Positions 1 through 31,276 of a stretch of DNA of 31,276 bases are shown here, one piece after another. The notes under the pieces are model-generated. The model made no database searches and was not told where the DNA came from. It saw nothing but the letters and a program-made list of their open reading frames with translations. The stretch is taken from IMG/VR virus record IMGVR_UViG_3300020045_005261, positions 1 through 31,276 of that record; one strand, given 5' to 3'. This stretch comes from a virus. Its lineage: Duplodnaviria; Caudoviricetes. Position 1 is the first letter of the stretch, and each line of letters opens with the position of its first letter. The position numbers and the translations under genes are program-made.

Positions 1-77
1 TATTAATATAATAATAAATAAAAATATCATTTTATTGTAAAATAATATTAGTAATATTCATTTTAATTCTTTTATTA
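1..77. repeat. Perfect inverted repeat, copy 1 (partner 2668-2744); may extend past the window edge
   Basis: Reverse complement of 1-77 is identical to 2668-2744, checked base by base. Confidence 0.95.
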
Positions 78-184
78 ATTTACATAAAGATATCAATTGT
101 AAGATTGAATATATTATTCCCTTGAGAAAGGAATTCTGCTACGTGGAAATACAGATAAAAATATTGCAGACTGTATAATATAAA

Positions 185-340
185 TGAGTTCTCAGCAAGT
201 AGTTAATAAAGTGATATATAAGTCATCACACCAATTGGTAAGACAATAGGTTGCAACTGTGCTAACTACGTGACCCTACTCTTATAGTCCTTAATATATT
301 GGATGAATACGTTATAAGTAATAAGACAAGAGGGTGCTCA
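185..340 (+). ncRNA. Putative structured non-coding RNA
   Basis: Elevated GC. Pairings TGAG185/CTCA337, TTCTC189/GAGGG330, GTAGTTA199/TAACTAC263, GTGAT211/ATCAC225, CTTATAG281/TTATAAG312. Confidence 0.45.
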
Positions 341-386
341 AATTATTTTATTTCATAGTTAAATAATTTAAATTAATAAATGATTT

Positions 387-426
387 ATAACCTGTAGATT
401 TAATTATTTACAGGTTATTTTTATTT
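387..426 (+). terminator. Intrinsic terminator
   Basis: ATAACCTGTAGAT(387-399)/ATTTACAGGTTAT(406-418) stem followed by a T-rich tract. Confidence 0.7.
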
Positions 427-614
427 AAAACCTTTGTTAACCCTTGTGGTTGTTGGGATTGTGAATTCTATGTTAGTCATATCCCCACACATTTACCCAT
501 TAAACTACAACTCCAGTTATACAACTATAAATATAGTTATAGCTTTTACATAAATATTATAACCAATTTAACTGTATATTTCAAATCAATATTAACAACT
601 AAATTATACAAATT

Positions 615-839
615 ATGAACATGATTTTAATAATATTATCAATTTATATACTATTATTTATAATAGGTTTCTATTTATTACGTTATTTAAATGGTTATTA
701 TACAATTAAAAGCTCTGAAATTATTCAAGAAGGCGATATAACTCGAAATGACAACAAAGAAATAATAGGTAAATATTACTATATTAAAACTATTTATAAA
801 AATAATAGAATAATTATTAAAAAGAAGGAATTTATATAA
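615..839 (+). CDS. Small membrane protein, hypothetical
   Basis: 74 aa, hydrophobic N-terminal helix, CAAATTATG leader. Confidence 0.65.
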   Translation: MNMILIILSIYILLFIIGFYLLRYLNGYYTIKSSEIIQEGDITRNDNKEIIGKYYYIKTIYKNNRIIIKKKEFI

Positions 840-922
840 CTAATTCAATTAAGTTATTCTACATATATTTACACACAATTTATTACAAATTTAAACTAAT
901 TACTAACTAAATCATACAAATT

Positions 923-1093
923 ATGAACAATTATTTAAAAATAAGTATAATATTATTCTGTATTTATATGTTATCTTATACATTAATAGATCATTATATT
1001 ATTAAACAAGGTATTCAATGGGGTTATAATTTAACATTAGCAATTATATTTTCATTAATAGTTTCAAAATTAATTACACCTAATAACAACTAA
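923..1093 (+). CDS. Small two-TM hypothetical protein (56 aa, not in ORF track)
   Basis: MNNYLKISIILFCIYMLSY...LTLAIIFSLIVSKL; same CAAATTATG leader. Confidence 0.6.
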   Translation: MNNYLKISIILFCIYMLSYTLIDHYIIKQGIQWGYNLTLAIIFSLIVSKLITPNNN

Positions 1094-1100
1094 ACAAATT

Positions 1101-1181
1101 ATGAAAAACTTTGACAATATTATTACCAATATATCCTTATGGTTATATGGTAAACGACAACCAATGTGGACATTTCAATAA
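1101..1181 (+). CDS. 26-aa micro-ORF
   Basis: MKNFDNIITNISLWLYGKRQPMWTFQ with the consensus leader. Confidence 0.4.
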   Translation: MKNFDNIITNISLWLYGKRQPMWTFQ

Positions 1182-1196
1182 CTAAAATATAATATT

Positions 1197-1391
1197 ATGT
1201 CAACATATTCAAATGAACCACAACAAACTAAATGGGAAATATGGTTTGTAACATCAATAATATTATTTATATCAATGATGCTATGGGGAACTTGTGAAAA
1301 TTCACAAAATTTACCCATAATATACAACGGATTATTATTAGCAACACTTGTTAATTTAGTTTATTGTGTATATGAAGGTTTACAAAAATAA
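1197..1391 (+). CDS. Small two-TM hypothetical protein
   Basis: 64 aa with two hydrophobic segments. Confidence 0.65.
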   Translation: MSTYSNEPQQTKWEIWFVTSIILFISMMLWGTCENSQNLPIIYNGLLLATLVNLVYCVYEGLQK

Positions 1392-1395
1392 TATT

Positions 1396-1479
1396 ATGAA
1401 ACAATTCATAATTAAATCAATAATATCTTTATTTATAATAACAATTGTTATTTATATATTTAAAGATATACTAATATAA
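1396..1479 (+). CDS. 27-aa hydrophobic micro-ORF
   Basis: MKQFIIKSIISLFIITIVIYIFKDILI; starts 4 nt after the previous stop. Confidence 0.4.
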   Translation: MKQFIIKSIISLFIITIVIYIFKDILI

Positions 1480-1697
1480 ATCACTTGCTTGAAAATAAAC
1501 AAATATAAGTTATCTCCATTATTAAAGCCTCTGTAGAAATACAAGTATCTTAATGTAGAAATAGGTAACCTTTAAAAATATTAACTGTACTAGCAGTTGT
1601 GTTTAATATGTAAAGATATTAATGTAAAAGCGAAAAGTACTATACGGAAATTCTTCTTAACTTAATTAATATTCTACTAGATATAGACAAGTGATTT
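1478..1697 (+). ncRNA. Putative structured RNA closed by a 10-bp stem
   Basis: AAATCACTTG(1478-1487)/CAAGTGATTT(1688-1697); internal GTTATCT/AGGTAAC and AACTG/CAGTT stems; no long ORF. Confidence 0.35.
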
Positions 1698-1705
1698 TTT
1701 AATAC

Positions 1706-1951
1706 AAACTACTCACTGAAGATAAATAGTAATACTTTCGAACATGGGGTCAGTAAGGTCTGATATGCAGCTGTTCTCGCAAGGAATAAGCAATCAAAAC
1801 CAAATAGAGGATGCGTTAGCTCTATTAGTATTACAGTTATGCTAAGATGATGTTATTTATTGTAAGATATATTAAAACATTAAAACTCCCTTGATAAGTT
1901 GGGTGAAGGAGTACCAACAATATATTCCACTTAGAAATGGATGAGTAGTTT
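1706..1951 (+). ncRNA. Putative structured RNA with a pseudoknot
   Basis: AAACTACTCA(1706-1715)/TGAGTAGTTT(1942-1951); internal hairpins; ACTCC/GGAGT crossing GTTGG/CCAAC. Confidence 0.45.
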
Positions 1952-1991
1952 TTAAAATAATAATTTTAACTAACAAAATAAATAATAATAT

Positions 1992-2129
1992 ATGATAAGA
2001 AATAAAATAGAAAAATGGATTCTTTCAGAACATCATGTAAAGAATCCAACACTAGTATTTATATTAACATTATTCTCAGCATTTATTATATTGGGATGTA
2101 TGTTATTTTATATTGCATATATGAATTAA
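1992..2129 (+). CDS. 45-aa single-TM protein (not in ORF track)
   Basis: MIRNKIEKWILSEHHVKNPTLVFILTLFSAFIILGCMLFYIAYMN. Confidence 0.55.
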   Translation: MIRNKIEKWILSEHHVKNPTLVFILTLFSAFIILGCMLFYIAYMN

Positions 2130-2196
2130 ACACTGACATAGACAAAAGTCTTTGAAGAAGAGTAGCATATAATAAGTCTTAGTTTGCTACACAACT

Positions 2197-2231
2197 AACC
2201 ACTAAGGTTAATAATTAGTCTTAGTGGTTTT
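2197..2231 (+). terminator. Intrinsic terminator-like hairpin
   Basis: AACCACTAAG(2197-2206)/CTTAGTGGTT(2220-2229) followed by Ts. Confidence 0.55.
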
Positions 2232-2323
2232 ATAATATTGTCCACATTTAATAGTATTTAAGGGACATTAAAGATTAAATATTATATTTTAAAATAAATA
2301 AATTAACTAAATAAATTAAAATT

Positions 2324-2713
2324 ATGAACACAGAAAAATTTACAACAGTAACTTATCAATTAGAAAATGGTACAAAAATTGTACAACCTATTAACAAACA
2401 AGCTTTTGTTGATGAAAAAGGTCGTAAAAGAACAGAAGCACAACTTCATAAATTATTTCAAGACACCGCTTGGGATAAGAGAGCTGTCAAATATACAATT
2501 GATTCTGAAACAGATGATTCATCAACAACAGAAAAAGAAATTCACTTCACTAAAAATGAAAGAAAAGTAGCCAAAAGAGATTATAAAGATTTTCAAAAAT
2601 CTAATCCAAACGGATTTAAACAATCGTTGAAATCTTTTCAAAAACAATTTGTTGATGCAGTAACAAATAATAAAAGAATTAAAATGAATATTACTAATAT
2701 TATTTTACAATAA
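2324..2713 (+). CDS. Hypothetical protein
   Basis: 129 aa, consensus leader, codon usage like the other genes. Confidence 0.8.
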   Translation: MNTEKFTTVTYQLENGTKIVQPINKQAFVDEKGRKRTEAQLHKLFQDTAWDKRAVKYTIDSETDDSSTTEKEIHFTKNERKVAKRDYKDFQKSNPNGFKQSLKSFQKQFVDAVTNNKRIKMNITNIILQ

Positions 2714-2744
2714 AATGATATTTTTATTTATTATTATATTAATA
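2668..2744. repeat. Perfect inverted repeat, copy 2 (partner 1-77)
   Basis: 77/77 identity to the reverse complement of the window start. Confidence 0.95.
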
Positions 2745-2776
2745 ATAATTGCAATAGAAGAAAATTAATAATCTTA

Positions 2777-3016
2777 AATTAAATCACCTAATCCTTAAAA
2801 TGGCTAGGAATAAGTTAACAATATCAATAAATAAGTCAAGAAGCTATTTATAGTGAAATTGTAATTCTTTAGGATATTATACAACAAAATTTACAAGAGT
2901 TAACCTTATTAAAATATTAAAATTTCATTGTTAGTACGTTTATTAACCGAAAAGAATTATTACAATTTTAATATTATAAATAAGTAATTAACGCCACTTG
3001 TTTAGGTGATTTAATT
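2777..3016 (+). ncRNA. Putative structured RNA closed by a 15-bp stem
   Basis: AATTAAATCACCTAA(2777-2791)/TTAGGTGATTTAATT(3002-3016); internal complementary tracts; no long ORF. Confidence 0.35.
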
Positions 3017-3036
3017 AAACTAAAACTAAAACAATT

Positions 3037-3357
3037 ATGACAACAGTTACAACATTACAAAAAGCAGGTTATTCAGGTGTTAAAGTAACTTCTATGACTA
3101 AAGCTATTGAATCTCAAGAAATATTTAAACATTTAAGATTAGTTCAACAAAATGAATTTAGTAAAATTAAGAATAAATATAATAAAGTTGGTTATTTAAC
3201 ACAACCTTATTTTAGTTATCTTTGGAATTTATATTGGAACTTTGTATTAAATGATTTTAGATTTGAAGATAAATCTAAAAATTGGTCAGTTCCAATTAAA
3301 CAAAAGAAAATTAAAGTTGAACACATTGGTTTAATTATGTTGAAAAATTTAAAATAA
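3037..3357 (+). CDS. Hypothetical basic protein
   Basis: 106 aa ORF with ACAATTATG leader. Confidence 0.75.
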   Translation: MTTVTTLQKAGYSGVKVTSMTKAIESQEIFKHLRLVQQNEFSKIKNKYNKVGYLTQPYFSYLWNLYWNFVLNDFRFEDKSKNWSVPIKQKKIKVEHIGLIMLKNLK

Positions 3358-3362
3358 CAATT

Positions 3363-3461
3363 ATGAAAACAATGTGTAAATTACAATTTCCTAATGGTGA
3401 AATAGTTTCAACTCATTTATGGAATCAAATAGATTTAAATAATGCTTTAAAAAATAACTAA
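3363..3461 (+). CDS. 32-aa micro-ORF
   Basis: MKTMCKLQFPNGEIVSTHLWNQIDLNNALKNN; fills the gap, consensus leader. Confidence 0.45.
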   Translation: MKTMCKLQFPNGEIVSTHLWNQIDLNNALKNN

Positions 3462-3472
3462 AAATAACAAAA

Positions 3473-4129
3473 ATGAAAACAAAATTATTACTATTTATCG
3501 CAATAATGTCAATGACTCTGACTTTTGCACAATCAAAACAAGTAGATAAACTATTAAATAATTCTGAAAAAGGAGTTACTACAGTTTATAAAGACGGTAC
3601 AGCTGTTGTAAAGACAGTTTATAATGATGCTAAATCATTATCTCCTAAAATAGAATCTGCTATCAAATCATTAGCAACTGAGCTTAAAACAACTACAAAT
3701 GCTTTGTGGGATATATTAGTAAGACAGCAATTAGTTTGGTCTATTGGATTTTTAATCTTAACATTAACTTCTATATTTAATTGGTATTTATTTTATAAAC
3801 GTAATTTAAATATTAAATTAACAGAAAATGATTTTGTTAAAGGTAAAAAAATATTTAAAGAATCAATTAACAACCCAGATTATTCTAGTTACGCAAGTTT
3901 AAATGATGTTAGAGGTCAAAGATATTTATTTAAAGATGCTACAGAAGAAGAAATTTTAATACCTATAATTAATTCTAATAATATTTGGTTTAAATGGCTA
4001 CACTTAATAATTTGTTTAAGTTTATCATTATTAAGTATTTATCATTTTTCTAATATGTTAACGGGTTTTATAAATCCAGAATTTGGTGCATTAAAAACTA
4101 TTGCAGAAATTGCAATTAAATTAAAATAA
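3473..4129 (+). CDS. Membrane protein with signal peptide
   Basis: MKTKLLLFIAIMSMTLTFA-Q signal peptide plus two internal TM segments. Confidence 0.8.
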   Translation: MKTKLLLFIAIMSMTLTFAQSKQVDKLLNNSEKGVTTVYKDGTAVVKTVYNDAKSLSPKIESAIKSLATELKTTTNALWDILVRQQLVWSIGFLILTLTSIFNWYLFYKRNLNIKLTENDFVKGKKIFKESINNPDYSSYASLNDVRGQRYLFKDATEEEILIPIINSNNIWFKWLHLIICLSLSLLSIYHFSNMLTGFINPEFGALKTIAEIAIKLK

Positions 4130-4145
4130 TTAAAAATTAAAAATT

Positions 4146-4370
4146 ATGGAAACATTTGTAATAATATTAATAGTATTAACAACTATGATTATTTGTTATT
4201 ATATTAACAGATATATTGTAAAAGTTGTTAATAAAACTGATTATAGTTGGGAAGAAGTAAAAACAAATTTATTAATGAGTATATTTATACCAGTATCATT
4301 TGTATATTGGATAATATATATTATTAATATTATACCTTCACTTCCTGAACGACCACCAAAATGGTTGTAA
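4146..4370 (+). CDS. Small two-TM protein
   Basis: 74 aa, two hydrophobic helices. Confidence 0.7.
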   Translation: METFVIILIVLTTMIICYYINRYIVKVVNKTDYSWEEVKTNLLMSIFIPVSFVYWIIYIINIIPSLPERPPKWL

Positions 4371-4382
4371 ACTAATTAAAAT

Positions 4383-4466
4383 ACTAACGTGGTGGAATGC
4401 ATACACGCAAGACTTAAACTCTTGTGATCTTAATAGGTCATGCCAGTTCAAATCTGGTCGTTAGTA
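4383..4466 (+). tRNA. trnL: tRNA-Leu(UAA), class II, no encoded CCA
   Basis: Acceptor ACTAACG/CGTTAGT+A; anticodon arm CAAGA-CTTAAAC-TCTTG; variable arm TGATCT/AGGTCA; T arm GCCAG-TTCAAAT-CTGGT. Confidence 0.9.
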
Positions 4467-4506
4467 CAAACTGTATTTCATAATTGTAGTTTAGTTAGTT
4501 TAGTTG

Positions 4507-4559
4507 ATAAATATGGGTGAAAGAGATGTCAAACAGCTTGAGTAACCCATATTTATTTT
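4507..4559 (+). other. Hairpin with a GAA/AGTA internal loop; terminator-like or 3' end of an sRNA
   Basis: ATAAATATGGGT(4507-4518)/ACCCATATTTAT(4545-4556), then TTT. Confidence 0.55.
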
Positions 4560-4619
4560 AAATAACAAAATTATATTATGAATAATAAAATAACAAATAA
4601 TAACTAATTAATAAAAATT

Positions 4620-5828
4620 ATGGAATATATTAAAAAAGAAGAGTTAATTAAAGGTAAAATTTATACTCATCAAAATGGTAATATTTGTAGATATGATCAA
4701 ATTGTTAATAACTCTATTATTGGTAAACATCTTGGTTATAATAAAAGTGAATTTAGAAAACCACCTAATAATTTAGGTAATTTCAACATTGATGAAATGA
4801 AATTATCAACACCTGAAGAAAAACATTGGTTGGAAATTTGTATAAATGCTGATAAATTTATAGAATATAATAAAGCTATGAAAAGTTTTATTCCTGAATA
4901 TGTTGAATGTATTGTAGGATATTCAGGTATGACAAATATATCTGCAAAAATTGGTAAAATTTATAAAACATCTGAAGAACCAGAATTTTCAATTTATAAA
5001 TGGGATTATTTATTTAAAAATCATTTACATAAATTCAAATCGTCAACAAAAAAAGCTTATGATGCTCAATTTATTGTTAAAGAGCCTGAATTTATATTAC
5101 CTGAGAAATGGTATATTAAAACAAATTTAGATAATTTAACTATTATTTCAAATTGGTTTAATAAAAATAAACAAAATAATATAGATGATTATCATACATT
5201 AAGAAAAGATGGAATAACTCCAGTTTATGAACAATTATGTTTTCCTGGAATTGTTAAATATAGTGTTACATATCATGGTTTACCAAATAATATGTTAGAT
5301 AATACTTATAAAGAAATAACTTTTGAACAATTCAAAAAATATGTTTTAAAAGATGAAACTATTAAAGAAAAAATTATCGAACCATTACCACAATTTAAAG
5401 TAATTGAAACAATTGAAACAATTACTAAAGTTGAAAATAACGAAGGTAATCAATTCTTTATTGGAGATATTGTTAAATCAGATAAAAATGCTATTTATAA
5501 TATTGTAGGATTTAAATATAATATTAATAAAACAGATATTATAGCATTGGTTACAAAATCTCCTTTAATGGGTATTAGTATTAATAAAATTGAACATTAT
5601 ATTGAATCTAAAGTTGAAAAAGTTGTAATTGAAGAAACTTTATTAGAAAAAGCTAAAAGATTGTATCCTATTGGTACTGAATTTAATGCAGCTAGAGGGA
5701 CTAAAAATTATTATAAAGTAAGAAATAATTCTGAATTTAAAGAAATGCCTGATGGTGCAATCTGTATAGAATTGTATGGAAACGGAACTATTTATTATGA
5801 TGGTAATTGGGGAGAAATTATAAAATAA
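4620..5828 (+). CDS. Hypothetical multi-module phage protein
   Basis: 402 aa ORF; no catalytic motif recognised. Confidence 0.85.
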   Translation: MEYIKKEELIKGKIYTHQNGNICRYDQIVNNSIIGKHLGYNKSEFRKPPNNLGNFNIDEMKLSTPEEKHWLEICINADKFIEYNKAMKSFIPEYVECIVGYSGMTNISAKIGKIYKTSEEPEFSIYKWDYLFKNHLHKFKSSTKKAYDAQFIVKEPEFILPEKWYIKTNLDNLTIISNWFNKNKQNNIDDYHTLRKDGITPVYEQLCFPGIVKYSVTYHGLPNNMLDNTYKEITFEQFKKYVLKDETIKEKIIEPLPQFKVIETIETITKVENNEGNQFFIGDIVKSDKNAIYNIVGFKYNINKTDIIALVTKSPLMGISINKIEHYIESKVEKVVIEETLLEKAKRLYPIGTEFNAARGTKNYYKVRNNSEFKEMPDGAICIELYGNGTIYYDGNWGEIIK

Positions 5829-5851
5829 TTAATAACAAATAAATAAAAATT

Positions 5852-6130
5852 ATGAAAACAGATCAAACAAAAGTATTTTTTAAATACTCAGAAAATGGAA
5901 CAATTACAGCAGTTGCTAAAAACATTCAAACAAATGAAGAAGTTGTAACTAGAGAAGTGAAACTTCGTCACAGTGATACACCAAACAAAATTGTTGGTAG
6001 AAAGTATGCATTTAAAAAACTAATGGATCATAGCTTAGTTAATAACTTATTACCTAAATCTGAAATTGGTGCATTATGGAAACTATTTGGTTCCACTTGT
6101 AAACAACCTAATCAAAAATTAGCTTATTAA
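5852..6130 (+). CDS. Hypothetical protein
   Basis: 92 aa, consensus leader. Confidence 0.8.
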   Translation: MKTDQTKVFFKYSENGTITAVAKNIQTNEEVVTREVKLRHSDTPNKIVGRKYAFKKLMDHSLVNNLLPKSEIGALWKLFGSTCKQPNQKLAY

Positions 6131-6132
6131 TT

Positions 6133-6378
6133 ATGAAAGTTTACAAATATTATACAAAAGATGGTCATTTAATGAAACAAGGTGAAATTATGTATAGAAT
6201 TTGTGATAGTTCAGGTAAAAAATTTGATAAACCTGAAAAAATAAATTTTAATTATAATACAGGTTATAATCATTTATGGATTTCAAATGATAATCAAAAA
6301 TGTCAACCTCATTTAAATCCATATCACCCTAATCATTTACACTTTTATAATTACGATAATGCATTAAAACATATCTGA
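6133..6378 (+). CDS. Hypothetical protein
   Basis: 81 aa, tightly packed with neighbours. Confidence 0.7.
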   Translation: MKVYKYYTKDGHLMKQGEIMYRICDSSGKKFDKPEKINFNYNTGYNHLWISNDNQKCQPHLNPYHPNHLHFYNYDNALKHI

Positions 6379-6426
6379 TTTTAATTACATATAGTTTTAA
6401 AATATGACTCATTTTAAAACAATTAT

Positions 6427-8367
6427 ATGGATAAAAAATTAATGGATATTGAAGTATTTAAAAATTACTTCTGTATTGGAATAGAAGATTATGTTACTAA
6501 AGAATTAATATTTTATGAAATTTCTGAAGAAAAAAATGAATTAGATTTAATTTATAATTGGTGTAAAGATTTTAAAGGATTTATGATAACCTTTAATGGT
6601 ATTCATTATGATAATATGATTATTAAGTATTTACTTAAAAATTATAATAAATATAAACATTGGGAATGGTCTAATATAACATTAGATTTAAAGTATTTTT
6701 CAGATAAGATTATTTATGGAGATTCTTTTGATAATGAAATTAAAGAAATTAAGTATTTTAAAACAGATTGGACTGATATAGATTTATTTTTATATTGGTC
6801 CAAAATGTTAAGACTATCCAAAAAAATATCTTTAAAATCATTAGGTATTCAATTAGGTTACCATACTGTTCAAGAATTACCATTTAAACATGATTCTATT
6901 TTAACTTTAGAAGATTTACCTAAATTACGTTATTACAATTATACACATGATTTAGGAATATTACGATTACTTTGTGATAAAATGAATGATCAAATTGTTC
7001 AAAGAAGAGATGCAATTATAAAGTTTGGATTTGGTAAAGAATGCTATAGTTGGGATGGAGTAAAATTAGGGTTAAATATATTATTAAAAGAATATTGTTT
7101 AGCTAATAATACAACATTAAATAATATTAAAGATTTAAGAACACCTTTTCCTCAAGAAGGAATATTAATTAAAGATATAATTTTACCTTCAATTAAATTT
7201 AAGCCTACAGAAAAAAAAATTACAATTACTATCAGTAAAGGTAGGGAAATATATAATTGTAATAGTTTTTACACATTATATAATCATATTTCTAATAGGA
7301 AAGTATTTTCAACTAACGAATTAAGTTACTCTGTTGTTTCTAAAGGTGTTAAATATGATATTAAAAGTGGAGGATTACATTCTTGGCATGAAAATGATAT
7401 TGTAATTCCTGATTTAACTAAAGTTTTATTTCGAGATAAAGATGTAAGTTCATATTATCCAACATTAGGTTCAGAATATGAATTTGTACCAAAACATTTA
7501 CCAGGAATGGGTAAATTAATTAAAAATCTTAAAACTTTAAGATTGCAATATAAAGCTGAAGGTAATAAAAAAGATGCTGAATTATATAAGCTTGCTTTAA
7601 ATGGAGGATATTATGGTAATCTTAATAATGAATATTCACCAATGTTTGATCCTTTACAACTACTCTCTGTAACTATTAATGGACAATTATTCTTATTAAT
7701 GTTATGTGAATGGTTTGAAGAAAATAATATTATAATTGATGCTTGTAATACTGATGGAGTTACTGTTATTTTAACTAAAGATAAAGAAGATTTATTTGAA
7801 GAATTATGTTCTAAATGGGAAAAAATTACATTAATGGAATTAGAAGCTGTTGATTACATTAAAGTTATTCGTAAGAATATTAATAATTATATTGCAGTAA
7901 CTACTACAGGAGACGTAAAACGTAAAGGATTATTTAAATTTTTAGATAAAGAAATTCCTTTAGGTGATTCTATAGATGAATTAGTTATATCTAAAGCTTT
8001 AGATGCTTATTTTAATAAAAATATACAACCAAAAGAATTTATACCTAATCCTAAAAAATACAATTTACATATTTACGATTATTGTAAATCTAATAAAATA
8101 GGAAAAGATTATAAAGTTTGGTGGAAATCAGAACCTCAACAACAATTAAATAGGTATTATTTTAGTAAAAAAGGAGCTTATTTATTTAAACAAAAAAACG
8201 GCGTAGGTACTATGAATCATGTTAATGTAGATAATCCTGTTATATTGTTTAATAATTATAAAGATAAACCTTGGAAAGAATATAATATAAATTACAATTA
8301 TTATATTTCTGCAACACAAAAGATTATAGATGAATTACAAAATTTAAACCAATTAACTTTATTTTAA
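6427..8367 (+). CDS. DNA polymerase family B with 3'-5' exonuclease
   Basis: ExoI DIEV, ExoII FNGIHYD, motif A DVSSYYP, motif B KLALNGGYYG, motif C NTDG. Confidence 0.93.
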   Translation: MDKKLMDIEVFKNYFCIGIEDYVTKELIFYEISEEKNELDLIYNWCKDFKGFMITFNGIHYDNMIIKYLLKNYNKYKHWEWSNITLDLKYFSDKIIYGDSFDNEIKEIKYFKTDWTDIDLFLYWSKMLRLSKKISLKSLGIQLGYHTVQELPFKHDSILTLEDLPKLRYYNYTHDLGILRLLCDKMNDQIVQRRDAIIKFGFGKECYSWDGVKLGLNILLKEYCLANNTTLNNIKDLRTPFPQEGILIKDIILPSIKFKPTEKKITITISKGREIYNCNSFYTLYNHISNRKVFSTNELSYSVVSKGVKYDIKSGGLHSWHENDIVIPDLTKVLFRDKDVSSYYPTLGSEYEFVPKHLPGMGKLIKNLKTLRLQYKAEGNKKDAELYKLALNGGYYGNLNNEYSPMFDPLQLLSVTINGQLFLLMLCEWFEENNIIIDACNTDGVTVILTKDKEDLFEELCSKWEKITLMELEAVDYIKVIRKNINNYIAVTTTGDVKRKGLFKFLDKEIPLGDSIDELVISKALDAYFNKNIQPKEFIPNPKKYNLHIYDYCKSNKIGKDYKVWWKSEPQQQLNRYYFSKKGAYLFKQKNGVGTMNHVNVDNPVILFNNYKDKPWKEYNINYNYYISATQKIIDELQNLNQLTLF

Positions 8368-8636
8368 TGGAAAGATATAAAATTACAAAATTAAGAGCTG
8401 TTGATAATCCTAAACATGGTAATTATGGATACGGTGATTTAGAGGATTATTATGAAGGTTATTTTACTAAAGAACCAACAATAGATGAGAGATTCAATTT
8501 ATTACCTATTACTAGTTTTGGTAAACCTCATCTTGGTGGAATATCAACATCATTAGTAACTAAAATTATTGATGAAAATACATTTGAAACTTTAAATTCA
8601 GTTTATAGAATTGATAAAATAATTGAAAATGAATAA
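8367..8636 (+). CDS. Hypothetical protein
   Basis: 89 aa, TAATG coupling to the polymerase stop. Confidence 0.75.
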   Translation: MERYKITKLRAVDNPKHGNYGYGDLEDYYEGYFTKEPTIDERFNLLPITSFGKPHLGGISTSLVTKIIDENTFETLNSVYRIDKIIENE

Positions 8637-8832
8637 ACCAGAATATATTTTTGCTATTGATCTTGTAATGGAACAACATCAAATTACTAATCCTATATTA
8701 ATTGCTGAAAAAATTCAAGAAGATTTAGAAATGGATGTAACTATTCATCAGATTATGGATTATTTATCAATTAATCAAGAAAATTGGGAAACAGAATCAA
8801 ATAAAATAGAATATTATGAAAACAATTATTAA
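8623..8832 (+). CDS. Hypothetical acidic protein
   Basis: 69 aa, overlaps the previous gene end. Confidence 0.7.
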   Translation: MKMNKPEYIFAIDLVMEQHQITNPILIAEKIQEDLEMDVTIHQIMDYLSINQENWETESNKIEYYENNY

Positions 8833-8834
8833 AT

Positions 8835-9020
8835 ATGAAAAATAAATTATGTTGTAAATGTGTTGGATCTACTAAAGTTATGATTCCTAAAACTAATGGT
8901 AAAAAAGGATTTCAATATGAAAACTGTAAATTATGTAATGGAACAGGTGTAATTTCTGAAGAAACTGAAGAAGATTATTTACTTTCTTTAAATGAGGATT
9001 TAATAAATGATTATGAATGA
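8835..9020 (+). CDS. Small zinc-finger protein (DnaJ-type CxxCxG repeats)
   Basis: CKCVGS and CKLCNGTG motifs. Confidence 0.7.
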   Translation: MKNKLCCKCVGSTKVMIPKTNGKKGFQYENCKLCNGTGVISEETEEDYLLSLNEDLINDYE

Positions 9021-9096
9021 GTCTGTAATAGGATTTATATTATTAGGATGTTTTGTAATTATTATGATTTATATTAATTTAATTAAAAAGAAATAA
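9013..9096 (+). CDS. 27-aa single-TM micro-ORF
   Basis: MNESVIGFILLGCFVIIMIYINLIKKK fills the gap between genes. Confidence 0.45.
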   Translation: MNESVIGFILLGCFVIIMIYINLIKKK

Positions 9097-9098
9097 AT

Positions 9099-9686
9099 AT
9101 GAAAGAAGCTTTTATATTAGATTTAAATTTTCTAAAAGAACAAGATATTCATCCTGAAGAATTCTTAGTGTTAATAGGTTTGAATAATAATTTAGAAATT
9201 GTACATTCTGAAACATGGTTTACTTCTCTTGAATTTAAAGGTTTTATTAAAAGAAGTAACTCTGAAGTTATTCTTCGTGAAAAAGGTAAATTATTATTAA
9301 ATTTCTTATCAATAGAAAGTAACTATTCAAATTATAAAGATAAAAAGATTATTAAAAAGTCTAATCGTGTTATTAACGAAGGATTTGATGAATTTATAGA
9401 AGACTATAGAAATCTATGGAAGGGTCTTAAAGTTGGCTCTATGGGGTCTCCAAATGCTTGTAAAGAGAAGATGGAAAGATGGATGAAAGAAAATCCTAAT
9501 TACTCTAAAGAAGATATTCTTAAAGCTGCTAAAATTTATATTAATTCTTTAAATAACTATCAATATCTTCAAGCTGCTCATTATTTTATTTATAAAAAAG
9601 ATGGTAAAGAAGAAGATTCTAGATTATCAGCTTTCATTGAAGAGAAAGAAGTTAATAACACAGACTGGACCACAAAACTTTCCTGA
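9099..9686 (+). CDS. Putative DNA-binding or replication-organiser protein
   Basis: wHTH-like N-terminus (LEFKGFIKR...LREKGK) and helical C-domain; lies in the replication module; function inferred. Confidence 0.45.
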   Translation: MKEAFILDLNFLKEQDIHPEEFLVLIGLNNNLEIVHSETWFTSLEFKGFIKRSNSEVILREKGKLLLNFLSIESNYSNYKDKKIIKKSNRVINEGFDEFIEDYRNLWKGLKVGSMGSPNACKEKMERWMKENPNYSKEDILKAAKIYINSLNNYQYLQAAHYFIYKKDGKEEDSRLSAFIEEKEVNNTDWTTKLS

Positions 9687-9688
9687 TT

Positions 9689-9877
9689 ATGAAAAATAAT
9701 AATATTACTTGGGAAGAATTTGAAAAAAGTTGTTATCATACTCAATACAGTATTGTAATACCTTTAGTTAATAGAATGATGATTAATAAATTAGAATTTA
9801 TGACTAAAGGTAAATTAGATAATAATAAACTTAGAAGTAAATTAATGGAAATTTATGAAGAAAAATTTAAAAAATAA
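9689..9877 (+). CDS. Hypothetical protein
   Basis: 62 aa, packed. Confidence 0.6.
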   Translation: MKNNNITWEEFEKSCYHTQYSIVIPLVNRMMINKLEFMTKGKLDNNKLRSKLMEIYEEKFKK

Positions 9878-10038
9878 TGAAAAATATGGAAGAATTTGAA
9901 GAATTAGTTAAAGATAAAGAAATTTATATTTTAGGAAAAACATCTCAAGATTTTAGAATAGGTTTTGATGAAGATATATTAATACTAAAACCTGATGGAA
10001 CTTATGAATATATCGAAAGTGATGGAGAATATATTTAA
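9877..10038 (+). CDS. 53-aa acidic hypothetical protein (not in ORF track)
   Basis: MKNMEEFEELVKDKEIYILG...; TAATG coupling. Confidence 0.6.
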   Translation: MKNMEEFEELVKDKEIYILGKTSQDFRIGFDEDILILKPDGTYEYIESDGEYI

Positions 10039-10049
10039 AAAAATGAAAA

Positions 10050-10475
10050 ATGATATACGTTAAAGAAATAGACGTTCCTAAAACTAAAACTCGTAAGAAC
10101 TTTATTAAGAAGTTTTTAACAGGTAAAAAAATTCCATCTTATCAAGATCCAGAATTTACAAAAGTTCAATGTAATGGTAAAGGTGAAAATGTTGATGGAG
10201 CTAGTCGTAGTATTACAGAATTACATGAATTAACTAAATCTAGATTTCCTGCTACGTCAATGAAAGCAATGGTTAAAATCTTATTTGAATTAATTGAAGA
10301 AGATCAATCAGTGATATTAGTTTGGTGTGATAAAATTCAAAAAGTAGTTGTAAAATATGTCCCAAATACTTCTGCAGAATGGATTTCTAAATATAGTATA
10401 AAAAACCATTATACTAAGAAAGGTATAGATGGTTATAGTTTAGCTGATTATAATGAAATTAAAGATAATTTGTAA
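10050..10475 (+). CDS. Hypothetical protein, paralog of 11520-11987
   Basis: Shared YxDPEF..Q, RS..E and LV.CD motifs. Confidence 0.8.
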   Translation: MIYVKEIDVPKTKTRKNFIKKFLTGKKIPSYQDPEFTKVQCNGKGENVDGASRSITELHELTKSRFPATSMKAMVKILFELIEEDQSVILVWCDKIQKVVVKYVPNTSAEWISKYSIKNHYTKKGIDGYSLADYNEIKDNL

Positions 10476-10870
10476 TGGAAAAAGAATTTGTAAGCTACGA
10501 AATTGCATTAGCTTTAAAAGAATTAGGATTTGATAAACCTTGTTTTTGTATCTGGAATAGAGAAAAGAAAATTAGATTTAACAATTTACATAATTCTAAC
10601 GATAGTAATAAAAATGCTAAACTAACAAATAATAATGGTAAATATCCAGCACCAACATTCTCACAAGCTTTTAGATGGTTTAGAGAAAAACATATAATTG
10701 GAGAGATAAAATTTAAAGGAGGTTGGACTACTAAAACATCTTGGTATGATTATGTTATTTATTCTGACATAGACTGGGTAAATGATAAACCTAATAAACA
10801 ATGGAAAAATTACGAAGAAGCTGAATTAGAATGTCTTAAAAAAATAATAGAAATAGTAAAAAATAAATAA
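10475..10870 (+). CDS. Hypothetical protein, paralog of 18977-19402
   Basis: Shared E.A...KE.GFD, PT.S....W.RE.H and YE.A motifs. Confidence 0.8.
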   Translation: MEKEFVSYEIALALKELGFDKPCFCIWNREKKIRFNNLHNSNDSNKNAKLTNNNGKYPAPTFSQAFRWFREKHIIGEIKFKGGWTTKTSWYDYVIYSDIDWVNDKPNKQWKNYEEAELECLKKIIEIVKNK

Positions 10871-10872
10871 AA

Positions 10873-11520
10873 ATGAAAGAATTGATTTGTATAAATCCAA
10901 AAAATTATAAACTTACAGAAGGTAATAAGTATGTAATTGTTATTGATGAAGGTGAAACTGTTATGATTGTTAATGACAGTAATAAAACTGTCAGATATTA
11001 TAAAGATCTATTTCAAGAAATTGAAGAAGAAATTATTCCTGAACCAGAACCAGTTGTTGTTAGAACTGAACAAGATTTAATTGAAAGTATTGCTAGTGAC
11101 GATAAAGATATAACTTTTATTGATTTTAATAATGAATTAGTTTCTATTGATAATTATTTATCTATTTTAAATAATGAAAATAGTTTTAGTTGTGGTATTA
11201 AAAATGTAACTAATATTGGTGGTCAATTAGAAGAAATTTATGGTGTTATTGAAGAATTAAATCATGATGAAGATTTACCATTATTAACAAAAGCTTTAAT
11301 TAATCATCATTTTAAAAACTATATTAGACATAAATCAAATAATGGTTTTAATGCTGGTATTTATTTATTATCTTGTAATATTGATGGTAATGGTTTAGAT
11401 GAAGAAACTGTTGATATTTTAAATGAAATTTCAGATTTTAATACAGAACCTAAATTAAATCCTAATAGTGGTAATCAAATTAAATTATGGGGATTTTATA
11501 AATCTAATTTAGACAACTAA
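10873..11520 (+). CDS. Hypothetical acidic protein
   Basis: 215 aa; ends with an NPNSGNQIKLW motif. Confidence 0.8.
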   Translation: MKELICINPKNYKLTEGNKYVIVIDEGETVMIVNDSNKTVRYYKDLFQEIEEEIIPEPEPVVVRTEQDLIESIASDDKDITFIDFNNELVSIDNYLSILNNENSFSCGIKNVTNIGGQLEEIYGVIEELNHDEDLPLLTKALINHHFKNYIRHKSNNGFNAGIYLLSCNIDGNGLDEETVDILNEISDFNTEPKLNPNSGNQIKLWGFYKSNLDN

Positions 11521-11987
11521 TGAAATTATATATAAAAGATGTAACCAGAGATAAAAAAGATACATTATATACATTTCTTTTAAAAAATTTAAATATTGGT
11601 GGTCATTATGAAAAACGAGGTAAATTTAATGCAACTTATTATGATCCAGAATTTAAACAATTACAATATAAATCAGCAAAAAGAAGTTTTGAAGAAATTG
11701 TGTTAATTAGTAAAACTTATTTTAAAGTTTCTGATAAAACTGTTGCTAAAGTTATAATTCGTATTTTAAATAAATATCCACAAGTAACTTTAGTTTTATG
11801 TGATTTTGCTAAAAAATGGGTTGTATATTGTGATTTATCTAAAAATGAAAATTCAAAATATTGTGCAAAATATAATCAAGGATTTTTAAAGATAAATGAA
11901 GACGGTCATGGTAAATATACATATAATGATATTATGGTTTTAGCTGGATTACCAAAAGAAGATGTTAACATAAATAATAATCTTTAA
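11520..11987 (+). CDS. Hypothetical protein, paralog of 10050-10475
   Basis: YYDPEFKQLQ, KRSFEE, LVLCD. Confidence 0.8.
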   Translation: MKLYIKDVTRDKKDTLYTFLLKNLNIGGHYEKRGKFNATYYDPEFKQLQYKSAKRSFEEIVLISKTYFKVSDKTVAKVIIRILNKYPQVTLVLCDFAKKWVVYCDLSKNENSKYCAKYNQGFLKINEDGHGKYTYNDIMVLAGLPKEDVNINNNL

Positions 11988-12053
11988 AAAATTATGAAAA
12001 AAGATTAAAAATATTGAAAACTTATAAGATTATTAGTAAATACTAATAAATTA

Positions 12054-13163
12054 ATGAGTGAAGAAAAAAAATCTCTATTTTCTAGAGTATATGAAACTAT
12101 TGTAAACAAAAGAGAAAGGATTTTAAGTGGAAAAATAAATTCAATTCCATGGGGTTTACCAAGATTTGAAGAAAGTTCTCCAGGTATAGAACAAGGTAAA
12201 TATTACCAAGTTACTGCTCAAAGTAAAGCGGGTAAAACTCAACTTACAGACTGGTTATTTGTATTTAATACTATTAAACAAATAGTAGATGATAATCTCG
12301 ATATAAGATTAAAAATATTTTATTTTAGTTTAGAACTTTCTAAAGAAGAAAAAATGTTAGCTTGTTTTGCAAATATACTTTATATAAAAGAAGGTTTAAG
12401 AATTGCTCCAACAGATTTAAAATCTACACACGCTAAAAAGGTATTAAGCTTTGAAGTTTTAGAAATTATATCTAAATATCAAAAATATTTTGATAAAATT
12501 GAAGAAATTGTAGAATTTGTAGATGATATTCGTCACGCTACAGGAATTTATGATTTAGTTCGTAAATATGCATTAGCTAATGGAACTATTTATTATAGAG
12601 ATATTATAATTAAAGGTGAAGTAACTCAAGTTGAAGATAGATACGAACCTAATGATCCCGATGAATATGTTATGATTCTTATAGACCATATGGGATTAAT
12701 TCAACCACAAAAATTAAATGGAATTCAATTATCTTTGCACGAAAGTATATCTTTATTATCTTCGGATTATTTAATTAAACTTAGAAATAGATTTAATTAT
12801 ACACCTGTTGTAGTTATTCAACAAGCTATTGCTGGAGAAAATATTGAACATAAAAAAGCAGGTGCTTTACGTCCATCAGTAGCTAATCTTGGAGATAATA
12901 AACTAATTGCAAGAGATTGTAATATGATGATTGGTATATTTAGTCCATTTAAACATGAAATTCCTGAATATATGGGTTATGATATTAAAAGATTTGAAGA
13001 TAAAATTCGTTTTATGGAAATTATAATATCTCGTGATGGAGGAGCTGGAACAGTTTGTCCATTATATTTTGATGGAGCAACAAATTATTTCAAAGAATTA
13101 CCACTACCCTCTGATAAAGAAGCAATACAAAAGGTTTATGATTTTATAAAAAATATTAGATAA
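12054..13163 (+). CDS. DnaB-like (SF4) replicative helicase
   Basis: Walker A AQSKAGKT, YFSLE, Walker B ILIDH, VVIQQ, IIISRDG. Confidence 0.88.
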   Translation: MSEEKKSLFSRVYETIVNKRERILSGKINSIPWGLPRFEESSPGIEQGKYYQVTAQSKAGKTQLTDWLFVFNTIKQIVDDNLDIRLKIFYFSLELSKEEKMLACFANILYIKEGLRIAPTDLKSTHAKKVLSFEVLEIISKYQKYFDKIEEIVEFVDDIRHATGIYDLVRKYALANGTIYYRDIIIKGEVTQVEDRYEPNDPDEYVMILIDHMGLIQPQKLNGIQLSLHESISLLSSDYLIKLRNRFNYTPVVVIQQAIAGENIEHKKAGALRPSVANLGDNKLIARDCNMMIGIFSPFKHEIPEYMGYDIKRFEDKIRFMEIIISRDGGAGTVCPLYFDGATNYFKELPLPSDKEAIQKVYDFIKNIR

Positions 13164-13164
13164 T

Positions 13165-13752
13165 ATGTTATTATATAGACATTTAAAACCTAATGGTGAA
13201 ACTTTTTATATTGGAGTTGGAAATAAAATTAGACCTTATACTAAATCAGATAGAAGTGATTTTTGGTGGAAAGTTGTTAACAAATATGATTATGAGATTC
13301 AGATTTTAAAAACAGGTTTGACTAAAAAAGAAGCTTATGAATTAGAAATAATGTTAATAAGTTGGTATGGAAGACGAGATTTAGGATTGGGACCACTTGT
13401 TAATCTTACAAATGGTGGGGATGGTTCTAACAATGTAATTGTTTCACAAGAAACTAGAGATAAACTTAGTAAAATACATACTGGAAGTAAAAGATCTGAA
13501 GAAACTAAAAGACGAATGTCTGAAAAAGCTAAATTGCGAATTTTTTCAGAAGAAACTAGACTGAAAATGTCAGAATCTGCAAAGAAAAAGATAATTACTA
13601 AAGAACATTATGATAAAATACATACTTCTCGAAAAGGTGAAAATAATGACATGTTTGGTAAAACTCATTCAGAAGAAACGCGAGAAAAAATAAGACAAAA
13701 AGCATTATTAAGATATAATAAAAATGATCAATTAGAAGAAAATACTTCATAG
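13165..13752 (+). CDS. Free-standing GIY-YIG homing endonuclease with NUMOD3 repeats
   Basis: LYRH...FYIGVG, EAYELE, NLTNGGDG, SEETK/HSEETREKI repeats. Confidence 0.85.
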   Translation: MLLYRHLKPNGETFYIGVGNKIRPYTKSDRSDFWWKVVNKYDYEIQILKTGLTKKEAYELEIMLISWYGRRDLGLGPLVNLTNGGDGSNNVIVSQETRDKLSKIHTGSKRSEETKRRMSEKAKLRIFSEETRLKMSESAKKKIITKEHYDKIHTSRKGENNDMFGKTHSEETREKIRQKALLRYNKNDQLEENTS

Positions 13753-13762
13753 CAATAATGCA

Positions 13763-13810
13763 GAAAAAATGAATAAAGTTTATGAATTTATGAAAAATAT
13801 TAAAAAATAG
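13763..13810 (+). pseudogene. Orphan duplicate of the helicase C-terminus
   Basis: Encodes EKMNKVYEFMKNIKK*; the helicase ends EAIQKVYDFIKNIR*. Confidence 0.7.
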
Positions 13811-13816
13811 TGAAAA

Positions 13817-14368
13817 ATGAAAAAAGATTATGGTTGGGGAAGTTCTAGCCCTGTAACATGGAGTTTTACAATAAATAATAATGAAACAATTAATAAAAAA
13901 CAAAGTTGTTATAGTAGAATGGTTGATAATGTAATTTTTATAACTTTATATGATTTAGATTGTGAAAAAACTATAAAATATAAAATGTTTTATTTGCAAT
14001 ATGTTTCAGATATGTATGATTTAAATGCTGAAATTACAGAAGAGTATTTTAAATTTAAATGTCAAGGTAATAGATATAAAAATATGTTAATTTGTGCAAC
14101 TATTAGATTATTATGGGAAAATATAGGTAGTATTAATCCGGCAATTCCAATGCATGATGTATTTTTTGAAAAATTACAAAATGGTAAATCTAAATATAGA
14201 AATAAATTAAAACGTTTTTGTAATTTTTATTCTCAAATTGATTTAGGTGAAAAAAAGAATTATTTTCATGATGGTCATTCTTGGAAACCTTTTCAAACAT
14301 TAATTAAATCTACTTCAGATTTTAAGAATTATAATGGAAATTCTGTTAATGAATTTTTCCATAAATAA
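13817..14368 (+). CDS. Hypothetical protein
   Basis: 183 aa ORF. Confidence 0.8.
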   Translation: MKKDYGWGSSSPVTWSFTINNNETINKKQSCYSRMVDNVIFITLYDLDCEKTIKYKMFYLQYVSDMYDLNAEITEEYFKFKCQGNRYKNMLICATIRLLWENIGSINPAIPMHDVFFEKLQNGKSKYRNKLKRFCNFYSQIDLGEKKNYFHDGHSWKPFQTLIKSTSDFKNYNGNSVNEFFHK

Positions 14369-14400
14369 ATTAAATAATACAAAATTGAAGATATAATATA

Positions 14401-14449
14401 AAAATATCTAAAAATAGTAAAAAATATCTAAAAATAATTTATATCTTTG
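14401..14449 (+). promoter_or_regulatory. Bacteroidota-type -7 promoter element with an upstream 16-bp direct repeat
   Basis: TATCTTTG (14442-14449) fits TAnnTTTG; AAAATATCTAAAAATA at 14401 and 14421. Confidence 0.45.
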
Positions 14450-14478
14450 TTAATAATTAACAAATAAATAAATTAAAT

Positions 14479-15243
14479 ATGATAGAACTACCAACCAAAA
14501 AGGTAGCAATTACACAAATAAATCCAAGTAAATTAATATTATTTTCAAGTCCAAAGGCGGGAAAAACTTCTGCATTAGCAATGTTAGAAAATAATTTAAT
14601 ATTGGATTTAGAAGATGGCGCGGGTTATGTAGATGCTTTAAAAATTAATGTAAAAGATATTGCTAGAAAAAAAGATATTAAACCTATCGTAGCTTTAAAA
14701 CAAGTCATTAATAAAATTAAAGAAGCTAATATTGCAAACAAAGGTTATGTTTATAAATATATTACAATAGATACAATTTCTGCTTTAGAAAACGATTACG
14801 CTCCAGATTTAGCATTAAAAATGCATTTAGCTACACCAATTGGACGTAATTTTCAAGGTGACGATATTTTAACACTTAGTAATGGACAAGGTTGGGGGAT
14901 TTTACGTAACGCAATTTTATTAATTGTACAAGAATTAGAAGAATTATGTGAAACATTAATTATATCCGCTCATACCAAAGATAAAATTGTAGAATTTTCT
15001 GGCAAGGAATTAGTCCAGAGGATGATAGATCTCGCGGGGAAAACACCATCGATACTATGTAGTCATTCTGATGCAATAGGTTATGTTTATCGTAAAGATA
15101 ATCAAACAATTGTAAATTTTCAAACAGCAGAGTCATTATCTGTAGGTGCAAGACCAGAACATCTTAAAAATCAAGAGATTGTATTACTAGAATCAGATGA
15201 TCAAGGTAATTTTACAGCTCATTGGGATAAAATATTTAAATAA
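14479..15243 (+). CDS. AAA_24/Sak4-like P-loop ATPase
   Basis: SSPKAGKT, LDLEDG, ITIDT, ISAH, DAIGY. Confidence 0.82.
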   Translation: MIELPTKKVAITQINPSKLILFSSPKAGKTSALAMLENNLILDLEDGAGYVDALKINVKDIARKKDIKPIVALKQVINKIKEANIANKGYVYKYITIDTISALENDYAPDLALKMHLATPIGRNFQGDDILTLSNGQGWGILRNAILLIVQELEELCETLIISAHTKDKIVEFSGKELVQRMIDLAGKTPSILCSHSDAIGYVYRKDNQTIVNFQTAESLSVGARPEHLKNQEIVLLESDDQGNFTAHWDKIFK

Positions 15244-15298
15244 TAATTGGGTTTTTTAAAATAAATTCCGTATATTGCATAAAATTAAAATGTAATAA

Positions 15299-15991
15299 AT
15301 GATAGGAATTTATAAGATAATTAACCCTAATGGTAGAGTTTATATCGGTCAAAGTAGAGATATTGAAAAAAGATTTAAACAATATAAAAGATTAAAATGT
15401 AAAAAACAACCTAGATTATACAATAGTTTTTTAAAATATAATGTTGAAAATCACACATTTGAAATTATAGAAGAATGTGATTTCAATGATTTAAATATTA
15501 AAGAACGTTATTATCAAGATTTATATGATGTCACTAATGAAAAAGGTTTAAATTGTACTTTAACAAAAACAGATATTTTACCACAAGTTGTTAGTGACAT
15601 AACTAGAGAAAAAATTGGAAATAGAATACTTTCAGAAGAAAGTCGACTTAAAATGAGTTTATCTAGAAAAGGTACAAAATGGTCTGAAGAAACCCGATTA
15701 AAAGTCAAAGGTAAGATTATTGCAGAAAATGTTAAAATTAAAATGAGTTTAGCCAAAAAAGATAAATATAATGGTGGAAATCATCCAATGTATGGTAAAA
15801 CTCATTCAGAAGAAACTAAATTAAAAATGAGTTTATCTAAAACTAAAAAAGTTATAAATGTAATAACAAATGAGATTTTTAATTCTTCTGATGAATGTGT
15901 TTTAATTAATAATCTTTCTATTACCTCAGCTTATTTAAGATTAATGCTTTCTGGAAAAAGAAATAATAATACAGATTTTAAATATTTATAA
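15299..15991 (+). CDS. GIY-YIG homing endonuclease with NUMOD3
   Basis: GIYKI...VYIGQS...KRF, HPMYGKTHSEETKLKMS. Confidence 0.9.
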   Translation: MIGIYKIINPNGRVYIGQSRDIEKRFKQYKRLKCKKQPRLYNSFLKYNVENHTFEIIEECDFNDLNIKERYYQDLYDVTNEKGLNCTLTKTDILPQVVSDITREKIGNRILSEESRLKMSLSRKGTKWSEETRLKVKGKIIAENVKIKMSLAKKDKYNGGNHPMYGKTHSEETKLKMSLSKTKKVINVITNEIFNSSDECVLINNLSITSAYLRLMLSGKRNNNTDFKYL

Positions 15992-16063
15992 GTTAGAATT
16001 CTTTTAAAAAAAATTCAAATATATAAGCCTATAAATTAAATAAAAAAAAACGAGAGAGAGAAG

Positions 16064-16618
16064 ATGTTTGATTTAAACAAAAAAGAAGCGATTAGTAGTG
16101 TATTTAATAATGGAGTAGCAGGTAAAGCTATAGGGGTTAATGTAACAGTTGAAAAAAGAAAGGTTGATGAACCAGATAGTTATCCAGATTATAAATTAGT
16201 AGTATCTGATGAATCAGGTGGTATGCCAATTAATCAAGGATTTTATATCAATTCAGAAGATGATGAGAAACGTCAGCAAATGACATATCAACGTGTTAAG
16301 TCTATTGCAGATGCAGTAGTTCCTGAAGATTTTGTATATCCTGAAGTAAATGGATATGTTGATGCATTAAACACTTTATTTAAAGTTATTAAAGAAAATG
16401 CAGATGATAAAAAAGTAGATGTATTCGTAACTTATGGATATACAGCTAAACCATCTAAATACTTAGGTTTGAGAATGTTTAATTTCATTCAAAAACAAAA
16501 TGCTAGTTTTGATAGATTGAAACCAAGTAATACAGATGTTTTAGAACGTCCTGAAGCAGATGCTCCAAAAGCAGATAGTCAAGGTACAGCTCCAAAAACT
16601 TCTGCTGATATTTGGTAA
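16064..16618 (+). CDS. Putative single-stranded DNA-binding protein
   Basis: Lies between ATPase and primase, beta-rich, flexible tail ending ADIW; function inferred from context. Confidence 0.5.
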   Translation: MFDLNKKEAISSVFNNGVAGKAIGVNVTVEKRKVDEPDSYPDYKLVVSDESGGMPINQGFYINSEDDEKRQQMTYQRVKSIADAVVPEDFVYPEVNGYVDALNTLFKVIKENADDKKVDVFVTYGYTAKPSKYLGLRMFNFIQKQNASFDRLKPSNTDVLERPEADAPKADSQGTAPKTSADIW

Positions 16619-16695
16619 TAAATAATATTATAAATTAAGGGATCAGTCCTGTCTACAAATCTGATGTGGGGTGATAGTAGATAATTTATAATAGT

Positions 16696-16817
16696 GGTTG
16701 AGTGGCGAAAGGTGGTAAACGCAGTGGTGTGTTAAATGTGGGAATAGACATAATCCCTAACCCTGTAAAGGGCTAACTGCTTGTCTTTTATTGCAGGTTC
16801 GACTCCTGCCTCAACCT
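16696..16817 (+). ncRNA. tRNA-like RNA with an expanded, non-canonical anticodon region
   Basis: Acceptor GGTTGAG/CTCAACC+T; D arm GCG-AAAGGTGGTAAA-CGC; T arm GCAGG-TTCGACT-CCTGC; 69-nt central segment. Confidence 0.75.
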
Positions 16818-16841
16818 CAATATTAACTAAAATTAAAAATT

Positions 16842-16997
16842 ATGAAACAGCGTTATGATAAAGAACCTAATGGTTGTATGTCTTGTACATTTGAAGGTTG
16901 TAAAAAAGAAATAGAAGAAGGTGGTTATTTACAAGCGGGATATACACCTCAGGATGAATATGGAAAATGTCCTGAAGAAGCTAATATAGAAAAATAA
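16842..16997 (+). CDS. 51-aa four-cysteine protein (not in ORF track)
   Basis: MKQRYDKEPNGCMSCTFEGC...GKCPEE; consensus leader; ends 3 nt before the primase. Confidence 0.65.
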   Translation: MKQRYDKEPNGCMSCTFEGCKKEIEEGGYLQAGYTPQDEYGKCPEEANIEK

Positions 16998-17000
16998 ATT

Positions 17001-18026
17001 ATGTTTAATTTAAATAAAGAAAAACAATTAATATCTAAATCTGAAATTTTAAAATATTTTAATGAATTAGAAATATTTCAACATTATATAGATGATGAAG
17101 TAATGTTAGGTAAATCAATATTATCACCTTTAAGAAAGGAAAACAATCCTTCCTTTGCATTTTTTATTGGAGAAGGTAATGAAATATGTTTTAATGATTT
17201 TAAGCTCGGAAAAGGTGATTTTATACAGTTTCTGAGATTAAGAGATGGTTTAACATATTTTGAAGCTTTAAGTAAAATTGCAAATGATTTCAATCTTCAA
17301 GATGATTATATTTGTAAAATATATCCTAAAGAAGGTAAAGATAAATCTAAAGTTAGAATTATTAAAGATGATATGTTATCTAAATATACAGGTTATTATT
17401 TAGGTAAGAAAGCTAGAGAATGGCAATCACATGATGTATTATTCTGGAGACAATTTGGTATTGGTAAAGAAACATTAGAATTTTTTAATGTACAACCAAT
17501 AAGTTTTATATTTATTGGAGATAAGTGTTTTCCTGCTGATAAATATGCATATTGTTTTATAGAAGAAAAAGACAATATTGAGACATATAAAATTTATCAA
17601 CCTTTTAGTGAAAATTATAAATGGATTAATAATCATAATAATTCTGTATGGCAAGGTTGGACACAATTACCAGAATCTGGAGAAACATTAATAATTACTA
17701 AATCATTAAAAGATGTTATGTGTTTATATGAAGTTGCTAAATTACCAGCAATTGCAATGCAATCTGAAAATGTATTACCAAAAAGACATATATTTCAACA
17801 ATTAGAATCTAGATTTACAGATATTGAATTATTATATGATAATGATTTTGATAAAGATCCTAATTGGGGAAGAATATTTGCAGATAAATTTGCTAAAGAA
17901 TTTGGATTAGTTGATAGTTTTATTCCAGATAAATATAAAGCTAAAGATTTTTCAGATTTAGTGAAGCTTATGGGTCAAGAAAATGCAAAACATATATTAT
18001 TTTACGAAACATTGTTACCTTTTTAA
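17001..18026 (+). CDS. DNA primase (TOPRIM, crAss-like type)
   Basis: SPLRKENNPSF and FNDF N-domain; IITKSLKDVM, YDND, KDFSDL. Confidence 0.85.
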   Translation: MFNLNKEKQLISKSEILKYFNELEIFQHYIDDEVMLGKSILSPLRKENNPSFAFFIGEGNEICFNDFKLGKGDFIQFLRLRDGLTYFEALSKIANDFNLQDDYICKIYPKEGKDKSKVRIIKDDMLSKYTGYYLGKKAREWQSHDVLFWRQFGIGKETLEFFNVQPISFIFIGDKCFPADKYAYCFIEEKDNIETYKIYQPFSENYKWINNHNNSVWQGWTQLPESGETLIITKSLKDVMCLYEVAKLPAIAMQSENVLPKRHIFQQLESRFTDIELLYDNDFDKDPNWGRIFADKFAKEFGLVDSFIPDKYKAKDFSDLVKLMGQENAKHILFYETLLPF

Positions 18027-18042
18027 AAAAATAATGATAAAT

Positions 18043-18558
18043 ATGAGAAAAAATAATAAAAGATCTGAAGGTTATAAAACTAGAGCTGAAAGAAAGAAGG
18101 AAAAGAGAGAATTAAAAAGAAAATCACAAATGGAAAAAAAGATTTTAATAGGTCTATATGATGATTATAGAAAAGATGGTTGTTTAAATGGAATGTTGAG
18201 TAATGCTTCTTGTAAATTAATAGGTACTTATTCTACAGAACCCAATTATACAATGTATAATATAGATAAAGATGAATCTTGTGTGGTAGTAACAAATGGT
18301 AATTATTCTATTAAAGTTGAAGTTTGGGAGGTAAGTGAATCGTATATAGATACAATTGAAAAAACTTATAGTTATTATCCACAATTTGAAGAATACCCAC
18401 AAGATTATAAAAAAGAAGAAGTTTTAACACCGTTTGGTAAAGTTTCAATGTATTTCACAAATATAGAACAATCTGAAAAAGATATTATAATTAGTGGCGA
18501 TTGGATTGAATATTTGAATTATAAAAAAGTAATTGGTAATAAAAAAGTAACTATATAA
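18043..18558 (+). CDS. Degenerate gamma-glutamylcyclotransferase (AIG2-like) paralog; start uncertain (18034/18043/18130)
   Basis: Aligns with the next gene (STEPNYTM, VEVWEV, TPFGK, SGDW) but lacks YGSL and LEGY. Confidence 0.7.
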   Translation: MRKNNKRSEGYKTRAERKKEKRELKRKSQMEKKILIGLYDDYRKDGCLNGMLSNASCKLIGTYSTEPNYTMYNIDKDESCVVVTNGNYSIKVEVWEVSESYIDTIEKTYSYYPQFEEYPQDYKKEEVLTPFGKVSMYFTNIEQSEKDIIISGDWIEYLNYKKVIGNKKVTI

Positions 18559-18560
18559 CT

Positions 18561-18971
18561 ATGAGAAAAAAACATTTAGTCGCATGTTACGGAAGTTTAC
18601 GTAAAACTATGAGTAATTATCAATATTATTTATCAAGTTCTGAATATAAAGGTACATTTTCAACAGAACCTGAATATACTCTACATTCTTTATCGTTTTA
18701 CCCGGGATTAAAATTAAATGGTAATACATCTGTTGTAATGGAAGTTTATGAAGTAGATGATTATACTTTAGAAAATTTAAATAGATTGGAAGGTTATCGT
18801 TCTGGAGAAAAATCAACATTTTATGATAGAATTGAAATTAATACTCCTTGGGGAAAAGCTTTTACATATATTTATGTAAATGAATTATCAAAAAATTCTA
18901 TTGTGGAATCAGGAGATTGGGTGTTACATAAATCTAAAGAAAAATCGTGGTCAAGTGTCACAAATAACTAA
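18561..18971 (+). CDS. Gamma-glutamylcyclotransferase (GGCT/AIG2-like)
   Basis: YGSLRK, YPGL, EVYEV, LNRLEGY, SGDW. Confidence 0.9.
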   Translation: MRKKHLVACYGSLRKTMSNYQYYLSSSEYKGTFSTEPEYTLHSLSFYPGLKLNGNTSVVMEVYEVDDYTLENLNRLEGYRSGEKSTFYDRIEINTPWGKAFTYIYVNELSKNSIVESGDWVLHKSKEKSWSSVTNN

Positions 18972-18976
18972 AGATT

Positions 18977-19402
18977 ATGGAAGAACAATTAATTTCATTT
19001 GAAACGGCTAAACTAGCTAAAGAAAAAGGATTTGATACTCCTACTAGAAATTTTTATGCAGATGAATCTTGGAAAGATGAACAAGTTTATACCTGTAATG
19101 AAGTTGGTTATCCTGAATACACAAAAGATATGGGAAATAATCACGGATTTGGAGATATAACTTTAACACCAACTCAATCTTTATTAAATAAATGGCTAAG
19201 AGAAGTTCATAAAATTCATATTGAAATTGAATATTCTTTTAAACAAAATAAATATTCTGTAGATATATATAATTCTGATGAAAAAATTATCGATAATCAA
19301 TTATTTAAAATATCTTCTAAAATTGAAGATTATTTAAAATATAAAAGTTATGAAGATGCTTTAGAATTTGGATTACAAGAAGGATTAAAATTAATAAAAT
19401 AA
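18977..19402 (+). CDS. Hypothetical protein, paralog of 10475-10870
   Basis: ISFETAKLAKEKGFD, PTQSLLNKWLREVH, SYEDALE. Confidence 0.8.
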   Translation: MEEQLISFETAKLAKEKGFDTPTRNFYADESWKDEQVYTCNEVGYPEYTKDMGNNHGFGDITLTPTQSLLNKWLREVHKIHIEIEYSFKQNKYSVDIYNSDEKIIDNQLFKISSKIEDYLKYKSYEDALEFGLQEGLKLIK

Positions 19403-19417
19403 AAATAACTAAAAATA

Positions 19418-20113
19418 ATGAATAATATTAAAAAGATAGCCATTGTGGGACATTTCACAGGAGAAAATAGTTTTGGAATTTCTAAACCATATTTATTCTT
19501 TTGGCAACAATTTGGAGAAGTATCTTTAATTTCACCATTTGAAACACATGTAAGAGATGTAGATTTATTAGTAATGCCAGGTGGTCAAGATGTAGATCCT
19601 TATAGATATTTATCACCTGAAGAGGATACTCATATATTTACAGGAACTCCTTGTATGCAAAAAGAAAGATTTGATAGATTTCTATTATCTAAATATATGG
19701 AAGCTAATATTCCGATATTTTGTACTTGCAGAGGTATGCAATCTATGTATGTTACCCTAGGAGGTAAACTTAATCAACATATGTCACATGAAACTAATCC
19801 ATCACATGATGGTAGAAAATTAATGCATGGAATTGATTTTGAAAATCAATATATAATTCCAGGATTTGCAGAAGTTACTCAGCATAAAAAAGGTGAATAT
19901 AAAATTAATAGTAGGCATCATCAAACTGTTAATGAAGAAACTAAACCTGAAATTGTAACTATTCTAGCAAGACATAGTACAGATGATGAAATTGAATTTG
20001 CAACAACATTTCCACATTACCCTTGTCATATGACACAACATCACGTGGAGGATACATCAGATCCTGCTACAGTATTTCTAATTAATCATTTATTAAATTT
20101 AAACAATGACTAA
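19418..20113 (+). CDS. Class I glutamine amidotransferase / peptidase C26-like
   Basis: PGGQDVDP, CRGMQ nucleophile elbow, NSRHHQ, QHHVE. Confidence 0.88.
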   Translation: MNNIKKIAIVGHFTGENSFGISKPYLFFWQQFGEVSLISPFETHVRDVDLLVMPGGQDVDPYRYLSPEEDTHIFTGTPCMQKERFDRFLLSKYMEANIPIFCTCRGMQSMYVTLGGKLNQHMSHETNPSHDGRKLMHGIDFENQYIIPGFAEVTQHKKGEYKINSRHHQTVNEETKPEIVTILARHSTDDEIEFATTFPHYPCHMTQHHVEDTSDPATVFLINHLLNLNND

Positions 20114-20933
20114 ATTAAAAAAATATAAATTATTTAGACCTCTGATTTTATCACGTCATCCATCACACTCAATTTTAAGAGCTAAGAATCAAACATTACC
20201 ATTATTACCATTTAGATCTGTAATACGTCTTGGTTCGACGACAGACTCAGACGGTAGATTAGAAATTAATACAGTACAAGCTGTTAAAAATTCAGCTTCT
20301 AAACTGTTAATGAAACAGAAGTTTACTGAAGCTGGAGTTAAAACTGCTGATTGGATGACTTATAAAAATGGTTCATTTAAAGCACACGATACAGATTTAG
20401 ATACAGATATTGAAATATATCCAATTGTAGCTAAATCTCATTTTGGTTCTAGAGGAATTGGTAATACTAAATTTAATACTAAAGAAGAATTAGAAGCTTG
20501 GTTACCAAATAAAAATCTTAATAATTATATATTTGAAGAGTTTGTTAAAATGACTAGAGAATATAGATTACATGTAACTAAATTTGGTTGTTTCTATACT
20601 TGTAGAAAATTAGTTAAAAATGATGCACCTGAAGGTACTTGGCAACGTCATGATGATGTTTGTAATTGGGTATTAGAAGAAAACCCATCATTTAAAAAAC
20701 CTAAGAATTGGGATGCTATTGTTGCAGATTGTATTAAAGCAAAAGATGCTTTAGGATTAGATATTTGTGCATTTGATGTAGGTGTTCAAGGTGCTAAAGA
20801 TGGAGTTGAAAGAGAAAATCCTGAATGGATTATATTTGAATCTTGTTCGGCTGCCAGTTTTGGTGCTGTTACAGGTCAAAAATATATAGAAATTTTGCCA
20901 AAATTATTAATAGATAAATATAATAACAAATGA
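20106..20933 (+). CDS. ATP-grasp ligase (RimK/YheCD-like)
   Basis: SKLLMKQKF, PIVAKSHFGSRGIG, FEEF, EYRLHV, AFDV, IFESCSA. Confidence 0.85.
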   Translation: MTKLKKYKLFRPLILSRHPSHSILRAKNQTLPLLPFRSVIRLGSTTDSDGRLEINTVQAVKNSASKLLMKQKFTEAGVKTADWMTYKNGSFKAHDTDLDTDIEIYPIVAKSHFGSRGIGNTKFNTKEELEAWLPNKNLNNYIFEEFVKMTREYRLHVTKFGCFYTCRKLVKNDAPEGTWQRHDDVCNWVLEENPSFKKPKNWDAIVADCIKAKDALGLDICAFDVGVQGAKDGVERENPEWIIFESCSAASFGAVTGQKYIEILPKLLIDKYNNK

Positions 20934-21934
20934 ATCCAGAATTATTAAACAAAATAAAACATTATCATTTAGATAATACAACTTCAAAAAGTACAATTAA
21001 AACTTTTTTAAATACTTGTATCGGAGCTGGATTGTATCATGAAGTAGAGGGTGATGAATTACATAATAAAGTAGAAACTATTTATAATTATTTAAATAAT
21101 GTTATTAAAGAACCAGAAGTTAAACAACCTTTAAATATTGTAATTGCAGATGATTCTTCATCTTTAGAATACGTATCATATTTAAAAGAAAAATATGAAG
21201 TTACTGTCCATAAATCAAATAATGTAAAAAATCCAAAAGATATTGATTTAGTATTATTTACAGGTGGTGAAGATGTTTGTCCTGAAAGATATTTTGAAGA
21301 AACTGGTAAATTTACAAGTTTTAATAAAAATAGAGATGAAAAAGAAATAGATAATTTTTATAAATTTAAAAATCATTCTTTTCTATTAGGTATTTGTAGA
21401 GGAAATCAGTTACTTACCGTATTAAGTGGTGGTAGATTAATTCAACATGTAGAAGGTCATTGTAGAGATCATTCAATCATTTTAAATAATAGAATGAAAT
21501 GTAACATTACTTCCTCACATCATCAAATGATATATCCTTTTGATTTAAATGAAAAAGATTATGAATTACTTGCTTATTCTGAATATTTTCAAAGTAATAC
21601 ATATCTTAATGGAAATAATGAAGAAGTTGATTTATCTAAAAATTTCTTAGAACCTGAAATTGTATATTATAAAAATACAAATGCTTTATGTATTCAAGGT
21701 CATCCTGAATGGAGTCATTGTGAAAAAAGAACTTCGAATATGTGTTTAAATTTAATTGATAAATATTTAAAAGAATTTAAAAATTCAAAAAAAGAAAATA
21801 ATTTAGGTTATTATAAATCAATTAATATTGCTGATTTAAAATATGGCGATAATTATTATAGTGATGCAATTGAAAAAGAAGAAGTAGAAGATAACTATGA
21901 TTGGGAATTAGAAGAAGATAATTCTCCACTTTAA
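20930..21934 (+). CDS. Class I glutamine amidotransferase / peptidase C26-like
   Basis: TGGEDV, GICRG, SSHHQM, QGHPE. Confidence 0.9.
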   Translation: MNPELLNKIKHYHLDNTTSKSTIKTFLNTCIGAGLYHEVEGDELHNKVETIYNYLNNVIKEPEVKQPLNIVIADDSSSLEYVSYLKEKYEVTVHKSNNVKNPKDIDLVLFTGGEDVCPERYFEETGKFTSFNKNRDEKEIDNFYKFKNHSFLLGICRGNQLLTVLSGGRLIQHVEGHCRDHSIILNNRMKCNITSSHHQMIYPFDLNEKDYELLAYSEYFQSNTYLNGNNEEVDLSKNFLEPEIVYYKNTNALCIQGHPEWSHCEKRTSNMCLNLIDKYLKEFKNSKKENNLGYYKSINIADLKYGDNYYSDAIEKEEVEDNYDWELEEDNSPL

Positions 21935-21953
21935 TAAAAAATTATAAAAATAT

Positions 21954-22764
21954 ATGAAAATAAATAATATCACTTTGGGTACAGATCCAGAATTATTCTT
22001 AGCAAAAGACAATAAAATTATTTCAGCAATTGGTAAAATTGGGGGTTCTAAATCGGAACCCCAACCGATTTCAGATGATGGTCATTTTATTCAAGAAGAT
22101 AATGTTACTATTGAATATAATATCCCACCTTGTAAAAATGTAGAAGATTGGGTATTTCATCATAATTTTGTTAAAGATTATTTAGAAGTATTAGTTTCTG
22201 GAATGGGTTGTACATTAGCAATTCAACCTATTGCTACATTAGAAGATTCTGAGTTAGACAACGATATAGCGCGTCTTGCGGGTTGTACACCTGATTTCGA
22301 TGTATGGAATGAATGTATTAATGAACCAGTAGACTTATCTATTACCAACAAGAGAAGCAGGGGGTCATATTTCTGTGGGTTGGGATGATTTTACACAAGA
22401 ACAACAGCTAGATATGATTAAAGCAATGGATGCTACTTTAGGTTTAGAATCTGTATTATTAGATGATGATACAGAACGTAAAAAACTTTATGGTAAAGCA
22501 GGTTGTTTTCGCTTCACCGCTTTTGGAATTGAATATAGAAGTTTATCTAATTTCTGGATTAAATCTGATGAATCTTTGCAATGGGCTTGGAAAACTACAA
22601 TGAAAGCAATTGATTTAGTTAATTCTGATAAAATTGAAGAAGTTAAAGAGTTAGGTGGTTATATTGTAGAAGCAATTAATACTAATAATAAAGAATTAGC
22701 TCAAGAGTTATTAAATAAAATTGATATAATTGTTGATAATAAAATAAAAGTAACAAATGAATAA
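21954..22764 (+). pseudogene. phiEco32-like COOH-NH2 ligase type 2, split by a frameshift near 22357
   Basis: Frame A: GTDPELF, QEDNV..EYN, GCTPDF. Frame B: AGGHISVG, RKKLYGKAG.FR, IEYRSLSNFW. Joined length about 270 aa. Confidence 0.85.
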
Positions 22765-23278
22765 TTTAAAACATTCCGATTATATTACACATATTAATAA
22801 TGAAGAAGATAATGTTTATTTAAAATCTAAACATTTTCCAGTAAATATGAGATTATTTAAAACATCTGAACAATACAAAAATATAATTTTACAGCAATGT
22901 AATTATATTAGAGAATTGTGTCTAGATGTAAAAAAAGGTTATAAAAAACCACACGGAATGAGTTCTGCAAACGCAGGATTAGCATTTAATATTATTGGTA
23001 TTACTAAAAATAGATTACAAGATAATGAATATTGTAAAATATTAATAAATCCTAGAATTGTAGAATATATGGGAGATTTAGTAGAAACTACAAGTAATTG
23101 TGGATCTATAACATTAGATAAACCTATTAAATTAACAAGAAATTCTGAAATAATTGTAAATTATTTTGATGAAAAAGGTAATGAATTTGTAGAATTATTT
23201 ACAAGAGAAACTGGTGCTTTTACAATACAACACGAAGTGGATCATAATAATGGTATATTAATAATAGATTATAAATAA
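22757..23278 (+). CDS. def: Divergent peptide deformylase
   Basis: LINP, metal Cys motif SNCGS (canonical EGCLS), QHEVDH. Confidence 0.8.
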   Translation: MNNLKHSDYITHINNEEDNVYLKSKHFPVNMRLFKTSEQYKNIILQQCNYIRELCLDVKKGYKKPHGMSSANAGLAFNIIGITKNRLQDNEYCKILINPRIVEYMGDLVETTSNCGSITLDKPIKLTRNSEIIVNYFDEKGNEFVELFTRETGAFTIQHEVDHNNGILIIDYK

Positions 23279-23294
23279 ATAAAATAATAAAAAA

Positions 23295-25226
23295 ATGGTA
23301 AAAATAATTCTAATATTAGCATTATTACAATATATATATAATTTTATATTTGGTTATAAATCAAATATATTATCCTGTGGAATCTTTGGGATGGCTACAA
23401 ATAAACCTGAAAATTTAGATGTAAATGGAGTTCATATTCTAGGTATATTTAATATAGAACGTGGTAAGATGTCTTGTGGATTATCATGGGATGGTGATGT
23501 ACAGTATGGTCTTGGTTTTGATAAATTATATACAGATTTTATTGTAGATAGAGAAATCAAACCTACAAAAACACCAATTATGATTGGTCATACTAGACAA
23601 CCTAGTTATGGATTTGCGATTACAGAAGATAATGCTCATCCATTTGGATTTGGTACAAGTAAAGATGGAGAAGGTTATGAAATGATTTTCTGTCATAATG
23701 GAACATTAAAAAATCATAAAGAATTAGCTAAAAAATATAATATTGAATTATCTGAAAAAGTTGTGAAACAATCTCATGGAGGTCATGAATATACAACAAC
23801 TCGTGATAAAATTGATAGTGAAATATTAGGTGAAATATTATATAGAACAAAGAAATTTCATGTATTAAGTGAATATATTGGAGCTGCTGCTTTAGCTTGG
23901 ACTTGGATTGATGAACCTAATAAACTATATTTATGGTCAGGTGCATCTAAACAAACTAAAGGTTCAGCATTAATTACTGAAATTGAAGAAAGACCTATGA
24001 ATGTTTATTGTAAAAATGAAAATAATATGTTTTTCTCATCATTAAAAGATAGTTTAACTGTTTTAGGTGCATCTAAAAAAGATGATTTACAAATAGATTA
24101 TAATACAGTTTATATTATTACAGATGGTGATTTTGCAAATGCTGAAAAACATAAAGTCAGTCGGAAGCAATCTGGTCAAAACGAATCTGTTGTTACCTCA
24201 GTGTTTAATAGAGGTAATAGATATAATAACTCTTTTGACGATTACTGTGATTGGGAAAATTATCAAGATGAAAGAACATTAGCTGTAACTACACCTCCTA
24301 TTAATGTAGAAACTACAACATACTCAATATCTAATTTAATTGACGATAAAACAATTCGTCCTATTGTAGATTATAAAAATAAAGTATATTCTAAAAGTTT
24401 GAGATATTGGGAAAGAGGAACTCTTATAAATGGAATTTATGTTTATGTAAAAAATTGGGGTTTTAAATTTGCAGGAATTGATTCTTATACAGCTAATAGT
24501 TTTGTTAAAAGTATAAAAGGATTATCTTTTAATTACAATAGTGGATCTTTTAATTACAATATATTGAACACTGAAGGTTTTGTACCATTTAAAAAAGATG
24601 TTGATAATATACAATTTCATTATTTTACAGAAGGTGTTCTATTAAAAACTGTAGAAGATTATAATAGAGCTGTAACTTTAAGAAAAGAGTTGAAATTACC
24701 AACAAAATATATAAATTATGAAATTTTATCTTATATATCTAAACATCCTATAATTGATATGAATTCCACAAAATCAATTACTATCGCAATGTTAGATAAT
24801 AAACCTTTTACTGGAAATGTAACAGAATTAGGATTTGAAAAAATATATTATTTTAATAACGGAGTATTGGTAAAATGGACTAAAAGAGCTGATTTAATAG
24901 TAGAAAATAAAACACCTGTTATAATATTACCTACTACTACAGAATCAAATAAATTTGACAAAGAATTGTTTGATAATTCCATTAAAACTATTGAAAATAT
25001 TGAAAAAAATATTAAAATAGAAGATGTCGCTAAAGAAATAGAAGATGAATTATTTATTAAAGAATTACTTATGGAATCTTTTGAAAGACATTCTGAAGAA
25101 ATATCTGAAACAATTATTGAACTTTCTGATTGGAAAGAACACGATCTTATTAAAGGTGCATTAAACACATTAAATTTAATAAGTCATACATTAAAAGATT
25201 TTGTTGAAACACCTAATAAAAAATAA
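23295..25226 (+). CDS. Class II (Ntn) glutamine amidotransferase with a long C-terminal extension
   Basis: CGIFG at residue 28, ERG, GHTR, NAHPF, HNGTL, IDSE. Confidence 0.88.
   Translation: MVKIILILALLQYIYNFIFGYKSNILSCGIFGMATNKPENLDVNGVHILGIFNIERGKMSCGLSWDGDVQYGLGFDKLYTDFIVDREIKPTKTPIMIGHTRQPSYGFAITEDNAHPFGFGTSKDGEGYEMIFCHNGTLKNHKELAKKYNIELSEKVVKQSHGGHEYTTTRDKIDSEILGEILYRTKKFHVLSEYIGAAALAWTWIDEPNKLYLWSGASKQTKGSALITEIEERPMNVYCKNENNMFFSSLKDSLTVLGASKKDDLQIDYNTVYIITDGDFANAEKHKVSRKQSGQNESVVTSVFNRGNRYNNSFDDYCDWENYQDERTLAVTTPPINVETTTYSISNLIDDKTIRPIVDYKNKVYSKSLRYWERGTLINGIYVYVKNWGFKFAGIDSYTANSFVKSIKGLSFNYNSGSFNYNILNTEGFVPFKKDVDNIQFHYFTEGVLLKTVEDYNRAVTLRKELKLPTKYINYEILSYISKHPIIDMNSTKSITIAMLDNKPFTGNVTELGFEKIYYFNNGVLVKWTKRADLIVENKTPVIILPTTTESNKFDKELFDNSIKTIENIEKNIKIEDVAKEIEDELFIKELLMESFERHSEEISETIIELSDWKEHDLIKGALNTLNLISHTLKDFVETPNKK
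24524..24561 (+). repeat. 17-bp in-frame direct repeat (SFNYN x2)
   Basis: ATCTTTTAATTACAATA at 24524 and 24545. Confidence 0.8.
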
Positions 25227-25228
25227 AA

Positions 25229-26992
25229 ATGAGTGCTGAAAAAAAAGTAGTAACAATAAAAGGAGAAGAATTACCTATTTCTCAATGTAGAAAATTTAAT
25301 AAACTTTATTATAAATTAGGAGATATTAATATTCAAAATTCAGGAGATTGTTATTTAATTAATGGTAAATGTTATAGAGAGGAAACTGGATTAATTGGGT
25401 ATAACCATAGTATTAAACAATATATTGTTTTAGATAATTCTGTAATTCATGGAGTTGTTGATATAATAGAAAATAAATTAATAATAGGATATTTTAATAA
25501 TAATGTAAAATATTCTAAAATTATAGATAAAAATAATAATACTTTTTATTTATTTAATCCAGAATTATTTAAAGATAATAAAGAATATAGAGAGCAATTA
25601 TCTACTGGAGATTTTTATCATATATCAAGATTACCAGCGTATAAATTTAATTCTATTATATTTCCAAATAAAAATTATAAATATAGTTTACCATATGACT
25701 CAAAGGGAATTATTGGAAATAATTTAAAGAATTATAATGAAAATTATAATCCTGAAATTTCAAAGAATATTAAGAATTATGCACCATTATTAGAAAATTT
25801 ATCATTTGGTTTAGAATTTGAAACTACTAAAGGATTTATTCCAAATAGAATTCTTGATAAATATGGATTAATTCCATTAAGAGATGGTTCTATTTCAGGT
25901 ATTGAATATGTTACAGTACCTATGGAAGGTGAAAAAGGATTACAATGTACTGTAGATATTCTTAATGTATTGAAAGAAAGAACTGAATACAGCGATGATA
26001 CTTGTTCATTACATTTACATTTAGGAAATATTCCAAGAACAAAGGAATTCATATTAGCATTTTTTAAAGTTGGTATGAAAATTCAAGATGAAATGTTTAA
26101 AATGTTTCCTTTATACAAAAAGTATAATTACCATATTAAAAATAAAAATTATTCTGCACCATTACCAACATTTGAAATTTTATCACAACTAGATCCAATC
26201 ATCAATTCTGATAATATTGATATTAATTTTGGAGTATTATATAAATATTTATCAATGGGTCAAGATTTTAAATCTATTGGAAATAGTCTTGATAATGTTC
26301 ATAGTCATCCAGCAGATCCAAATGGTAATCAGAAATGGAACATTCGACCAAGATATTTATTATATAACATAATTCCGTTAATCTTTGGTAATAAACAAAC
26401 TATTGAATTTAGAATTCATACACCTACTTATGAAGTAAATAAAATTTTACCATTTATATTTATGAATACTTTAATAGTTAATTTTACAATAAGGAATCAA
26501 AATATGATTTTAAAAACTAAATCTTTTTTAAAAGAATTAACTTTAATTGATATTTTAAATAGTCAAATTGATAACTATGACGTTTCTAATAAAAATATAT
26601 TTAGAGATTTAATGTATGATTATATTGAAAAAAGAAAGAATTATTGTGAAAGACAAATTTTAGCTGGTAATATTTTAGGTACTGAATCTGAAATACCTTT
26701 TTCAAATTATATTGATTGGTTAGATATTAAAAAAAATAAACATTCAATATCATATAATACTTCTACAACTTCAATAAATATAAATGATTTAAAACCTTTT
26801 ATTATAGGAAAACCAAGAGTTTATAAATCTAAATCTATTGTATCTGCAGAAAGTTATTATTCTCAACTTAGTGATATGAATAATTTTTATAAAGATTCAT
26901 GGTCTAATAGTATTGGGATTATAAATAAAATAGAAAAATTAGAAAAAATAGATAACCCTAAAACAAATTCAGATGACAACCTCCCTTTCTAA
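25229..26992 (+). CDS. Putative amidoligase (COOH-NH2 ligase superfamily)
   Basis: FGLEFE, DGSISGIEYVT, CSLHLH, TIEFR. Confidence 0.85.
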   Translation: MSAEKKVVTIKGEELPISQCRKFNKLYYKLGDINIQNSGDCYLINGKCYREETGLIGYNHSIKQYIVLDNSVIHGVVDIIENKLIIGYFNNNVKYSKIIDKNNNTFYLFNPELFKDNKEYREQLSTGDFYHISRLPAYKFNSIIFPNKNYKYSLPYDSKGIIGNNLKNYNENYNPEISKNIKNYAPLLENLSFGLEFETTKGFIPNRILDKYGLIPLRDGSISGIEYVTVPMEGEKGLQCTVDILNVLKERTEYSDDTCSLHLHLGNIPRTKEFILAFFKVGMKIQDEMFKMFPLYKKYNYHIKNKNYSAPLPTFEILSQLDPIINSDNIDINFGVLYKYLSMGQDFKSIGNSLDNVHSHPADPNGNQKWNIRPRYLLYNIIPLIFGNKQTIEFRIHTPTYEVNKILPFIFMNTLIVNFTIRNQNMILKTKSFLKELTLIDILNSQIDNYDVSNKNIFRDLMYDYIEKRKNYCERQILAGNILGTESEIPFSNYIDWLDIKKNKHSISYNTSTTSININDLKPFIIGKPRVYKSKSIVSAESYYSQLSDMNNFYKDSWSNSIGIINKIEKLEKIDNPKTNSDDNLPF

Positions 26993-27677
26993 AAATAAAG
27001 ATAGTATTGATTGGAAAAAAGAATTAGATTTAGATTGGTCAATAACTTTATCTAATTTATTAGAATCCGATTATGGAAAGAATCTAAATACTTTTATAGA
27101 ACAAATTTATTTATCTGATAAAGAAGTTTATCCAATAAAAAGTAGATTATTTACACCTTTTAGAAGATGTTCTTTAAAAGATGTAAAAATTGTTGTAATT
27201 GATGATAGACCTGTTAAAGATTTAAGATCATCAGGAATAGGTAGAGGATTAATTGAACCCTCTAGTTTAATTAAAAATTTACCTATGGAATTAAGAGAAT
27301 TTAGAGATTGTATATTTGAGACAATATATGGTAATCAATATAGTATAACTAATTTTGATAATAGTTTATATGATTATTGTGATAATGACATGTTATTTTT
27401 AAATTGTTCAATGTGTGTTGAAAATAATAAAGATTATACTGTAGTTTGGAAAAATTTTATTCGTAATGTAATTCAAGAAATTAATAAAAAAAAAGAGAAT
27501 ATTGTATATTTATTTTTAACAGGAAACAATTTAGATTTACGTAATTATATTGACGAAAGTAAAAATAAAGTTATTGTGAATCCATTTTCAGTATTAATGA
27601 GTTATTCAACTATCTTTACAGAATTAGATGAATATATTGAAAATAAATATCCTCCATTTAATAGAATATTATGGTAG
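26973..27677 (+). CDS. Uracil-DNA glycosylase family 1-like protein with degenerate catalytic motifs
   Basis: VYP...F..F......VKIVVI, LFLN, W..F...VI; GQDPY replaced by DDRPV and HPSP by NPFS. Confidence 0.72.
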   Translation: MTTSLSKNKDSIDWKKELDLDWSITLSNLLESDYGKNLNTFIEQIYLSDKEVYPIKSRLFTPFRRCSLKDVKIVVIDDRPVKDLRSSGIGRGLIEPSSLIKNLPMELREFRDCIFETIYGNQYSITNFDNSLYDYCDNDMLFLNCSMCVENNKDYTVVWKNFIRNVIQEINKKKENIVYLFLTGNNLDLRNYIDESKNKVIVNPFSVLMSYSTIFTELDEYIENKYPPFNRILW

Positions 27678-28147
27678 AAAATGAATTAATCTGGATTCCA
27701 TATAACACTCCTGCTTTAAAAAATAGTAAGGTTAAGACAAGTAGGGGTATATTTAGTTCTCCTACAGTAAAAAAGTATTTAAGAAAGTTAGGAATTCAAA
27801 GTTATTCTTCTAGTAGAAAAACAGTTATGGGATATGTCACAAGACCAAATGAATTTGAAAAACTTCGAGAACAATTTGAAAAATCATTATCAAATAAAGG
27901 GTTTCCTGTATTAATATGCTTTCATTTTGTTCGAGATAGTAAGCGTTTGTTTGATTTTGGTAATGCCACGGAAATTATATTTGATTTGCTTACAGCACAT
28001 TCTATAATTCCCGACGACAACGTTTCATTTATATTCCCATCAATTATGACAGTTGATGGGATTTTACCAAATGAAGAAAATATTAGAAAATTAGAATGGT
28101 ATAGTATTAATAAAGACCAAAGTGGAGTTTGGATTAAAATAATTTAA
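27671..28147 (+). CDS. RusA-like Holliday junction resolvase
   Basis: PALKNS, FDFGN......DLL....IPDDN acidic pattern. Confidence 0.7.
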   Translation: MVENELIWIPYNTPALKNSKVKTSRGIFSSPTVKKYLRKLGIQSYSSSRKTVMGYVTRPNEFEKLREQFEKSLSNKGFPVLICFHFVRDSKRLFDFGNATEIIFDLLTAHSIIPDDNVSFIFPSIMTVDGILPNEENIRKLEWYSINKDQSGVWIKII

Positions 28148-28149
28148 AA

Positions 28150-28440
28150 ATGAAAAAAGAACTATTACAAAAAATTAGTGGGTTATGTTGTTTTGCGTTA
28201 AGTGATAAAGAATGTATCAAATTACAAAGATATTTAATAACTGAAGATTATACATCTGCAAGATTGTATTTAGAAAAAATTATTGAAAGTATCGAATGGA
28301 CTTTAGCATTTGATGAAAATGATGAAATTGTTAAGAAACAATTAGTCGATAGTAATTCACTAATGGATTTGGTAATGGAACTAACAATTATAAATGAAGG
28401 AGATAAAGAAAGAGAACAAGTTAGAGCAATTACTCAATAA
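28150..28440 (+). CDS. Hypothetical protein
   Basis: 96 aa, packed. Confidence 0.7.
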   Translation: MKKELLQKISGLCCFALSDKECIKLQRYLITEDYTSARLYLEKIIESIEWTLAFDENDEIVKKQLVDSNSLMDLVMELTIINEGDKEREQVRAITQ

Positions 28441-29428
28441 TGAAGAAGTTATAGATTTAAAATTGTCATATTCACGCATTAGTGATTTTGATAGAAATGG
28501 TGCTAAAGCCTTAATCCGTCCCTCCAATCCTGAAGGTGATGGATTAAGATTTGGTTCTTATGTAGATGATTTATTAGTAGATAAAGTTACAAATAATAAT
28601 TTATGTAAAAATTTATATGTTGTTTATGATGATAATAAACCAACTGCAACATTAGGTATATTATGTGATATTATTATAGATAATTATGATGTAATTCCTG
28701 ATGTAAATACAGTTTTAAAAATTGTAAAACATAATGGATTTTGGAGTAATATTAAAACTGATGAAAAATTAATATCTAATTTTGATAAAGATGAATTTTG
28801 GAATTATATCAAAATTAAATTTGAAACTAAAGATAAAGTTATAGTTACTCAAAAAGAATCGCAAGATGCTGAAGAATGTGTTAATTTATTATTAAACCAT
28901 AAACATACACATCATTTATTTAATAACAATTTTGAGAATCATTATCAATATAAGTTTGAATTTTCTTATAAAGGATTTAATTTAAGAGGTATAATTGATA
29001 AATTATCAATTGACCATAAAAATAAAATTGTTTATATGGAAGATATTAAAACAGGTTCATCAAGAGCTGATGAATTTACAAAAAGTTTTATTAAATATTG
29101 TTATTATTTTCAAGAATCAGTTTATGTAAAAGCATTTGATAGTATTTGTGAAAAATTAGGATTAGTTGATTACACATTAGCACCATTTAAATTCATATTC
29201 GTAGGTAGAGGTGAAAAAGTTCCTCACATATTTGAAATAAGTGATAAATGGCATAATGCTGCAATTAATGGATTTACAACAAAAGCAGGTTATAAGTATA
29301 AAGGTTTAGATGAAAATTTAGATTTAATTTATTATCATTGGAAAAATAAACTTTATGATTTTAGTCAAGAAGTTTATGAAAATAACGGAAGTTTAATATT
29401 AAATGATAATTTTATAGAAGTAAATTAA
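28394..29428 (+). CDS. PD-(D/E)XK exonuclease (RecB/RecE-like)
   Basis: LSYSRI, FGSYVD, RGIIDK, EDIKT, YYFQ...Y. Confidence 0.82.
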   Translation: MKEIKKENKLEQLLNNEEVIDLKLSYSRISDFDRNGAKALIRPSNPEGDGLRFGSYVDDLLVDKVTNNNLCKNLYVVYDDNKPTATLGILCDIIIDNYDVIPDVNTVLKIVKHNGFWSNIKTDEKLISNFDKDEFWNYIKIKFETKDKVIVTQKESQDAEECVNLLLNHKHTHHLFNNNFENHYQYKFEFSYKGFNLRGIIDKLSIDHKNKIVYMEDIKTGSSRADEFTKSFIKYCYYFQESVYVKAFDSICEKLGLVDYTLAPFKFIFVGRGEKVPHIFEISDKWHNAAINGFTTKAGYKYKGLDENLDLIYYHWKNKLYDFSQEVYENNGSLILNDNFIEVN

Positions 29429-29812
29429 ATGGAAGAAAAAATTAAAACAGTTGCTATTTTTATGGGATTGTTTCAAGATGACAAAGGTTTTTGGGGATTT
29501 AAAAATACACCTGAATATCAACGATGTCATTCTGATAGAATTAAAGATGTTTATCAATATGATAGAGATTGGAATTTGTTAATGAAAGTTATTGAAAAGA
29601 TTACATCTATTTTAATGTTAGATGATAATTTTAAATATAATTATCTTTATATTGGTTATGATTTTGAAGATAAAGAACATTATGTTAATTTATATGTATC
29701 AGAAGATAAACAAATTAACGGAATATCTAAAACATCTAAAATAGAAGCTGTGTATGAAGCAGTAGTAAAATTTATTAACTTTTATAATAAACAAAAGGAA
29801 GAAATAAATTAA
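29429..29812 (+). CDS. Hypothetical phage protein
   Basis: 127 aa; YDRDWNLLMKVIEKI and IEAVYEAVVKFI motifs. Confidence 0.8.
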   Translation: MEEKIKTVAIFMGLFQDDKGFWGFKNTPEYQRCHSDRIKDVYQYDRDWNLLMKVIEKITSILMLDDNFKYNYLYIGYDFEDKEHYVNLYVSEDKQINGISKTSKIEAVYEAVVKFINFYNKQKEEIN

Positions 29813-30531
29813 TGAGTAAAATTACAGGTATATATAAAATAGAAAGTCCATCTGAACGAATCTATATAGGACAAGCTGTAGATATTACTAGACGATTCAA
29901 AGAATATAAAAATATAAAAAAAAGTAAATTACAAATAAAATTACATCGATCTTTTAATAAATATGGAATAGAAAATCACATATTTGAAATAGTTGAAGAA
30001 ACAATTTCAGAAGATTTAAATAATAAAGAAAGATATTGGCAAGATTTTTATGAAGTAATTTCAAAAAAAGGATTAAATTGTACTTTAGTAAAATCAGATG
30101 ATAGATCTGGTGTTTTAAATGAAGAAACTAAATTAAAAATTAGTTTAGCAAATACTGGAAATTTTCATAATGAGGAAACTCGTGCTAAAATGGGAATTAA
30201 AAATAAAGGTAGAATTGCATCTCAAGAAACTAGAGATAAAATGTCTAAATCTAGAAAAGGTGTAAAATTATCAGATGAGCATATAAAATCAATAAGTGAA
30301 GGTAGAAAAGGAATTATTTTCTCAGATGAACATAAGCAAAACTTAGCTAATAAAAAATTAGGAACAAGAAATAAAAGTTTAGAAAAAAAAGTAATTGATG
30401 TAGAAACTGGAATTATTTATAATTCTATTAAAGAAGTATCTAATTTATTTAATATTAACTATGATAAATTAGGAAGTTGGTTACGTGGTGATGTTAATAA
30501 TAGATCTAATTTTAAATTTTATTATGAATAA
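29812..30531 (+). CDS. GIY-YIG homing endonuclease with NUMOD3 repeats and C-terminal HTH
   Basis: GIYKI...IYIGQA...RRF, EETR/SDEH repeats, YNSIKEVS. Confidence 0.9.
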   Translation: MSKITGIYKIESPSERIYIGQAVDITRRFKEYKNIKKSKLQIKLHRSFNKYGIENHIFEIVEETISEDLNNKERYWQDFYEVISKKGLNCTLVKSDDRSGVLNEETKLKISLANTGNFHNEETRAKMGIKNKGRIASQETRDKMSKSRKGVKLSDEHIKSISEGRKGIIFSDEHKQNLANKKLGTRNKSLEKKVIDVETGIIYNSIKEVSNLFNINYDKLGSWLRGDVNNRSNFKFYYE

Positions 30532-31087
30532 ACCACGTTATAATAAATCGAAGTCGTATTTGCTTCCATTAATATCAGAAGTACTAGATTTAAATATAAA
30601 ATTCTTACCTTATCTTATCAATACATATTTATTTGATGAAAATAATGAATATGAAAACTGTATATTTATATTACATGAATTCAATTTTAAAAATCCTGAA
30701 TTCACTAAATATGAACATAAACTTACAAATAATGAATTGTTTGTAAAACATATTGATATAGATGATAAAGTAGTATATATATTTAAATTTCCAGAAGAAT
30801 ATCTTAATGAATATAATTGTTTATTAAATAGTCAATACTCCAAATTTGGAGATGATGCTAAACAATTAATTTTAAGATTTTGGGGAGAAGTATATTCTGG
30901 TAATTCTGCAGGTGTAAACTTTCTACTAAAAGTAAAACAAATATTATACAAAGAAATAAAACTAAAAGAGAGATTACAAAAGGAGTTAGGGGTTATCATA
31001 GATGATAACCAAGAGTTGGGAGATTACGTTAATCCTCATAATGAAGTACTAATACTAACGGAAGTTGGAGGGAAAGTATGGAAATAA
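30524..31087 (+). CDS. Hypothetical protein (likely start 30524)
   Basis: ATG overlaps the endonuclease gene end; MNKPRYNKSKSYLLP. Confidence 0.8.
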   Translation: MNKPRYNKSKSYLLPLISEVLDLNIKFLPYLINTYLFDENNEYENCIFILHEFNFKNPEFTKYEHKLTNNELFVKHIDIDDKVVYIFKFPEEYLNEYNCLLNSQYSKFGDDAKQLILRFWGEVYSGNSAGVNFLLKVKQILYKEIKLKERLQKELGVIIDDNQELGDYVNPHNEVLILTEVGGKVWK

Positions 31088-31276
31088 ACAATAATAATTT
31101 AAATAAAAATATGTTAAAAAGAAGTTTGTTAGTTAAACGAACAAGTGTGTTACCTGAAGAATATCCAGAATTAGAAACATTTTTATTATCAATTAATAAA
31201 ACAATGTGGTTTGTAAATAAATGGGATTTTTCTTCAGATAAGAATGATTTTAATAATTTTATGTCATTCAAAGAAA
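31078..31276 (+). CDS. nrdB: Ribonucleotide reductase class I beta subunit, 5' partial (start 31078 or 31111)
   Basis: Open to the window end: KRTSVLPEEYPEL....INKTMWFVNKWDFSSDKNDF fits the R2 N-terminal P..YP...W.......D..D pattern. Confidence 0.7.
   Translation, partial: MEINNNNLNKNMLKRSLLVKRTSVLPEEYPELETFLLSINKTMWFVNKWDFSSDKNDFNNFMSFKE

What the first reader, a model, noticed from the sequence alone, without database searches (positions are those of the whole stretch)
4476..4506. tRNA trailer is antisense to the consensus translation-initiation region
Seen: the reverse complement of 4476-4506 is CAACTAAACTAACTAAACTACAATTATGAAA. It closely matches leaders of early genes: CAACTAAACAAATTATGAAA (gene 1101), ACTAACTAAATCATACAAATTATGAA (923), AACTAAAACTAAAACAATTATGA (3037) and ACAATTATGAAA (3363). 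The minus-strand ORF is only MKYSLY*. The tract lies between the tRNA 3' end and a 12-bp hairpin. Known: Bacteroidota mostly initiate on A-rich leaders without Shine-Dalgarno. Inference: tRNA processing releases a multi-target antisense sRNA that silences early phage or host mRNAs. Similar tracts at 351 and 2923 suggest a system.
Basis: partly seen in the sequence, partly recalled or inferred. Interest (0 to 1): 0.72.

Follow-up and report, generated by a model that had tools for sequence, protein, structure and literature searches.

The report
Phage tRNA-tethered anti-start-codon RNA
A crAss-like phage and 18 relatives keep, right behind an interchangeable tRNA-shaped element, a small structured sequence whose hairpin loop mirrors the start-codon region of their own small first-block genes, so it likely yields a small RNA that pairs with and probably damps those genes, in the style of its hosts' small RNAs; no transcript has been seen.

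Summary
In this phi14:2-like Crassvirales contig, 4467-4560 is a conserved RNA module: hairpin P1 with the loop UUCAUAAU, a UUAGUU repeat, then stem P2 and a U tract. It occurs in the window and 18 relatives, upstream of PolA, 8-11 nt behind a tRNA-shaped element that is exchanged and often degenerate (6 of 19 pass ARAGORN). P1 covaries (140 of 152 pairs; swapped arms 101); 17 of 17 sites found without asking for the seed carry it. Predicted pairing favours the small first-block genes (median -14 versus -4.6 kcal/mol), and each phage's RNA fits its own genes best. It works like Bacteroidota sRNAs FopS/GibS and, most closely, Flavobacterium Rfp18, but fails the FopS model. Unknown: expression, release from the tRNA, own versus host targets, and sign (Rfp18 deletion lowered its targets). 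The tracts at 351 and 2923 are not conserved. The scan noted similar tRNA-trailer anti-start RNAs before on other phage DNA.

The parts
4383..4466 (+). tRNA-Leu(UAA)-shaped element without encoded CCA (discriminator A4466, then CAA); D-loop has a single G; inferred processing or stability scaffold
   Evidence: ARAGORN; Rfam tRNA 51.2 bits; replaced by other tRNA shapes in relatives; BLAST to L373 resumes exactly at 4466
4468..4492 (+). Hairpin P1: arms 4468-4475 and 4485-4492 (8 pairs, two G-U), starting directly behind the tRNA end
   Evidence: weak on its own in the window (-3.6 kcal/mol, z -0.63), so it rests on covariation
4476..4484 (+). Seed loop (U)UUCAUAAU, antisense to AUUAUGAA(A) at first-block gene starts
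   Evidence: invariant in 19 of 19; 17 of 17 when found without the seed as criterion
4491..4506 (+). UUAGUU repeats, antisense to the AACUAA box 10-25 nt upstream of first-block start codons; second pairing region or protein site
   Evidence: UUAGUU in 18 of 19; small hairpins inserted before it in L377, L401, L405
4507..4560 (+). Stem P2 with conserved internal GUGAA (4517-4521) / AGUARC (4541-4546) motif, variable 3-89-nt apical insert and U tract; terminator-like
   Evidence: z -4.7; motif in 17 of 19; 117 of 119 lower-stem pairs versus 88.7 +/- 3.3 with swapped arms (4 of the 7 pairs were required in selection)
4570..4607 (+). Downstream sense copy UAUUAUGAAU opening a 9-codon mini-ORF (ATG 4578); can mask the seed in read-through RNA
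   Evidence: TTATGAA follows P2 in 16 of 19
585..6142 (+). Predicted target start regions of small first-block genes: 615, 923, 1101, 2324, 3037, 3363, 3473, 4146, 4620, 5852, 6133 (-10.8 to -21.4 kcal/mol); outside this span also 16842, 9689 and 28394
   Evidence: cofold
340..430 (+). Second UUUCAUAG-loop hairpin plus strong terminator-like hairpin; window only, membership doubtful
   Evidence: z -5.6; not seen in 4 aligned relatives

Best explanation
The stretch 4467-4560 is a conserved phage RNA module that likely acts as a base-pairing small RNA: host enzymes would cut the tRNA-shaped element out of the early transcript and give it a defined end, and its loop is predicted to pair across the start codons of the phage's own small first-block genes, probably damping their translation as the RNA builds up. 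Shown: the anatomy, its conservation in 19 phages, covariation of P1 and P2, the fixed 8-11-nt distance to an exchangeable tRNA shape, and complementarity biased to first-block starts and to the phage's own genes. Inferred: transcription with the early block and termination at P2; RNase P cut at 4383, with or without a 3' cut at 4466 (about 95 nt if released, about 180 nt if it stays joined); loop-first pairing of UUCAUAAU with AUUAUGAA, then extension through the U-rich 3' arm and UUAGUU into the AACUAA box; masking of the seed in read-through RNA by the copy at 4570-4582; and the repressive sign.
For: Element in window plus 18 distinct relatives, all on the PolA strand; present in 19 of 27 distinct loci with PolA identity of 42% or more and at least 5.5 kb upstream, 0 of 17 below; one strong model hit in each of 3 complete genomes. 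P1 140 of 152 pairs versus 101.0 +/- 4.8; covariation score 0.607 versus 0.194 shuffled (0 of 500) and 0.18 or less when slid. Scaffold passes ARAGORN in 6 of 19 (Leu, Leu, Pro, Val, Glu, Glu); 3 are 59-60 nt without an anticodon arm. No TAnnTTTG promoter box within 60 nt of the seed in 19 of 19. Binding: 12 first-block starts -14.1, 36 later genes -4.6, 250 non-start ATGs -3.4 kcal/mol. In 3 complete relatives 33 of the 43 starts (of 379 ORFs) at -10 or better lie in the small-gene block around the element. Own-versus-other matrix: residual -0.64 kcal/mol, 18 of 19 negative, 0 of 20,000 permutations; control windows +0.12, p 0.88. Seed followed by G goes with C at -4 in 13 of 41 ATTATG leaders, seed followed by U in 0 of 78. 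Precedent: FopS/GibS pair near start codons and repress (PMC11697453, PMC7366714); Rfp18 has the same seed-in-loop, U/G tract and terminator and is expressed (PMC9723704).
Against: No expression, processing or reporter data. P1 alone is not significantly stable in the window (z -0.63). The planned test of T at -4 against seed+8 was not significant (p 0.12); the G/C pattern was seen afterwards and the phages are related, so counts are not independent. Rfp18 deletion lowered, not raised, two predicted targets. The same bipartite motif is common in host-family genomes, at real gene starts too, so host mRNAs are equally good substrates. 8 of 27 close relatives lack the element within the DNA held. 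'Early' is inferred from synteny with phi14:2. Cofolding cannot model loop-initiated pairing.
Confidence: 0.55

Rival explanations
1. Same RNA, but its selected targets are host mRNAs: a phage copy of the Rfp18/FopS class that retunes envelope proteins (TonB-dependent receptors, secreted proteins), for takeover or superinfection exclusion. The match to phage genes would then reflect shared strong Bacteroidota start signals.
For: Motif seed-N1-14-UURGUURGUU in 111 of 151 genomes of the Capnocytophaga family, reversed control in 22. Of 30 loci, 16 are sRNA-like, 10 are real gene starts, 4 other; one of the 10 is a TonB-dependent receptor. Phage, Rfp18-like and FopS copies align over seed and tract. 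FopS represses susC (PMC11697453).
Against: Each phage RNA fits its own genes better than other phages' genes; strong matches cluster in the phage's own first block. The host is unknown, so host covariation was not testable.
Confidence: 0.2
2. A cis switch: in read-through transcripts the seed and tract fold back on the start just behind P2 and set translation or termination of the next genes; no action in trans.
For: TTATGAA follows P2 in 16 of 19; the seed's unpaired probability falls from 0.64 to 0.10 when the RNA runs to 4600.
Against: That start mostly opens a mini-ORF; it is lost in L373, L407 and L452 while the seed is kept; it mismatches the ninth seed base in the window, L401, L409 and L432, and binds at -8.9 versus -14.1 kcal/mol for first-block starts. 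P1 covariation selects for an exposed loop.
Confidence: 0.12
3. A protein ligand rather than an antisense RNA: the loop resembles a tRNA-Met anticodon loop (decoy for anticodon nucleases or tRNA enzymes), and the UUAGUU repeats could titrate an RbpB-like RRM protein or sponge host regulators.
For: The loop contains U-CAU-AA like a Met anticodon loop (recalled); RbpB binds FopS and AU-rich sequences (PMC11697453); P2 carries a conserved GAA/AGUA motif like a loop-E protein site (label recalled).
Against: The loop is 8 or 9 nt in different phages, not 7; position 32 is always U; arm polarity and flanks follow the leaders.
Confidence: 0.1
4. Chance in a 23% GC genome, or the relic of an inverted gene start.
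For: A U-rich strand pairs with any A-rich leader; with the all-gene matrix the tract is not a top hit.
Against: 17 of 17 seed-blind sites carry the seed; compensatory stems; no conserved minus-strand ORF; 0 of 300 shuffles match.
Confidence: 0.03

Closest known systems
Rfp18 sRNA of Flavobacterium psychrophilum (PMC9723704; passages and supplement rows seen)
   Same: About 97 nt; UUCAUAAU core with UUCAU in a predicted hairpin loop, then a U/G tract (UUGGUUGGUU) and a terminator; one pairing region predicted for several mRNAs; conserved in the genus.
   Different: Host-encoded with a GGGGUGG 5' hairpin (Rfp18-like loci carry a TAnnTTTG promoter box), no tRNA in front; longer P1; no GUGAA/AGUA stem; deletion lowered two protease mRNAs. 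No Rfam match for such loci.
FopS (RF04319) and GibS (RF04182) of Bacteroides (PMC11697453 sections 8 and 14, passages, supplement rows; PMC7366714 passages)
   Same: Seed with UUUCAUA core antisense to start codons in a Shine-Dalgarno-free phylum, followed by an intrinsic terminator; multi-target; a FopS sequence was reported in one phage.
   Different: Single-stranded seed at the 5' end from a sigma-ABfr promoter, 12-15 copies, targets susC; the window does not match either model.
C4 antisense RNA of phages P1/P7 (passages in PMC5320573)
   Same: Phage antisense RNA matured by host RNase P; exposed loops pair at a ribosome-binding region of phage mRNA.
   Different: Seeds lie inside the processed RNA, it targets one immunity operon of temperate phages; here the seed lies behind an exchangeable tRNA shape and matches about a dozen genes. 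No C4 match in Rfam scans.
Theta ribozymes in phage tRNA 3' trailers (PMC10879173 passages)
   Same: Functional RNA placed directly at the 3' end of phage tRNAs, including phages of Bacteroidota.
   Different: Self-cleaving HDV-like fold proposed to mature the tRNA; here a simple 8-9-nt loop hairpin, and the tRNA is the disposable part.

Membership tests
FopS (RF04319) | Match to the family covariance model | tested here: not met
   0 matches at E<=10 in the window; true copies score 72-79 bits
FopS (RF04319) | UUUCAUA seed core plus downstream terminator | tested here: met
FopS (RF04319) | Own sigma-ABfr promoter directly before the seed; multicopy | tested here: not met
   no TAnnTTTG within 60 nt in 19 of 19; one strong hit per complete genome
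FopS / GibS | RbpB binding and translational repression of targets | not testable with these tools
   needs EMSA and reporters
GibS (RF04182) | Match to the family model | tested here: not met
   no GibS hit at E<=5 and E<=10; a true copy scores 137 bits
Rfp18-type flavobacterial sRNA | UUCAUAAU core in a hairpin loop, U/G tract, terminator | tested here: met
Rfp18-type flavobacterial sRNA | 5' GGGGUGG hairpin and own promoter | tested here: not met
   replaced by a tRNA shape
Rfp18-type flavobacterial sRNA | Common descent rather than convergence on the same target | tested here: inconclusive
   the phage-built model hits 10 of 121 host-family genomes at only 31-40 bits, 4 of the 11 hits being plain tRNA ends
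C4 antisense RNA | C4 three-stem model | tested here: not met
   no hit in Rfam scans
C4 antisense RNA | Maturation by host RNase P | not testable with these tools
   acceptor stem and T arm are kept, cleavage untested
Theta ribozyme | HDV-like nested pseudoknot right behind the tRNA | tested here: not met
   first stem closes an 8-9-nt loop; no Rfam ribozyme hit; HDV topology recalled
Decoding tRNA-Leu | Cloverleaf, A73, long variable arm | tested here: met
Decoding tRNA-Leu | GG in the D-loop; aminoacylation and decoding | tested here: inconclusive
   single G in window and L377 (canonical GG recalled); charging untestable here

The most novel reading that the evidence does not exclude
A clade of environmental crAss-like phages has captured the Bacteroidota anti-start-codon sRNA design and runs it from disposable tRNA shapes: the tRNA is only a processing handle, and the released RNA shuts off a dozen early genes at once through a shared start-codon tag, acting as an RNA timer for the early-to-middle switch in phages whose early genes are read by an injected polymerase. 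Many odd 'tRNA genes' of Crassvirales would then be scaffolds, not decoders.
Probability: 0.4. Interest if true: 0.85.

Novelty: new variant of a known kind. Interest (0 to 1): 0.7.

Why it matters
It also ties FopS, GibS, Rfp18 and phage RNAs into one Bacteroidota logic, an anti-AUGAA seed in place of an anti-Shine-Dalgarno seed, with the motif found in 111 of 151 host-family genomes. A tRNA-released, retargetable loop RNA would be a useful knock-down scaffold for Bacteroidota.

Tried and rejected
Exact 23-nt tract in viral contigs: 0. blastn of the locus against cultured phages: only tRNA-Leu or chance hits. Single-protein PolA search found no loci; an alignment was needed. Generic T-loop-plus-seed scan of viral contigs: 23 of 119 tRNA-preceded (19 distinct) in 33 of 64 parts versus 14 of 120 (11 distinct) in 59 of 64 parts for one permuted motif, about threefold and noisy. 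The same scan in cellular genomes gave 56 of 120 tRNA-preceded over many phyla with no control run, so it is a lead only. No convincing hit in phi14:2, crAss001, Fpv3, cr108_1 or the L068 record (best E 0.03); no T-loop plus seed in phi14:2 1-16 kb. No RNA holder listed; four DNA runs laid hold only pieces of relatives. UUCAU-in-loop sites elsewhere upstream of PolA are not enriched: 29 of 118 versus 21-34 for five permuted motifs. Model R1 captured only 9 pairs of P2, not P1. Pfam and PHROGs name almost none of the predicted target genes. Sequence and place look-ups of earlier scan notes were empty.

Full report
Setting. The window is a 31-kb, 23% GC virus contig, about 31% complete. Its primase and amidoligase are closest to Cellulophaga phage phi14:2 (41% and 39%), and its gene order follows the phi14:2 left arm: small unknown genes, DNA polymerase, Sak4, primase, cyclotransferase, ligases, RusA, exonuclease. 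It is a Crassvirales-like phage, and a Bacteroidota host is inferred. In phi14:2 the early genes are read by the virion polymerase, and two intergenic RNAs of this left region persist while early mRNAs fall (bioRxiv 10.1101/2020.03.07.982082, passages). I call the genes before PolA 'first-block'; that they are early here is inferred.

Observation. The tract is the best of 31,246 minus-strand windows for a matrix of the 12 first-block starts, but not in the top 12 for all 48 starts. It binds first-block starts far better than 300 shuffles of itself (-14.0 versus -7.3 +/- 1.7 kcal/mol, none as good).

Relatives. A PolA alignment fetched 129 loci. A T-loop followed by TTCATA occurs at 20 of 160 distinct T-loop sites, against 2 and 5 for permuted motifs; 18 are the element on the PolA strand (window included) and 2 are unrelated minus-strand sites that I dropped. 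L375 was added, giving 19. Among 44 distinct loci with 5.5 kb or more upstream of PolA, 19 of 27 at 42% identity or more carry it (two share one copy) and 0 of 17 below. Searching for the 3' stem without asking for the seed gave 17 sites, all 17 with UUCAUAAU upstream. Two more copies came from a motif scan of 113 distinct loci (L551, L600). Three complete genomes hold one strong hit each.

Anatomy. (1) A tRNA shape without CCA, 8-11 nt before the seed in all 19. Only 6 pass ARAGORN (Leu twice, Pro, Val, Glu twice), 16 pass at a relaxed cut-off, and three are 59-60 nt with no anticodon arm; T arm and acceptor stem are kept, although my script picked the best 5' strand, so that count is generous. 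Similarity to L373 breaks over the tRNA and resumes at 4466, the discriminator. (2) Hairpin P1 begins at once and shows the seed in an 8- or 9-nt loop: 140 of 152 pairs against 101.0 +/- 4.8 with arms swapped between phages; covariation 0.607 against 0.194 shuffled and at most 0.18 slid. In the window P1 alone is weak (z -0.63). The first six seed letters were a selection criterion, the last two were not. (3) UUAGUU repeats in 18 of 19. (4) Stem P2 with GUGAA/AGUARC in 17 of 19, an apical insert of 3-89 nt, and a U tract. (5) A sense copy of the seed follows in 16 of 19, mostly opening a mini-ORF; it hides the seed in read-through RNA. No host promoter box lies within 60 nt of the seed.

Targets. 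In the window the 12 first-block starts bind at a median -14.1 kcal/mol, 36 later starts at -4.6, 250 of the non-start ATGs at -3.4, and 98 non-start TTATG sites at -5.1. In three complete relatives 43 of 379 ORFs reach -10; 33 of them lie in the small-gene block around the element and 5 on the opposite strand (first-ATG starts, ORFs across piece borders missed). Each RNA fits its own phage's starts better than others' (residual -0.64, 18 of 19, 0 of 20,000 permutations), with no such effect on 10 control windows per phage (+0.12, p 0.88). The planned single-base test was not significant (p 0.12); a G-with-C pattern (13 of 41 versus 0 of 78) was noticed afterwards and is not independent of descent.

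The 2923 core is changed or absent in 6 of 6 aligned relatives, the 351 hairpin is not seen in 4 of 4, and loop-displayed UUCAU is not enriched elsewhere. One element, not three.

Mechanism. Most likely the module is transcribed with the early block, ends at P2, and gets its 5' end from host tRNA-processing enzymes. The loop would start pairing on AUUAUGAA, and the U-rich 3' arm and UUAGUU would extend into the A-rich leader, covering the region that Bacteroidota ribosomes use in place of a Shine-Dalgarno site (A at -3, -6, -11 to -15; PMC7366714 passage). A stable RNA that accumulates would then damp about a dozen genes together (0.55). Whether the trailer is cut off is open: C follows the discriminator in 18 of 19, and P1 abuts it. 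Rivals: host mRNAs as selected targets (0.2), a cis switch (0.12), a protein or anticodon-loop decoy (0.1), chance (0.03). The first two can hold together with the main reading.

Known relatives. FopS and GibS have a UUUCAUA-core seed and a terminator and repress near start codons (PMC11697453 sections 8 and 14, passages, supplement rows; PMC7366714 passages), but the window fails their models. The phage-built model led to host sRNA-like loci. The supplement of PMC9723704 shows that Rfp18 is such an RNA; its deletion lowered two target mRNAs, so the sign here is not settled. C4 RNA (PMC5320573 passages) is the phage precedent for RNase P-matured loop antisense; theta ribozymes (PMC10879173 passages) for functional tRNA trailers. 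The loop-E and anticodon-loop labels are recalled.

Novelty. Ten literature searches (listings, then the papers named) showed no report of a tRNA-tethered anti-start-codon RNA in phages; the library lacks most subscription papers and bioRxiv supplements are closed. Four earlier notes of this scan describe similar elements on other phage DNA; they are unchecked AI notes, one partly fell on review, and I count none as support. Verdict: a real, conserved RNA module, a new phage variant of the FopS/Rfp18 kind, function predicted and untested; interest 0.70.

Noticed in passing
window 1-80 and 2665-2744: 80-nt inverted repeat, 99% complementary, at the contig end: assembly artefact or edge of an invertible segment.
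   Followed up: no
window 1470-1960: ORF-free, GC-richer stretch with short blocks conserved in relatives (1472-1506, 1572-1625, 1670-1730), no Rfam hit; positionally like the persistent phi14:2 intergenic RNAs.
   Followed up: partly
window 2765-3010: Conserved non-coding block whose ends (around 2785-2812 and 2990-3010) are near-identical in 6 relatives while the middle varies; candidate structured RNA or origin.
   Followed up: partly
window 184-335 and L395:2650-2830: Shared GC-richer folded segment before the 340-430 hairpins, followed by tmRNA in L395.
   Followed up: partly
L373:7989-8088, L407:7528-7627, and L375, L385, L405, L432: The apical insert of P2 is exchangeable: an 89-nt branched insert with a T-loop-like sequence, or a 29-30-nt stem with a CGAAAU-type loop.
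   Followed up: no
L240, L290, L304, L320, L338 (Bacteroidales genomes); L042, L046, L053, L068, L076 (viral contigs): Other tRNAs followed by UUUCAUAAUU, a U-rich tract and a terminator-like hairpin, suggesting tRNA-trailer versions in hosts and unrelated phages; no phylum-matched control was run.
   Followed up: partly
L634, L649, L665, L670: A second widespread host-family sRNA-like sequence with the same seed and a conserved terminator, distinct from Rfp18; not scanned against Rfam.
   Followed up: no
window 21954-22764: The COOH.NH2 ligase is in two ORFs (144 and 116-129 aa) matching the two halves of phrog_3815, single in phi14:2.
   Followed up: no

Follow-up and report, generated by a model that had tools for sequence, protein, structure and literature searches.

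Gene content of the cassette locus

The window, by which we mean the whole 31,276-nt stretch of viral DNA that was analyzed, carries a run of plus-strand genes flanked by a primase gene (17001-18026) and a UDG-like gene (26973-27677). The run starts 16 nt after the primase, a replication-module location, and it likewise adjoins the primase in phi14:2 and DL54. Its genes and the leader discussed below are as follows.

18043..18558, + strand: GGCT1, GGCT-fold protein with a basic N-terminal tail (PF06094, E 1.2e-5)
18561..18971, + strand: GGCT2, gamma-glutamyl cyclotransferase (PF06094, E 4.3e-17; YGSL at 10 and LEGY at 76 intact)
18977..19402, + strand: hypothetical gene (phrog_12005, E 1.3e-28)
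19418..20113, + strand: GAT-I a, Peptidase C26-type class I amidotransferase/gamma-glutamyl hydrolase (PF07722, E 2.9e-24; C104-H209-E211 intact)
20106..20933, + strand: ATP-grasp peptide ligase, RimK-like (phrog_2599, E 1e-23)
20930..21934, + strand: GAT-I b, Peptidase C26-type (PF07722, E 2.7e-14; C156-H258-E260 intact)
21954..22764, + strand: phiEco32-like COOH-NH2 ligase type 2, GS/GCS family, frameshifted (phrog_3815, PF14395)
22757..23278, + strand: divergent peptide deformylase (PF01327, E 1.8e-16)
23295..25226, + strand: GAT-II, Ntn glutaminase domain plus two C-terminal domains (PF13522; C28, GHTR 98, HNG 134, DSE 174)
23295..23375, + strand: GAT-II leader, 27 hydrophobic residues before the catalytic Cys28 (one predicted helix, residues 2-19)
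25229..26992, + strand: Amidoligase_2, GS/GCS-fold ligase (phrog_2443, E 2.9e-33; PF12224, 22.1 bits, cut-off 22)

An earlier note on this DNA had assigned the genes to enzyme families, and those assignments hold. Pfam matches were obtained to GGACT (twice), Peptidase_C26/GATase (twice), PF14395, Pep_deformylase, GATase_6, and Amidoligase_2; the ATP-grasp ligase, which has no Pfam match, is identified by phrog_2599 and by RimK-type solved structures (best PDB match an alpha-L-glutamate ligase, E 1.1e-11). The note had further described a contiguous, tight block of nine enzymes. The tight spacing on one strand stands (gaps of -20 to +19 nt), but the hypothetical gene at 18977-19402 interrupts the block. 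This gene is unrelated to the enzymes, has a paralog at 10475-10870, and differs in location between relatives; it is a mobile insert outside the pathway. As a count of working enzymes, nine is too high: GGCT1 lacks catalytic motifs, the type-2 ligase is frameshifted, and the deformylase is probably a passenger. Catalytic motifs are intact in the clade for at most seven genes, one of which is broken in this contig.

The broken gene is the type-2 ligase, which a 2-nt deletion near position 22356 splits into ORFs 21954-22388 and 22375-22764. The halves match positions 1-126 and 147-266 of phrog_3815, and the C-terminal half matches PF14395 at 26.6 bits (cut-off 25). The gene is intact in relatives, and the two missing bases are present in related contigs in 4/4 runs. 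Because this ligase is broken, the window is a poor test subject.

Active GGCT and GGACT enzymes carry a YG[ST]L loop and a catalytic Glu. GGCT1 has neither, showing YDDY and KTYSY instead, and this loss is common to all nine relatives (9/9). Its start at 18043 is correct, since the relatives start at the same place, and its pooled dN/dS is 0.49 (7 pairs). Judged by its motifs, GGCT1 is likely a noncatalytic pseudo-enzyme. Peptide deformylases share the motifs GxGxAAxQ, EGCxS, and HExxH; the protein in the window keeps the Cys and the HExxH metal ligands (QHEVDH), reads GMSSANAG at motif 1 and NCGS at motif 2, and scores 52.5 bits against TIGR00079 (cut-off 104). Contig depth over this gene is low relative to its flanks, and a 92% copy in a relative (L027) is located elsewhere, before the primase. 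We consider it a likely accessory insert or passenger of the cassette.

Catalytic motifs are intact in GGCT2, both GAT-I proteins, GAT-II, the amidoligase, and, in relatives, the type-2 ligase. GAT-I a and GAT-I b fall into separate lineages in the tree. In the ATP-grasp ligase, E245-x-C247 replaces E-x-N, a clade variant with Cys in 7/59 sequences and Asn in 51/59. Residues E196, E198, D219, E226, H262, H264, R375, E393, and R395 of Amidoligase_2 are invariant (44/44). The protein also has a disordered tail and, at its N terminus, a domain of about 185 residues with no assigned fold. Its fold matches YbdK (Z 10.6), Dop (Z 10.5), GCS and GS (both Z 10.2), and PafA (Z 9.5); with YbdK, Dop, GCS, and GS tied, the fold does not pick a substrate.

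GAT-II has C28, R101, N135, G136, and D174 invariant in 69 sequences. It resembles PurF and GlmS (Z 23.6-22.8) and EgtC (Z 20.7), in matches that span essentially the glutaminase domain alone. GlmS is a common annotation for GAT-II; GlmS models score it at 17-25 bits against cut-offs of 381-418, Pfam finds no sugar isomerase (SIS) domain in it, and the fold comparison barely took in residues 345-535. The 27-residue leader has a hydropathy of 1.98 over 19 residues and is present in 86 of 120 homologues; its dN of 0.078 and dN/dS of 0.36 indicate purifying selection. At least 12 changes are forced on the tree, and the leader is absent from 18/38 crAss-like loci. It is membrane-anchor-like, dispensable in relatives, and the most notable feature of the cassette. 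Ntn enzymes require a free N-terminal Cys, so cleavage of the leader, presumably by GAT-II itself, would free the enzyme from its anchor. A membrane-type leader would directly predict the site of the chemistry.

Conservation and relation to known cassettes

Our survey found 79 loci with a type-2 ligase, and dropping 12 truncated loci left 67. The ATP-grasp ligase, amidoligase, and GAT-II occur together in 66/67, and co-conservation of the cassette genes far exceeds chance; the earlier note's expectation of co-conserved neighbors is thereby borne out for these three and fails for the deformylase, found in 0/67 untruncated loci. The minimal core consists of the ATP-grasp ligase, the two ligases, GAT-II, and usually GAT-I. 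GAT-II adjoins the amidoligase in 66/66 loci (2 nt apart in the window), GAT-I lies directly 5' of the type-2 ligase in 44/67, and these two are fused once, in P0242. Adjacency and fusion together support the pairing of ligases with hydrolases that had been proposed as a write-and-erase arrangement, and they make GAT-I b the likely partner of the type-2 ligase. The paired paralogs and the deformylase had been regarded as extras: the second GAT-I proves to be a real, separate lineage present in 29/67 loci, whereas GGCT1 is probably dead. The leads for future work are the two ligase-amidotransferase pairs and the minimal core; the deformylase and the hypothetical gene can be ignored.

The locus of this crAss-like phage is an enlarged version of a widespread phage amidoligase cassette. 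The lytic phages that have it number in the hundreds (308 phage records carry the ligase) and include crAss-like phages and candidates for therapy. The cassette has been a prediction since 2009, and citing papers refer it to Iyer et al. 2009 and Hardies et al. 2013. We regard membership of the window genes in the phiEco32-type cassette, in its crAss form, as almost certain; the earlier note was right to describe an expanded phiEco32-like system, with gamma-glutamyl/amide chemistry as the very probable activity. Five genes, g037-g041 of the Cellulophaga phage phi14:2 (Crassvirales, Steigviridae; NC_021806.1), occupy the same primase-UDG slot in the same order: GGCT, ATP-grasp (48%), type-2 ligase, GAT-II, and amidoligase (39%). 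The GAT-II of phi14:2 begins with a hydrophobic leader of the kind found in the window. Unlike the window, phi14:2 lacks GAT-I, a second GGCT, and the deformylase. Leptolyngbya phage Lbo-JY46 (PP438436.1) shares with the window two GAT-I genes, GGCT, both ligases, ATP-grasp, and GAT-II, and crAssphage cr108_1 (NC_055878.1) shares the primase-UDG slot and a GAT-I directly 5' of the type-2 ligase. In contrast to the window, both have a leaderless GAT-II and neither a pseudo-GGCT nor a deformylase; cr108_1 also lacks GGCT and has two unknown genes of 300-335 aa. Synteny and the best matches, to phi14:2 and cr108_1, suggest a Steigviridae-like member of the Crassvirales, with terminase, capsid, and RNA polymerase lying outside this 31 kb fragment.

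In phiEco32/Kuravirus, LUZ24/Bruynoghevirus, and RIO-1, the cassette, labeled "amidoligase" or "peptidoglycan modification", comprises the type-2 ligase, amidoligase, GAT-II, ATP-grasp, and GGCT near a primase, as in the window, but in a different gene order. The Bas90 and DL54 records have no GAT-I within the stretches examined, and between their ligases lies a conserved partner of 190-205 aa that is absent from the window. In these records GAT-II begins at or near Met-Cys, whereas that of the window has a leader, and the amidoligase of the window has an extra N-terminal domain relative to theirs. No window gene matched the u10, u11, or famC profiles of Kuravirus/LUZ24-type partners; ORF 10873-11520 weakly resembles a GNAT-like family (hhalign 67-78%), and ORF 13817-14368 reaches only 1.8% against u11. 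Since a larger set is present in a 268 kb phage, the cluster in the window is not unusually large.

Proposed chemistry and candidate substrates

Gamma-glutamyl/amide chemistry is very probable for the cassette, whose enzymes likely add and take off glutamate-type amide groups on a host molecule. The three ATP-dependent ligases would likely form amide bonds that link glutamate or ammonia to a molecule of the host: each GS/GCS-fold ligase would phosphorylate the gamma-carboxyl of glutamate and join it to an amine, and the ATP-grasp ligase may form one more peptide bond. Their partners GAT-I, GAT-II, and GGCT2 would remove gamma-glutamyl as glutamate or 5-oxoproline or, alternatively, would deliver ammonia from glutamine to substrate-bound glutamate. 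These on/off pairs would work in the cytoplasm. The scheme mirrors the gamma-glutamyl writer-eraser pairs EgtA/EgtC, PuuA/PuuD, and BtrJ/BtrG, all of which act on small soluble amines and whose fold pairings (GCS-fold with Ntn hydrolase, GS-fold with Peptidase C26, and ATP-grasp with GGCT, respectively) match the cassette. The analogy is functional only, as the other genes of those pathways are absent and NCBIfam scores lie far below cut-off.

In line with the earlier note, which gave such clusters predicted functions only, the literature searched yields no experimentally identified product; identifying it would show that the phage either remodels the wall of its host or makes a new metabolite or protein tag. 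As substrate we tentatively favor the envelope, specifically a cytoplasmic cell-wall precursor, nearly level with a free small metabolite. The stem peptide of UDP-MurNAc-peptide or lipid II would be altered as a result, and with it the wall of the infected cell. The hydrophobic, anchor-like GAT-II leader under purifying selection points this way, as do the hosts, which are peptidoglycan-bearing Gram-negative bacteria among the matches listed (the top host names and 60 of the 308 records). Against the envelope, the analogous pairs all use small soluble amines, the tied amidoligase fold indicates no substrate, the type-2 ligase is broken in this contig, the leader is gone from many crAss-like loci and would detach the enzyme on cleavage, and GGCT lies directly 5' of ATP-grasp in only 9/28 GGCT-bearing loci. 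Cell-wall modification is also the published hypothesis for the cassette, as worded in passages of PMC5498523 and PMC11945000, and a block to superinfection is a further published prediction; yet Pfam finds no peptidoglycan-binding or Mur-ligase domain in the cassette, the portions of the literature searched contain no experiment linking it to the wall, and an amidoligase and GATase are reported, in a passage of PMC11706807, from a virus assigned by prediction to Poseidoniales archaea.

A free small-molecule product is possible, at somewhat lower probability. Here the gamma-glutamyl group would shield an amine intermediate, or serve as its carrier, during assembly of a short peptide or acylated amine, and the product would act on host physiology or anti-phage defense. 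All three enzyme pairings fit the EgtA/EgtC, PuuA/PuuD, and BtrJ/BtrG pathways, and both GAT-I proteins are of Peptidase C26 type with weak matches to PuuD and gamma-glutamyl-CDP-amidate hydrolase. Of 18 long homologues, 10 have the type-2 ligase joined to a GNAT-like domain, several close relatives have a GNAT gene within the cassette, and in other phage groups a GcvH-like protein follows ATP-grasp (PF01597, E 0.003; a family of 12 ORFs). However, neither a product nor a dedicated precursor enzyme is evident, and a membrane-type leader would be superfluous for a soluble product. Also in its favor, cassette-bearing Gordonclarkvirinae resist most defenses tested, according to passages of PMC11990801 that nonetheless propose another cause for the resistance.

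Reversible protein glutamylation is unlikely. In this reading the RimK-like ATP-grasp and the Dop/PafA-like ligases would put a tag on proteins of the host or the phage, and the hydrolases would take it off again. The best solved relatives of the ATP-grasp ligase are indeed RimK-type, Dop and PafA are among the top amidoligase fold matches, and the conserved basic tail of GGCT1 could bind nucleic acid or ribosomes; but the fold scores are tied with those of small-molecule enzymes, and the 79 loci surveyed showed no conserved gene for either a small tag or a target. We also doubt a more elaborate scheme, in which an anchored GAT-II proenzyme would dock the amidoligase at the inner membrane in a self-activating amide-tailoring complex, switched on by leader self-cleavage and scaffolded by the dead GGCT, with an optional GNAT and the divergent deformylase capping and uncapping amines, to rewrite lipid II or make an anti-defense metabolite.

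DNA or nucleotide modification that shields the phage genome is improbable. The proximity to primase in the window, phi14:2, and DL54 would suit it, and so would the Gordonclarkvirinae, called "remarkably resistant" to restriction with no known modification pathway in a passage of PMC11990801. However, restriction palindromes are avoided in the window (O/E 0.48 for GATC, 0.54 for CATG, and 0.12 for GATATC), DNA of the cassette-bearing phage tf is cut by RsaI, HpaI, EcoRV, SmaI, and HaeIII (as given in part of PMC3517423), and the 35 window ORFs scanned, from a contig that is part of a genome, include no base-modification enzyme.

Auxiliary nitrogen or glutathione metabolism, a gamma-glutamyl cycle feeding the host amino acid pool, was proposed for Phage-ZRK32, with four cassette genes and reported growth promotion, in passages of PMC10945688 that hold no gene-level test, and it is highly improbable, as a ligase that uses free glutamate would run a futile cycle together with a glutaminase and no copied host pathway was seen in a scan of genome_contigs. 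That scan recovered only six loci, all in metagenome-assembled records; five of the six are arranged like the phage cassette, and at least two adjoin the phage primase.

A conserved cassette in a crAss-like phage

The window (the whole record; 31,276 bases, GC roughly 24%) most likely derives from a Steigviridae-like crAss phage. We base this placement of a fragment without marker genes on its best isolate matches, the Cellulophaga phage phi14:2 and the crAssphage cr108_1, which keep an identical gene order. Family and profile searches also identified genes for a DNA polymerase, DnaB, Sak4, a primase, a UDG-like protein, RusA, and an exonuclease. Promoters and terminators were no more numerous than expected by chance. 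A tRNA gene is found at 4383-4466 (Rfam RF00005), and the replication region contains three NUMOD3/GIY-YIG homing-endonuclease-like genes (13165-13752, 15299-15991, and 29812-30531). The UDG-like gene (26973-27677) scores well under the NCBIfam cut-offs, has DDRP in the position of GQDP, which we take to be the expected UDG catalytic motif, and is absent from some relatives, e.g., locus L007.

The earlier note had described a tightly packed, phiEco32-like cluster of nine enzymes. All named genes do share a strand, spaced by -20 to +19 nt, and profile searches upheld their family names. The genes are real, but nine is too high a count: the type-2 ligase is split, GGCT1 is without its motifs, and the deformylase is accessory. 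One further gene lies within the block:

18977-19402, plus strand: hypothetical gene, unrelated to the cassette and mobile

With the intact type-2 ligase of a related locus (L007) as the query, 308 of 50,697 phage records were matched. IMG/VR holds 461 stretches that encode a relative of this ligase; the best 80 yielded 79 loci, of which 67 (near-duplicates included) had enough flanking sequence to be counted and 12 were dropped. Among these 67 loci, from the best 80 of 461 stretches, the ATP-grasp, amidoligase, and GAT-II are all present in 66, GAT-I in 63 (two copies in 29), GGCT in 28 (two copies in 14; the crAss-derived profile likely under-counts outside crAss-like loci), and the full eight-gene layout of the window in 14. 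Co-conservation of the cluster, on which the earlier reading depended, thus holds for the ATP-grasp, amidoligase, and GAT-II, but not for the deformylase (0/67). A scan of 185,579 prokaryote genomes gave only six loci, all in metagenome-assembled records and five with the phage cassette layout.

The window cassette is a real, conserved crAss variant of an already known phage cassette, for which Iyer et al. 2009 and Hardies et al. 2013 are reportedly the works cited by later papers. In the published accounts, the cassette is listed for a LUZ24-like phage (PMC3890496), amidoligase and GATase pairs are covered (PMC10580990, PMC11706807), and “peptidoglycan modification” is stated as a hypothesis (PMC5498523, PMC11945000). 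Searches of freely accessible papers found no experimental product of the cassette.

Ligases, amidotransferases, and their partners

Our comparisons establish the identities of the genes, their catalytic motifs, and two pairings, GAT-II with the amidoligase and GAT-I with the type-2 ligase. Together with the membrane-type leader of GAT-II, these two ligase/amidotransferase pairings are the useful leads. The amidoligase has GAT-II as a neighbour in all 66 loci (66/66), and GAT-I immediately precedes the type-2 ligase in 44/67, the two being fused in the homologous protein P0242. By structure comparison, the amidoligase model (pLDDT 83.9) has a GS/GCS-type fold for which YbdK, Dop, GCS, and GS score equally well (Z 10.2-10.6), and all 44 sequences keep the same residues for metal, ATP, and carboxylate. 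The GAT-II model (pLDDT 84.3) resembles the glutaminase domains of PurF and GlmS (Z 23.6-22.8) slightly more closely than EgtC (Z 20.7). For the N-domain of the amidoligase and the middle domain of GAT-II, whole-protein fold searches, which barely probe these regions, returned no fold, and an ESM Atlas search returned hypothetical proteins or sub-threshold matches only. Both GAT-I proteins retain Cys-His-Glu triads and belong to two separate lineages, and the ATP-grasp is RimK-like, with a clade-specific E-x-C replacing E-x-N in 7 of 59 sequences.

The catalytic Cys28 of GAT-II is preceded by a 27-residue hydrophobic leader with transmembrane-level hydropathy (1.98 over 19 residues), and GAT-II of phi14:2 likewise has a leader. 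Among the 120 homologues listed, 86 have a leader of 22-30 residues, 31 start with Met-Cys, 1 is short, and 2 are missing the motif. The dN of the leader (0.078) is the same as that of the catalytic domain (0.076). Because 19 of 38 crAss-like loci have the leader, and a FastTree tree of 85 rows requires at least 12 changes between presence and absence, it is conserved yet dispensable. In leaderless loci, a search for the leader as a free-standing small gene found none.

In the window, the loss of 2 nt near 22356 has broken the gene for the type-2 COOH-NH2 ligase into two parts. We rejected a programmed frameshift because the gene is in frame in four aligned relatives, and because the two bases are present in related-phage contigs of 4/4 sequencing runs (every run had fewer than half of the sampled words, and none could be identified as the source sample). 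This break is peculiar to the window contig and reflects a mistake in assembly or else a defective variant. Since PDB sequences gave no match, the GS/GCS fold of this ligase is predicted from Pfam and motifs; a profile comparison with the amidoligase gave 5% probability only. Intron-like inserts split the type-2 ligase in three loci (L010 12100-13400, L011 12400-13520, and L013 5230-5800) and GAT-I genes in two (L009 8245-10000 and L014 10879-12870). Those in L011 and L013 lie a few bases from the position of the window's deletion, and an Rfam search of the split-gene loci matched no intron family.

GGCT1 has neither the YG[ST]L loop nor the Glu of the LEG motif, which we take to be the catalytic residue of GGCT, and the same is true of 9/9 relatives. 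It is under purifying selection (pooled dN/dS 0.49 from 7 non-independent pairs), so that GGCT1 is likely a conserved protein that has a basic tail but no catalytic role.

Of 18 long homologues of the type-2 ligase, 10 (P0243-P0252) carry a fused GNAT-like “CCG...NxxSxN” domain. This domain also forms a separate gene within the cassettes of several close relatives (L005 7908, L010 7174, L014 6992, and L037 3754) and is absent from the window's cassette. Upstream in the window, one conserved hypothetical gene (10873-11520) is weakly like the GNAT-like family (hhalign 67-78%) and another (13817-14368) resembles accessory family u11 by eye only; both are candidates for degenerate partners of the cassette. 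Comparison of the accessory families h183, u11, and famC with one another gave no significant link. A small glycine-cleavage-H-like protein after the ATP-grasp in L084 (9868-10308) and related non-crAss loci (PF01597, E 0.003, under the cut-off) is possibly a carrier protein.

Candidate substrates

GS/GCS-fold ligases would activate the gamma-carboxyl of glutamate, so that a glutaminase coupled to free glutamate would achieve nothing. Either the glutamate would be substrate-bound and become amidated, or the amidotransferase-fold proteins would serve as gamma-glutamyl erasers, by analogy with EgtA/EgtC, PuuA/PuuD, and BtrJ/BtrG, gamma-glutamyl pairs with an eraser enzyme. We tentatively rank an envelope precursor first as the substrate, given the leader of membrane type, the range of hosts, and the hypothesis in the literature. 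A free metabolite as the product, which we place second by a narrow margin, is possible if doubtful, and protein tagging is unlikely. DNA modification would be in line with the restriction resistance of Gordonclarkvirinae (PMC11990801), but the window avoids restriction sites and DNA of phage tf is cut by restriction enzymes (PMC3517423), leaving this reading improbable. Least probable is the role in nitrogen metabolism proposed in PMC10945688.

The accessory deformylase

The deformylase, which the earlier note counted among the nine enzymes, is accessory: as none of the 67 related loci carries it, we ruled it out as a core cassette step. In 113 loci with 2,990 ORFs, its profile has only two matches, both in loci retrieved through the deformylase itself. 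Depth of the deformylase contig is ~7 versus 200-660 in the flanks in sequencing run X1, with comparable drops in the other three runs, although depth does not equal cell share. Bridging contigs reach the neighbour genes on either side, so the insertion is natural. A second copy (92%) is located upstream of the primase in another phage. A 268 kb phage encodes a 47% identical deformylase ~11 kb from a larger cassette, which speaks against a pure passenger reading. This larger cassette is split over two blocks:

G002:C1:24585-61300 (loci L116 and L117 on a contig of the 268 kb phage): two ATP-grasps, three PF14395 ligases, an amidoligase-like protein, two GAT-II, two GAT-I, GGCT, GNAT, and unknown partners

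By eye, NadM/NUDIX-like and phosphoribosyltransferase-like genes of NAD-salvage type lie near the deformylase of the 268 kb phage (L028 6457-8948). NAD-salvage-type genes, annotated as PncB-like and PRPP synthetase, are also found near the cassette of the Leptolyngbya phage Lbo-JY46 (L002 3261-7470).
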